A stretch of 64,000 nt of DNA, taken from contig JBHYGA010000001.1 in assembly GCA_051859245.1 (NCBI GenBank), positions 1,629,722 to 1,693,721 of the forward strand, given 5' to 3'. Made by a program: the position numbers and the translations under genes. The notes under the pieces were generated by a model that saw only the letters and a program-made list of their open reading frames with translations, was not told where the DNA came from and did not search any database. Position 1 is the stretch's first letter, and every line of letters begins with the position of its first letter. Positions 1 to 64,000 of this stretch are shown here, piece after piece. Source of the DNA: Gemmatimonadaceae bacterium (lineage in GTDB: Bacteria > Gemmatimonadota > Gemmatimonadetes > Gemmatimonadales > Gemmatimonadaceae).

Positions 1-1
1 G

Positions 2-484
2 CTCGATGCCGGCACGGAAAGCCCGCAGGAACTGGTAGACGGGTTGCTCGCCCTTGTTGGCGATGACATGCAGGCGCAGCGTTGTTCGCTCATGCTCATC
101 GCGCCAGAGCCGGATCATTTATACCTCGCAGCCGGGCGCGGGCTCGCGCCGCACGTGACGCTCGGCTTGCGCACGCGCATCGGTGAAGGTGTCTCGGGCC
201 GCGTAGCGGCGGCTCGGGAACCGCTGCTGGTACAAGATGTTTCACAAGCCGACCGACACCCGTTGCTGCGCGATCAGTATTTTACGACTGGCAGCTTTAT
301 CAGCTTTCCCCTTGTGTATCACAACGAGCTTGTTGGTGTTGTGAACCTGACCAATCGCGCCAAGCTTGGTGTGTATTCAGAGGAAGACGTGGAACGTGTG
401 CGAATTCTGGCGCTTGTGATTTCGCTGGTGGCGTGGAACGCGCAGCTCGCGGATCGACTCGTCGTGGCACTCAATGCCGATTGA
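2..484 (+). CDS. GAF domain-containing protein, 5'-partial (frame open to window edge)
   Basis: GAF-like motifs RCSLML, IGEGVSGRVAAAREPLLV and SFISFPLVYHNELVGVVNLTN; no stop in frame back to position 2. Confidence 0.8.
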   Translation, partial: LDAGTESPQELVDGLLALVGDDMQAQRCSLMLIAPEPDHLYLAAGRGLAPHVTLGLRTRIGEGVSGRVAAAREPLLVQDVSQADRHPLLRDQYFTTGSFISFPLVYHNELVGVVNLTNRAKLGVYSEEDVERVRILALVISLVAWNAQLADRLVVALNAD

Positions 485-1529
485 GCCCGGATCGCCGGAC
501 GCGCTCCGGCTGGCAATACGTCGTCTCGCGAGCGGCGAATCACTCGATGCCGATACGATCACTGGAGCCTTTGATGTCATCATGCGCGGCGAAGGCACGC
601 CCGCGCAGGTGGCGGCGCTGCTCATGGCGCTTCGCGTCAAGGGCGAGACAGTAGCGGAAGTTGCGGGTGTCGCGCGAGCGCTGCGTCGTGCGATGATCAC
701 CATTGACGTGCCCGACGCCGCATTTGTCGTGGATACGTGCGGCACCGGTGGCGGGACGCTCACCACGTTCAACATTTCCACCGCGGCGGCGCTCTTGGCT
801 GCCGGCGCAGGCGTGCGTATCGCCAAACATGGCAATCGCTCGTTCACATCGCGCTCCGGCAGTGCTGATGTGCTGGAGGCGCTTGGTGTGGCCATCGATG
901 GTCCACCCGAGGCGATGATTCGCGCGCTGCACGATGCAGGCATCACCTTCATGTTCGCACCGCTGATGCATCCGGCCATGCGGCACGTGGGTCCGGTGCG
1001 GCGTGAGCTCGCGATTCCAACGGTCATGAACATTGTCGGTCCGCTGGCCAATCCGGCGCGCGCGGGCCGGCAGGTGGTGGGCGTAGCAGATCGGGCGCGA
1101 CTGCCTCTGATCGCCGGTGCGTTGGCGGCGCTGGGCAGTGAGCGGGCGCTCGTGGTGCACGGCGAGCCCGGCATGGATGAAATTTCGCCGCTCGGCAACA
1201 CCACGGTGCTCGAAGTCACCGCGGAAGGCGTCCGCGAGTGGACAATCGACCCTGAATGGTCAGGCGTGCGAGGCGTGCGCGCGGAAGACCTGGCGGGCGG
1301 TGAGCCGGCCGAGAACGCGGCAGTGATTGAGGCCGTGCTGCGGGGCGAGGGTCCGCCAGCTGCGGAGGCCGCCGTGGTGCTCAACGCGGCGGCGGCGATC
1401 TACGTGTCTGGCACGCGCGAGAGCTATCAGGTTGCCATTGCGCATGCCCGCGAAGCGTTGCGCGATGGCGCAGGCTTGCGGGCATTGGCGAAGCTCCGCG
1501 GGTCGTTCGGACCGCCGCGCCCGGCGTAA
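474..1529 (+). CDS. trpD: Anthranilate phosphoribosyltransferase
   Basis: DTCGTGG, FNISTAAA, KHGNRSFTSRSGSADVLEALG and DEIS motifs. Confidence 0.97.
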   Translation: MPIEPGSPDALRLAIRRLASGESLDADTITGAFDVIMRGEGTPAQVAALLMALRVKGETVAEVAGVARALRRAMITIDVPDAAFVVDTCGTGGGTLTTFNISTAAALLAAGAGVRIAKHGNRSFTSRSGSADVLEALGVAIDGPPEAMIRALHDAGITFMFAPLMHPAMRHVGPVRRELAIPTVMNIVGPLANPARAGRQVVGVADRARLPLIAGALAALGSERALVVHGEPGMDEISPLGNTTVLEVTAEGVREWTIDPEWSGVRGVRAEDLAGGEPAENAAVIEAVLRGEGPPAAEAAVVLNAAAAIYVSGTRESYQVAIAHAREALRDGAGLRALAKLRGSFGPPRPA

Positions 1530-1546
1530 CCGGGCGACGGCGGTTT
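1511..1546. terminator. GC-rich hairpin between convergent trpD and lexA, probable terminator
   Basis: ACCGCCGCGCCCGG-CGTAA-CCGGGCG(A)CGGCGGT followed by a short T run. Confidence 0.55.
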
Positions 1547-1554
1547 GGTACTGC

Positions 1555-2163
1555 TTAGTACCGGCGCAACACGCCAACCACGATGCCCTGAATGCGCACG
1601 TCGTCTTCGTGCACAATGAGCGGGGCCATGGTTTCATTGGCTGGCTGCAGCCGAATGCGACCATCTCGTTCACGGAAATACCGTTTGACAGTGGCGGCGG
1701 CGCCGTCGAGCAACGCGATGACCATTTCGCCGTTATCGGCGGAATGACGCTCATTGACCACCACATAGTCACCATCTTCGATGTGGTCTTCGATCATGGA
1801 TTCGCCGCGAACTCGCAGCACGTAGTGACTGCCATTGCGACGCAGGAACCCGTCTGGCACCGCAATGCTCTCGTTGTGCGACAACGCTTCAATGGGCGAC
1901 CCGGCCGCCACCAGCCCCAAGAGCGGCAACTCAACGGACCGCTGAAAAATGTCGCTCGGCAGAATCTCGATGGCCCGACTCTCATTGTACGAGCGCTTGA
2001 TGTAGCCTTTGCGCTCGAGATTCGTGAGGTGCTCGTGAACCGTGGCGAGCGAGTTATAGTTGAACCTGGAGGCGATCTCCTCGAAGCTCGGCGCGTAACC
2101 GTTGTCTTCGGCGTACGACGTGAGGAAACTCAGGATCTCGCGTTGGCGCTTGGTAAGCGGCAT
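1555..2163 (-). CDS. lexA: SOS repressor LexA
   Basis: MPLTKRQREIL wHTH start, VAAG cleavage site, VRGESM (Ser) and ATVKR (Lys) catalytic motifs; GGAG SD upstream of ATG 2163. Confidence 0.97.
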   Translation of the reverse strand: MPLTKRQREILSFLTSYAEDNGYAPSFEEIASRFNYNSLATVHEHLTNLERKGYIKRSYNESRAIEILPSDIFQRSVELPLLGLVAAGSPIEALSHNESIAVPDGFLRRNGSHYVLRVRGESMIEDHIEDGDYVVVNERHSADNGEMVIALLDGAAATVKRYFRERDGRIRLQPANETMAPLIVHEDDVRIQGIVVGVLRRY

Positions 2164-2205
2164 GGCGGACTCCACAAGTGGGTGGGTACAGCGGTGGCGC
2201 CGAAG

Positions 2206-2263
2206 CAGAATTGCTCCCGAATACTTTCCGAAACAAGCTAACCGAACAGGGGCCGAAGTGCAA
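2206..2263 (-). promoter_or_regulatory. Predicted lexA sigma70 promoter overlapped by direct-repeat operator candidates
   Basis: Minus strand TTGCAC (2263-2258), 17 bp spacer, TAGCTT (2240-2235); CCGAA pairs at 2217/2228 and 2242/2253 (11 bp period). Confidence 0.7.
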
Positions 2264-3109
2264 GCAGTTGATGGACTCCGAGGATTAGATCCCAATCGCG
2301 CCGACGTCTGGACACCACCCACCGGAACGCTTGGACGACTCACCGATGCCGCGCATGCGCGCGCCGCACGGGTGGTTCACACCCTGCCGGCGCTCAAATC
2401 GCAGTGCGCGGATCTGCCGGCGCCGCCCTCATTCGAGACGGCGCTGCGCCGCGAAACGCTGGCCATCATCGCCGAAATCAAGCGTGCGTCCCCGTCCAAA
2501 GGACACATCGCGCCGGGACTCAACGCCCGCGAACAGGCCGAGGCGTACGAGCGCGGTGGCGCCGCGGCGATTTCTGTCTTGACCGAGCCCGATGAGTTCG
2601 GGGGCTCGCTCGACGATCTGCGTGAGGTGGCGCGTCATGTCGCGCTGCCCGTGCTGCGCAAGGATTTCATCGTGCACGCGGTGCAGATCTGGGAAGCACG
2701 CGCGGCGGGCGCGGCCGCCGTGCTGTTGATCGCGCGATCGCTCTCACCGGACGCGTTGCCCGCCCTGTACCAGGCATCCCGTGCAGCCGGGTTGGATGTG
2801 CTCGTCGAGGTCCGTGACGCCCGAGAGATGCAGCGAGCCATCGATGTTGGGGCGCGCGTGATTGGCGTGAACAACCGCAATCTGGAAACGCTGGTGATTG
2901 ATCCCGCAACCGCTCCGCAGCTCATGCATCTGGTACCGCCAGATCGCATTGCCGTGGCCGAGAGTGGTATGGCATCGGTGAACGACGCAACGGCGGCGCA
3001 ACAGGCCGGTGCAGACGCACTGCTCATCGGGTCGGCGATCTCCGCGGCGACCGATCCGGCGCATGCTGTGGCTGCGTTTGCGCAACTCACGCGCGTGGCG
3101 CGTGCCTGA
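2258..3109 (+). CDS. trpC: Indole-3-glycerol phosphate synthase
   Basis: IAEIKRASPSKG, ISVLTEP, LRKDFI, IGVNNRNL and AESG motifs; GTG 2258 start is inferred. Confidence 0.95.
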   Translation: MQAVDGLRGLDPNRADVWTPPTGTLGRLTDAAHARAARVVHTLPALKSQCADLPAPPSFETALRRETLAIIAEIKRASPSKGHIAPGLNAREQAEAYERGGAAAISVLTEPDEFGGSLDDLREVARHVALPVLRKDFIVHAVQIWEARAAGAAAVLLIARSLSPDALPALYQASRAAGLDVLVEVRDAREMQRAIDVGARVIGVNNRNLETLVIDPATAPQLMHLVPPDRIAVAESGMASVNDATAAQQAGADALLIGSAISAATDPAHAVAAFAQLTRVARA

Positions 3110-3776
3110 CGCCGCATCGCACGTGCAAGCGCCACGCATCAAGTTCTGCGGACTCACGAAACAGACGGACGCGCAGTACGCCGCTGAACTCGGCGCCGCG
3201 TTCGTAGGCGGTATTCGCGCCGGTGGTCCGCGCCTGCTCGGCACCGACGCCTGGCGCGACACCATGCGCGGATTGCCGGCGAACGTGTTGCGCGTTGCGG
3301 TACTTGGCGCGTTGTCGCCCGAAGAGGTGATGGCAGAAGTCGAGTCACTCGGCGCGGACATCGCACAGTTGCACGGTGATCCCGTCGCGACTGAAGTGGC
3401 GCTTCTTGCAAAGAGCGGCGTGCGCGTATGGCCGGTGCTTCGCGTGTGCGGCCACGAGCTGCCGCGCGAGGCCTGGGCGCTGGCGGCGCACGCCGACGCG
3501 CTTGTGCTCGACGCGCTCGTGCAGGGGCAACTTGGTGGCACGGGTGTCGCGCTGAACTGGCAGGCACTGCGCGAGAGCGTGGAACGTTGGCGACACGAGT
3601 TCCCGAACGTACAACTCGTGTTGGCGGGCGGGCTGAATGCGGACAATGTCGCGCACGCCATTCAACTGCTTGCGCCCGATGTCGTCGACGTATCTTCAGG
3701 AGTGGAAATCGCACCGGGGATCAAGGATCCCGAGCGGATGCGAGCCTTTGCAGACGCAGTTCGAGGAAGTCATTGA
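3102..3776 (+). CDS. trpF: Phosphoribosylanthranilate isomerase
   Basis: [24 protein letters not shown] and DVSSGVE motifs. Confidence 0.95.
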
Positions 3777-4981
3777 TGGAACCCACGGGAGCAGTACTGG
3801 CGGAGCGGGACGGAGACCGGTTTGGCGGATTCGGCGGACGGTACGTGCCGGAAACGCTGGTCCCGGCGCTCGATGCACTTGATGCCGAGTTCGATGCGGC
3901 GATGGTTGATCCGGCATTCCTCGCCGAGCTCAACGACATGCTGCGCAACTATGTAGGCCGGCCCACGGCACTGAGCACCGCGCCGCGCCTCTCGGACCTG
4001 GTCGGTGCGCCGGTCTGGCTCAAGCGCGAAGACCTCAATCACACGGGCGCCCACAAGATCAACAATACGGTGGGGCAGGCACTGCTGGCGCGTCGCATGG
4101 GAAAGACCCGGATCATCGCGGAAACGGGCGCCGGACAGCATGGCGTGGCCACCGCGACGATTTGTGCCCGGTTCGGGTTGGAGTGCGTCGTATATATGGG
4201 CGAGGAAGACATGCGACGGCAGTCGCTGAATGTGTTCCGCATGCGGCTCATGGGAGCGACGGTTATTCCCGTGACCGCCGGCACCCGCACTCTCAAGGAT
4301 GCAACCAGCGAGGCCATTCGTGATTGGGTCACCAATGTTAACGAAAGCCACTACATCATCGGCTCGGTCGTCGGACCAGCGCCGTATCCGCGTATGGTGC
4401 GCGACTTCCAGCGCGTGATCAGTCGCGAGGCACGTGCGCAGATGCTTGAGCGGGCCGGGCGGTTGCCCCGGACCGTGGTCGCGTGCGTTGGTGGCGGGTC
4501 CAACGCCATGGGCGCGTTTGCGGACTTTGTGAACGATGCCGATGTCGAGCTCGTGGGTGTGGAAGCGGCCGGTGAGGGGTTGGGTACGGATCGCCACTCG
4601 GCATCGCTGACCAAAGGCACACCAGGTGTGTTGCACGGCGCGTTGAGCTACCTGCTGCAGGACGAAGCCGGTCAGGTGCATCCGGCGCACTCCATTTCCG
4701 CCGGCCTCGACTATCCAGGCGTAGGTCCTGAGCACGCATTCCTCAAAGACAGCGGGCGCGCGGAGTACGTGAGTGTCACCGATGCGGAAGCCCTCTCGGG
4801 TGTCTCCGTGTTGAGTCGCCTCGAAGGCATCATTCCCGCGCTGGAGACCGCACACGCCGTCGCGTGGATTGTGCGGGAGAAGGGACGGTGGGCGGCAGAC
4901 GAACCCGTACTGCTCTGCGTGAGTGGTCGCGGCGACAAGGATGTCGGCACCATGACCGAACACTTGTTGCCCACTTTGTGA
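3776..4981 (+). CDS. trpB: Tryptophan synthase beta chain
   Basis: [15 protein letters not shown] (PLP Lys), [17 protein letters not shown] and SGRGDKD motifs. Confidence 0.98.
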
Positions 4982-6705
4982 CGTCAGTGATCAGCGCCCC
5001 GGTCGAACAGGACGTCGCCTCTCATCCGTTGATTGAAGAGGCGTTGCGGACGTTTGCCAAGGCGTTCAGGGCGTGGCAGTTGTATTTGCCAAACAATCCA
5101 ACACGCGAACGGGCGCTGAGCATTTCACGCGCAGCGTTCGTCGCCTGTTGGACTGCAGGGATTGAGCAAATCCGGTTGCAGGTGCGGGAAGCGGAGTTTC
5201 TGCACAACGGGCATCCGGTCCTCCGTGAACTCGAACGACCATCCGACGGAATCCCGTGGATTCTCTATCGTGATGGATTTCGCGAGCTCACGATCATGCC
5301 GGGCTTCGAAACCGAAGCGCTGGACGCAATGCTGGCGTTGCTCCAGCGCGCTCGACAGGCAGCGCCCGACGATGACGATCTCGTCACCATGCTCTGGGTC
5401 GCCGACCTCGAGTCGCTGCACTATCGCTACGTCGAGGTGGGCACCAACTACGATGGTCTGCTGAGCCCGGGCGCGCACGCCGCGGGCGGTACCGGGGCCG
5501 GCAGCACAGAGTATGTTCGCCCCGCGCCGCGCGCCGAAGCACTCGATGACGCGCCCGCGTTTGAATCTGCGGCGCCTGCGGGTTTGGTGCGCGTTGAAGA
5601 CTTCGACAGCACGCTGTACTTCCTCGATCGTCGAGAGCTGGCGTATCTGCAGGAGGAGGTGCGCGCCGAATTCTCGGCCGATCCGCGACGCGAAGTGCTT
5701 TCGATTCTGTTTGATATTGTGGAGGTACAATCAGACTCCGCGGTGCGCGCAGAAGCGATTGATCGGATTGACGAGCTGATGGTGAATCTCCTCACTACCG
5801 GCACCTACGATCTGGTGGCGCTCGGGCTTCGCGAAGCTACAGAAACGCTGCGTCGTGTTCCGGAGCTTGATGAACGCGCGCGCCATCGCGTGCTCTCACT
5901 CGCCGATCGTTTGAGCGAACCGGGTGTGATTGGGCAGTTGCTCCAGGCTGTGGACGAAGGCACGCGTGCGCCTGGCGCCGAAACACTCGAAGCGCTGGTG
6001 TCGGAGCTGCGTGGCGGTGCGCTCGCGCCGCTGCTGTCGTGGGTCACGCACTCGGCACCCGGACCGGCGCGTGCGGCCGTTGAACGCGCGGTCGTGGGAC
6101 TTGCCGAACGACAGACAGGCGAACTTGTGCGTTTACTCACCAGTGATGACGCGTCTACGGCACTGGGCGCGATTCGACTGAGCGGACGTTTGCGAACTGC
6201 GGCGGCGGTACCAACACTTTCGCAACTGGTACGCACCAGCGATCTCGCCGTGCGTGTAGAAGTGGTGCAGGCACTCGCCTCCATTGCATCGCTTGGCGCC
6301 ATGCAGGCGCTTGAATCGGCACTTGATGATCCTGAACGAGACGTTCGCGTCGCGGCGCTCAAAGCGGTTGGCGCGCAGCGACACGCGGGCGCGCTCTCGC
6401 GTCTCACCGCGGCGCTGCGCAAGAAGGAACTGCGCACGGCGGATCGCAGCGAAAAAACCGCGCTCTTTGATGCGTTTGGTGCGGTGTGCGGCGACGCGGG
6501 CGTCCCCGCACTTGATGCCGTGCTGAACGCGCGTTCACTGCTCGGCCCGAAGGAATCACCGGAAATGCGGGCCTGCGCGGCGCGTGCGCTCGGACTCGTC
6601 GGCACCGAATCCGCTTTTGCGTCGCTTCGCAAGTCGGCGGATACGCGCGATGCCGTGGTGCGCAACGAAGTGGCGCGCGCCCTGCGAGTGGGAGGCAATG
6701 CGTGA
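4978..6705 (+). CDS. HEAT/PBS-lyase repeat protein
   Basis: C-terminal repeated helical units ([41 protein letters not shown]); GTGA overlap with trpB stop. Confidence 0.8.
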
Positions 6706-8180
6706 TGCAGCGAACGGCGGCGCAGGACGCAAGCAGCTCCGCACGCGCGAGCGGGCCGCTGTTTGACGCGAATGACGAGCGACGCGCGCGAGCCGTCGTG
6801 GTGTCGCTCCACGGTGCCCTTCGGGCCGTGCGTTTGTACCCGATCGAGAATAGCGCGGTACAAAAAGCTCTGGCCGAGTTAGACGCCAGTTGTGGTCGCG
6901 TGATGTCCGATGGCGCGTCGTGTGAGGTGCGCCGGACCGGCGATTTCATTTTTGTGAATGAAGCGCGCGTTCGACTTGCGCTCGACAACTACGCGGCGGT
7001 GGCGTACGTGCTGTCGTTGTTTCGCGAGGCGGGCATTGGCAGTTTGCGCGTCACGCAGCGTGCCGAGCCGAGGGCGTGGGTGGTGCTGCTGGCATTCCTG
7101 CAGGCTCCGCCGCTTGAGTATCCGGAAGACGCGCGGCTCGGACAGCTCGAGCAGCGACTCGCACAGGCCGATGTCCACTGTTTTGAGTTTGATCCTCCGG
7201 CCGACGAACTCGAGTCGGAAGATGAACTCGATGCCCGAGAGCGGGCGCGTCAAACGTACATGCGTTCACTTGACGTGACGCGTGACGTGATGAATGCGGC
7301 GCGGCTGGGACGGAGCCCGAGTCTGAAGCGCGTCAAGCGCGCGGTGCAGGGCATCGTTGACAGCATACTCACCGATGCGTCATCGCTGATTGGGTTGACG
7401 ACGTTGCGCGAGTTTGACGAATACACATTTGTACACAGCGTGAATGTGTGCATTCTGTCCGTGTCGCTCGGTCGCCGGCTCGGGCTATCAAAGCCGCAGT
7501 TGCTGGATCTCGGCGTAGCCGCGCTGCTGCACGATATCGGAAAATCGCGCGTACCCACCGAGGTGTTGAACAAACGCGGCGCGCTGGATGATGCGGAACG
7601 ATCGCTGATTCAGACGCATACGTGGCAGGGGTTGCTCACCATCTTCTCGCTCCCGGTGGGTTCAGGACGCCCCTGGCGTGCGATGGTGTCCACCCATGAG
7701 CATCACATGCGCATGGACCTGAGCGGCTATCCCGTGAGCGTCCGTCCGCGTCGCTTGAGTTTGCTCAGCCGCATCATTGCGGTCGCCGACGGATTTGATG
7801 CCGCTACGACCACGCGTGTGTATCAGGACACCCCGTGGTCGCCCGCCGATGTGCTGCAGGGTATGCGTGATAACGCGCGCTTGGGCTTTGACTCGGTACT
7901 GGTAAAGGCGTTCGTCAATCTCACCGGCATTTACCCGATCGGCACGGTGGTGGTACTCGACTCATTCGAGTTGGGCCTCGTGCACGCGGCCAATCCCGAC
8001 GAGACCGCGCTTTCACGTCCGATTGTGCGCGTGCTCTCGGACGCCCAGGGCAACATGCTGCCGGAGCCGCCGCTGGTGGACTTGTTGGCAAAGGACGCGG
8101 CAGGTCATTATCTCCGAACCATCATCCGGACCGACGACCCCGATCGCTGGGGTATTCGCGTGTCCGACTACTTCGCTTGA
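6702..8180 (+). CDS. HD-GYP domain protein (putative cyclic dinucleotide phosphodiesterase)
   Basis: YTFVHSVNV, LLHDIGKS, HEHHMRMDLSGYP and IAVADGFDA motifs. Confidence 0.88.
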   Translation: MMQRTAAQDASSSARASGPLFDANDERRARAVVVSLHGALRAVRLYPIENSAVQKALAELDASCGRVMSDGASCEVRRTGDFIFVNEARVRLALDNYAAVAYVLSLFREAGIGSLRVTQRAEPRAWVVLLAFLQAPPLEYPEDARLGQLEQRLAQADVHCFEFDPPADELESEDELDARERARQTYMRSLDVTRDVMNAARLGRSPSLKRVKRAVQGIVDSILTDASSLIGLTTLREFDEYTFVHSVNVCILSVSLGRRLGLSKPQLLDLGVAALLHDIGKSRVPTEVLNKRGALDDAERSLIQTHTWQGLLTIFSLPVGSGRPWRAMVSTHEHHMRMDLSGYPVSVRPRRLSLLSRIIAVADGFDAATTTRVYQDTPWSPADVLQGMRDNARLGFDSVLVKAFVNLTGIYPIGTVVVLDSFELGLVHAANPDETALSRPIVRVLSDAQGNMLPEPPLVDLLAKDAAGHYLRTIIRTDDPDRWGIRVSDYFA

Positions 8181-8208
8181 TTACAGCCCTCGGGCCGCAG
8201 CTTCTGAC

Positions 8209-9000
8209 GTGAACGCTACCACTGCTACGCCGTCCAGCATCGACGCGCGCTTTACTCAGCTGCGCGCCGAAGGTCGGCGTGCGCTCGTTGCCTACGTAAC
8301 CGCCGGACATCCAACGCCCACCGATAGCGTCGCGCTGATGCGCGGGCTTGAGCAGGCGGGCGTCGATATCCTTGAAATCGGTGTGCCCTTCTCGGATCCG
8401 CTGGCCGATGGACCAGTTATTCAGCGCAGCTCGCAGATTGCGATTGAGCACGGCATGTCGCTGAATCGCACGCTCGAGCTCATTGCTGAAGCGAAGCTCA
8501 CCATTCCGGTGGTGTTGTTTTCCTATCTGAACCCGATCATGGCAGGCGGGGCGGATGTGCTTAAGCGCGCCAAAGCTGCGGGCGTCGCGGGAGTGCTCGT
8601 CACGGATATGCCGGTCGGCGCCGATCCCGTACGCGAGGCCTGGTTCGGCGAGAGTGGTCTCGATTTTGTGCGGTTGGTCGCGCCAACCACGCCGTCCGAA
8701 CGCATGGCCGAGATCGGTCGACACGGTGGCGGGTTTGTCTATCTCATTTCACGACTCGGTGTGACCGGTGAGCGTGAGACACTCGCGCTCGATCTACCAG
8801 ACTCCGTGTCTCGACTGCGCGCCGCAACCACGCTGCCGATTTGTATTGGCTTTGGCATCTCCACGCCGGAACAAGCGCGCGCGGCCGCTGCGCTCGGCGA
8901 CGGTGTGATCGTCGGGAGCGCGATTGTGCGCGCGGCGGAGGAGTCCGTTGCGTCAGCGGTGGCGCTCGCCGTGTCATTGCGGGCGGCAATGGACACATGA
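8209..9000 (+). CDS. trpA: Tryptophan synthase alpha chain
   Basis: LEIGVPFSDPLADGPVIQ, LVAPTT, GVTG, GFGIS and DGVIVGSA motifs; start uncertain. Confidence 0.96.
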   Translation: MNATTATPSSIDARFTQLRAEGRRALVAYVTAGHPTPTDSVALMRGLEQAGVDILEIGVPFSDPLADGPVIQRSSQIAIEHGMSLNRTLELIAEAKLTIPVVLFSYLNPIMAGGADVLKRAKAAGVAGVLVTDMPVGADPVREAWFGESGLDFVRLVAPTTPSERMAEIGRHGGGFVYLISRLGVTGERETLALDLPDSVSRLRAATTLPICIGFGISTPEQARAAAALGDGVIVGSAIVRAAEESVASAVALAVSLRAAMDT

Positions 9001-9566
9001 GTCGTTCGGAGGCGTCGCACTCAACACCTGGCAGTGTGCCGCGACTTCCATCGTGGGCGATCGCTTCGGACAAACGACGTGGTCACATCGCGCGCGTGAC
9101 GGCGCTGCTCGACGCGTGGAGTGAGGCGCTCGGCCTTGACGAGGCAACACGCCAGGCCTGGCATGATGCGGGGCGCTGGCATGATGCCGTGCGCGATGGC
9201 GACGAGACCACGCTCCGCACGAACGCAGGTCACGACACACGCCCTCTCGGTTTGCTTCATGGTCCCGTGGCGGCCGCGTGGCTGGCGCGCGACGGTGAGC
9301 GGCGTGACGACGTGCTCGATGCCGTTCGCTGGCATACCACCGGCTGGGCGCAGTGGGGCCCGTTGGGACGCGCACTCTACATGGCCGATTTCCTTGAACC
9401 TGGCCGTCCATTCATGCAAGCGGATCGTGCGTTTCTGGCGCACCTTGTGCCCGTGCAGTTTGACGCGGTCTTTCGTCAGGTGGTGCGGCTTCGTTTGGAG
9501 TGGGCGCTCCGCGAAGGAAAGGGATTTGCGCCCGAGACAGTCGCGCTGTGGGACGCCGTTCGATGA
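8997..9566 (+). CDS. YqeK-like HD-domain hydrolase (putative symmetrical Ap4A hydrolase)
   Basis: RGHIARV, WHDAV, LLHGPVAA, RWHTTG and LYMADFLEPGR match the YqeK metal-ligand pattern. Confidence 0.75.
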   Translation: MSRSEASHSTPGSVPRLPSWAIASDKRRGHIARVTALLDAWSEALGLDEATRQAWHDAGRWHDAVRDGDETTLRTNAGHDTRPLGLLHGPVAAAWLARDGERRDDVLDAVRWHTTGWAQWGPLGRALYMADFLEPGRPFMQADRAFLAHLVPVQFDAVFRQVVRLRLEWALREGKGFAPETVALWDAVR

Positions 9567-9587
9567 TCGCTGTCTCGTGAGCTGATC

Positions 9588-10037
9588 ATGCGACGACTTG
9601 TGTGGGTGAGTGTGCTTGTGACAGCGATCGCGGTGGTCGGTTTTGGCGTGTGGTACTTTCGTGCGCCAACCGCCGTTGAGGCACCGAACGCTTCAGCGGT
9701 TGCGATGGCGGAGCGCGATACCGCCGGCCTCGCACCGGACAGCGTGCGTGTTCGCGTTCGCGTGCTGAATGGCACGAAGATCACCGGCCTCGCACGACGC
9801 GGCACCCAGCGACTTCGTGACTATGGCTACGATGTGGTGGACTACAGCACCGCATCGGATTCAAGCGCGCGAACCATCGTGGAAGTCGATCGCAGCTCTC
9901 GCGCGTACGCCGATCGGATTGTCAGAGCGTTGGGTGGCGGCGTAGTACGAGAACGCGATGAACCGTCGCCGTACTACGATGTCACCGTCACGTTAGGAAG
10001 CGACTGGAAGCCGACGTCCCAGTCGTTCCGTCCGTAG
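9588..10037 (+). CDS. Membrane-anchored LytR C-terminal domain protein
   Basis: N-terminal TM helix; VRVLNGTKITGLARR and DVTVTLGSDW are LytR_C signatures. Confidence 0.85.
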   Translation: MRRLVWVSVLVTAIAVVGFGVWYFRAPTAVEAPNASAVAMAERDTAGLAPDSVRVRVRVLNGTKITGLARRGTQRLRDYGYDVVDYSTASDSSARTIVEVDRSSRAYADRIVRALGGGVVRERDEPSPYYDVTVTLGSDWKPTSQSFRP

Positions 10038-11084
10038 CTGTCCGCACGCGGCGGCAATGTCGAGGCCGCGGCTCTTTCGGATCGCAACTTCAACACCGCG
10101 CGCGCGGATCGCGCGCGAGAACGCCGCCATTCGCGACGCGGGTGTTGGATCAAAACCGAGCGAGCCACCGGGATGCAGCGGAATCAGATTCACGAACGCG
10201 CGACACTCACGCGCCAAGGTGGCGAGCATCGCGGCGTGCTCCGGATGATCGTTCACGCCATCGAGCATGACGTACTCAAACGTCACCCGCCGATCAAACT
10301 CGGCGGCCGCGCGAATCACATCAGACAGTGGATACTTGATGTTCACCGGCATCAGAGAACGACGCAGCTCGTCGCTTGGCGCGTGAATGGAAATTGCAAG
10401 ACGAAACTGTTCCTTGCGCGCAGCGAGCGCTTCGATTCCCGGTAGTACACCAACGGTGGAAATCGTAATGTGCCGCGCACCGATGCCGAGAGCGCGCGGG
10501 TCGTTCAGCAGCGTCAGCGTGCGGTCTACCGCACTCCAGTTCATGAGTGGTTCGCCCATGCCCATGAACACGATATTGGTGGCCAGCAATGGTGGCTCGA
10601 GCAGCCGCAGCTCTCGCACTTGTCCAGCGATTTCTGATGGTGTCAGGTTGCGCTGAAAACCCATGGCGCCAGTAGCGCAAAATGCGCACTGCAACGCGCA
10701 TCCGGCTTGCGACGAGATGCACAGTGTCAGGCGATTGCCTTCGGGAATCGCGACCGTTTCGATCGCCTGACCATCTGCCAACCGAAACAGAAACTTTTCG
10801 GTGCCGTCGCTCGATGTTTGCCGGGCCTGCAGTTCGAGGCGAGGCATCGTGTACTGCTCGGCGAGTTTCTGTCGCAGCGCCTTCGGCAACTCAGACATGT
10901 CCTCGAAGCTCGCAACGGGACGCTGCCACAAGCGCGCGAAAATCTGCGCGGCGCGGTAGCTCGCCTCGCCCTCGGCGGCGATAAACTGCGCGAGCTCGTC
11001 AAGCGCTTCGTCGGGCGCCAGATCAAGCAGATTCTTGACGCGCGAAACGTCGGAGTTCGGTGCCGAAGGTGCAGAAACGTTCAT
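9993..11084 (-). CDS. rlmN: Dual-specificity RNA methyltransferase RlmN (radical SAM)
   Basis: CISSQAGCALQCAFCATG, VFMGMGEP and DIAAACGQL motifs. Confidence 0.96.
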   Translation of the reverse strand: MNVSAPSAPNSDVSRVKNLLDLAPDEALDELAQFIAAEGEASYRAAQIFARLWQRPVASFEDMSELPKALRQKLAEQYTMPRLELQARQTSSDGTEKFLFRLADGQAIETVAIPEGNRLTLCISSQAGCALQCAFCATGAMGFQRNLTPSEIAGQVRELRLLEPPLLATNIVFMGMGEPLMNWSAVDRTLTLLNDPRALGIGARHITISTVGVLPGIEALAARKEQFRLAISIHAPSDELRRSLMPVNIKYPLSDVIRAAAEFDRRVTFEYVMLDGVNDHPEHAAMLATLARECRAFVNLIPLHPGGSLGFDPTPASRMAAFSRAIRARGVEVAIRKSRGLDIAAACGQLRTERLGRRLPVAS

Positions 11085-11095
11085 CACGTGATCGA

Positions 11096-12019
11096 TTATT
11101 TGCCAAACGAACTGAAGGTGAACTGATACATCGGGCCGAGGCCAACGGACGCGTCTTCACGTCCAATACCCACCACAAATCGCGCCAGATACAGCGATAC
11201 CGAAAACCGGGTCCGCGTGATCCGCACGTCGCCGCTCCAGACTGTTGGTACGGCGGCCCGTGCCTCAATCGGTCCAAGTCGTCCGCTCATGAACGGCCCC
11301 AGTTCACGCGATGTGCGATCACGCTGTCCGCGCGTGGCCGATTGACCGGCCACACCGAGTCGAGCCTCGCCGAGTGACGACGAGCCAACCAGTCGTGCGT
11401 CGGTCGCGATGGTAATGAGCGGTCGATCTTCGGCTTCGCGCCCCGGCCGCCAGAGAAATGTACCAGCGGCAAGGCGGAAGTCGCGCCACGGCGCGTGGTG
11501 CACCAGCGCACCGATATCGGCCGCGAGCGCACTGCGCACATCCCGCTCCGCGCGTCCCTGTCGCAGCCGCGCGGCCACGCCCGCGGTCAGCCATGAGGTG
11601 ATCGGTCGGGCCACGGAGAGCGATCCCAGCAAACTCTCGTACGGCAGCGATCCCAGACTCTGCGGATCTGTGTCCGTCCTCACCAAATCCCCGACCGCGG
11701 CCCGTGCGATTGAGACGCCAATGGACACGCCGCTCGTCCGTTGCCAGGCCACTCCTAGTAACTGGCCCTCAACGCCTTGGTCGGCACCGGTGGAGAGTGA
11801 CGCGACGCCGGCTCGCCAGCGCATTCCCTCTGGTAGCGCCATCATGGCCGGATTCCACAGTCCAACGCCGGCCTCGGCCGCCAGTGCGGCCGGCGCACCG
11901 ACCGCTCCAAGCGGAAAGTCCCAGAGATCGCGGGCGGGGACGGGCTGCGCTTCCGCCGACGACACTCCGGGGAGTGCGGCAACGATCACGGCAAGCCCGC
12001 ACAAGAGCTTGCGGCGCAT
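11096..12019 (-). CDS. Secreted, probable outer-membrane beta-barrel protein (loosely PorV/UPF0164-like)
   Basis: Signal peptide, WNPA motif, alternating amphipathic strands, C-terminal YQFTFSSFGK. Confidence 0.55.
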   Translation of the reverse strand: MRRKLLCGLAVIVAALPGVSSAEAQPVPARDLWDFPLGAVGAPAALAAEAGVGLWNPAMMALPEGMRWRAGVASLSTGADQGVEGQLLGVAWQRTSGVSIGVSIARAAVGDLVRTDTDPQSLGSLPYESLLGSLSVARPITSWLTAGVAARLRQGRAERDVRSALAADIGALVHHAPWRDFRLAAGTFLWRPGREAEDRPLITIATDARLVGSSSLGEARLGVAGQSATRGQRDRTSRELGPFMSGRLGPIEARAAVPTVWSGDVRITRTRFSVSLYLARFVVGIGREDASVGLGPMYQFTFSSFGK

Positions 12020-12104
12020 GCAGTTGACCATAAGCGAGCTACGTCACGCGGGCAAGCAAATCGCTTCCGTCATACTCTCCCGGACGTTAGGTTCCAGAAC
12101 ACGC

Positions 12105-12575
12105 ATGTTACCCGGGATACTGTTGCCAGTCGCCGACTTACTTACGCTCGAACGGATCACGGTACCAAGCTCGGCGTCGAATAAAGACGCGGTGCTGGCC
12201 GAGCTTGTGGCCCTTGCGGTGCCCGAGGGTCCGGAGCGGGACGGCTTACTGGCGGAGGTGCGGAAGCGCGAAGCGCGTTTTACCACCGCCCTGGGAGACG
12301 GCATCGCGTTACCACACGCACGTAGCGAGTTTGTGAGTGCACTGCATTTGTCGGCCACTCGGCTCGCGTCGCCGGTGCCGTTTGACGCCGTCGACGGCAC
12401 GCCCGTGGAGCTTGCGTTTCTTGTGGTGTCGCCGTCCAACGCGCCGGGAGCGCATCTCGAATCGCTGCGTGCGCTGTCGCAACTCTTTCAGAATCCGCGC
12501 GTGATTGCTGATCTGAAACTGGCCGCCACCCCCGAAGAATTCCTGCGCACGTTGCGACTGGCGGAGGCGAGCTGA
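12105..12575 (+). CDS. PTS system IIA component (PtsN/Fru-Mtl family)
   Basis: REARFTTALGDGIALPHAR (phospho-His), FDAVDGTPV and HLESL motifs. Confidence 0.9.
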   Translation: MLPGILLPVADLLTLERITVPSSASNKDAVLAELVALAVPEGPERDGLLAEVRKREARFTTALGDGIALPHARSEFVSALHLSATRLASPVPFDAVDGTPVELAFLVVSPSNAPGAHLESLRALSQLFQNPRVIADLKLAATPEEFLRTLRLAEAS

Positions 12576-12712
12576 TTTCATCGGTGTTGCTGTGCGCCGT
12601 TGACGCGTCCGCGTTAACGGTGTTGTGCTGACCCTGTGTATGGCACGGTGCCGAGCGTTCTGCTCACCGTTGCCTTTTCGTTTTTCGGCGCCGCTGCGCC
12701 CGGAGAGAGTAC

Positions 12713-14530
12713 GTGAGCGTGTCGGTTTCTGAGTTGCAGTCATCGGTATTGGCGACCTCAATGCGCACGCACACGTGCGGCAGCTTGACGGCGGAGCACG
12801 TCGGTCAGCAGGTACGGCTCGGTGGTTGGGTGCATCGGAGCCGCGATCTTGGCGGCTTGGTGTTCCTCGATCTGCGCGACCGCACGGGCGTGGTACAGCT
12901 TGCGTTCGGGCCGGCATGGTCTGATGCGAATACGCTCACCGCGGCCGCGGCCGTTGGAGTTGAGTCGGTGATTGTGATCGAAGGCACCGTGGTCGCGCGC
13001 GCCGAGCAACAGCGAAACGCCGACATCTCCACCGGTGATATCGACGTACAGGTCACATCAGTGCGCGTGGTGGGAGTCGCGAGCACGCCGGCGTTTCCCG
13101 TCGCTCCCGCCAAGGGCGACAAGCTACCCGCCGAAGAACTGCGCCTGCGCCATCGGTATCTGGATCTCCGACGTGCAGACTTGCAGCGCAATCTCATGCT
13201 GCGTCACAAACTCACGCAGGCCACACGCCGGTTTCTTGACACGCGCGGGTTCCTTGAGCTTGAGACGCCGATTCTCACCAAGCCCACGCCCGAAGGGGCA
13301 CGCGATTATCTCGTGCCCAGTCGCGTGCATCCCGGTGAGTTCTACGCGCTGCCGCAGTCGCCGCAGATCTACAAGCAGCTGTTCATGTGCGCCGGCTACG
13401 ATCGCTACTTCCAGATCGCGCGTTGCTTTCGTGACGAAGATCTGCGCGCCGACCGCCAGCCGGAGTTCACCCAGATTGACATCGAAGCGTCGTTCGTGGG
13501 TCAGCAAGACATTCTGTCACACGCCGAAGCGCTCATCGCCGAGCTGTGGAAAACGGCCGGTGTTCCGGCGCAGTCACCGTTTCCACGCATGACATACGCG
13601 CATGCCATGGAGCACTACGGCTGCGATCGACCCGACCTTCGCTACGGGCTCGAACTGCATGACGTGACGCACGTGTTTGCGGCGAGTGAGCTGTCGTTTG
13701 TGCAGGCCGCGATTGCACGCGGCGAACGCGTGCGAGGCTTGCGCGTGCCCGGCGGCGCCGCCATGTCGCGCAAGCAGACGGACGATCTTGAAATTGTTGC
13801 CAAGAGCGCGGGCGCGAGTGGACTAATTGTTGTGAAACGCACAGACACGGGACTCGACGGCAAAGTGGCCAAGTTTCTTTCGGCCGACGCTGGAGACCTG
13901 CTCGGACTGGCCGTTGGTGAAGTTGGCTTGTATGTCGCCGCTCCGGATCACGTAGCATCACCCGCGCTTGATCGGGTGCGTCAGGCGGTGGCACAGCGAT
14001 TGGACTTGATTCCCGCAAACGTGCACGCGTTTGTGGTGGTCACGGATTTTCCGATGTTCGAGAAGGATCCGAACACTGGTGCGCTCGGGGCTGTGCATCA
14101 CCCGTTCACGGCGCCCAATCCCGAAGATCTTGCGCTGCTCGACTCGGCGCCTGAACGCGCACGCGCGCTCGCGTACGACATCGTGTACGACGGACTCGAA
14201 TTGGGTGGCGGCAGCATTCGTATCAGTGACTCGGCACTCCAGGCGCGAATTTTTGGCTTGCTCGGCATTGATGAGGCCACGGCGCAGGCACGCTTTGGGT
14301 TCTTGCTCGAAGCGTTGCGCGCTGGTGCGCCTCCGCACGGGGGCATTGCATTCGGTCTGGATCGCATCACGATGCTGCTCGCGGGCGCCACGTCACTTCG
14401 TGATGTGATTGCATTTCCCAAGACCACTGCCGCGCGCGCACTGTTCGAAGGCGCGCCATCACCGGTGCCAGCCGCTGATCTGCTCGACCTATCATTGGCT
14501 GTGGCAAGCCGCCCAGGTGCAAGTGCATGA
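12713..14530 (+). CDS. aspS: Aspartate--tRNA ligase
   Basis: MRTHTCG, TPEGARDYLVPSR, LPQSPQIYKQL, FRDEDLRADRQPEFTQ and PPHGGIAFGLDR motifs; start may be ATG 12761. Confidence 0.98.
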   Translation: MSVSVSELQSSVLATSMRTHTCGSLTAEHVGQQVRLGGWVHRSRDLGGLVFLDLRDRTGVVQLAFGPAWSDANTLTAAAAVGVESVIVIEGTVVARAEQQRNADISTGDIDVQVTSVRVVGVASTPAFPVAPAKGDKLPAEELRLRHRYLDLRRADLQRNLMLRHKLTQATRRFLDTRGFLELETPILTKPTPEGARDYLVPSRVHPGEFYALPQSPQIYKQLFMCAGYDRYFQIARCFRDEDLRADRQPEFTQIDIEASFVGQQDILSHAEALIAELWKTAGVPAQSPFPRMTYAHAMEHYGCDRPDLRYGLELHDVTHVFAASELSFVQAAIARGERVRGLRVPGGAAMSRKQTDDLEIVAKSAGASGLIVVKRTDTGLDGKVAKFLSADAGDLLGLAVGEVGLYVAAPDHVASPALDRVRQAVAQRLDLIPANVHAFVVVTDFPMFEKDPNTGALGAVHHPFTAPNPEDLALLDSAPERARALAYDIVYDGLELGGGSIRISDSALQARIFGLLGIDEATAQARFGFLLEALRAGAPPHGGIAFGLDRITMLLAGATSLRDVIAFPKTTAARALFEGAPSPVPAADLLDLSLAVASRPGASA

Positions 14531-15483
14531 CAGGACCCGTTACCACAATTCGCGTTCCGATTGAAGGGGTTGATCAACTCGCACTCGCGGGCGTCAACGA
14601 CGCGAACCTCGTCGAGTTGGCCAAAATTTCCGGAACGCGCGTGGCGCTGCGCGGTGATTCGCTCACCGTCACCGGCGATCCGGATACGGCCATGCGCGGC
14701 GAAGCGATTGCGCTCGGGATGGTGGCAACCGTGCGCGAGGGACACACGCTGTCGCCAGACGACGTACTGCGACTGAGCCTCGAGCAGCGACCGGAGGATC
14801 AGGCCGCGCGTGCTAATGGCGCACTTGTGCTGCCCGGCGCCAAGCGGGTGGTGAAAGCGAAGACGCCCGGACAGGCCGAATACATGAAGGAAATTCTCGA
14901 ACACGACATTGTGGTCGGGATTGGACCCGCGGGCACAGGCAAAACGTATCTGGCCGTCGCCGCTGCCGTCGATGCGCTTATGCGCAAACGCGTGCGACGC
15001 ATTGTCCTGGCGCGACCGGCAGTAGAAGCGGGTGAAAACCTCGGCTTTCTGCCTGGCGATATGCAGGCCAAAGTTGATCCGTATTTGCGTCCACTGTACG
15101 ACGCACTTGATGATCTGATGCCGTTTGATCGAATTCAGAAAGCCATCGAATCGCGCACGATTGAAGTGGCACCGCTCGCGTTTATGCGTGGACGCACACT
15201 CGGCGATGCCTTCGTCATTCTGGACGAAGCGCAGAACGCCACGCATTTGCAGATGAAGATGTTTCTCACGCGACTGGGCGTGAACTCCAAGATCGTCATT
15301 ACCGGCGACAAAACGCAGGTCGATCTGCCCAAGCGCGAAGAGTCAGGTCTGATGCAGATCGAACGCATTTTGCACGGAATCGAAGGCATCAAGTTCCACT
15401 ACTTCACCGAAGCGGACGTCGTGCGGCATCGGTTGGTGCGCGACATCATCCGTGCCTATAACGAGGATGCCGCAGGCGGCTGA
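14527..15483 (+). CDS. PhoH-family ATPase (YbeZ-like)
   Basis: GPAGTGKT, RPAVEAGENLGFLPGD, MRGRT and DEAQN motifs. Confidence 0.95.
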   Translation: MTGPVTTIRVPIEGVDQLALAGVNDANLVELAKISGTRVALRGDSLTVTGDPDTAMRGEAIALGMVATVREGHTLSPDDVLRLSLEQRPEDQAARANGALVLPGAKRVVKAKTPGQAEYMKEILEHDIVVGIGPAGTGKTYLAVAAAVDALMRKRVRRIVLARPAVEAGENLGFLPGDMQAKVDPYLRPLYDALDDLMPFDRIQKAIESRTIEVAPLAFMRGRTLGDAFVILDEAQNATHLQMKMFLTRLGVNSKIVITGDKTQVDLPKREESGLMQIERILHGIEGIKFHYFTEADVVRHRLVRDIIRAYNEDAAGG

Positions 15484-17713
15484 GCCTCCGATACCGGCGC
15501 GCGATGATGCGTCGGTGACTCCGGTGCGCGGCGCGTTTTTGCGTCATGCACCGGGGCTGTTGCTGGCTATCGGTCTCGCGATGTGCACGGTGTTGCTGCT
15601 ACCGCCGGGTGAAGGGTTTCGAACGCCGGTGTACGACATTGGCAGTGTCGCGGACGAAACCGTCATCGCGCCGTTTGCTTTTCAGGTCCCACGTCCAGCC
15701 GCTGATGTGGCACGAGAGCGAGAGCGACTGGCGGCCGCTGTACCACCGGTGTTCGCGTTCGATAGCACCGCGATCGATTCGGTTCGGGCACGCCTGACGG
15801 CATTCGCGGCCGCGCTCGACAGTATTCGACCGCGTGATGTGCCGGCCGAGAAAGATTCCGCGGCGGCGCAGGTGACCGCCATCGGCGAGCGTTTTGGTGT
15901 GGCGCTCACTACCGCGGAGTCGGAGTGGCTGGCGTTTCCAAGTCGGCGCGCCGCGGCACTGTCGGCGGTGCGACGGGCGTTCGAGCGTACATTACCTGAC
16001 GGTGTTGCAGCCTCACGTGCGCTCGACGGCGTGAGTACGACCATGCGCATTCAACGCGGCGGCAACGAACGCACCGTGCGAAGTGATGCCGTGGCCTCGT
16101 GGAGCGATGTGCTGCGCGCCGCGCGGCTACTGCATCCAGATGCATCGTCGGCGGTTGCTGATGGTGCGTATCAGCGCCTGCTGAGCGCGCTGTTCATTCC
16201 ATCGCTTCGTTTTGACAGCGTGACAACCGACGCGCGGCGTGCAGACGCCGTTGCGCGCGTGCAACCGTGGCGCTTTGAAGTGCGCAGCGGCGAGAAGATC
16301 ATCGGCGCGCATGAAGTGGTGCGCGAGGAGGATCGCGCACGACTCGAAGCATTGCGTGACGTCACGCTCGCCGGCACGTCGTTCGCCAATCAGTCGGTGC
16401 GTACGCTGGGCACGTTCCTCCTGAATCTTGCGGTCATCGCGATCTTCGTGGTGACACTCGCGTTCTATCGCCCCGAGATCTACACTCGCCCGCGTGCGCT
16501 CGCCGTCATTGCCGCGTGCGTGATTGTGGTTCTCATCGGTGCCGCCATGGCGCTCCGAGGCAGCAGCATGCCCGGTTCGTTGGTGCCGATCGGCGTGGCC
16601 GCGCTGCTCATCAGTATTCTGTTTGATTCGCGCATCGCGCTCGTGTGCGCGCTGGTACTCGCCGTGTTGCTCGGCGTGCAGCCTGCGTTTCGTGGCTCGC
16701 CGGTTTTGTTCTTTGTGCTTGCCGGTGGCGCCGCGGCAGCGTTCAGTGTGCGTGCACTGGAAAGACGTACGCAGTTCGTGTGGTCCATCGTGGCTGTGGC
16801 GGCTTCATACTCGGGCGCCGCAGTGATTTCCGCACTCGCCTTTGACTGGGCGTGGAGTGACGTGCTGCAGGCGTCCATCTTTGGCACGATGAACGCGGCG
16901 GTGTCGGTCGCACTGGCAATGGCGTTGCTTCCGCCAGCAGAAGAAGCCTGCGGTGTGGATACCTATGTGAAGTTGCTGGAATGGTCGGATCTCAACCGCC
17001 CGTTATTGCGGCGTCTGGCGGTGGAAGCGCCGGGCACGTGGGCGCATACGTTAGCGATGGCGAATCTCGTTGAGGCCGCGGCCCAGGCCATCGGGGCGAA
17101 CGCCTTACTCGCGCGCGTCGGCACGTATTATCACGATATCGGAAAACTCGGCAAGCCGGGTTACTTCGTGGAGAATCAGGCCAGCGGCCGCAACCCGCAC
17201 GACAAACTCAAGCCAGCCGCCAGCGCGTCGATCATTCGCAATCATGTACGCGACGGACTGGCCCTGGCAGCGCAAGCGAAGGTGCCGCGTTCCGTGCGTG
17301 CCTTCATTGCGGAGCATCATGGCACGGGGCCGATCACCTACTTTCTCGAGAAGGCACGCGAGCGCGACGCCTCGGTGCATCTCAGCGGCGAGTTCATGTA
17401 TCCGGGGCCGTCGCCACAGAGTGTGGAAACAGCGATCTGCATGCTCGCTGACGGCGTGGAAGCTGCGTCCCGCGTGCTGGTCTCTCCATCGGAGGAACGA
17501 TTGCGCGAAACTGTAGAAAAGATCGTGCGCGGTCGCATTGATGCGGGCCAGCTTCGCGACGCGCCGATTACATTGCAACAGTTGGAAACCGTCAAATCGG
17601 AGTTTGTGCGCGTGCTGCTGGCTACGCGGCACGGTCGCATAGACTATCCAGGTCCCGAAGGTATCAGCGCTGGAGCGCGCACTGATCCGTCGTTGCCTGC
17701 CTTCTCAGCCTGA
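15467..17713 (+). CDS. 7TM-HD (HDIG) phosphohydrolase, PgpH/YqfF-like
   Basis: Large extracellular domain plus multiple TM helices, then APGTWAHT, YYHDIGK, FVENQ, EHHGT and MLADGVEAA; sits between phoH and ybeY. Confidence 0.9.
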   Translation: MPQAAEPPIPARDDASVTPVRGAFLRHAPGLLLAIGLAMCTVLLLPPGEGFRTPVYDIGSVADETVIAPFAFQVPRPAADVARERERLAAAVPPVFAFDSTAIDSVRARLTAFAAALDSIRPRDVPAEKDSAAAQVTAIGERFGVALTTAESEWLAFPSRRAAALSAVRRAFERTLPDGVAASRALDGVSTTMRIQRGGNERTVRSDAVASWSDVLRAARLLHPDASSAVADGAYQRLLSALFIPSLRFDSVTTDARRADAVARVQPWRFEVRSGEKIIGAHEVVREEDRARLEALRDVTLAGTSFANQSVRTLGTFLLNLAVIAIFVVTLAFYRPEIYTRPRALAVIAACVIVVLIGAAMALRGSSMPGSLVPIGVAALLISILFDSRIALVCALVLAVLLGVQPAFRGSPVLFFVLAGGAAAAFSVRALERRTQFVWSIVAVAASYSGAAVISALAFDWAWSDVLQASIFGTMNAAVSVALAMALLPPAEEACGVDTYVKLLEWSDLNRPLLRRLAVEAPGTWAHTLAMANLVEAAAQAIGANALLARVGTYYHDIGKLGKPGYFVENQASGRNPHDKLKPAASASIIRNHVRDGLALAAQAKVPRSVRAFIAEHHGTGPITYFLEKARERDASVHLSGEFMYPGPSPQSVETAICMLADGVEAASRVLVSPSEERLRETVEKIVRGRIDAGQLRDAPITLQQLETVKSEFVRVLLATRHGRIDYPGPEGISAGARTDPSLPAFSA

Positions 17714-18228
17714 TGCGCACTCATTCTTCCCGAAACGCCAACGCAACGCGTGCGGTCACACGTGTGCCGAAAGTTGAAGCACACACCGTGCACGTCTCTT
17801 TGGACGGCGTGCGTTCACCGATTGCGTCCATTCACCTGCAGACGCTTGCACGCGCGGTACTTGCGGCCGAGAAAGTGCCGCGTGCCATGCTGAGCATCAC
17901 ATTGGTGAGCTCGCGTGAAATGGCTCGATTGAATCGCCAACACCTCGGCCATCGCGGCGCGACCGACGTGATCACCTTCGCACTGGGCGACGACGGTTCC
18001 GGTGTGCTCGTGTCGGACATTTATATCTGCCCCGATGTCGCGCGCAAACAGGCCGCCGAGTGGAAGGTCGGTGTGCGCGACGAGATTGCGCGGCTGGTCG
18101 TGCACGGCGTGTTGCATTCGTGTGGGTGGGAGCATCCGGTTGATGAAACTCGTGAAGGGTCACCGATGTGGCAGCGTCAGGAGCGACTGTTGTCGCGCTG
18201 GCGTACGTCTCGCAGCGTTCGGGAATGA
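17713..18228 (+). CDS. ybeY: rRNA maturation endoribonuclease YbeY
   Basis: TDVITF and HGVLHSCGWEH (H-x3-H-x5-H) motifs. Confidence 0.93.
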   Translation: MRTHSSRNANATRAVTRVPKVEAHTVHVSLDGVRSPIASIHLQTLARAVLAAEKVPRAMLSITLVSSREMARLNRQHLGHRGATDVITFALGDDGSGVLVSDIYICPDVARKQAAEWKVGVRDEIARLVVHGVLHSCGWEHPVDETREGSPMWQRQERLLSRWRTSRSVRE

Positions 18229-19499
18229 GCCTGCTCGCGTGGAGTATCGCGGTTGGCAGTAGTGCGTTAGCTGCGATCGCGGCCGTCGCCGACGGGGCGC
18301 TGCTTTCGGGCGTGCCCAGTCTTGCCACGCCAGATGGCGACATGGCAGCGCGCGCGTCAGCCGCACCAATGATCGGCCGTGCGCTGCCGGCACGTGAACG
18401 CGCGCATCGCGCGCTGGCGTTTCTGCGTGTGGCAGCGCATGGAATTACCGGCGGCGCAGTGGCCAGCGCGTTGTCGTTCAACGACGGTACGTGGGCCTTG
18501 CGCGCCACTGGACTCGTCGCGGCCGCAACCGCCGCCGTGTTATTGGCCGAAGCCGCGGCGCGGGCGCTCGGTGATATGCTCGGCGACACGGCTGCACATC
18601 GGCTCGCTCCGTTCATGCGTGTCGTGGAGCGGTTGCTCTCGCCAGTCGTATTTCTGGGTGGCTGGCTTGATGACGTGTTCGCGTCGGTGATCACGCCAAC
18701 GGAATCATCGGCCGATGCACGCGAAACCGCAGCGGAGCAGTTCCGGCAGGTGGTGGAAGCCGAGCCAACCGTGTCGCTCGTAACACGCGATCTGCTGCTT
18801 GGCGTGTTCGACTTTGGTGAGACGACGGTGAGTGATGTGATGGTCCCGCGCGTCGATATGGTGGCGATTGATCGCGAGACGCCATGGAATGAAGTCGTGG
18901 ATCGCGTGCGCAGCGCCCATCACTCCCGCATTCCGGTTTACGTCGACACCGTGGACGATATTGTGGGCGTGCTGTACGCCAAAGATCTGCTGAGTGCCGT
19001 GATTGCCGATGAAGAACCGGCCGCGGGCTGGCCTTCGCTGGTGCGCGAGGCACGCTACATCCCGTCCACCAAGCGCATTGCCGATCAGTTGCGTGATTTC
19101 AAGGCCTCGCACACGCACATTGCTGTGGTGGTCGACGAGTATGGCGGCACGGAAGGGATGGTCACCATTGAGGACATCCTCGAAGAACTCGTTGGTGAGA
19201 TTCGGGATGAGTATGATGATGAGGAGCGTGAGATCGCGTCCGAAGAAGGCGGCCGTTACTGGGTGTCTGGCCGACTCACACTGGATGAACTCTCCGACGC
19301 ACTTGATCACGATTTCCGTCGCGATGAAGTGAGCACCATTGGTGGGCTGATCTTCGAGTTGCTCGGCCGTGTCCCGCGCGCTGGCGAGTCAGTCGACATT
19401 GATGGGTTCCGTGTGATCGTGGAGCGTGTGGTGCGTCGCAAGGTAGAACGCGTCTTCCTGCAACGCCCCGTGACCAGCAACCGTGAGGATGCGGAATGA
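18225..19499 (+). CDS. CNNM/HlyC-CorC family CBS-pair membrane protein
   Basis: N-terminal hydrophobic segments, VMVPRVDM, HSRIPVY, VVDEYGGTEGMVTIEDILEELVGEI and a C-terminal CorC_HlyC domain. Confidence 0.9.
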   Translation: MSLLAWSIAVGSSALAAIAAVADGALLSGVPSLATPDGDMAARASAAPMIGRALPARERAHRALAFLRVAAHGITGGAVASALSFNDGTWALRATGLVAAATAAVLLAEAAARALGDMLGDTAAHRLAPFMRVVERLLSPVVFLGGWLDDVFASVITPTESSADARETAAEQFRQVVEAEPTVSLVTRDLLLGVFDFGETTVSDVMVPRVDMVAIDRETPWNEVVDRVRSAHHSRIPVYVDTVDDIVGVLYAKDLLSAVIADEEPAAGWPSLVREARYIPSTKRIADQLRDFKASHTHIAVVVDEYGGTEGMVTIEDILEELVGEIRDEYDDEEREIASEEGGRYWVSGRLTLDELSDALDHDFRRDEVSTIGGLIFELLGRVPRAGESVDIDGFRVIVERVVRRKVERVFLQRPVTSNREDAE

Positions 19500-19527
19500 G
19501 CACTCCCACGACCGGACGGCGCTGACG

Positions 19528-20526
19528 ATGCGTTTCATGATCATGTTCAGCACCACACTTGTGGTGGCCTTGCTCACGGCGGGTGCGACGTCGGTGCGCG
19601 CGGTGAATCGCCTGTGGTTGCGCTCGTGGATTGAACGCGACGATGAGGAAGATGCCGAGCCTGCGCAGCGTTTTGTCGAGCACCCCAAGCGCTTGTTGCT
19701 TAGCGCCGGTACCGGCGTTGCACTCGTTGTTTTTCTGGCCGGTGCAGGGATCGCGCTGGTGAACGTTGGGCAACCATGGGACCTGGCCCGAGATGGAGGG
19801 CTGCTTGCGCTCTTTGTGCTCACGTTTGGTCAGCTGCTGCCGCGCGCCATTGCGCGGCGCTGGGCACCGCGGCTTGTGCCGGTATTCGTGCCCATGTTGC
19901 GCGCGGTGGCCGCCGCGCTGACACCCGTGCGGCTGATCGCCAAACGCATTGCGCGCTTGATCGCGCGGCGCGTTGCGCCAAAAACAACGGCGCGTGTGGA
20001 GGCCAGCGATGCATCGCGCGAAGGATTGGAAGAACTGCTTCAGGACGGGACGCTCGAGGGGCTCGATGCGAGTGAAGAGATTGCGATCATTTCCGGTGTG
20101 GTGCAGCTGAGCGGCAAAACTGCGGCCGATGTGATGACACCGCGCGCCGACGTCTTCGCGCTCGATGAATCACTGCCGGTTGATGAAATGGCGCAGCGAA
20201 TCGCAGCCGCAGCGTTCAGTCGTGTGCCGGTGTATCGCGGCTCTCTCGATCATCCTGTTGGCATGCTTCACGCTTTCGACGTGTTCGTAGTGGCCGGTCA
20301 GGGACGGCCGGCGCTGCGACCGATCAGTGAGGCTACCGTGCAGAAGCCTGCGGGAGACCTGTTGTACGAAATGCTGCGCGCGCGCCGCCAGCTCGCAATT
20401 GTGCGCGCGCTCGACGGTACCGTTGCTGGCCTGATTACGCTTGAAGACTTGCTGGAGGAGTTGGTGGGAGAGATTCGGGACGAACATGACGAGCCCGCGA
20501 CGCGCGCCGCTGGAGATGCGCGATGA
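19528..20526 (+). CDS. Second CNNM/CBS-pair membrane protein lacking the C-terminal CorC_HlyC domain
   Basis: FGQLLPRAIA, VMTPRADV, FSRVPVY and LEDLLEELVGEIRDEHD motifs; start uncertain. Confidence 0.85.
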   Translation: MRFMIMFSTTLVVALLTAGATSVRAVNRLWLRSWIERDDEEDAEPAQRFVEHPKRLLLSAGTGVALVVFLAGAGIALVNVGQPWDLARDGGLLALFVLTFGQLLPRAIARRWAPRLVPVFVPMLRAVAAALTPVRLIAKRIARLIARRVAPKTTARVEASDASREGLEELLQDGTLEGLDASEEIAIISGVVQLSGKTAADVMTPRADVFALDESLPVDEMAQRIAAAAFSRVPVYRGSLDHPVGMLHAFDVFVVAGQGRPALRPISEATVQKPAGDLLYEMLRARRQLAIVRALDGTVAGLITLEDLLEELVGEIRDEHDEPATRAAGDAR

Positions 20527-21662
20527 GCGCCACGTCATACAGCACGGGACACGCCGCCATCGATCGACTCCTCGTTGATTTTGACGCGCGGAAACCTGCG
20601 GCGCTTGCTCGCGCGGTGTCGGTGGTAGAAAACCATCGCAAGGGATTCGATGCACTGGCGAGTGTGCTGCACCCACGCTTGGGGCACGCACGACGGATTG
20701 GTATTACCGGACCGCCCGGTGCGGGAAAAAGCACCATTACCACACAGCTCGTTCGCACGTGGCGCGAGCAGGGTCGCACGGTTGGTGTGATTGCCGTGGA
20801 TCCCACCTCGCCATTTACAGGCGGCGCGCTGTTGGGCGATCGCATCCGAATGGAGGAAGTGGCGCTCGATCCCGGCGTCTTCATTCGATCCATGGCCACG
20901 CGCGGATCACTGGGTGGGCTGGCCAGCGCCACACGTGATGTGTGTGATGTGCTCGATGCCTTCGGTCTCGACATCATTCTCATCGAGACGGTCGGCGTGG
21001 GGCAGAGCGAACTGGATGTCGCACGAACGGCTGACACCACGCTGGTCGTACTCGTGCCAGAGTCGGGTGACTCCATTCAGACGCTCAAGGCCGGCGTCAT
21101 GGAGATTGCCGACATCTTCACGGTGAATAAAGCCGATCGACCAGGTGCGGATCGGCTGCGCAACGACCTCGAGCTGATGCTCGGTCTACGTCCCGGCGCG
21201 GCTTCGTCGCACGGGGCGCCCGCCCATCACGGCATTGATCTTCGCGCGGTTGCTGATACGGAGCGTGAGGCCATGCGCGATGCGCTCAATCCCGCGCGCG
21301 CCGCACGAAAAGCGGCGCAAGACGACGACGCCGATCGCTGGACACCGCCCGTGCTGCGCACCATTGCCGCACAGAAGGAGGGCATCTCGGATCTGGTGGA
21401 AGCCATCGAGCGCCATCATGGCTATCTTGATCGGAGCGGCGAACTGCAGTCTCGGCGGCGGGAGCGTTTGCGGGAGCGCGTGCGCGAGGCCGTTGAGCTG
21501 AAAGCCCATCAACGGCTGTGGCAGGACGCGGCAACGGTGGCCTGGCTCGAGGCGCAGCTACCGGCGCTGGAATCTGGATCGGCGGCACCATTTTTCGTAG
21601 CCGACGCATTGCTCGCGCAGAGCGGAGCGCTACTCAGCGGGACCAACACCGGAGCATCGTGA
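20523..21662 (+). CDS. meaB: Mutase-associated GTPase chaperone MeaB/ArgK
   Basis: [39 protein letters not shown] and NKAD motifs. Confidence 0.94.
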
Positions 21663-23356
21663 TGACGACTATCCCCGAAATGGCTGACGTTGTGCGTCAG
21701 CAGCAGGAAGAGCTGGCACAGCTGCGTGCGGAAGTTGCCGCGTGGCGTGAACGTTATGACGCGTCGCGCGTCCGCGCGGTGGCATACACCAACTCGGCCA
21801 GTGAGGTTGAGCCGTTGTACACGGCGCTCGATCTTGAAGGCTCTGCGGGCACTGCGTTCGAAGCGCCGGGTTCGTTTCCGTTTACGCGTGGCATTCACGC
21901 CACCGGCTATCGCGGCAAGCTGTGGACGATGCGTCAGTTTGCTGGCTTCGGTACCGCACGAGAGACCAACGAGCGTTTCAAGTTCCTGCTCGCACAAGGC
22001 CAGACGGGCCTGTCGGTCGCGTTCGATTTTCCCACGTTGATGGGATACGACGCGGATCACGTGCGCAGCGAAGGCGAAGTCGGCAAGTGCGGTGTGTCGA
22101 TCTCGTCGCTCGCCGACATGGAAACACTGTTCGAGGGCATTCCGCTCGATCAGGTCACCACGTCCATGACCATCAACGGCCCGGCCATCATCTTGTTCTG
22201 CTTCTATGTGGCGGCCGCCGAGAAGCAGGGCATTCCGATTGATAAAGTTGCCGGCACGGTGCAGAACGACATTCTGAAAGAGTACATGGCGCAGCATGCC
22301 TGGTGCTTTCCGATTGAACCGGCGCTGCGTCTCGTGGTCGACATGTTCGAGTGGTGTTCAACCAATACGCCGTCGTGGAATACCATTTCCATTTCCGGCT
22401 ATCACATTCGCGAAGCCGGCTCCACCGCCGCGCAGGAACTCGCGTTTACCCTGGCCGACGGCTTCACGTACGTAGAGCGCGGTATCGCGCGTGGCCTCGA
22501 CGTCGACGAGTTCGCACCGCGGTTGTCGTTCTTCTGGGACATTCACAACGATTTCTTTGAAGAGATCGCCAAGTTGCGCGCTGCCCGTCGTATCTGGGCG
22601 CGACATATGCGTGATCGCTACGGTGCCAAAAATCCGCGCTCGTGGGTGATGCGCTTTCATTCGCAAACCGCGGGCGTCACACTCACGGCGCAGCAGCCCA
22701 TGAACAACGTGGTGCGCGTGGCCTATCAGGGATTGGCCGCCGTGCTCGGTGGTACGCAGTCGCTGCACACGAACAGCATGGACGAAACGCTGTCGTTGCC
22801 CACCGAAGAGGCGGTGCAAGTTGCGTTGCGTACGCAGCAGGTGCTCGCGTACGAAACGGGTGTACCGAACGTCGCCGATCCGCTCGGTGGTTCGTACTAC
22901 GTAGAAGCACTTACGGACAAACTTGAAGCCGAAGCCGAAGCGCTATTTGCGCAGATCGACGAAATCGGTGGTGTGGTGCGTGGTTTGGAAGACGGCTGGT
23001 TCCAGAAGCGCATTGCCGAAGCGGCGGCGCGTCAGCAGTGGGAAATCGAGCAGCGTCGCAAGCTGGTGGTTGGTGTCAATGAGTTCGTCACCGATGAACC
23101 CGAGCTTTCCATTCCGCTGCTGAAGGTTGGCGCTGAAGCAGAGGCGGAGCAGCGCGAAAGCATGGCGAAGTTGCGCGCGTCTCGTGATCAGGCGCTGGTC
23201 ACCGCGCGGCTTGACGCACTACGCAACGCAGCGCGCGGCAGTGACAATGTGGTTCCGTACATTCTCGATTGTGCACGGGCGTATTGCACGCTGTACGAAA
23301 TCCGCGCCGCGCTCGAAGATGTGTTTGGTGCGTACCGCGAACCGGTGTTCTTCTGA
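21662..23356 (+). CDS. B12-dependent acyl-CoA mutase large subunit (isobutyryl-CoA mutase-like)
   Basis: [31 protein letters not shown] and GGTQSLHTN motifs; no fused B12-binding domain. Confidence 0.93.
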
Positions 23357-24120
23357 GTCCGGCCAGAAAGGTCGCCGCGCCGTGGTGGACCACACATTTC
23401 GATAGCCAGTACCTCCACGAGTACGAACCGCTCTTTACCGCGACTCGTGATCGCGAAGAGGTGGCCAGGCTCGTTGAGATCATTGGTGAGTTACCGAGTG
23501 GAGCGCGCATCCTCGACTGCCCGTGCGGTCAGGGGCGTCACGCGCATCTGCTGGCCGAAAACGGGTTCAACGTGGACGGATTGGACTATTCGCGCACGTT
23601 GCTCGACGCCGCAATCGAACGCGGCACCGGTCCGCTCCTGCGCTACACGCAAGGCGATATGCGCAAGTTGCCGGCGAAGTGGACCGGTCGATTCGACGCC
23701 GTCGTGAATCTCTTCACATCATTCGGGTTCTTCGACGACCCGGCGGATGATCGCCGCGTCCTGGCGGAGTTTGCGCGTGTGCTCAAACCAGGTGGTCTGA
23801 TGGTCTGGCACGGTGGCAGTCGCGACGGCGTGATGGCCAAGTTCCTCGGCCGCGACTGGTGGTCCACCGCCGACGGCACAGTTTTTGGCCAGGAACGCCG
23901 GTTCGACCCCCTGAGCGGCTTTCTGTACGTCAGCTCGACCTGGCGCGGACCCGGCGGTGAAGGGGAACGCGAGCACAAAATCCGTCTCTACAGCGCGTCA
24001 CACCTGAGCGAGCGCCTGGCCGAGGCTGGTCTTGTGGTGGAGGCGGCCTACGACGGCTGGACCAACCGTCCGCTTCATCGGCGCGCTGGCGAGATGCTGC
24101 TGGTGGCCCGCAAAGACTGA
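23353..24120 (+). CDS. Class I SAM-dependent methyltransferase
   Basis: [15 protein letters not shown] and [14 protein letters not shown] motifs; start codon uncertain. Confidence 0.88.
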
Positions 24121-24176
24121 CGCGTGCCCGCGGTGGCACGTTGCCGCACGCCGTAGCGACACCCTAACTTTCACGC

Positions 24177-24590
24177 ATGTCCCGTCCTATTCGAGTTCTC
24201 GTCGCGAAACCTGGCCTCGATGGCCACGATCGCGGTGCAAAAGTTGTTGCCGCCGCACTGCGCGATGCCGGCATGGAAGTGATTTATACCGGGCTGCACC
24301 AAACGCCCGAAATGATTGCCTCGGCCGCAGTGCAGGAAGACGTTGACGTGGTCGGTCTGTCGATCCTCTCTGGCGCGCATATGACGCTCTTTCCGCGCGT
24401 GCACGACCTGCTCGTGGAAGCCGGACGTGATGATATTCTGATCACGGGCGGCGGCATCATTCCCAAGGAAGACATGGCCACGCTCGAAGCACGCGGCATT
24501 GGCCGCTTGTTTGGCCCTGGCACCAGCACACAAGATCTCGTGGAGTTCATTCGCGAATGGTTCGCGGCTCACAAGGCGCAGGAGGCGTGA
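24177..24590 (+). CDS. Acyl-CoA mutase small, cobalamin-binding subunit (IcmB/McmB-like)
   Basis: [12 protein letters not shown] (DxHxxG), [10 protein letters not shown] and GGGII motifs. Confidence 0.95.
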
Positions 24591-26203
24591 GTACACGACT
24601 TCGCACGCTCGCCGCGGAAGTCCGTGAGCTCGAAGCGACACTCCGTCTTGGTGGCGGTGCCGAACGCATCGCGAAACAACACGACCAGGGCAAACTCACC
24701 GCGCGCGAGCGCGTCACGGGATTGCTCGACGAGAACGCACCGTTTCTCGAGATCGGTTTGCTCGTCGCGCACGATCGATACGACGGTCAGGCGCCGGCCG
24801 CCGGTGTGATCACCGGTCTTGGTCAGGTGCACGGACGCGAGGTTGTGGTGGTCGCCAACGACGCAACCGTCAAAGCCGGATCGTGGTGGCCAGAAACCAT
24901 TACCAAGATTCTGCGCGCGCAAGAAGTGGCGATGCGCTGTCGCGTGCCGATTGTGTATCTCGTGGATTCGGCTGGTGTGAATCTGCCGTATCAGGGCGGC
25001 GTGTTTCCCGGACAGTACGGGGCGGCGCGCATTTTTTATTACAACTCGATCATGCGTCGGTATCTGCGTATTCCGCAGTTCTCCGCCGTGATGGGACAGT
25101 GTGTTGCCGGCGGTGCGTATTTGCCAGCGCTCAGCGATGTGATCCTGATGGTGAAAGGCACATCGTTCATGGGGCTTGGCGGGCCGAATCTGGTGAAGGG
25201 TGCAACCGGACAAACCGTTGACGGCGAGACGCTTGGTGGTGCTCTCACGCACACCGAAGTGAGTGGCGTGGCGCACTACGCAGTAGACGACGATCACGCG
25301 TGCCTGGCGAAGTTGCGTGAACTCATCTCGCGACTGCCGGCACCACCGCATCGTCCCGCCGTTGCCAAACACGATGCGCCGGCCAAAGATCCGTCATCGT
25401 TGTACGACATGCTGCCGAGTGATCACCGCATGTCCTACGACATGCATGATCTGCTTGGCGCCGTGCTCGACAACGGAAAGATCGACGAGTTTCAGCCGAA
25501 CCTCGCCAAGGAAATGATCTGCGGCGACGCGATGATTGAAGGCATTCCGGTTGGCGTCATCGCGAATCAGCGTGGCTTGATCAAAGGGCGGCCGGGTGAA
25601 CGTCCGCGTTTTGGTGGCATCATTTACGCCGAAAGTGCAGAGAAGGTGGCGTATTTTATTGATCGCTGCGACCGTCAGGGACTGCCGATTGTTTTTGTAC
25701 AGGACGTGAGCGGCTTCATGGTGGGGCCCGACGCGGAGCACGAAGGAATTATTCGTGCCGGGGCCCGTTTTGTTGAAGCCATGGCGTGCGCGCGCGTGCC
25801 CAAGATTGTACTCACCGTCAATCACGCCAGCGGTGCGGGCTACTACGCCATGGCGGGGCAGGGGTTCGATCCCGATTTCATTCTGTCATGGCCAACAGGA
25901 CGCATGGCGGTCATGGAAGGTGAAGCGGCGGTGACGGCAGTGCATGGGCCCACCTTTGAGAAAGCCAAGAAGGCGGGTGTGCAACCCTCGCCCGCCGTGC
26001 TGGCGTCAGCCGATGAAATGCGGGCTGATTACGAAGAACAGCTGGATGCGCGCTACGCCGGTGCACGCGGGTTCATTGACGCTATTGTGTATCCAGAGGA
26101 CACACGCGATCTGCTCGCGCTTGCATTGCGCGCCGCGCTGCACAATCCAGGACCGCACCTTGGTGCATTCGTGTTGCCGCCAATGCCGATGTCCGGCGCG
26201 TAA
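24587..26203 (+). CDS. Acyl-CoA carboxylase carboxyltransferase subunit (MccB/AtuC-like)
   Basis: [24 protein letters not shown] and QDVSGFMVG motifs. Confidence 0.92.
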
Positions 26204-26230
26204 TGGCACACACACTTAAGTCGATCTGTC

Positions 26231-27610
26231 ATGTCTGATTCAAACACGCAGGATCGCGTAGTTCGCGTTGCCAGTGGCCAGGGCTTTTGGGGCGATTGGC
26301 TCGAGGCGCCGCGTCGTCAGGTTGAAGGTGGTCAGGTGGACTACCTCATGCTTGACTATCTGGCCGAAGTCACCATGTCGATCGTGCAAAAGCAGAAAGA
26401 GCGCGATCCGAACATGGGCTACGCACGCGACTTTATTGGCGCGATGGAAAGTGTATTCCCGGCCGTTGCAGATCGCGGCGTAAAAGTTATCGCGAACGCC
26501 GGTGGTGTGAATCCGGTGGCCTGCGCACACGCGGTGCTGGCCGCTGCCGACAAGGCGGGCGTGCGCGGCAAGCTCAAACTTGGTGTCGTCACGGGCGATG
26601 ATCTGTTGCCGCGTCTCGACGAGTTGCTCGCCGCAGGGCATGAGCTCAAGCACATGGAGTCGGGCGAACCGTTGTCAACGGTGCGAGATCGTGTGCTGAG
26701 CGCCAACGCGTACATCGGTTCCACGCCGATCGTCGAAGCGTTGGCGCGTGGTGCAAACGTGGTCATCACAGGTCGCAGCACCGATACGGCGCTCACCATG
26801 GCGCCGCTGCGCCACGAGTTTGGGTGGGCCGCCGACGACTGGGACAAGATGGCGTCAGGCATTGTGGCCGGACACATTCTCGAATGCGGTGCGCAAGCCT
26901 CGGGCGGAAACTGTTTGCACGACTGGCGCAACATTCCTGACCTCGCGAATGTCGGCTACCCAATTGCCGAAGCGCACGCGGATGGAACGTTCGTGATCAC
27001 CAAACATCCGGGCACCGGCGGTCGCGTCAGCGTGCCGAGCGTCACGGAACAGCTCGTGTATGAAATGGGCGATCCGCATAGCTACATCACGCCCGATGTC
27101 GTGGCGGATTTCACCAGCATTCAGTTGGAAGACGCGGGTGAGAATCGTGTGCGCGTGCACGGCATTACCGGCGGACCGGCCACGCCGTTTTTGAAAGTCT
27201 CTATCGCATATCGCGCGGGCTATAAGGCAGTGGGTACACTCGTGTATGCCTGGCCCGATGCGCTCGAAAAAGCGCAGCTGGCCGATCGTGTGTTGCGCGA
27301 GCGTCTGCAGAACCTTGGCCTTTCGTTCGACCACATCCTGACCGAGTTTGTTGGTGTGTCGGCCACGCACGGCGCACTCGCGGGGACACCCGGCGATGTA
27401 CCGGAAGTGCAGTTGCGCATTGGTGTACGCGGACCGGATCGCGCGGCGGTGGAACGCTTCACGCGCGAACTCGCGCCGCTCGTGTTGAATGGCCCGCCAA
27501 GCGTGACGGGTTTCGCGGGTGGTCGCCCGAAGGTGGAAGAGATTGTGGCTTACTGGCCGGCGCTGATCGACAAGCGCGCGGTCTCCACGCACGTTGACAT
27601 TCTGGAGTAA
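26231..27610 (+). CDS. AtuA-like (DUF1446) protein
   Basis: [47 protein letters not shown] and YITPDV motifs. Confidence 0.9.
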
Positions 27611-27616
27611 GAGCGC

Positions 27617-27970
27617 ATGCACGTACGATTGCTGGACATCGCGCACGCGCGCAGTGGTGACAAGGGCGACACGGCGAATGTGGGCGTGATTGCCCTCAAG
27701 CGAGAGTGGTATCCCATTCTTGAGCAGTATCTCACGGCTGAGCTCGTTGCCAGGCATTACGGAAAGCAGCTGACCGGACGTGTCGAGCGTTTTGAGCTGC
27801 CCAACCTTGGTGCCGTGAACTTTCTGTTGCATGGTGCACTCGACGGCGGCGGTACGCTGTCGCTGCAAACGGATGCACAGGGGAAGGTGTACTCCACGTC
27901 GGTGCTGCGACTGGTGCTCAACGTGCCCGACGATGTGGCAACGAAGGCCGGCTTGCCGTCCGCGCCGTAA
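27617..27970 (+). CDS. Small protein resembling the AtuA C-terminal domain
   Basis: AHARSGDKGDTANVGVIA and LDGGGTLSLQTDAQGK motifs. Confidence 0.85.
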   Translation: MHVRLLDIAHARSGDKGDTANVGVIALKREWYPILEQYLTAELVARHYGKQLTGRVERFELPNLGAVNFLLHGALDGGGTLSLQTDAQGKVYSTSVLRLVLNVPDDVATKAGLPSAP

Positions 27971-28000
27971 GCAGCGCGTGTCCCTGAACAAAGTCTACGA

Positions 28001-28210
28001 ATGACACCCATCACGCGCGCCAAACTCACGCTGACGCTCAGTGCGTTGGTGTTTTTTGCCGCCGGCATGCGCAGCGGTTTGGAGTGGCAGCGCTGGGTGG
28101 GCATCGCGCTGCTGTGCGGCGCGGTGGCGTTGCGCTTCGTCAAGCAGGACCGCCCCGCACGCGGGGCGTCATCCGATACAGACGAAACGCCAGACAACGA
28201 CGCGAGATAG
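28001..28210 (+). CDS. Small two-TM hypothetical membrane protein
   Basis: Two hydrophobic segments and an acidic tail; co-directional with the operon. Confidence 0.55.
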   Translation: MTPITRAKLTLTLSALVFFAAGMRSGLEWQRWVGIALLCGAVALRFVKQDRPARGASSDTDETPDNDAR

Positions 28211-28339
28211 TCTCACTTCTGAGGCTTGGTACCGCGTCTATCCGACGATCTCGCTCGGAAATGTATTGTCGTGGGACGGTGTGTTGACGTGATGTTGCGG
28301 GTAGTCACAGACATTCACGGTTTGTCACCGTTTTTTCGA

Positions 28340-28368
28340 TTGACAGTGCCAGTACGCACACCTATCGT
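28340..28368 (+). promoter_or_regulatory. Predicted sigma70 promoter of the susC-like operon
   Basis: TTGACA (28340-28345), 17 bp spacer, TATCGT (28363-28368). Confidence 0.7.
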
Positions 28369-28578
28369 GAGCCTACTTCGCTGCGCCGGTTCCCCCTCTG
28401 AATCGTGGCCTGATCCTACCGCCACGCTTCACTGACGGTGTCGCAGCGACCGCCTGTCGTCGTTCACTCCCACCTTTCCCTCCGCCGACGTCGGCACGGC
28501 GCTCCTTCCTGCGGCAACCCAGCAGTCACAGCGAGTCTTGGCTCCCAGCTCGCTGCCTACCACAACCCGGTACAGTGC

Positions 28579-31500
28579 ATGATGAAAACACGAGTACTCG
28601 CGGCTTTGTTTGGCCTCCTTCTCGGCGCGGCACCTGCCAGCGCGCAAGAGAAAGTGGTCACCGGCAAAGTCACGCGAGACGGCAGCGTTCCACTTTCGGG
28701 CGTCTCCGTAGTGATCAAAGGGACGAGTTTTCTAACGCAATCCAATAACGCAGGCGACTATTCCATTCGTGTTTCGCCTGGTCAGGTGCTGCAGTACCGT
28801 TTGATCGGCTACGCGCCGGTAGAACGGACGGTCGGCGCTGATAACGTGATCAATGTGCAGATCGAGCGTTCGGCAACCAACCTCAACGAGGTGGTGGTCA
28901 CGGCGCTTGGACAGACGGCGGTGCAGCGAAGCATCGGAACCGCACAGCAGACCGTGTTGGGCGCCGACATTGCCGCCACCGGCCGCGAAAACTTCATCAA
29001 CGGCTTGCAGGGACGCGTGGCTGGTGTCGAAGTGACCAGCTCCTCCGGCGTACCGGGCGCCTCCGCCTCCATCACCATTCGTGGTGTGAGCTCCATCAGC
29101 AGCAGCAACCAGCCGCTCTTCGTGATCGACGGCTTGCCGATGGACAACAAGACGCTGAACACCAATGTGCTCGCGTCAGACGCACCGGGTTCGGCCACGG
29201 CGTTCAACAATCGCGGCCTCGACTTCACGAACCGTGCGGCCGACATCAATCCGGAAGACATCGAGTCGATGGTCATCCTCAAGGGCCCGGAAGCGTCGGC
29301 GCTCTACGGCATTGATGCAGCCAACGGCGCGGTTGTGATCACGACCAAGCGCGGCAAGGCGGGCACCGGGGGGCTGGAGTACAGCAACGACTTCCGCATT
29401 GACAACACCCGCGCGCAGCCTGTGCTGCAGCGAACATACGGTCCGTCCAACACGTCGGGCGAGTTCCTCACCGGCTTCAACTACTTCGGCGCGCCGTACG
29501 CGGATACCACGCGATTCTACAACAATATCGATGGTTTCTTCCGCACCGGTTTCATGCAGACGCACAACCTCGCGTTCAGTGGCGCGTCTGGTGACAACCG
29601 CATCAACTATCGCATCTCAGCGGCCACCACACGGCAGGAAGGTGTCGTGCCAGGTGGCGTCTACAACCGAGTCACGCTCACCGGTGCCACAGGCGCACAG
29701 GTCACGAACTGGTTGCGATCGGACGTCACGATCAACTACTCCCAGGCCGGCAACGATCAGGCCTACAAGGGCGCGAACGGTCCGCTGATTGGCTTACTAT
29801 TGTGGCCGCAAACAGACGATGCAGCGGACTACCTCACGCCCGCCGGCTCGCGCCGTCGCATTACGACACTCGCGGCCAACAACGAAACGGACAATCCGTA
29901 CTTCAACGTCGACAAGAATCGGATTAACTCCAACAACAACCGCATCATTGCGAATGTCGGATTGATCACCACGCCGTTTGCGTGGGGTAACTTCCGCACG
30001 AACATCGGTGTCGACGCTTACACCAATGAGAACCTCGTTCTCCGGCACCCGGAGAGCGTGTACGGCGCGCTCAATCGCGGCATTCTCGACGTCGCCAACG
30101 ATGTCACGCGCAATATCAATTTGCAGAACATCTTCAACGTCAACGCCATCAACCTGACCGACAAGTTCTCGATCTCAGGCTTTGTTGGTCACTCGCTGAA
30201 TGACTCGAAGTCGCAGACGAACGCCTTGGCCGGACAGGATTTCCTGGATCCGAACTTCGTGTCGATCAACAACACGAACGTTCGTCAGAATCGTACGATT
30301 CTGTCGCAGCGTCGCCTCCTGAGCGCGTTCGGTCAGGCAACCGCGAACTACAACGACTATTTGTTCCTCACCGTGACCGGCCGTAACGACTGGACGTCCA
30401 CGATTCCGATTGAACGCAACTCGTTCTTCTATCCTTCAATCAACGGCGCGTTCATCTTTTCAGACGCCATTCCGTCCATCGGCAAGTTCATGACCGGCAA
30501 GCTGCGCGGCGGCTACGCTGAGGTCGGACGCGATGCGCGCCCGTACGCCTTTCGCCCGTCACTTGAGTTCAAGACGACGTCATTCGGCGGCTACGGGTAC
30601 GGCTTCACCGGACCCAACCGGAACCTGAAGCCCGAGTTTACACGCTCCTACGAAATCGGAACGGAACTCGGCTTCTTCAATGACCGGCTCGGTGTCGACT
30701 TCACCACGTATCGCAAGCAGACCAAAGACCAGATCGTGAATGACATCCGCGGCAGCTATGCGACCGGATTCATTCTGTTCAACCTGAACGGCGCGGTCAC
30801 GCGCAACGAGGGTATTGAAGTGACGGTGCGCGGTACGCCAGTGCTGAAGCGCGACTTCTCCTGGGATATCGTCACGAACTTTGAAAGCGCGCGTGGTCGT
30901 GTGCTCGCACTCCCGAACGAGCTGCCTGAATCGTACGTCTCGGACACCTGGCTCTATGGCAACGTGCGAAATGGCACCGCGCCGAACCTCTCCACGCGCT
31001 CACTGACCGGCTGGTTCTACCTCCGCGATACAGTCCGTGGTGAAGTCCTCATCGATCCAGCGAGTGGCTTGCCGCTTCGTTCGAATGTCTTCACCGACGC
31101 TGGCTACGATCGTCAGCCGGACTTCACGATCGGTCTTGAAAACACGCTTCGCTATAAGCGGTTCTCGCTCAAGTTCCTGTTTGACATTCGACGGGGCGGC
31201 GACGTGCTCAACGCTACCGAGCACTTCCTGACAACTCGCGGACTCAGCGAGCGCACACTTGATCGTGACCAGCCACGCGTGATCGAGGGCGTGCTGCGTG
31301 ACGGCAAGGAGAACACCGACAACCCGACCCGCAATACCATCGTGGTGATTCCGTCGGTACAGAACGGCTACTACACCGGTATCAGCGAAGAACTGTTTAT
31401 CGAACAGGACATCAACTGGATTCGCCTGCGTGACGTCACGCTGCGCATGGCGCTACCCGGCAAGTATTTCATGGCGCGCGATGCCAGCATGTTCCTGCGC

Positions 31501-31656
31501 GGCACCGACCTGTTCCTGTGGACGAACTACTCGGGCCTTGATCCCATCGTGAACGGCAACACCGCCGCAGTTGGCGGTTCCGGCGCGGCGGGGATTGACT
31601 ACGGCAACTTCCCGATGCCGCGCGGTTTCGCGTTCGGCTTCCGGGTGGCGTACTGA
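28579..31656 (+). CDS. SusC/RagA-family TonB-dependent outer-membrane transporter
   Basis: Signal peptide, carboxypeptidase-like N-domain, EVVVTALG, PLFVIDG, DINPEDIESMVILKGPEASALYG and GAVVITTKRG motifs; ends in a Tyr. Confidence 0.95.
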   Translation: MMKTRVLAALFGLLLGAAPASAQEKVVTGKVTRDGSVPLSGVSVVIKGTSFLTQSNNAGDYSIRVSPGQVLQYRLIGYAPVERTVGADNVINVQIERSATNLNEVVVTALGQTAVQRSIGTAQQTVLGADIAATGRENFINGLQGRVAGVEVTSSSGVPGASASITIRGVSSISSSNQPLFVIDGLPMDNKTLNTNVLASDAPGSATAFNNRGLDFTNRAADINPEDIESMVILKGPEASALYGIDAANGAVVITTKRGKAGTGGLEYSNDFRIDNTRAQPVLQRTYGPSNTSGEFLTGFNYFGAPYADTTRFYNNIDGFFRTGFMQTHNLAFSGASGDNRINYRISAATTRQEGVVPGGVYNRVTLTGATGAQVTNWLRSDVTINYSQAGNDQAYKGANGPLIGLLLWPQTDDAADYLTPAGSRRRITTLAANNETDNPYFNVDKNRINSNNNRIIANVGLITTPFAWGNFRTNIGVDAYTNENLVLRHPESVYGALNRGILDVANDVTRNINLQNIFNVNAINLTDKFSISGFVGHSLNDSKSQTNALAGQDFLDPNFVSINNTNVRQNRTILSQRRLLSAFGQATANYNDYLFLTVTGRNDWTSTIPIERNSFFYPSINGAFIFSDAIPSIGKFMTGKLRGGYAEVGRDARPYAFRPSLEFKTTSFGGYGYGFTGPNRNLKPEFTRSYEIGTELGFFNDRLGVDFTTYRKQTKDQIVNDIRGSYATGFILFNLNGAVTRNEGIEVTVRGTPVLKRDFSWDIVTNFESARGRVLALPNELPESYVSDTWLYGNVRNGTAPNLSTRSLTGWFYLRDTVRGEVLIDPASGLPLRSNVFTDAGYDRQPDFTIGLENTLRYKRFSLKFLFDIRRGGDVLNATEHFLTTRGLSERTLDRDQPRVIEGVLRDGKENTDNPTRNTIVVIPSVQNGYYTGISEELFIEQDINWIRLRDVTLRMALPGKYFMARDASMFLRGTDLFLWTNYSGLDPIVNGNTAAVGGSGAAGIDYGNFPMPRGFAFGFRVAY

Positions 31657-31724
31657 ACATGAGCAACTTCTCCGAGCGCAAGGCGCATCGCGCCGCGCAG
31701 ACGAACCTGAACTTTCGGACATCG

Positions 31725-33296
31725 ATGAAACGAGCAACCGCTCTCCTGCTGGCCGGCGCGCTCACATTCACTGCGGGGTGTGATGAGTTCCTCGATGTGA
31801 ACGAGAATCCGAACGCGCCGCAAACCGTGACGGCTAATCTCTACCTGCCGCCGATGTTGTACTGGATGGGCACCGCCCCGCAGTGGGATGGTCGCTTCAT
31901 CGGCCGCTACACGCAGCAGTGGTACGTGCAAGGCACCACGTTCACCACATGGGATCGGATGGGATACGATCCGGGAAGTGACAACGGTGGGCAGGTGTGG
32001 CGCGAGGTGTACTGGAGCCTTGGCCAGAATCTTGTGGATATGATGGAGATCGCCGAGCGCGAAGAGCGCTGGGACCTGCTCGGCGTGGGTTACGCCATGA
32101 AGGCCTGGGGTTGGCATGCCTCCACGGTACTGCATGGCGAAATCATCGTGAAAGAAGCCATCGACCAGACGAAGTTCAGCTTCAACTACGATTCGCAGGA
32201 GTTCGTGTACGAGGAGACGCTACGGCTGCTTGATGAGGCCATCGAACTGCTGCAGCGTACGGACGGCGCGGTCGACGCCAGCTACATGGGCCGCACGGAC
32301 TTCATGTACCAGGGTGATCGCACCAAATGGCTGAAGTTCGCCTACGGCCTGAAGGCGCTCACACTAAACCATTATTCGAACAAGGCGAGCTACAAGCCCG
32401 CCGATGTCATCGCCGCCGTCAACAGCTCGTTCGCCAGCAACGCTGACGATGCGCTCGTGGCGTATCCGGCAACGCAGCCCAGCGTGGACCGCAACTTCTG
32501 GGGCGCCAGTCGCGGCAACTTGAACAACTACCGCCAGACGCGGTTCGTGCTCGGGTTGCTTGACGGAACCGTCTTCGCTGGTGCGCCGGATCCGCGTTTA
32601 TCGCGCATGCTCTCTCCGTCACCGGATGGACAGTATCGCGGATTGGATCCCAACGTGTTGGGCATGGGCGGCCTCATTGCGGCGCAGCAGCCAAACAACT
32701 TCCATGGATACGTCGGCACCGCCGGTGCCGGTCAACCGGGCCGCTATCTGTTTTCGGATAAGGCACGCATTCCGATCATCACCTATTCACAACTTCAGTT
32801 TGTGAAGGCGGAAGCGGCGTACAAGCTGGGTGACAAGGCGACCGCACGTGCCGCGTACATCAACGGCGTGTCATCGCACATTGACTTTGTGAATGCGCGC
32901 AATGCCGAAGATGGACAGTCGCCAACGCAAATCACTGCGGCTGAGAAAGCCGCGTTTCTTGCGAATCCCGCTGTTGTTCCAGCCTCACCGAACGACTTGA
33001 CGCTCACGCATATCATGTCGCAGAAGTACATCGCGCAGTTTGCGTGGGGGCACATGGAGCTGTGGATGGACATGCGCCGGTACAACTACACCGATATCGA
33101 TCCCGCCAGCGGACGTCAGGTGTTCCCTGGTTTCGCACCACCGATCAATCTGTTTCCTGACAACGGCGGCAGGGTTGTTCAGCGTTTGCGTCCTCGGTTC
33201 AACTCGGAATATGTCTGGAATATCCCGGGCCTTGAAGCGATTGGCGGCACCGCCGCCGACTACCACACCAAGCCGCTCTGGATCACTCAACCGTAA
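31725..33296 (+). CDS. SusD/RagB-family lipoprotein
   Basis: Lipobox FTAG-C, DVNENPNAP, QFVKAEA, SQKYIA and WMDMRR motifs; directly after susC-like gene. Confidence 0.9.
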   Translation: MKRATALLLAGALTFTAGCDEFLDVNENPNAPQTVTANLYLPPMLYWMGTAPQWDGRFIGRYTQQWYVQGTTFTTWDRMGYDPGSDNGGQVWREVYWSLGQNLVDMMEIAEREERWDLLGVGYAMKAWGWHASTVLHGEIIVKEAIDQTKFSFNYDSQEFVYEETLRLLDEAIELLQRTDGAVDASYMGRTDFMYQGDRTKWLKFAYGLKALTLNHYSNKASYKPADVIAAVNSSFASNADDALVAYPATQPSVDRNFWGASRGNLNNYRQTRFVLGLLDGTVFAGAPDPRLSRMLSPSPDGQYRGLDPNVLGMGGLIAAQQPNNFHGYVGTAGAGQPGRYLFSDKARIPIITYSQLQFVKAEAAYKLGDKATARAAYINGVSSHIDFVNARNAEDGQSPTQITAAEKAAFLANPAVVPASPNDLTLTHIMSQKYIAQFAWGHMELWMDMRRYNYTDIDPASGRQVFPGFAPPINLFPDNGGRVVQRLRPRFNSEYVWNIPGLEAIGGTAADYHTKPLWITQP

Positions 33297-33302
33297 CCAG
33301 CG

Positions 33303-34076
33303 ATGAACATATTCCGATCGATTGCGGTGCTTCTGTGCGCCGTCTCGCTTGCCGCGTGCGAGAAAAACGCGGTGCAAGACATTACGGGTTCGTTGCCTGA
33401 GTCGCGGATCAAGTTCTTCAACTTTGGCGTAAACGCGCCTTCGGTGAACTTCTACGCAGACGAGACCAAGGTCACGGGCATCAACTCCCTGACAGGCGCC
33501 GAGTCTACGCTAGGCGTGGCCTCCGGCGGCGTAGCCAGCGGTGGCTTCTACTCCGCCATGGATCCCGGCCAGTACTCGTTCTCGGCGCGTATTTCAGCGG
33601 CCGTCGACAAAAATTTGCCGATCACGGCGGCGCAGAGCACGCTCGAGACTGGCAAGGCGTACTCGTTCTACGTCAGCGGTATCTACAATACCACGACCAA
33701 ATCGGCAGAAAGCTTTGTCGTTGAGGACAACTTTCCGGATGCCTTCGACTACACAACAGCGTACGTGCGCTTTGTGAACGCGATTTCAAACGCGAATCCG
33801 ATGACGTTGTATGGCACGAACACTTCACCTGTTCAGCCTGAGATCGCCATTGGCGGGGCGGTTGCGTACAAGTCGGCCGGCGCATTCGTGCCGGTGCCTC
33901 CTGGGGTCTACAACCTCGCAACTCGTTACCCGAACACCACAACCAACGCCATTGCGCGCACAGGCGTGTCGTTCGTAGCGGGACGCGTGTACACAATCGG
34001 TGCCCGTGGCGACATCACCGTCACGTCCACCACGTTGGCAACACGTCCGCAGCTCGACCTCACCGCCAATCGTTAA
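33303..34076 (+). CDS. DUF4397-like lipoprotein
   Basis: Lipobox LAA-C; two repeats (RIKFFNF...GKAYSFY and YVRFVNA...GRVYTI). Confidence 0.75.
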   Translation: MNIFRSIAVLLCAVSLAACEKNAVQDITGSLPESRIKFFNFGVNAPSVNFYADETKVTGINSLTGAESTLGVASGGVASGGFYSAMDPGQYSFSARISAAVDKNLPITAAQSTLETGKAYSFYVSGIYNTTTKSAESFVVEDNFPDAFDYTTAYVRFVNAISNANPMTLYGTNTSPVQPEIAIGGAVAYKSAGAFVPVPPGVYNLATRYPNTTTNAIARTGVSFVAGRVYTIGARGDITVTSTTLATRPQLDLTANR

Positions 34077-34102
34077 CTGGCGTCACGGACGCGTACGAGT
34101 TG

Positions 34103-34136
34103 AGAAGCCCCCGGCCAGTGCCGGGGGCTTCTTTGT
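34103..34136 (+). terminator. Intrinsic terminator hairpin
   Basis: Perfect 13 bp stem AGAAGCCCCCGGC-CAGT-GCCGGGGGCTTCT followed by TTGT, between convergent genes. Confidence 0.85.
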
Positions 34137-34200
34137 GTGCATTCACGCAGAACACGCAAACATCAATGCCGCGTATCGCGTTCAAAGATTGAGCGTTTAG

Positions 34201-35601
34201 TTATCGCGTCCAGAAAATGACGCTTCCGCAGCCCGCCAGCGGCGGCACGAACTGGGGAGGCGCCTGCGATTCGCGATACACCTCCAATCCAATGATCTGT
34301 TCCGGACGCACCAGCAGGTCGATATCAGCCGGAGTCAATCCCTGCATCAGCGAGCCGTTCAGATACACGAAGGGAACGCAGCGCTCCTCCGTTAGTCCAC
34401 GCATCGTGAGCGTTTGTTCGGCGCCGTAGCCCTCGAGAAATAGTCCCGGTACCACCGGAAACAGTTCCGACGTGACGAGCGCTCGCCGACGCGCGATGTC
34501 TTCAGCCGTCAGAAACTGCCCGAGGCCTGAGCGACTGCGCGCCTTGAACTCTTCGATGCGACTGAAGCGATCGTAGTTGGCAATTACCTTCAGCGTGTCA
34601 ATCACCGACTGATAGGTCTGCATGGCCACCCGTACCGAAGGCGAGCCCTCAGCCACATTCACGGTTCGTCGTTCCGGGTAGTAGCCAACCGCGCGCACCT
34701 CGAGCGTTCGTGTGCCGAGCGGCGCGTCTGCAATCGCGAACTCGCCGCTCGCGTTAGCGCGAGCCGTAGGTCCGTTCACAATGGTGACCTGTGCGCCAGG
34801 CAGTGGCTGTCCTGAGGTGGAGCTGACCGTAGTACCACGAAGGGGCCCGCTCCCTGCACCCACGCTCAGTTCCTGCAGGAGAAATCCAGCGACTGGAACT
34901 TCCACTTCCACATACGCCGTGCTGTCGCGCGCGCGCTTGGCGAAGAGCAACATTGAGCCTGGTGAGGGCACGCCACACAACGCGTACCAGCCGTTGTCAC
35001 TGCTCGTCGTTTCGCGCCGTATCGTGCGCCGACTCATGCCGCCCTTGTTGAACGAAAGCTCGACCCATTCGCCAGCAACCTGTGCGCCGCCCAGCGGGTT
35101 TCCGCTTCGGGCATCGCGGACAACACCCGTGACAACCGCCGTTCCACTCTGCACGCCGCGCGTTGCACAGATGGTGCGACGAAGTGTCGCCGTGGACGGG
35201 ATCGACAGTTCCGTCTCCAGCGTGGATTGTCCAGTCACGCGCACGTCACGCGCAATCGGAGACAGCCCAAGCGAATCCAGCATGCCGTGAAAAAATCCGA
35301 GTGTGTAGCGACCGCTGGGTACGCGCTCAAACGTGTAGGCGCCAGCGGTGTCAGACAACACCGTCGCGCTGAAATCGGACTCGGTGTCCGCAGAGACCAG
35401 TTGTACCAGTGCACCAGCAAGCGGCCGCCCGCCAACGCTGTCGAAGACCGATCCGCGCACCGTGGTTGCGCGCGTCACCGGCGCTGATGCCGGACCGGGT
35501 GCTATGGCATCAGTACCGCGCGGCCCACCGGCCAACGGGAACGTGGCGGCAGCGAACAGCGGCAGAACGACCGCGAAAAGAACGAAACGGGTGATGACCA
35601 A
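34201..35601 (-). CDS. Secreted protein with repeated carboxypeptidase-regulatory-like domains and a C-terminal TonB-plug-like domain
   Basis: Signal peptide, three G-x-V-x-D/S...PL-x-GA-x-V units, and a plug-like end (FLTAEDI...VYLNG...PEQIIGLEVYR...CGSVIFWTR); no barrel. Confidence 0.7.
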   Translation of the reverse strand: MVITRFVLFAVVLPLFAAATFPLAGGPRGTDAIAPGPASAPVTRATTVRGSVFDSVGGRPLAGALVQLVSADTESDFSATVLSDTAGAYTFERVPSGRYTLGFFHGMLDSLGLSPIARDVRVTGQSTLETELSIPSTATLRRTICATRGVQSGTAVVTGVVRDARSGNPLGGAQVAGEWVELSFNKGGMSRRTIRRETTSSDNGWYALCGVPSPGSMLLFAKRARDSTAYVEVEVPVAGFLLQELSVGAGSGPLRGTTVSSTSGQPLPGAQVTIVNGPTARANASGEFAIADAPLGTRTLEVRAVGYYPERRTVNVAEGSPSVRVAMQTYQSVIDTLKVIANYDRFSRIEEFKARSRSGLGQFLTAEDIARRRALVTSELFPVVPGLFLEGYGAEQTLTMRGLTEERCVPFVYLNGSLMQGLTPADIDLLVRPEQIIGLEVYRESQAPPQFVPPLAGCGSVIFWTR

Positions 35602-35803
35602 CCGTCAAATCCGGACGAAGGTGAGAGGGCGCGACCAACGCCGAAGCTATACCCCGCGCCCCGGCGAGGGATCGCTGGTTTTTGTGCCTCTGGCAGTATG
35701 GCGCGACACGCTGCCGTGCGCCATGATGTGGGCAGCGCGTCGATGGTCAAAGGCACCCTCTCGGTTGCGACGCGTTGCACATGTCCTCCAGCCAAGCCCG
35801 CAT

Positions 35804-36178
35804 ATGCTTCGCACACCAGGACGACTCGCCCGAATCGCCGCCGTGGCGCTCACCACCGTGTTCACCGGATGTATTGGACTGGTGAACCATGCCACGCCCA
35901 TCGTTCCTCCCACGCGTGACGCGCTGGATGTACCCATTCAGTTTGTCACCGAAGACATGCCCGTCGAGGCCACCGCCTACGATACACTGCCGGGAACGGG
36001 CTGCCGAAATCCGCTCCTTGATCCGCGTGACGGCACACCGCTGCGTCTGGGCAGCTCGATCTCAGGCGTCGGTGAATACGAAGTGCCCAGTGGGCGCTAT
36101 GGCGTGAACGCCCACGAACGCCTGCGCGTGGACTGCAATACCGGTCGTTCCCTCGGCATTGTCAGCATTCGTGGCTGA
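35804..36178 (+). CDS. Small hypothetical lipoprotein
   Basis: Lipobox VFTG-C; CRNPLLDPRDG, GEYEVPSGRYGV and LRVDC segments. Confidence 0.7.
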   Translation: MLRTPGRLARIAAVALTTVFTGCIGLVNHATPIVPPTRDALDVPIQFVTEDMPVEATAYDTLPGTGCRNPLLDPRDGTPLRLGSSISGVGEYEVPSGRYGVNAHERLRVDCNTGRSLGIVSIRG

Positions 36179-37103
36179 GCAACGCCCCGTCGCCGTTGCG
36201 GCGGCCCTGCTGTTCACGCTCTCTCCGTTCTGGACGGGCGCGAGTACGCTGTGCGCGCAAACGGCAGCACCGCCGACGCCACAACAGCAATCGCCCATGG
36301 TGGAGACCACGCGTGCGCACGAGCGGCTGACGCAGCGCGACGTGCCGGGCGATCTCCGAAGTATTCCCGGTCCCGGTGGCCGGGCAATGTCGCTCTGGAT
36401 TCCACAAGACTATGCGCGGCGCAACGGCGACGACCTCGTGATTCATTTTCACGGCGCGGCGTGGTTGCCCGTGCAAGCGGCATCACAACTCGCGAATGCA
36501 CCCGTTGTTGCGGTGGTGAATCTCGGTGCGGGCTCGTCGGCGTACGACCGCGCGTTCAACAACGCCACCAGCTTCGACTCGTTGCTGCAGGCCGTTCGCA
36601 CACAGCTTCCAAACATATGGACTCCACGTCGCGTATCGCTCACCGCGTTTTCGGCCGGACACGGTGCAGTACGTGCAATTCTGAGTACGGCGGCGAACGC
36701 AGAACGCGTGCACAACGTGCTGCTCCTTGATGGTATGCACACGTCCTACGTACCCGAGGGACGCGTTCTGCATGAGGGCGGGGCACTCGACACGATCAAT
36801 CTGCTCGCGCTCGAGCGCTTTGCGCATGCTGCAATCCGCGCGGACACGCGCATGATCATCACCCACTCGGAAGTTTTCCCCGGGAGCTACGCGAGTACCA
36901 CCGAAACGGCAGACTGGTTGGTGCACCGCCTCGGATTGCGTCGCACGCCTACGCTGAGCTGGGGGCCACGGGGCATGCAGCAACTGAGCGAGGTCAACGC
37001 GAGCGGGTTTACGCTACTCGGATTCGCCGGCAACAGCGCGCCCGATCATATCGATCACTTCCACGCCATGCCTGAACTACTCGCACGGCTGCTTGCCAAA
37101 TGA
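36159..37103 (+). CDS. Secreted alpha/beta-hydrolase-fold protein
   Basis: Signal peptide, IHFHG, nucleophile-elbow-like AFSAGHG, LLLDG and a C-terminal DH. Confidence 0.65.
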   Translation: MSAFVAEQRPVAVAAALLFTLSPFWTGASTLCAQTAAPPTPQQQSPMVETTRAHERLTQRDVPGDLRSIPGPGGRAMSLWIPQDYARRNGDDLVIHFHGAAWLPVQAASQLANAPVVAVVNLGAGSSAYDRAFNNATSFDSLLQAVRTQLPNIWTPRRVSLTAFSAGHGAVRAILSTAANAERVHNVLLLDGMHTSYVPEGRVLHEGGALDTINLLALERFAHAAIRADTRMIITHSEVFPGSYASTTETADWLVHRLGLRRTPTLSWGPRGMQQLSEVNASGFTLLGFAGNSAPDHIDHFHAMPELLARLLAK

Positions 37104-38289
37104 TGAGCAAAACGACCCGCACGCTCGCCCCGTGACGACCAGCGCGTGGTGGCACGACGTAGAAACCGATACCAATCCGGTCACGCAGCAACTCGCTCGC
37201 ATTCGCGCGCCGCTCGAGCACGATACATCAACAGACGTGTGCGTGATTGGACTCGGTGGTTCCGGACTCGCGGCGGTACTTGAAGCACGACTGCTCGGCG
37301 CACGCGTACTCGGCATTGACGCGTCGCGCATTGCCGGCGCGGCCGCTGGTCGCAATGGTGGACTGCTGCTTGGTGGCATGGCCCCGTTTCATCATGACGT
37401 AGTGACTGCTATTGGCGCGTCGCACGCCACGGCTCTCTATCGGCACACACTCGCAGAGCTTGAGCGCATGCACGCGGTTTCGCCGGAACACTGCTGGTGG
37501 CCCGGCTCGCTGCGCATCGCGCAAGACGACGAGGAACTCGCCGATTGCGAGCGCCAGCTCGCGCGCATGCAGGCCGACCACCTGCCAGTTGAGTGGTACC
37601 GAGGCGCAGAGGGCGAGGGGTTGCTCTTTCCCAGAGATGGCGCGTGTCATCCGGTACGACGCGTGCTCGCACTCGCGCACTTCGCAGAATACGAAGGCGC
37701 GCAACTCGCCGAGCACACGCCTGTGGCGCACATCGAACCGGGAACGGTGCACCTCACCAACGGCGCGCGCGTATTTGCGCAGCACATCCTGGTGTGTTCC
37801 GATGGCGCGCTCGCATCACTCGTTCCCTCGATTGCGCCACGCACGCGTTCGGTCCGACTGCAAATGCTGGCCACTGCGCCAACGCGCGATGTGCACATTC
37901 CACGGCCTGTGTACGCACGGTATGGATACGACTACTGGCAGCAGCTTGCCGAGGGGCGCATTCTCTTTGGCGGCGGCCGTGATCAGTTCGAAGACGCAGA
38001 ATACACCGCGAGCGATGAACCAACCGAACAACTACAGCGTTGGCTGGAAACGCGGTTGCGCGAGGCCACCGGAACGCGTGCACAGATCACGCATCGATGG
38101 GCCGCAACGGTGAGCTACTCGCATGACGACCTGCCAATTGCCGAACAAACCGCCCCGGGCATCTGGGCGGCCGGCTCGTACAGCGGCACGGGCAACGTGG
38201 TGGGCGCCCTGTGCGCGCGCGGGATCGCTCGGCGCGCACTCGGGCATGCAGATCGGTTTCTCGACGCGCTCGACGCGTGTCGCGCGTAA
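37093..38289 (+). CDS. FAD-dependent oxidoreductase (DAO/PuuB family)
   Basis: VIGLGGSG, AAGRNGG and GSYSGTG motifs. Confidence 0.88.
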   Translation: MPNDEQNDPHARPVTTSAWWHDVETDTNPVTQQLARIRAPLEHDTSTDVCVIGLGGSGLAAVLEARLLGARVLGIDASRIAGAAAGRNGGLLLGGMAPFHHDVVTAIGASHATALYRHTLAELERMHAVSPEHCWWPGSLRIAQDDEELADCERQLARMQADHLPVEWYRGAEGEGLLFPRDGACHPVRRVLALAHFAEYEGAQLAEHTPVAHIEPGTVHLTNGARVFAQHILVCSDGALASLVPSIAPRTRSVRLQMLATAPTRDVHIPRPVYARYGYDYWQQLAEGRILFGGGRDQFEDAEYTASDEPTEQLQRWLETRLREATGTRAQITHRWAATVSYSHDDLPIAEQTAPGIWAAGSYSGTGNVVGALCARGIARRALGHADRFLDALDACRA

Positions 38290-38341
38290 CGCGTACGCCA
38301 CACGCGCAACGCTCCAGGCGCGTCACGCGAGTGGCGTGCTG

Positions 38342-40983
<2,642 letters not shown>

Positions 40984-42109
40984 GCTTGGCCTTTCGCGCC
41001 GGCTCACGGCTATGGTGAAAAGAGAGTGTCGCGGTGGTCGTATCGGCGAGTGAACGGAACGTGAGTCCGGCCGCGACTTCACGGCTCAGATCAAATCGCG
41101 CAAAGCCTTCATAGCCCGGGGTTGGCGGACGCCACACCGGCATTTCCTGATACGGGCGAATTCCTTGCGTGGCGAGAAACTCGCGTGGAATCCACGTCCA
41201 TGTGAGCGGCGTGGTCGTTGCGCCCGCGATACCGTACAAGAACTCCGCCATGGAACGACCGTTCTCCGGACCCACACCCATGAACGTGCCGTACGTTTTC
41301 GCTTCGCACAGACGCACCGCCCATTCGCACAGGTCGCGCACGTCAATCACCTGAATGCGATCGTTGTTCGGGTCACCCGGCGCGAGAATCTCCCCACCTC
41401 GCTCAATACGCACCGGCCAGTACGTGAAACGATCGGTGTCATCGCCCGGGCCGACAATCAACCCCGGGCGAACAATCGTACTGCGATTCCCAAACGCCGC
41501 GCGCACTTCCGCTTCGGCCAACGATTTGGCGAGTCCGTATGGAAACGGCTGACCCTCGCGCCAGTTCGGTGTATTGCTCTTGTTCAACAGCGGTGCATCC
41601 ACCGTGCCCGGCACTTTGCTCAAGTCCGAAAACACGGAGCGTGTTGAGATGAAGAGATACTGATCGGCCGCGTCTTTGAGCAAACCGGCCGAATCCTTCA
41701 CCCACATCGGGGCATCGGCGCGCGACGCGGAGTTATCAATCACCGCGTCCCACTTGCGACCAGCGAGTGATTTCAGATCACCCGTGGCGCGATCGCCGGT
41801 GAGTTCTTCAACACCTGGAAACACGCCGGGTGCGGAACGACCGCGATTGAAGATCGTGACTTCGTGCCCGCGTGCCACGGCGTAGCGCACCTGGTGCGGT
41901 CCGATAAAGCCTGTGCCGCCAAGAATCAGCAGCTTGATGCGACGAGGTGCCGCAGACGTTGTCTGGAGCCGCGAGAACATCGGCGAGCTGGTCGCTGCCT
42001 GCAGCGCGCCCGGTGCGCCGAGCGACAACGCCGCAGCACCACCGGCGAGACCGAGATTGGTAAGAAAGTCGCGACGAGTATGCATGAGATTTTCCTGAGG
42101 ACGAATGGA

Positions 42110-43597
42110 TTACGGAGTAGTCGCGGCAGGGCGGGGAAACGGACCGTCGCGCATCGCGGCCTGATAGGCAAAGGTCGCGAGCACGACAGACGCCTGCTTG
42201 AGCGCCTCAAGTGGTACGCGCTCGAACGTGTCCATGTTGGTGTGGTGGGCCCGAACATCGTACTCGGTATAGTCCTGAATCGTGTTGAACGCCGGCAAGC
42301 CGAGCGCGCTGAACGCGAGGTGATCCGTGTTCGTGATTTTTTCGATGATGTTGCGACGCGTACCAATGTCACGTAGCGGAGCCAGCCAGCCGTCAAAAAT
42401 ATTCTTCGCGGCTTCATTGCCTTCGGAGTACCAGCCGTAAATCGGACCGGTGCCTGGATCGTTGTTCAGATACACGGAGAATTTCGCGCGAGCCGCAGCA
42501 TTCGCGTCTCCGGCAAGATGACGTTGCGCGTACGCGCGTGCGCCAAGCAGTCCGAGTTCTTCCGCGCCCCAGAGAGCAGCTCGAATGGTTCGGCGTGGGC
42601 GCACACCACTGGCCTTGAGAATCCGCATCGCCTCAATCAATTCGGCAACGGCGTCGGCGTTATCGGTGGCGCCGGTGGCCGAGTGCCACGAATCGATGTG
42701 CGCACCGAGCAATACGACTTCATCCCCAATCAACGGATCCGTTCCGGGAATCTCCGCGATCACGTTGTAGCTGCTGGTGTCGGCCGTGTGATATTTGCTC
42801 TGCACGTTCACGCGCAGCGTGATGTCACTGCCGGCCTGCAGTCCGCGCACCAGCATGTTGTACTGCTCCGATGATACGATGAGCGATGGCACCGAGTTCT
42901 CGGCTGTGCTGGTGCGACTGCCAAGCACAAACATGGTGCCTTCGTTGCCTTCGGTGGGACGCAACACTGCGGCGGCACCTGCGCTGTGCAGCAACGACTG
43001 CAGCGCGTTGCGCGCCAATGGACCAGCGGCATTTTGCGGACGCGGTGCGCCAATCGGTACGGGCGCGTCGTGTTCGGTTGGCTGCAGACGATCCTTGGTG
43101 ATGAAAAACTCCTGCGGCTTGGTGGCCAGTACGATCTTGCCACGAAGTGATGACGCAATCGCACGCACCGCATCAGCGTTCGCCAGATCACCAATGTAGA
43201 CCGGCCTTCCCGTGATCTCGCCACTGGTTGACGGAGTCCAACCTTCTGCGTAGCCAATCAGCGGCATGTAGCGCGGCGCGATCAGCTCGAACGTTTGCTT
43301 CTCCAGCGTCCAGCCTTTACCAAACGGAAACGGCTCAAGATGCACGTTGCTCAGACCGAACTCGCGCAGCTTACCCGCTGCCCAGTCCGCGGCCTGCTTG
43401 TCGGCGGGACTGCCTGCCAAACGAGGTCCGATCACATTGGTGAGATGATTGAACAGCTCCGCGGCGCGCGAGCGATTCAGTCCTTCGTCGCGAATGCGAG
43501 TGAGCGTCGCGGCGTCTTGCGAACGCAGCGAGTGGACAGGGCTGGCCAGCGCGACCAGCAGCGCGGCGCGGGCGAGATTCAAGTGCGTGGATCGCAT
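42110..43597 (-). CDS. M28 family metallopeptidase (carboxypeptidase Q-like)
   Basis: Signal peptide; IGPRLAGS, GAHIDSWH, GATDNA, GAEELGLLG and HHTNMD motifs. Confidence 0.9.
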   Translation of the reverse strand: MRSTHLNLARAALLVALASPVHSLRSQDAATLTRIRDEGLNRSRAAELFNHLTNVIGPRLAGSPADKQAADWAAGKLREFGLSNVHLEPFPFGKGWTLEKQTFELIAPRYMPLIGYAEGWTPSTSGEITGRPVYIGDLANADAVRAIASSLRGKIVLATKPQEFFITKDRLQPTEHDAPVPIGAPRPQNAAGPLARNALQSLLHSAGAAAVLRPTEGNEGTMFVLGSRTSTAENSVPSLIVSSEQYNMLVRGLQAGSDITLRVNVQSKYHTADTSSYNVIAEIPGTDPLIGDEVVLLGAHIDSWHSATGATDNADAVAELIEAMRILKASGVRPRRTIRAALWGAEELGLLGARAYAQRHLAGDANAAARAKFSVYLNNDPGTGPIYGWYSEGNEAAKNIFDGWLAPLRDIGTRRNIIEKITNTDHLAFSALGLPAFNTIQDYTEYDVRAHHTNMDTFERVPLEALKQASVVLATFAYQAAMRDGPFPRPAATTP

Positions 43598-43726
43598 TGG
43601 GACGGTCGCGGTGGGAAGGCTCGGCAGCGCGTCGCCGAGCGAAATGCGGGATTGGAGCGCGGTCAAATGACCGGCCTTCGTCTGTCGAACATACCCCAGC
43701 GCCCCCAGCGGGGATAGATTTCAGGG

Positions 43727-46234
43727 ATGCCCCGAGTTCTCGAACTACTTGCGCCGGCCGGCTCGCTTGACGCCGTCCGTGCTGCCGTCGCCAATGGCGC
43801 AGATGCCGTGTATCTCGGGGCCTCCCGATTCAACGCGCGCGATGATGGTGCGCAGCTCTCGATCGAGGAGCTGAAGAAAGCCTGCGCCATTGCACATCAG
43901 CGTGGCACGCGGGTCTACCTCACGTTCAACGTGCTGCTCAAAACGCACGAGTTGCACGAGGCGCTGCAGTATCTGGGCGAGTGCCTTGACGCCGGTATTG
44001 ACGCGGCCATCGTACAAGACCTCGGTGCGGTGCGGCTCATGCGCGAAGTGTATCCGCAACTCGAGGTGCACGGCTCCACGCAAATGACCGTGCATGATCC
44101 GAGCGGCGCACGTGTGATGGAGCAGCTTGGCGTGGAACGTGTGGTGCTCGCGCGCGAGAACACGCTGGCGGATATCCGCGCGATTCGTGATGCCGTGCCC
44201 GCGCTCGGACTGGAAACGTTTGTCCACGGTGCGCTGTGCATTTCGTACTCGGGCCAGTGTTTCATGTCGGGCATGATTTCGGAGCGATCCGCGAATCGCG
44301 GATCGTGTGCCCAGTCATGCCGCAAAGACTATGTGCTCACCGACGAGGCCAATGGCGCCGAGCTGGATCGTGGATACCTGATCTCGGCCAAGGATCTGGC
44401 GGCCCACGATCACCTTGCGGGCATTGCGGACGCTGGTGTGGGCTGCCTGAAAGTGGAAGGTCGCAAGAAGAAGCCCGAATACGTGGCCACGGTCACGCAG
44501 AGTTATCGCACGTGGCTGAATCGTCTCGCCCGAGGTGAGTTTGCACCGCCGCCAAGCGACGAGATTGAGCCGCTCGTACAAATTTTTTCGCGCGGCAACA
44601 CCGGCGGCATGTACGGCGGTCGAGCGGGGCGCGACTACATCACGCGTACGCAACCCGACAATCGCGGCGTCACACTCGGCGTGGTGATTTCGCGAGACGG
44701 CTACGACGTCACCGTTGACGTGCGCTCGCCAATCGCTGACGGTGACGGTCTCGGCTTTGAAGCACCGGTTGATGGTTCGTCGGCCAGCATTGGCTGCACG
44801 GTGAGCGAGGTTCGCACCCTCTACGTGCGCCAAGGCGTGCATCGGCAGACCTTCACCGCACGCGTTCGTGTCGACGCGGGCTGGCGTGTGGTTCGCACCA
44901 GCGACGCGACACTGCTCGCGGAGGCGCGGGAATCGTTTGCGGCCGTCACCGTGCCAGATCGCACGGGTCTCGTTCGCCTCGATATTCGGGCGTTTGGACA
45001 GCCTGGGGCGCCGCTCAAGCTCGTGGTAACCGACGGCACAAACACGGTGACCGTTCGCAGCGACATTCCGCTCGCGCTCGCCAGCAAGCGATCACTTGAT
45101 GTCGCGCAGTTGCGCGAACAACTCGGCCGACTCGGCGAAACACCGTTCGTGCTTGGTGCACTGCAAACAGACGGATTGCAGGACGGATGTTTTCTGCCTG
45201 TCAGCGCGCTGAATCATTTGCGTCAGGAAGCCGTGGCGCAGCTGCTAGAAGCGCGTACATGGGATCAGTCGAGCTCGCAGGCGGAGCGAGATACCGAACT
45301 ACACACCGCGATTGCCTCCGTACATCGTGCCCCGCTCGGCAGCGGTGGTGTACCGCGGCACGCGGATACGGACAACCCGTTCCGCCTCATTGCGACTGTC
45401 TTCACGCTTGAGCAAGCCCGTGAAGCCGCGCACGCCGGCGCCACCGAGATTGTCCTCGACCTCTTTTTGCGTCACCCAACGCCGCCGGTTACGCGCGTTC
45501 GTGCACTGCACGAGGAGCTCACGGCGCGCGGGATCGTGATGCGGTTGCGCACGCCAACGATCGTGCGCCCGGATGATCGCAAGCGTCTCGACAAGTGGCT
45601 GGCACTCGAGCTCCCGGTGTTAACCGGACATCTCGGTTTGATCGCTGAACTGTCGGCACGCGGCGTTGATGTTGTTGGCGACTATGCACTCAATGTGTTT
45701 AATCCACACACGGCCGACATCATGTTCGGTCTGGGTGCGAAAAGACTCACCACGAGCGTTGAACTCACCACAGAAGAAATCGGCGCGCTCACGGCCCCGT
45801 GGGAAGGTGCTGGTTTTGACGTGCTCGTGTGGGGCCGTCCGGAAGGCATGACGATCGAACACTGCGTGCTGTCCGCCGCATTTGATCGCGAACCCACCAC
45901 GTGTCGTGATTTGTGCGTGCAGAAACACACGAACGTCACGCTTACAGACCCCACGGGCTATGCGTTTCCGGTGGCCACCGATAGCGACTGTCGAAATCGA
46001 CTGCTGCATTCTCGTCCGATTGATGCGTCCGAGTTTGTGCCCACGCTCTGGGAACAGGGTGTGCGAGGCTTTCAGCTCGTGTTCAACATGCCCGGCGATC
46101 CGGTCGCGGACGTCATTGCGGCGTATCGCAGCGTGCTTGATGCACAGTCGAGCGGCGATACACCCGATCTGTCGCTGCCGCGATCACTTGTCCGCAATGC
46201 GTTCACGCGCGGACATTTTGCACGGGCTGTCTAA
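43727..46234 (+). CDS. U32-family protein with DUF3656 (RlhA-like rRNA hydroxylase)
   Basis: ELLAPAG, ETFVHGALCISYSGQC, SANRGSCAQSCR, LKVEGR and EQLGRLGETPF motifs. Confidence 0.88.
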   Translation: MPRVLELLAPAGSLDAVRAAVANGADAVYLGASRFNARDDGAQLSIEELKKACAIAHQRGTRVYLTFNVLLKTHELHEALQYLGECLDAGIDAAIVQDLGAVRLMREVYPQLEVHGSTQMTVHDPSGARVMEQLGVERVVLARENTLADIRAIRDAVPALGLETFVHGALCISYSGQCFMSGMISERSANRGSCAQSCRKDYVLTDEANGAELDRGYLISAKDLAAHDHLAGIADAGVGCLKVEGRKKKPEYVATVTQSYRTWLNRLARGEFAPPPSDEIEPLVQIFSRGNTGGMYGGRAGRDYITRTQPDNRGVTLGVVISRDGYDVTVDVRSPIADGDGLGFEAPVDGSSASIGCTVSEVRTLYVRQGVHRQTFTARVRVDAGWRVVRTSDATLLAEARESFAAVTVPDRTGLVRLDIRAFGQPGAPLKLVVTDGTNTVTVRSDIPLALASKRSLDVAQLREQLGRLGETPFVLGALQTDGLQDGCFLPVSALNHLRQEAVAQLLEARTWDQSSSQAERDTELHTAIASVHRAPLGSGGVPRHADTDNPFRLIATVFTLEQAREAAHAGATEIVLDLFLRHPTPPVTRVRALHEELTARGIVMRLRTPTIVRPDDRKRLDKWLALELPVLTGHLGLIAELSARGVDVVGDYALNVFNPHTADIMFGLGAKRLTTSVELTTEEIGALTAPWEGAGFDVLVWGRPEGMTIEHCVLSAAFDREPTTCRDLCVQKHTNVTLTDPTGYAFPVATDSDCRNRLLHSRPIDASEFVPTLWEQGVRGFQLVFNMPGDPVADVIAAYRSVLDAQSSGDTPDLSLPRSLVRNAFTRGHFARAV

Positions 46235-46282
46235 CGCGGGCGCCCCGGCTCGGCGTGCCTGAACCCACCTTCGAACCGCACC

Positions 46283-47461
46283 ATGCTGCACGCATTCGCT
46301 CGCACCCGGTACGCCATTGTTGTTGCCACGCTCGCTCTTGCAGCCTGTGACGGGAAGCAACCGGAATCGGCACCCAGTTCCGTGCGAACAGATTCAGCGG
46401 GTGTGAATATCGTGACCGGGCCGGCGGCTGATCAGCCAGTGGACTTCACGATGCGCGAGGTGTTCCGCATCGGTGGCAATGATTCCGGTCCAGGCAGTTT
46501 CTTTGCCGCGCACCCTTCGTTGGTTGGTACGGATGACGCAGGCCGTATCTACGTGCTGGATACGAGACAGCATCGCGTTGAGGTGTTCGATAGCGCAGGG
46601 AATCACGTGCGCATGATCGGACAGCGCGGCGGCGGCCCGGGCGAGATTCAGGACGCCTCGCAGCTGTACGTGCTCCCGAACGGGTCGATTGGCGTATCGG
46701 ACTATGGCAAGCGTGCCGTTGTCCGTTGGGCGTCTGACGGTTCGGTGTTGCCGGAGTTCGCACTGAGCTTCTTTCCCTCGGATCCTTTGCTGTTTTCCGG
46801 TGACACCCTCGTCTACGTGCACGAGGACTTCAATGAGCAGGAACGTGCGCAGGTGCTGCGTATTGCCAACCCGCGTGACACCGTGAGCATGACCGCGCTC
46901 ACGCGCGCGACCACCGGCATGATCATGTTCAGCTGCATTGGCCTCAACGTGCCACCAATGTTCTCATCGAGTGTGGTATGGTCTGGCAATGCCGATCGCC
47001 TCGCGTCCACACGACAAGCACCGTACGTGATCGATGTGTTTGAGCGTGGACGATTGGTGCGCAGCGTTCGTCGTCCGATCCCCACGCAAGCGCCAACCGT
47101 AAACGATGTGAATCGACTGCATCCCGAGGGCATGAAGATCGGGTTCAACGGCGGTGAGTGCGTTGTGCCGGCGGCAGAGCTGTTCGCCAAACAGGGCGTG
47201 GCGGAGCAGCTTCCTCTGGTCGAGACATTGAAGTTTGATCGGCAGGGGCGTTTGTGGGTGCAGCGCTTTGGCATTCGTGACGAGCCGCGTAACGTCGACA
47301 TCTTCGATCGCGACGGTGGCTACCTGGGCACGCTCGTAGGCAAACCAGCGCCGTTGGGATTTGTGGGCGATGACATCGCGCTCTTTCCGGAGGTGGACGA
47401 ACTCTCGGGCGTCGCGCGAATCGTGGCGTATCGACTTTCGCCAATACGCGCGCCGAATTGA
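46283..47461 (+). CDS. 6-bladed beta-propeller (NHL-like) lipoprotein
   Basis: Lipobox LAA-C; GRIYVLD, GQRGGGPGE, DRQGRLWV and DIFDRDGGYLG segments. Confidence 0.8.
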   Translation: MLHAFARTRYAIVVATLALAACDGKQPESAPSSVRTDSAGVNIVTGPAADQPVDFTMREVFRIGGNDSGPGSFFAAHPSLVGTDDAGRIYVLDTRQHRVEVFDSAGNHVRMIGQRGGGPGEIQDASQLYVLPNGSIGVSDYGKRAVVRWASDGSVLPEFALSFFPSDPLLFSGDTLVYVHEDFNEQERAQVLRIANPRDTVSMTALTRATTGMIMFSCIGLNVPPMFSSSVVWSGNADRLASTRQAPYVIDVFERGRLVRSVRRPIPTQAPTVNDVNRLHPEGMKIGFNGGECVVPAAELFAKQGVAEQLPLVETLKFDRQGRLWVQRFGIRDEPRNVDIFDRDGGYLGTLVGKPAPLGFVGDDIALFPEVDELSGVARIVAYRLSPIRAPN

Positions 47462-47497
47462 TGTCGCATGCCGACTGACGTACCGCTAGCATGCGGT

Positions 47498-49252
47498 ATG
47501 CCGGTACCGCAACGCACGCACCTAAGCAGCCCTGCACTCGAAGTCGCGCGCCAAATGCTTGAGCGTCGCTTCGGGTACCCGGATTTTCGCAAGCCGCAGA
47601 AGCCCGCCATCCAGGCGATTCTCGACGGGCGCGACACGCTGGTGGTATTGCCAACCGGTGGCGGCAAGTCGTTGTGTTATCAGGTGCCGGCGCTGGTGCG
47701 AGGCGGACTCACAGTGGTCGTCTCTCCGCTGATCTCGCTCATGAAAGATCAGGTTGATGCGCTGGAGAAACGAGGCGTCGCCGCCGCGTTCATCAACAGT
47801 ACGCTTGGTGCAAGCGCCGTTGCCGATCGCCTCACGCGCGCACAGCGCGGCGAACTCACGCTGCTGTACCTCGCGCCGGAGCGCATCGAGGCCGGTCGTA
47901 CGGTCGATCGTTTGCGCGATATTGGCGTAGCGTTGCTGGCCGTCGACGAAGCCCATTGCATCAGCGAATGGGGACACGACTTTCGACCGAGTTATCGGCG
48001 CATCGGTCGCATTCGCCATGAGTTGGGCAACCCGCAAACTGTGGCGCTCACCGCCACCGCGACGCCCTCCGTCCGCGATGACATTGTGCGGCAGCTGCAG
48101 CTGCGCGATGCCGTCGTCGTGGTGGGTGGATTTGATCGCACCAACCTGTCATACAGCGTGTTGCCCACACGCTCGCAAGATGACAAGGACAAAGCCACCG
48201 TCGCGGCCATTCGCGAACACGCGGGCGCCGCCATCGTGTATGCGCCCACGCGCAAAGCCGTGGAGCGCGTTACGCATGTGCTCACACGTGCTCGGGTTGG
48301 CGCGGTGGCGTATCACGCTGGACTTGATGAAACACATCGTCGCCGCGCGCAGGACGCCTTCATGGGTGAAGGCACCCGCGTGATCGTTGCAACCAGCGCA
48401 TTTGGCATGGGCATCGACAAACCCGATGTCCGACTGGTGGTGCATCACGCGATGCCTGGCTCGCTCGAAGCGTATTACCAGGAAGCAGGTCGCGCCGGCC
48501 GAGACGGCAAAGATTCCGTGTGCATTCTGTTGCACGCGTATCCGGATCGTTTCACGCACGAACACTTCATTGAATCGGCGCACGCACCGCGGGCCGCCGT
48601 TGAACGTGTGTGGCGAACGCTGCGAGACCTCGCCGACCGCGATGGGTTCGCCGCACTTTCGTTGGAAGCGCTGCAGTCGCGCGTTCCGAAAGGCGTGAAC
48701 GAACGACACGTGGCGGCTTCGGTGCGCGTGCTCGCGCAGCAGGGCTGTCTTGTGGTTGAATCGCCCGCGCTCAATCGGGTGGTCGTGCGACTGATCGCGA
48801 CACCGGAGCGCATCGCCACGGAGCTGGATGGCGATCGATCCTTTGATCGAGAAGTGCTTCGATCGCTGTGGAGAGCCGTTGGGCCGCGCATTCAGGACGG
48901 CGCGTCCATCGACCTCGACGGCTTGCCACCAGGGCTTGGCGGATCCGTCGGTGTGATGCCGGTATTGGAACGCTTGCAGTCCGAACAGTTCGTCACCTTC
49001 ACACGGTGCGGCGGGGGATTCCGGCTCACCGGTGAAGCCATCGTCGAAAATCGTCTCCCCGTGGACTGGGACCAGCTGGCCACCCGTCGCGCTACTGATA
49101 TGGATCGGCTCGACGCGATGCAGCAGTACGCGCAGACACGTGCTTGCCGCCGGGCGTTTGTGCTCCGATACTTCGGCGACCCCGATGTGCGTTCCCAATG
49201 CGGCGCGTGTGATCGATGCGTCAACTTGCTTCTCCCGTCACGCACCAGATGA
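47498..49252 (+). CDS. RecQ-family ATP-dependent DNA helicase
   Basis: LPTGGGKSLCYQ, DEAHCISEWGHDFRP, YYQEAGRAGRDG and the Zn motif CRR...CGACDRC; start may be 47468. Confidence 0.94.
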   Translation: MPVPQRTHLSSPALEVARQMLERRFGYPDFRKPQKPAIQAILDGRDTLVVLPTGGGKSLCYQVPALVRGGLTVVVSPLISLMKDQVDALEKRGVAAAFINSTLGASAVADRLTRAQRGELTLLYLAPERIEAGRTVDRLRDIGVALLAVDEAHCISEWGHDFRPSYRRIGRIRHELGNPQTVALTATATPSVRDDIVRQLQLRDAVVVVGGFDRTNLSYSVLPTRSQDDKDKATVAAIREHAGAAIVYAPTRKAVERVTHVLTRARVGAVAYHAGLDETHRRRAQDAFMGEGTRVIVATSAFGMGIDKPDVRLVVHHAMPGSLEAYYQEAGRAGRDGKDSVCILLHAYPDRFTHEHFIESAHAPRAAVERVWRTLRDLADRDGFAALSLEALQSRVPKGVNERHVAASVRVLAQQGCLVVESPALNRVVVRLIATPERIATELDGDRSFDREVLRSLWRAVGPRIQDGASIDLDGLPPGLGGSVGVMPVLERLQSEQFVTFTRCGGGFRLTGEAIVENRLPVDWDQLATRRATDMDRLDAMQQYAQTRACRRAFVLRYFGDPDVRSQCGACDRCVNLLLPSRTR

Positions 49253-51039
49253 TCCTGCGGCCAATCGCACAAAAAGTTGTGAGCGCAACGCGTAGCCTGA
49301 TCGGTGCTGCCGCGCTGCTCGCAATCGCCAGCTCGTGCAACACACGCGATCCGGAAAGCGCCGATATCATTCTGCTCAACGGTCACGTGTACACCATGAC
49401 GTGGCCAGACCCCGATGTGAATGGGGTACCGGATGATCGCGCACCGTTCAGCGACGGCAAGTGGCGCCCAGACGCTACCGCCATCGCGATTCGCGGCGAC
49501 CGCATCATGTGGGTGGGTCGCGACGATGGTGCGCTGTCGTGGCGCGGCGCCGCAACGCGACTCATCGACCTGCAGGGCGCGACGGTGCTGCCCGGGCTTC
49601 ATGATTCACACGGCCACGTGGGCGAACTCGGCGCCGCGCTCGCGAAAGTCAATTTGATTGGCGTCCGCACGCCGGCTGAGGCGGTGGCACGCGTGCGCGC
49701 GGTGGCCGATACCGCGCCGCCGGGCACGTGGATCCTGGGGCAGGGATGGGACGAGGGCGCGTGGGCCGACCGATATCCTCCCGCCGGCATGCTCACGCGC
49801 GCTTTCCCGGAACATCTCGTGTATTTGCGCAGCTTGCACGGGTTCGCCGGATGGGCCAACGACTCCGTGCTGGCGCGCGCCGGCATCACGGATTCCACAC
49901 CAGACCCAGTCGGTGGAATTATTCAGCGTTCGCGTGAAGGGGTTGCGAGCGGCATCGTACTCAATCGTGCGGTGGCGTTGATTGACGCGGTCGTTCCGCC
50001 GCTCACTGTCAATCAAGCGGCATCGAACATCACGCGCGCGCTCGATTCGCTGGCCCGGGCCGGCTACACCATGGTACACGATGCTGGTGTCGATGCGCTG
50101 CATCTGCAGGCGTACCAGGAACTCGCGAGCGCCGATGCGCTTCCGATTCGAGTGTACGCCATGCTTTCCGCGCGTGACACTGCACTCGCGCGGCTCTGGA
50201 CCGGTCGCGGACCAGACACGTCAACGGCGCAGAAGCTGACCATTCGCAGCGTCAAGGCGTACTACGATGGCGCGCTTGGATCGCGTGGCGCGCGGTTGCT
50301 CGACGACTACGCAGATCAGCCCGGACATCGCGGTGTCAGCGGATCGGCCTACGCGTTCGACACGACCGTGGTCGCGGCGCTCATGCGCGCCGGATTTCAG
50401 GCGTCAATACACGCCATCGGCGACGCCGGCAATCGGGAAACCATCGACTTTCTTGAACGCATCACGCAAAACGCGTCAAGTACACGATCACTTCGGCATC
50501 GTGTTGAACACGCACAAGTGCTCACGCCAACCGATGCGCGGCGGATGAATGAGTTGCAACTCATTGCCTCCATGCAACCACCGCACGCCGTAGAAGACAT
50601 GTCGTTCGCCGAAAAGCGACTCGGCCGCACCCGCGTACTCGGCGCATACGCATGGCGCACGCTGCGTCGCGCTGGCGCACGGCTTACGTTCGGCAGCGAC
50701 TTTCCGGGTTCAGGCATCTCCCCATGGTATGGGTTTTATGCTGCCACAACGAGACAGGATACCGCCGCAAAATCCGACGCCACGATCGTTCCTGCCGAAC
50801 GGCTGAGCGTCGAAGAGACGATTCGCGGGTATAGTATCTGGGCCGCGTACGCCACCTTCAACGAACGATCGTCGGGCAGCATTGTAGCCGGTCGGTGGGC
50901 GGATCTGACCATCCTGAATCGCGACCCGTTTTTGTCGCCGCCCGGTCGAGAGTGGCTCGACAGTGGCGCGCAGTACACCATCGTGGGTGGAAAAATTGTG
51001 TTTGCAGCAACCGCTGCGCCATCCGCGCCCGCTCGCTAG
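49249..51039 (+). CDS. Amidohydrolase (Amidohydro_3/YtcJ-like), probable lipoprotein
   Basis: [29 protein letters not shown] and GSDFP motifs. Confidence 0.9.
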
Positions 51040-51049
51040 GTTCCGGCCC

Positions 51050-52267
51050 ATGGATGACTCCCTTTACTTCTCAGATTCTCACCTTGCCGTGCGCGAGATG
51101 GTTCGCGCCTTCGCGCAAGAACAGGTAGCGCCGGTCGCGGCGCGTCACGACGCTGATTCCACGTTCCCGTGGGAGAATGTCAAACGCATGGGCGAGCTTG
51201 GCTTGCTCGGCATCCCATGGGCCGAAGAACTCGGTGGTGCCGGATTTGATACTATCGCGTTCATGATTGCGATTGAAGAATTGGCGCGCGTGGATGCGTC
51301 ACACAGCATCACGATCTCCGCGCACACCACACTCGGAACCTCGCCGATTGTCTACTTCGGCACACCGGAACAGCAGCAGAAATACGTCCCGCTACTGGCC
51401 AGCGGCAAAGTGCTCGGCGGTTTTGGCCTCACGGAAGAATCAGCCGGTAGTGATGCAGGTGGCACACGCACCACGGCCGTGAAAAAGAACGGGCACTATG
51501 TGCTCAACGGATCAAAGCGATTCATCACGCACGCCGGCGTGGGTGAAATCTTTGTGGTCACCGCCGTCACGGATCCCGAGAAGGGATCCAAAGGCATCTC
51601 GTCGTTCATTCTCACGAAGGACACCTGCGATCTCGACGCCTGCCGCACCCTCGGGATGGGGCACGACGAGACGCTGCCGAAAATGTCCGGTTTCACCTCG
51701 GGCAAGAAGGAAGACAAGCTTGGCTGGCGCGCGTCGGACACACGCGAGCTGTTGTTTGACAACGTGGAAGTGCCGGCGGAAAATCTGCTGGGCACTGAAG
51801 GGCTGGGCTTCATCAACTTCATGAAGACGCTCGACGCCGGCCGCATCGGTATTGCCGCGCTCTCCATTGGCATCGCGCAGGGCGCGCTGGATCAGGCGCT
51901 GCAGTATGCGTCCGTGCGCAAGCAGTTTGGCCAGCCGATCGCGTCGTTTCAGGGCATTCAGTTTCAGCTGTCCGATATGGCCACGGAGCTCGAGGCCGGC
52001 CGTCATCTCGTGTACCACGCGGCCTGGCTCTCGCAGAACGGCAAGCCGTTCGGCAAAGAGGCAGCCATGGCCAAGTTGTTCTGCTCCGAGCTCGCCATGC
52101 GCGCGACCATCAAGGCCGTGCAGGTCCACGGTGGCTACGGCTACACCAAGGATTATCCGGTGGAGCGCTACATGCGTGACGCCAAGATTGGCGAAATCGG
52201 AGAAGGCACCAGCGAAATTCAGCGCATTGTCATTGCGCGACACCTGCTCAAGGAACTGGCGGGCTGA
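51050..52267 (+). CDS. Acyl-CoA dehydrogenase (short/branched-chain type)
   Basis: [31 protein letters not shown] and [10 protein letters not shown] motifs. Confidence 0.95.
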
Positions 52268-52727
52268 CGCTGCGTACCATACCTTACATGGTCCATCGGC
52301 TCGGTCATGGTGACCGGGCCGATGTGCTATCGGTCCCGAAGGCTCGCGCGACTCGCGGGCCCTCGTTGTTTCGACGGGAGTCGTTCGAGCCAGCGCGCAG
52401 CAAACGTCACCGTCGCACACCCCACAGCGCGTCCAGTGCAAGCATTGCGATCGCACGTTGTCACGTTCCTCACCGGTCCTCGTCGCCCCTGGCGCGCTGC
52501 ACAAGCGTCTGCCGCGGGAGAGTACGTCGCGCGTCCTTCGGGATCGCGTGGCCGCTCCGAGTGCCCGGTCGTGACCTGCGTGGACGATCGCGCGCCGTTG
52601 GCGGAGAGACCAAGTGCGTTCTCAGGCGTGGCGTATTCGGCGCCCCTGAACAGTACCTCGCCCTTTGCCCAACGTCAGGTTCGGGCGTGCGCGGAGTCGC
52701 CGCGCCCCCGACCGACGTGGACCCTCG

Positions 52728-54275
52728 ATGAAACGCGAGATTCTTGTCAACGCGAACCCACGGGAAACCCGGGTCGCAATCCTCGAGGACGACCTCCTCG
52801 TTGAACTGCTGGTCGACCGGCCCGATGCTCGGCGCATGGTTGGCGATGTCTACCTTGGCAAGGTCGAGGCGGTGCTCCCTGGTATTCAGGCCGCCTTCGT
52901 AAACATTGGAACGGATAAGGCCGCGTTTCTTCACGCGTCCGACATTGTCGTCCCCGACGATGACGCCGATCCGGACGATGACGATGAAGAAGATGACGCG
53001 CCCAGCGGTGGACGTCGTCCCAAAAAAGAACTGCCCCCGATTCAGGACGTGCTGAAGCGGGGACAAGACATCATCGTCCAGGTCTCCAAGGAACCGATCA
53101 GTACCAAGGGGCCGCGCGTTACCGCGCAGGTTTCGCTTGCCGGTCGCTTTCTCGTGTACATGCCATTCGCGAGCCGAGTCGGCGTGAGCCGGAAGATCAG
53201 TGAACGCAGTGAGCGGCAGCGGTTGCGGCAAATGCTCACGGAAATGTTGCCCGCCGATTCGGGCGGCGTCATTGTGCGCACGGTCAGTGAAGACGCTACG
53301 CCGGAAGTGTTTGAGCGCGAGTTGAACTCGCTCATTCAGGCGTGGAAACGCATCAAGCGCAAGAATCAGTTCTTGCGCGCGCCGGCGCTGATTCACCGTG
53401 AAACGAACGTCACGCGCGGCCTCGTGCGCGATGTCTTCTCGAGCAAGGTTGACGCCCTGACCGTCGACTCGCGTCAGGTGTTCAACGAGATCGTGGAGTA
53501 CCTCGGCGGTATCGCGCCCGATCTGGTGGATCGCGTGCGCATGTACGAAGAGCCGGTGCCGTTGTTCGACAAGTTCGACGTTGAAAAAGAGATTCGGGAT
53601 CTCTTCAAGCGGCGTTGTGATCTGCCAAGCGGTGGCTATCTCATTATCGAACAAACCGAAGCGCTCGTTTCCATTGACGTGAACTCGGGTCGCTACACGG
53701 GCAAGAAGGATCCCGAAAAAACGATCTACCGCACCAACAGCGAATCGGCCAAGGAAATCGCGCGTCAGCTCCGTCTGCGTGATGTGGGCGGCATCATTGT
53801 GTGCGACTTCATCGACATGGAGACGCAGGCAAATCGGGATCGTGTGTTGCAGGAATTGCGCACGCATCTCGGACGCGACCGCGCACGCACCAAAGCGTTT
53901 GCCGTGAGCGAGCTCGGCTTGATTGAAATGACACGTCAGCGCGTGCGTCAAAGTCACTGGCAGAGCATGACGGAGTCGTGCCCCACGTGCGCCGGCACCG
54001 GACGCGTGTTCACGCCCGAAACGATTGTGCGGCGGCTGGAGCGAGCGGTCACCCGAATGGGCGCCGAAGGCCGTAAGGAAGCCATGCTGCTGCGGATGCA
54101 TCCGGATATTGCGCTCCACGTGCTGGAAGAGGAGCGCGACCTGCTCAAGCGCCTGGAAAAGGTGGCCGGTTTCTCAGTAGAAATGCGGGACGACCCGCTG
54201 CTCAAGCCCGACGAGTACCGTCTGGTCGTCAAGGGCGCGGAGCGTGATGTGACCCAGCAGTACGCGTTGGCTTAG
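52728..54275 (+). CDS. Ribonuclease E/G family (RNase G-sized)
   Basis: S1 domain (GDVYLGKVEAVLPGIQAAFV), SIDVNSG, QLRLRDVGGIIVCDFIDM and CPTCAGTG motifs. Confidence 0.95.
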   Translation: MKREILVNANPRETRVAILEDDLLVELLVDRPDARRMVGDVYLGKVEAVLPGIQAAFVNIGTDKAAFLHASDIVVPDDDADPDDDDEEDDAPSGGRRPKKELPPIQDVLKRGQDIIVQVSKEPISTKGPRVTAQVSLAGRFLVYMPFASRVGVSRKISERSERQRLRQMLTEMLPADSGGVIVRTVSEDATPEVFERELNSLIQAWKRIKRKNQFLRAPALIHRETNVTRGLVRDVFSSKVDALTVDSRQVFNEIVEYLGGIAPDLVDRVRMYEEPVPLFDKFDVEKEIRDLFKRRCDLPSGGYLIIEQTEALVSIDVNSGRYTGKKDPEKTIYRTNSESAKEIARQLRLRDVGGIIVCDFIDMETQANRDRVLQELRTHLGRDRARTKAFAVSELGLIEMTRQRVRQSHWQSMTESCPTCAGTGRVFTPETIVRRLERAVTRMGAEGRKEAMLLRMHPDIALHVLEEERDLLKRLEKVAGFSVEMRDDPLLKPDEYRLVVKGAERDVTQQYALA

Positions 54276-54318
54276 GTGACGCGCGTGGCCGCCTTAGGCC
54301 ACAAGCAGTTAGGCCACG

Positions 54319-54347
54319 TTGACAGGCGCCAGAAGTCGGGATAAGTT
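54319..54347 (+). promoter_or_regulatory. Predicted sigma70 promoter of rplU-rpmA
   Basis: TTGACA (54319-54324), 17 bp spacer, TAAGTT (54342-54347). Confidence 0.75.
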
Positions 54348-54447
54348 TCTGGGCTTGATATGGGCGCCGTCCGACTTTGCTCGGCGCCCCCTTACAGGGG
54401 TGCCTCGGCTTCGGGGCGCGATGCCCTCACGACAGTCTTTGAGTCCT

Positions 54448-54765
54448 ATGAGCTACGCGATTATCCGCACCGGCGGCAAGCAGTTCCGGGCAGAGCCGGG
54501 CAAGACCCTTCGTATTCCGTCGCTCATGGGCGACGCTGGTTCGACGGTTGAGTTCAACGAAGTGCTGCTCGGTTCCGACGGCACCTCCACGCGCACGGGC
54601 GTTCCCACGCTTGCTGGCGCGTCGGTCACGGCGCAGATCGTCAAGCATGGCAAAGACGAAAAGATCGTCGTGTTCAAGTTCAAGCGTCGCAAGAACTACG
54701 CGCGCAAGCAGGGACACCGTCAGAAGTTCACCGAAGTCCGTATTACGGACATCGTTCTCGGATAA
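54448..54765 (+). CDS. rplU: 50S ribosomal protein L21
   Basis: [11 protein letters not shown] and [17 protein letters not shown] motifs. Confidence 0.98.
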
Positions 54766-54809
54766 CCGTTGCAGCGTTCGCGCCTGACGCGAATGCTCTG
54801 GAGATAGTC

Positions 54810-55115
54810 ATGGCTCATAAGAAAGGCGTAGGCTCGTCACGCAACGGTCGCGATTCAAATCCGCAGTACCGTGGCATCAAGAAGTACGGTGGTGAGTTCG
54901 TCACCGCCGGCAACATCATCGTGCGCCAGTGCGGCACCAAGTGGCACCCGGGTCGCAACGTTGGTCTCGGCACCGACTACACGATCTACTCGCTCGTCGA
55001 CGGCGTCGTGCAGTTCGAGCACAAGAACAAGAAGCGCCAGAAGGTGTCGGTCATTCCGGTCGAGTACATCGAGATCGAAGTGGACGAAGTACCCGCTGAG
55101 CCTGCAAACGCGTAA
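54810..55115 (+). CDS. rpmA: 50S ribosomal protein L27
   Basis: [16 protein letters not shown] and [13 protein letters not shown] motifs. Confidence 0.98.
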
Positions 55116-55137
55116 TCGCGCCGCAGTCGAGCGCACT

Positions 55138-55179
55138 GAACGGCCCCTGATCTTCGAGATCGGGGGCCGTTCGTTTTTT
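55138..55179 (+). terminator. Intrinsic terminator of rplU-rpmA
   Basis: GAACGGCCCCTGATC-TTCGA-GATCGGGGGCCGTTC followed by GTTTTTT. Confidence 0.9.
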
Positions 55180-55268
55180 GCGGTGCGCTCGTCTACATTC
55201 ACGCGGGCGTAACCTCGCGGTGACGCGTCCGTACGGCTCGGTACCCCCTTCACATGGAGCATCACCGT

Positions 55269-55688
55269 ATGGCTATCTGGGACAAACTCAAAGACGGCAT
55301 CGACAAAGCCAGCAAAGTTGCGCAAGACGCGGTCGACGAGGGCAAGACGCGCCTGGACGCCCGCAAAGCCCGGCAGGCCGCCGATCAGGCGGCGGAATCG
55401 CTCGGTTACGCGGTGTACCGCGCCTGGCAGAACGCCCGTTCGCTCGATGAGCAGAGCCTGGAACGGCTCGCCCGGGCACTCCGCGATCACGAACAGGAAG
55501 CCGTGCGGCTCGAAGCGGCCTCAACGGAGGCCGCCGAGTGGCGTCGGCGCACGGGCGCGGCGGAGCCGCCGAGCGGGCCGGCCACGGGTGCCGCGTCGTC
55601 AGCCGCGGGACAAGCCGCCCCGGACGCGTCCTCGACCGCATCCGCTGAGGGACCGGCCTCGGGCCCCGTCAATCCCTCGGCTGGCTGA
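55269..55688 (+). CDS. Hypothetical coiled-coil protein
   Basis: GGAG SD; amphipathic start MAIWDKLKDGIDKASKVAQDAVDEGK; low-complexity tail. Confidence 0.75.
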   Translation: MAIWDKLKDGIDKASKVAQDAVDEGKTRLDARKARQAADQAAESLGYAVYRAWQNARSLDEQSLERLARALRDHEQEAVRLEAASTEAAEWRRRTGAAEPPSGPATGAASSAAGQAAPDASSTASAEGPASGPVNPSAG

Positions 55689-55742
55689 CGTGAGGATTTG
55701 CCTTAACACACGAATCGGCGTCACGTCTACCACCACGTGCAG

Positions 55743-56297
55743 ATGACCGAGGCGGACCGAACGAAGGACGCGGCGGTGGACCAGGAGCTCATTGAGCGCT
55801 GGCGCGCCGGCGATGAGCGGGCGGCGACAGCGATTGTTGAGCGACACTCAACCGCGCTGGCCCGCTTCGCGCTCAGTCTCGGCGTTCGTGATGATCTGAA
55901 CGAGTTGGTGCAAGACACGTTTGTGCGTGCGTTTTCTGCGCTCGATTCGTTTCGTGCGGACAGTGCGCTTCGCACGTGGTTGTTTACGATTGAACGACGA
56001 TTGGTGCTGGATCGACGACGAGCAGCAAGGCGACGTCCGGACGCAGTAGAAGTGATGCCGGAAGACGCGGCGACAGAGTTTCACGCGTTGGACAGCATGG
56101 TGGCGAGTGAAACAGAAGACCGGGTGCGGGCCGCACTCACACGATTATCACCAATGCAGCGGGATGTGTTCACGCTGCGGGTGCAGGAAGGCAGAGCGTA
56201 CAAGGACATTGCGGATATTCTCGGGACTACCGAAGGCGCAGCCCGAGTGCATTATCACAACGCGCTTCGCGCGGTGAAGGAGTGGATTCATGACTGA
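55743..56297 (+). CDS. ECF sigma-70 factor
   Basis: LVQDTFVRAF and LRTWLFTI (region 2); LSPMQRDVFTLR...YKDIADILG (region 4). Confidence 0.93.
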   Translation: MTEADRTKDAAVDQELIERWRAGDERAATAIVERHSTALARFALSLGVRDDLNELVQDTFVRAFSALDSFRADSALRTWLFTIERRLVLDRRRAARRRPDAVEVMPEDAATEFHALDSMVASETEDRVRAALTRLSPMQRDVFTLRVQEGRAYKDIADILGTTEGAARVHYHNALRAVKEWIHD

Positions 56298-56994
56298 TTG
56301 CACCAACAACGACCTGCAGGATCTGTTGCCCGAGTTTGCGGCTGGCGAGTTGCCAGCGCGCGAACGCGAGCTGGTCGACGTGCATCTGGTGTCGTGCGCT
56401 GCCTGCCGCGAAGAAGTCGAGGTGCTCGTGGCGGTGCTCAACGCACGTCCACTGCCGCCGATCATCGATGTGGCCTCCATTGTGGCGGCATTGCCCAAGC
56501 CACCAGTGCTCGCGGCCTCGTCGCGCGAAGAGCCAGCGACGCCAACACTTCGGGTGGTCACTGGCGGGCAGACTGGTCGCGCGCCGTCCATGCAGAAGGC
56601 GCGCGCCACACGTTCCGTGTTTGGTTCATCGTTCATGAAGTTCGCGGCTACGCTCACACTGGTTGCCGTTGGCGGTCTTTCCGTGGTGATGTCGGGCCGT
56701 GGCCCAATGTCGGTGTCGGACGCAGAGGTCGCTTCGGCGCCGATGTTCAGCGGTGACTCCACGGTGGTTGCCACACTTCCCGAGCCGTATTCAGCTGATC
56801 GTGTACCGGTAAAGGCGGTGGTGTCGGTTGCGCCATCCGTGTTGCCGATTCAGGAGTTGTCGGACTACTCCGATGATGAACTTGCGCTGTTGCTTGAACG
56901 GCTCGAGGCGTGGGACGGAGCACCGCCGGTTGAACCGGACAACGTGCCGCCGGCCACTATACAGAGTGACACCGCGATTCAGGAGGGATCATGA
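56290..56994 (+). CDS. Anti-sigma factor with zf-HC2 motif and one TM helix
   Basis: HLVSCAAC (HxxxCxxC); TM segment FAATLTLVAVGGLSVVM; overlaps the sigma gene. Confidence 0.87.
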   Translation: MTDCTNNDLQDLLPEFAAGELPARERELVDVHLVSCAACREEVEVLVAVLNARPLPPIIDVASIVAALPKPPVLAASSREEPATPTLRVVTGGQTGRAPSMQKARATRSVFGSSFMKFAATLTLVAVGGLSVVMSGRGPMSVSDAEVASAPMFSGDSTVVATLPEPYSADRVPVKAVVSVAPSVLPIQELSDYSDDELALLLERLEAWDGAPPVEPDNVPPATIQSDTAIQEGS

Positions 56995-57587
56995 TCGCAC
57001 AGACATATGCAGGGTTTCGCCGGCACATTGGTGCCGCGCTCGCGGCTGCCGCGCTCGTCGTGTGTGTGCCGATCATGCAGGCAAGCGCACAATCGGGACC
57101 GCCGCAGGCGCGGCAGGGTCGCAGTGGACAGCCGCGCGGCGATCGCGAGATGGAGCAGCAAGTGCAGCGTCGTATTGGCGCCATGCTCAAGGAACGTCTC
57201 TCGCTCACTGACGATCAGCTGGTCAAGCTCGAAGCGGTCACCATGAAGCTTGAGCGCGACCGTCGAGCGGTGCGCGGGGAAGAGTTCCGCTTGCGCAGCG
57301 CGATGCGTCGTCATCTGCTGGCGGGAGATGCCGCATCCAATGATTCGGTCGCACCGTTGCTAGATCGGTTGCCCGCACTGGAACGTCGCAAGATCGATCT
57401 GATGGAGTTGGAGCAGCGTGAGTTGGCGCAGTTCCTCTCGCCAGTGCAGCGCGCGCGATTCATGGCGCTGCAGGAAGAGATCCGTCGCAACATGGACGAG
57501 ATCCGCGAGAAGCGCACGCCGGGAACGCCTTCACGATCCGGCGATCGGCCGCCACACAGCGCGCCGCCCACAAGCGGTCGTCCGTAG
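56991..57587 (+). CDS. Spy/CpxP-like periplasmic helical protein
   Basis: Signal peptide; LSLTDDQ and FLSPVQRARF LTxxQ-like motifs. Confidence 0.75.
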   Translation: MIAQTYAGFRRHIGAALAAAALVVCVPIMQASAQSGPPQARQGRSGQPRGDREMEQQVQRRIGAMLKERLSLTDDQLVKLEAVTMKLERDRRAVRGEEFRLRSAMRRHLLAGDAASNDSVAPLLDRLPALERRKIDLMELEQRELAQFLSPVQRARFMALQEEIRRNMDEIREKRTPGTPSRSGDRPPHSAPPTSGRP

Positions 57588-57602
57588 GCGGAGTTCCGAG
57601 GG

Positions 57603-57628
57603 CAGAAGCCGGCGCGAGTCGGCTTCTG
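57603..57628 (+). terminator. Stem-loop after the ECF operon, possible terminator or stabiliser
   Basis: CAGAAGCCGGC-GCGA-GTCGGCTTCTG with a GNRA loop; no U-tract. Confidence 0.5.
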
Positions 57629-57677
57629 GTGCGTCTGCACCATTGATCCCGAGTGCCTCACGCGTCTACTATTCCGC

Positions 57678-58118
57678 ATGCGACGTTCTCGCGCGGCGAA
57701 GATGCTTGGTCTGCTGCTAGCCTTGTGGTCGGTTCTGCTGACAGGCGAACCGATCTGGCTACACGACTGCCCAACCATGCCGTCGTCCGCTGTTTCAGCC
57801 GAGCCGAGCGAAGGCATCGCTGGTGCAGCGGTCTCGCCGGAGTCACACGCGCACCACGAACACGCCGCCGCAAACGCGCCGAACGCGGACGAGTCATCGC
57901 ATCACTCCGACAGTTCGCCGCACGAGTGCAACTGTGTTGGCGTGTGTGCGTCCGCCAGTGTTATCGCCGCGCCAGTGCTCGCGATCGTGCGCGTGCCAGC
58001 GCCCGCCGAAGTCATTTCGGCCACAACGCAGTATCCGAAGCACACCTCGGTAGACGCCCGGCCCGCGCCATCGTCGCGCCTGCCGTGGCCAACGGCACCG
58101 CCAGTCCTGTTCGCCTGA
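57678..58118 (+). CDS. DUF2946-like secreted His/Cys-rich leader protein (CruR/CutF-like)
   Basis: Signal-like N-terminus, HDC, His-rich linker, HECNCVGVC and Pro-rich end PWPTAPP; upstream of a TonB receptor. Confidence 0.7.
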   Translation: MRRSRAAKMLGLLLALWSVLLTGEPIWLHDCPTMPSSAVSAEPSEGIAGAAVSPESHAHHEHAAANAPNADESSHHSDSSPHECNCVGVCASASVIAAPVLAIVRVPAPAEVISATTQYPKHTSVDARPAPSSRLPWPTAPPVLFA

Positions 58119-58293
58119 TCGCGTGAATGCCGCGTGCCGCTGTCGCACAAACGACGGCGCACATCGCATTTGCACGCAAACTCTCACGCGCACCACGCCA
58201 GCCACGAGGGCTGTCGTGCAGATGTGCGTCGGCGAACTGTGAAGAGCGGGGCACTGCGTACACACGCATGCCCGCTCGGAGAACACTACACCC

Positions 58294-60666
58294 ATGTTGA
58301 AATTCTTCTGCAGCCGCTTTGCGGTTGCTGTCTCGTGCGCGCTTGTGTTGTTCGCGAGCAGCACGACGTCGCTGTCAGCCCAGGCACAAACCACCAGTGT
58401 GAGCGGCCGCGTCCTGGCCTCCGAAAACGGGTCGCCCCTTGAAGGGGTGCTGCTCGACATTCCGGGCACACGGCTTGGGACCATGTCAGGTGCCAATGGT
58501 GCGTGGCGCATCGACGGCGTCACGATTGGACGCGTGCGCATTCGCGCTCGGCGGCTCGGACTTGATACGCTCACGCGTGTGGTGGAGCTGCGAGCCGAAG
58601 GCAACGCGCTGATCGAGCTTCGTATGTCGAGCGCCACGTCGGTCGTGGCGCCCGTTGTGGTGAGCGCCACGCGCGAGGCGCAGCGTCGTGTTGAGAACTC
58701 GGCGACGATTGATGTGATTGGTGGCGCTGAGCTTCGGCTGGCGCGTGCCTCACATCCGGCGCAGGTCATGAAACGCATTCCGGGCGTATACGTCTCGCAG
58801 CTCTCGGGCGAAGGGCACTCGATGGCGATCCGGCAGCCGATCACCACCAAACCGATGTACCTGTATCTCGAAGACGGTGTGCCAACGCGCGCCACCGGCT
58901 TCTTCAATCACAACGCGATGTATGAGGTCAACCTGCCGCAGGCTGGTGGAGTGGAAGTGCTCAAAGGACCTGGCACGGCGCTCTACGGCAGCGATGCGAT
59001 TGGCGGGGTGGTGAACGCGCTCACGCGTGAAGCGCCACCAGTGCCGAGCGCCGATCTGAGCATGGAAGGCGGACGGTACGGCTTTCAGCGCGTGCTCTTT
59101 TCCGGTGGCAGCACGCGCGGCAATCACGGAATTCGCGTTGATGCCAACTTCACGCAACTGACCGGCTGGCGAGAGAACGCGCCGTATGATCGGCAGAGCG
59201 CCACACTGCGCTGGGACGCCCGACTGCGCGACGGTTTGTCCGTGCGTACGGTGGTCACCACGTCCATGATTGATCAAAACGACGTGCTGGCACAGTCGGG
59301 TGAGCAGTTTCTTGCGCGCGACCCGATCAATCGTTCACCACTCGCCTTTCGCAAAGTGGAAGCGCTGCGTTGGAGTTCAGCTATTGAGAAAGTGAACGCG
59401 CGCAGCAGCTGGAGCATCACGCCGTTCGCACGCCGCAACGTGCTTGAACTGTTGCCGTCGTGGCAGCTCACCTTCAACCCCCAGGTCTGGGATACGCGGA
59501 ACACCTCGTACGGCGTCCTGGCACGTGCACGACGTGACTTTGCACCACTGAACTCCCGCGTGATTGTTGGCGCCGATATCGATGTCAGCCCGGGCAGCTT
59601 TACCGCCGATCAAGCGGTGCTGCAAACGCAGGGAACAGGTGCCGCGCGCATCTTTGAATCGTACACGCTTGGCGTTCGCCAGTACGACTACGATGTCACC
59701 TTCCGTCAGGCGTCGCCGTACCTGCACACGGAGTTCTCGCCCTTCACACGCGTTCGCGTTGATGCCGGTTTGCGATACGACGTAGTGGCCTACGATTACA
59801 CCACCAACATTGCGGCGCGCGACACAGGACGCTTTCGCATTCCTGGTGACCAGACGCGCGACTATCAGCGATTCAGCCCCAAGATTGGCGTCACCGCAGA
59901 TGTCGCGCCGTGGCTCAACGTGTACGGAGCGTATCGCACCGGTTTCCGTGCGCCATCACACTCACAGCTCTTCCAGCAGAACGATGCGGCCAGCACGGTG
60001 GATCTCAAGCCGGTCACCGTGGAAAGCGCAGAAGTTGGACTGCGCGGTGAAGCAGGCGGCAAACTTGCGTGGTCACTCGCCGCGTACGATATGCGGTTGC
60101 AGAATGACATCATCACATTCGTGACCGCGACCAATACGCGCATTGCCACCAACGCCGGTTCCACCAGTCATCGTGGTATCGAAGGCAGTCTCGGCGCGCG
60201 TGTGCTGCCGCGTGTTCGTCTCGACCTCAGCGCAGCCGTTGCGGATCACCGCTACACCGACTGGACGCCGCAAGCGGCGCGTCCGGCCAGCGGCAACACG
60301 CCCGCTGTGGCAGAGGTCTCATACAGCGGCGCGCGAATTGAACAGGCCCCGCGCGTGCTTGGCAACGCGCTGCTGACACTCACACCAAAACTCATGCGTG
60401 GCGGACGATTGGCGGCGGAATGGTCACACACCGGTCGGTATCCGATGGATCCGTCGGGCGCAGTAGAGTACCGCGGACACGACCTGATCACGCTGCATGC
60501 AAACACATACATTCGCGGCGGTGTTGAGTTGTTTGCACGCGCGGTGAACGTGGCCGACAAAACGTACGCCGAGCTCGCCGCGTACGATCGGTTCGCGGGA
60601 CAACAGATCACTCCGGGCACGCCGCGTTCAATCTTTGTTGGCATGCGTTACGCATGGGAGCGCTAA
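58294..60666 (+). CDS. TonB-dependent outer-membrane receptor
   Basis: Signal peptide, VVVSATR, EVLKGPGTALYGSDAIGGVVN plug motif, and barrel end PRSIFVGMRYAW. Confidence 0.95.
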   Translation: MLKFFCSRFAVAVSCALVLFASSTTSLSAQAQTTSVSGRVLASENGSPLEGVLLDIPGTRLGTMSGANGAWRIDGVTIGRVRIRARRLGLDTLTRVVELRAEGNALIELRMSSATSVVAPVVVSATREAQRRVENSATIDVIGGAELRLARASHPAQVMKRIPGVYVSQLSGEGHSMAIRQPITTKPMYLYLEDGVPTRATGFFNHNAMYEVNLPQAGGVEVLKGPGTALYGSDAIGGVVNALTREAPPVPSADLSMEGGRYGFQRVLFSGGSTRGNHGIRVDANFTQLTGWRENAPYDRQSATLRWDARLRDGLSVRTVVTTSMIDQNDVLAQSGEQFLARDPINRSPLAFRKVEALRWSSAIEKVNARSSWSITPFARRNVLELLPSWQLTFNPQVWDTRNTSYGVLARARRDFAPLNSRVIVGADIDVSPGSFTADQAVLQTQGTGAARIFESYTLGVRQYDYDVTFRQASPYLHTEFSPFTRVRVDAGLRYDVVAYDYTTNIAARDTGRFRIPGDQTRDYQRFSPKIGVTADVAPWLNVYGAYRTGFRAPSHSQLFQQNDAASTVDLKPVTVESAEVGLRGEAGGKLAWSLAAYDMRLQNDIITFVTATNTRIATNAGSTSHRGIEGSLGARVLPRVRLDLSAAVADHRYTDWTPQAARPASGNTPAVAEVSYSGARIEQAPRVLGNALLTLTPKLMRGGRLAAEWSHTGRYPMDPSGAVEYRGHDLITLHANTYIRGGVELFARAVNVADKTYAELAAYDRFAGQQITPGTPRSIFVGMRYAWER

Positions 60667-60668
60667 CA

Positions 60669-61991
60669 ATGACGTTGAACATTACGCGTACCACATCGCG
60701 TCACGTGTACCACACGTGCACGGCGTTGGCGATTGTGCTGCTGGCCGCGTGTAGCACGCCAGAAGTTAATGCCACATCCATCGCGTTTGGCGATGCAGAA
60801 CGCCCGGGCCTTGGATCGCCGCGTGGCACCGCGCCAATGTTCGCGGTCACCCCCGATGGCCGAGAGGCCATCGCGTGGGTGTCTGCACCGGATGGCGGCA
60901 CCGACGGTCGATTGTATGTGCAAATCGGTAGCGCTTCGCCGGTCGAGCTGCGCGATAGTCTGGGTCCCATCGAGGGTCACGGTGAGGCCCCACCAAAACT
61001 CGTGATCGGTCCCGATGGGGTGGCGCACGCGATTTACGTAGTGTCGCGTCTCGAAGAGGGCCGCCGCTTTCCCGCGAGCGCGCTGCGTTACGTGCGATCA
61101 ACCGGCCGTGACGATGCGTGGACCTCTCCCATCACGGTCAGCGACGACGGGGATTTCGGTTCGCACAACTTTCACGCACTCTCGGTGGCCCCCGACGGCC
61201 GCGTGATCGTCTCGTGGCTGGACGGTCGCCATGGTCAGTCGGCCGCCTATGTGGCCGTCTCCTCTGACTCCGGCCGCACCTTCGCTGCGAACGTGCGCGC
61301 CGACACCACGGCCGCGTGCCCGTGCTGCCGAACCGCCGTCGCCGCGGCCACGGACGGTACGCTGTACATGGCCTGGCGCAGTATCCTGCCCGGTGGCATT
61401 CGCGACATTGTCATGGCCCGGTCGCAGGACGCTGGCGCCACCTGGAGCGAGCCAGTTCCCGTCCACGCCGACAACTGGCAGTTCGATGGCTGCCCCCACG
61501 CGGGACCGAGCGTTCGCGTCGATGCGGAAGGCCGAGTGCACGTGGCCTGGTGGACCGGACGTGAGGGTGCCGCTGGTGTGCAGTACGCCATCTCGACGGA
61601 CCAGGCCCGGACGTTTGGCCCACCCGTCGCGCTGGGGATGGCGAACTTCTCTCGACCGGCGCATGTTCAATTGGCACTGGGCGGAGCCGACACGGTGGTC
61701 GCGGTTTGGGACGACGGCACTGTGGAGACGCCGCAGGTGGTACTTCGACGTTCCGTCGATGGTGGAAAGACGTTCGCGCCCGCCATCATCTTGAGCGACA
61801 CGTCCAAAGCTGCCACTTTCCCAGTCGTCGGCGTTACCGGACGCGGAATCACCGTCGCCTGGTCCGAACAACCGCTTGCCAGCCTGGCTGCCGAGGAGAA
61901 AGCAAAGCCCAATATGCGCGATCCGAAAGCAGTCATGGGACTCAAATCGATCGGCGACATGCAGGTTGTCATTCGTCGGGAACGCCGATGA
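60669..61991 (+). CDS. BNR/Asp-box repeat (sialidase-like propeller) lipoprotein with CPCC and CPH motifs
   Basis: Lipobox LAA-C; Asp-boxes SSDSGRTF, SQDAGATW, STDQARTF and SVDGGKTF; ACPCCR and DGCPHAGP. Confidence 0.85.
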   Translation: MTLNITRTTSRHVYHTCTALAIVLLAACSTPEVNATSIAFGDAERPGLGSPRGTAPMFAVTPDGREAIAWVSAPDGGTDGRLYVQIGSASPVELRDSLGPIEGHGEAPPKLVIGPDGVAHAIYVVSRLEEGRRFPASALRYVRSTGRDDAWTSPITVSDDGDFGSHNFHALSVAPDGRVIVSWLDGRHGQSAAYVAVSSDSGRTFAANVRADTTAACPCCRTAVAAATDGTLYMAWRSILPGGIRDIVMARSQDAGATWSEPVPVHADNWQFDGCPHAGPSVRVDAEGRVHVAWWTGREGAAGVQYAISTDQARTFGPPVALGMANFSRPAHVQLALGGADTVVAVWDDGTVETPQVVLRRSVDGGKTFAPAIILSDTSKAATFPVVGVTGRGITVAWSEQPLASLAAEEKAKPNMRDPKAVMGLKSIGDMQVVIRRERR

Positions 61992-62662
61992 CACAGCGAT
62001 CGCACCACGTGCGCGCTGCCGTGCTGGCGGCACTCGCGATGTCGGCGCTTGTCGCGTGCGATCGCTCGCGCGCCAGCGATGGCGCCACCGCGTCTCCGCG
62101 AAGCGGACCGGTGAGTGTCGGCGCCACCGCGCCCGCCTATACAATTCAAACACTCGCCGGTGATTCGCTCAACGTGGGGCCGAGTGACCATCTGGTGTTG
62201 CTCAACGTGTGGGCCACGTGGTGCGCGTCATGCAAGGAAGAGTTTGCGTTTATGGACACGCTGCTCGCCAAGCATGGCCGCAAGGGCCTGCGCGTTGTTG
62301 CGGTCAGTGTTGACGTTGGAAGCAGCGAACCGGTTCAGCAGGTCGCGTCGCAGTACAACGTGACATTTGAAGTGGCGCACGATCCCGAAGGCACGATCGA
62401 GCGACGTTTTCCTGCGATGGGTGTGCCGGCGAGTTATCTCATCGATCGTGATGGCAAGTTGTTGTGGAAGCATGTGGGTGTACTTCCGCCCTCTGTAGAC
62501 GCGGTCATCGGAGACGCTCTGGAAGCCGCGCCAACGGAAGCGCCTGCTGAAGAGGAGCACGACCATCCGGTTGAGGAAGTACTGGAGGGACCGGGTGGCG
62601 AGGTGTACGGCGCTGTCAAGCCAGCGGCACGCGCGGGCGCGCTGGGCAAGCGCGTCGGCTAG
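61988..62662 (+). CDS. TlpA/ResA-family thiol-disulfide oxidoreductase lipoprotein
   Basis: Lipobox LVA-C; LLNVWATWCASCKEE and GVPASYLIDRDG motifs. Confidence 0.9.
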   Translation: MTQRSHHVRAAVLAALAMSALVACDRSRASDGATASPRSGPVSVGATAPAYTIQTLAGDSLNVGPSDHLVLLNVWATWCASCKEEFAFMDTLLAKHGRKGLRVVAVSVDVGSSEPVQQVASQYNVTFEVAHDPEGTIERRFPAMGVPASYLIDRDGKLLWKHVGVLPPSVDAVIGDALEAAPTEAPAEEEHDHPVEEVLEGPGGEVYGAVKPAARAGALGKRVG

Positions 62663-62723
62663 CGTATCTTGGCGTGTGCGGGGCTGGTGCCGCCGCAACA
62701 TCTGACTAGGTTGTGAGCAGTAC

Positions 62724-62807
62724 ACCCGGGTGGCGGAACTGGTAGACGCAGGGGACTCAAAATCCCCCATCCCTTGGGATATGGGGGTTCGATTCCCCCC
62801 TCGGGTA
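62724..62807 (+). tRNA. tRNA-Leu(CAA)
   Basis: Acceptor ACCCGGG/CTCGGGT, D-arm GCGGAACTGGTAGACGC, anticodon arm GGGGA-CTCAAAA-TCCCC, long variable arm, T-arm GGGGG-TTCGATT-CCCCC, discriminator A. Confidence 0.96.
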
Positions 62808-62813
62808 TCCAAC

Positions 62814-62856
62814 ACAAACGCCGCGCAAGCTCAGAGCTCGCGCGGCGTTTGTTCTT
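62814..62856. terminator. Hairpin between tRNA-Leu and convergent ilvE, probable terminator
   Basis: ACAAACGCCGCGC...GCGCGGCGTTTGT 13 bp stem followed by TCTT. Confidence 0.8.
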
Positions 62857-62878
62857 GCGTCCCTGTTGGCGCGTGGAC

Positions 62879-63811
62879 TCAGCGATCGCGCACGTGCGTG
62901 AGCCAGCCGTATGTATCAGGTACGCGACCGTGCACAATATCGAGAAACTGCGCCTGCAGCTGCTTGGTAATGGGTCCGGGCTTTCCACCGCCAATGCGGA
63001 TGCGATCGATGCTGCGGATTGGCGTGACTTCCGACGCCGTGCCGGTCAGGAACACTTCGTCTGCGCCGTACAACATTTCGCGCGCGATTGGCTGTTCGCG
63101 TACGGTAAAGCCGGCATCAATCGCGAGTCGCTGAATGCTCGCGCGCGTGATGCCGCCAAGGATGGTTCCGTCGAGCGGCGAGGTGTAGAGCACACCATCG
63201 AGCACCGCGAACACATTTTGGCCGGAGCCTTCACTCACCGTGCCATTGGGACTGAGTGCGATGCCTTCCTGAAAGCCGTTGGCCAGCGCTTCCATCTTGA
63301 TCAACTGTCCGCTCAGATAGTTGCCCGCAATTTTCGCCATCGCCGGAATGGTGTTCGGCGCCACGCGATTCCAGCTTGAGATGCACGCGTCTACACCATT
63401 GGCGAGCGCTTCATCGCCGAGGTATGCGCCCCACGCCCAGCACGGAAGAAAAACGTGGATCGGGCTTTCGAGTGGCACCATACCCGCCGCGCCGTAGCCG
63501 CGTACAACCATCGGACGGATGTAGCACGCGTCCATCTCATTGCGACGCACGAGCTCGCGTGTTGCGGCGATGAGGTCGTCAATGGAATAGTCAAGCTCCA
63601 TGCGATAGATGCGCACCGAGTGCACCAGTCGCTGCAGATGTTCACGCAAACGAAAGACGGCCGGTCCTTGCGGCGTCGAGTATGCACGAATGCCCTCAAA
63701 CGCGGCGGAACCAAACTGCATGGAGTGACTCAGCACATGCATCGTCGCGTCGGCCCACGGAATGAACTCACCGTCGCGCCAGATCCACTGTGTTGCCGTC
63801 AACTTGCTCAT
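62879..63811 (-). CDS. ilvE: Branched-chain amino acid aminotransferase
   Basis: FEGIRAY, YIRP, AKIAGNY, SEGSGQNVF, ILGGITR and DEVFLTGTASE motifs. Confidence 0.96.
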   Translation of the reverse strand: MSKLTATQWIWRDGEFIPWADATMHVLSHSMQFGSAAFEGIRAYSTPQGPAVFRLREHLQRLVHSVRIYRMELDYSIDDLIAATRELVRRNEMDACYIRPMVVRGYGAAGMVPLESPIHVFLPCWAWGAYLGDEALANGVDACISSWNRVAPNTIPAMAKIAGNYLSGQLIKMEALANGFQEGIALSPNGTVSEGSGQNVFAVLDGVLYTSPLDGTILGGITRASIQRLAIDAGFTVREQPIAREMLYGADEVFLTGTASEVTPIRSIDRIRIGGGKPGPITKQLQAQFLDIVHGRVPDTYGWLTHVRDR

Positions 63812-63896
63812 GTCATTCTCGTAGTAGGGAGCGAAGATAAAATCAGTTGTTCACACGTTCGATGCGTGCCGTCGCGTGCGCGACGTCGCGCGGCGG

Positions 63897-64000
63897 CTAC
63901 AACAGCGAACGCGCCGCGCCACCATCGGCACAGATTGCCTGACCGGTAATAAAACCCGCCTGGCGCGAGGCGAGAAACACAATCAACGATGCCACCTCTT
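63897..64000 (-). CDS. C-terminal fragment of an SDR-family oxidoreductase (runs off the window)
   Basis: Manual minus-strand translation EVASLIVFLASRQAGFITGQAICADGGAARSLL* matches the classical SDR C-terminus; absent from the ORF track. Confidence 0.85.
   Translation of the reverse strand, partial: EVASLIVFLASRQAGFITGQAICADGGAARSLL

Follow-up and report, generated by a model that had tools for sequence, protein, structure and literature searches.

A candidate head-to-tail LexA operator, TTCGG-N4-T-N-TTCGG, on the lexA promoter of Gemmatimonadetes

LexA boxes described so far include both palindromes and direct repeats. According to the available excerpts of the papers cited here, the Firmicute box GAAC-N4-GTTC and the E. 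coli box CTGT-N8-ACAG are palindromic (PMC3323433), and alphaproteobacterial LexA uses GTTC-N7-GTTC (PMC8565304, PMC3323433). A direct-repeat LexA motif was published for Patescibacteria in 2017 (Sanchez-Osuna, Barbe, Erill, PMID 28618189, cited in PMC7739468), and another direct repeat, TTACACATATTTTWTACATA, was found in Balneolaeota by comparative genomics and validated by EMSA (PMC7739468). Direct-repeat recognition by LexA is described, in the excerpt of the latter paper, as having evolved independently several times. In E. coli LexA, Glu45 is a DNA-contacting residue (PMC3091678), and the exchange E45K abolished binding to the recA box (bioRxiv 2020.07.14.201889). A literature search, with subscription papers, regulon databases and bioRxiv supplements outside its scope, returned no LexA box described for Gemmatimonadota. 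The supplement of PMC8565304 gave no Gemmatimonad row by term, and the available part of the validated-LexA table lists none.

The window analysed here is the whole stretch of 64,000 nucleotides from the genome of a Gemmatimonadaceae bacterium. Its lexA gene (1555..2163, minus strand) lies antisense between trpD and trpC-trpF-trpB, inside the trp operon (474-4981), and no other gene of this genome matches the lexA family model. The product, of 202 aa, is a canonical LexA having the DNA-binding and S24 domains, the Ala87-Gly88 cleavage site and the Ser122/Lys160 dyad, all intact. A GGAG word at 2170..2173 (minus strand) is, from its sequence, the likely lexA ribosome-binding site. Further upstream, four CCGAA words begin at 2217, 2228, 2242 and 2253 of the forward strand and form, on the minus strand, two TTCGG-N6-TTCGG boxes that lie upstream of lexA at distances of 94 and 69 bases. 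Operator 1 (2242..2257, minus strand) is TTCGG-ccccTg-TTCGG, with a conserved inner T at 2248, and occupies 16 of the 17 spacer bases between the predicted -35 element TTGCAC (2258..2263, minus strand) and the predicted -10 element TAGCTT (2235..2240, minus strand). Operator 2 (2217..2232, minus strand) is TTCGG-aaagTa-TTCGG, with the inner T at 2223; it starts two bases past TAGCTT and extends over the positions 6-8 bases downstream of the -10 element, where transcription would be expected to start. The earlier note had given the two repeat pairs, a CAGAA word at 2206 and this minus-strand promoter with its filled spacer and covered start site, and all of these are found in the sequence as it described them.

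Only 6 of the 12 promoter bases agree with the sigma-70 consensus, and a consensus scan did not report this promoter. It is predicted, despite the poor match, because its elements are conserved: operator 1 is flanked by TTG in 90/90 and by TA-N3-T in 88/90 of the two-box upstream regions. One terminator-like stem was found, at 2030-2051, at chance level. The CAGAA word (2206..2210, plus strand), read in the earlier note as a degenerate half-site, does stand in register with operator 2, but it is not conserved, a third half-site at this position being exact in 0/92 and within one mismatch in 6/92 two-box regions; it is probably not a required part of the operator. One more CCGAA (2200..2204, plus strand) is out of register, is present in 1/92 regions, and is probably there by chance.

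The exact TTCGG-N6-TTCGG box stands upstream of all 139 Gemmatimonadetes lexA genes examined. A first sample of 110 loci (the best 30 of 61 related genomes and the best 80 of 422 genome matches) contained 98 distinct upstream regions, each with at least one exact box and 92 with two or more. The box was likewise exact at 20/20 loci of two other families of the order (20 of 24 such genomes), at 8/8 loci of other orders (8 of 19 listed) and in 13/13 further Gemmatimonadetes genomes; these counts are not independent tests, because the genomes are kin. The unpublished genome G021 supplied a single lexA region (L017) and a single imuA region (L470), and none of the conclusions depends on that genome alone. 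The spacer and flanks of the box vary, apart from a T that stands two bases ahead of the second half-site and is present in 99% of 90 operator 1 and 80% of 90 operator 2 sites, which gives the consensus TTCGG-N4-T-N-TTCGG. The distance between the two boxes ranges from 22 to 39 bases and is mostly 25-27 or 36-37.

In the window's own genome, exact boxes precede lexA (two), recA, uvrB, imuA, imuB, dnaE2, a GIY-YIG cho-like gene and a DinB-family gene, those of uvrB and the DinB-family gene being reversed in orientation. This set came out of the box scan itself, in which an exact box lay upstream of 15 of the 3949 genes called by a rough gene finder. Among nine genes chosen beforehand, namely two uvrA genes, ssb, dinB, recN, ruvA, uvrC, a second cho-like gene and a second WYL gene, none had a box within one mismatch. 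Thus, among the SOS genes where the earlier note proposed to look for the motif, lexA, recA, imuA and dnaE2 carry it in this genome, and uvrA and ssb do not, even at one mismatch.

Across the class, recA has 18 exact and 5 one-mismatch boxes at 24 loci, as against 28 of 600 control windows; in the recA boxes of family f1, the first half-site has T, C or A as its fifth base. The earlier note had named absence of the motif from orthologous lexA or recA promoters as grounds for giving up its reading, and at both genes the motif is present. An exact box was found at 18/27 imuA loci (26 genomes of the family), and at 1/8 dnaE2 loci of relatives, most of which lack the gene start. A core role for uvrB was rejected, the box being exact at just 3/30 relative loci. 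Since uvrB is rarely boxed and recA and imuA often are, the conserved core comprises lexA, recA and the mutagenic cassette. Gemmatimonadota, for which the searchable papers hold no SOS box, would thereby gain an operator that can be put to use and a core regulon predicted to comprise lexA, recA, imuA, imuB and dnaE2.

Several other observations concern the boxed genes. The genes imuA, imuB and dnaE2 are dispersed in this genome (L131, L133, L134; G000 C1 near 252900, 532900 and 556300), and each has an exact box to itself. A 776-aa fused PafBC-like protein with two WYL domains and a WCX domain (L139:766-3093, minus strand) has a one-mismatch box upstream, of the TTCGT form like the recA box, and LexA may control this second damage regulator. 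Exact boxes also stand upstream of genes without a known role in repair: at L135 (G000 C1 848207) these are a BsuPI-domain gene and an ATP synthase gene 1 neighbour, and at L149 (G000 C7 50642) a small operon with a DUF883 protein. Weaker matrix matches, among them gyrB, hisG and glutamine synthetase, are not counted as members of the regulon. The RNA runs X1 and X2 are contigs, and contain 5% of the words. Many relatives (L503-L511) encode a second, divergent LexA-like protein with the helix KSTKTVSE/D, which was not found in the window's genome; the TTCGG box was upstream of 0/9 of these paralogs, one having only 46 bases upstream.

The trp setting brings further signals onto the same DNA. 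The trpD gene (474..1529, plus strand) ends 25 bases from the lexA stop codon, and trpC, encoding indole-3-glycerol phosphate synthase (2258..3109, plus strand), is followed by trpF and trpB. In the 110 family loci, lexA neighbours trpD in 108 and trpC in 109; trpC lies beside lexA at 14/20 loci of the other families and 5/8 of the other orders, where loci were shorter, and at 0/12 in other classes. Read on the opposite strand, the lexA -35 element is GTG CAA, likely the first two codons of trpC. A GTG directly after operator 1, the reverse complement of the -35 element, opens a frame that runs without a stop into trpC in 86/113 distinct loci, over a linker of varying length, and several other loci have an in-frame ATG or TTG inside the operator. 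The trpC start codon therefore likely overlaps the lexA -35 element, which accounts for part of the conservation of TTGCAC but not for that of the boxes. An AGGGG word within operator 1 (2248..2252, plus strand) is a possible, weak trpC ribosome-binding site; similar words occur in 27/90 operator-1 spacers as against 8/90 operator-2 spacers. A relaxed pattern found no plus-strand trpC promoter in 2151-2345, so that the trpC mRNA likely crosses both operators. The arrangement trpD-lexA(reversed)-trpC-trpF-trpB is possibly a non-contiguous operon coupling SOS and tryptophan genes.

Taken with the established SOS pathway, these data point to the boxes on the lexA promoter being LexA operators, through which lexA would repress itself until damage releases it; we put the probability of this at about nine in ten. 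The earlier note had read the repeats as the LexA operator of the lineage, and that reading is strongly supported by the conservation at lexA, recA and imuA and by the match between box and recognition helix. From the same pathway we infer that a LexA dimer would sit on each box, one blocking the promoter spacer and the other the start site. The two DNA-binding domains would each read one CCGAA half-site, head to tail and, with the 11-bp period, on the same face of the helix. Glu44 (codon 2032..2034, minus strand), in the recognition helix S38-L-A-T-V-H-E44-H, aligns with E. coli Glu45 and is the predicted reader of the outer C of CCGAA; relatives with Lys at this position use GCGAA. Upon DNA damage, RecA-dependent self-cleavage of LexA would release lexA, recA and the error-prone repair genes imuA/imuB/dnaE2. 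More speculatively, of the two domains only the one facing the spacer would read the conserved inner T.

A sister form of the box is found in other classes of Gemmatimonadota, where the lexA promoter carries TTCGC-N6-TTCGC, with TTCGT in some half-sites, between TTG-N3 and TA-N3-T. It was present in 11/11 full-length loci and in one truncated locus, and one further lexA locus had no TTCGC box in its 183 bases upstream. One of these genomes has another TTCGC box in front of a dinB polymerase gene just behind lexA. The recA genes of these classes had the TTCGG box in 0/6 cases and no box of the TTCGC type in the 220 bases covered. Their LexA helix is AT(V/A)HKH, as against ATVHEH in Gemmatimonadetes, the differing residue being the counterpart of E. 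coli Glu45 in the alignment. A contact of Glu with C, or of Lys with G, on the CCGAA strand would be ordinary base-reading chemistry.

A metagenome scan for the promoter-plus-box layout, with the fifth base left free, gave at least 80 loci, 22 with a LexA N-terminus downstream and the other 58 unannotated. Glu-type LexA had G/G at the fifth bases in 8/8 cases; Lys-type LexA (n = 11) had C/C in 10 and T/C in one, with C in the second half-site in all 11. The remaining proteins were one with Gln and T/C, one with Val and T/T, and one truncated. The Lys-type proteins cluster with members labelled Acidobacteriota, Nitrospina and Deltaproteobacteria. Among Patescibacteria, Acidobacteriota and Nitrospinota, this helix position is also occupied by Gln, Phe, Tyr, Val and Asp. 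In a by-eye alignment of half-sites, the outer position is C in the lexA boxes of E. coli, whose LexA has Glu, and varies in those of Bacillus velezensis, whose LexA has Gly. One Glu-type lexA box (L495) has TTCGC as its first half. From these sequences, the fifth box base appears to follow the residue equivalent to Glu45, Glu going with G and Lys with C. In a tree of 49 proteins, built with this residue masked and leaving out six loci without a full LexA, residue and base each need only two changes, with one independent pair on well-supported branches and two on all branches, so that the match cannot reach significance; long branches meet among the Patescibacteria-type rows. The correspondence is complete but statistically thin. 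Three Lys-type genomes held 14 TTCGG sites against 7 for a reversed control, mostly inside reading frames, and the neighbours scanned included no damage genes. The literature search returned no paper stating a residue-base code. In several metagenome loci (L285, L294, L339, L341, L342 and similar), a common leader beginning GGTAGAGGAAACGGG follows the TTCGC box promoter.

The odds seem to us slightly better than even for a broader reading, in which head-to-tail LexA operators of the form TTCG(G/C)-N4-T-N-TTCG(G/C) make up one widespread family, common to Gemmatimonadota, Patescibacteria, Acidobacteriota and Nitrospina, and the box of Gemmatimonadetes represents one of its states. One helix residue would set the fifth base, Glu reading C (TTCGG) and Lys reading G (TTCGC), and in Gemmatimonadaceae the same 22 bases would serve as lexA promoter, operator and trpC translation start. 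If true, the one-residue code would be nature's equivalent of the E. coli E45K mutant, a single origin would underlie several direct-repeat motifs that have been described as invented independently, and the SOS box of an uncultured lineage could be read from its LexA sequence.

Other explanations of the boxes were considered. The window holds three exact copies of CCGAA-N6-CCGAA against 0.13 expected, a count reached in 0/100 shuffles. The third copy (54053-54068) lies within a reading frame, lacks the inner T and is probably due to chance. That the copies at lexA, too, are chance repeats of a GC-rich genome would suit the genome-wide picture, in which there is no excess (18 copies at spacer 6 versus 8 to 65 at other spacers from 0 to 15) and about half of the exact copies stand away from damage genes. 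It is refuted by the presence of the box in every lexA upstream region of the class that was examined, the shuffles also speak against it, and we give it practically no weight: the signal of the TTCGG box is its position, not its number of copies. The word alone does not imply LexA, however, since viral contigs (L152-L215) carry TTCGG arrays at an 11-bp period, some resembling replication-origin iterons, and lexA was near 0/64 of these double-box loci. A viral search with Patescibacteria LexA gave no match, and a plasmid search only distant LexA proteins. The box might also be a side effect of signals that overlap there, namely the lexA promoter and the start codon and ribosome-binding site of trpC, or the site of a trp-operon regulator, as lexA lies inside the trp operon and trpC so often begins in frame right after operator 1. 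This is very improbable and largely refuted by the boxes at recA and imuA; besides, operator 2 lies away from the trpC start, and in the other classes the lexA box persists at loci without any nearby trp gene.

A regulator of damage genes other than LexA, for example a PafBC-like WYL protein, could bind the box, a promoter motif without palindromic symmetry, and act there as an activator. The PafBC of mycobacteria turns on damage genes through a non-palindromic promoter motif, according to the available excerpt of PMC6789036, and the fused PafBC-like WYL protein of this genome has its own one-mismatch box. Boxes placed on the promoter spacer and expected start site, and used in both orientations, suit a repressor, however, the fifth base follows a residue of LexA, and the site is most constant at lexA itself; we consider such an activator improbable. 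LexA operators thus stay the preferred reading, and it is as LexA operators that the boxes are compared with described systems below.

The box of Patescibacteria is the closest. The consensus of Sanchez-Osuna and colleagues from 2017 is probably identical to TTCGG-N6-TTCGG. At two Patescibacteria-type lexA loci, L268 and L311, the identical box was found in the promoter spacer, together with the helix Glu; the L268 protein is labelled Patescibacteria and has its box 507 bp upstream with one ORF between, and that of L311 is 57% identical to a protein labelled Nealsonbacteria and has its box directly upstream. These two loci and a truncated low-GC locus, L271, were found by scanning for the motif itself and so give no rate. 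The earlier note had read the box as the operator of this lineage and as a variant that it did not recognise as described. The search found no description from Gemmatimonadota, but a reading as undescribed and lineage-specific is weakened by the identical box at L268 and L311, of a group for which a direct-repeat LexA motif has been published. Patescibacteria-type lexA differs in belonging to another phylum and in a LexA only 41-43% identical, while two boxes and the trp-operon setting are usual in Gemmatimonadetes. Among proteins of this type, L311, P0057, P0060, P0075 and P0083 have 430-820 aa and some of the clusters are labelled DNA methyltransferase, which suggests LexA-methylase fusions; L311 appears nearly leaderless, its start being about 8 bases below the -10 element.

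The LexA box of Acidobacterium capsulatum, said to have been given by Mazon et al. in 2006 with the consensus GTTC-N7-GTTC, is likewise an 11-bp direct repeat. The Acidobacteriota-labelled loci found here share the TTCG-N5-T-N-TTCG core and the promoter position, but have TTCGC with Lys, not TTCGG with Glu. The alphaproteobacterial box has the same 11-bp direct-repeat period and the shared TTC; its leading G is not kept here, GTTC-N7-GTTC fitting 1/90 operator-1 and 2/90 operator-2 sites, whereas the trailing GG is invariant here. The Firmicute and E. coli boxes are inverted repeats and fit 0/98 and 2/98 upstream regions, respectively; by eye, the half-sites align as CCGAA-n-A here, n-CGAAC in Bacillus and CTGTA-T-A in E. 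coli (loci L386, L387). The Balneolaeota box is also a direct repeat from a little-studied phylum, but its sequence is unrelated to that of Gemmatimonadetes. The box alone is a modest result, because LexA boxes, including direct-repeat ones, are well known and this sequence is probably in print for Patescibacteria. More useful is the correspondence of Glu and Lys with the fifth base, since the question of independent origins becomes testable given a shared core and a one-residue switch.
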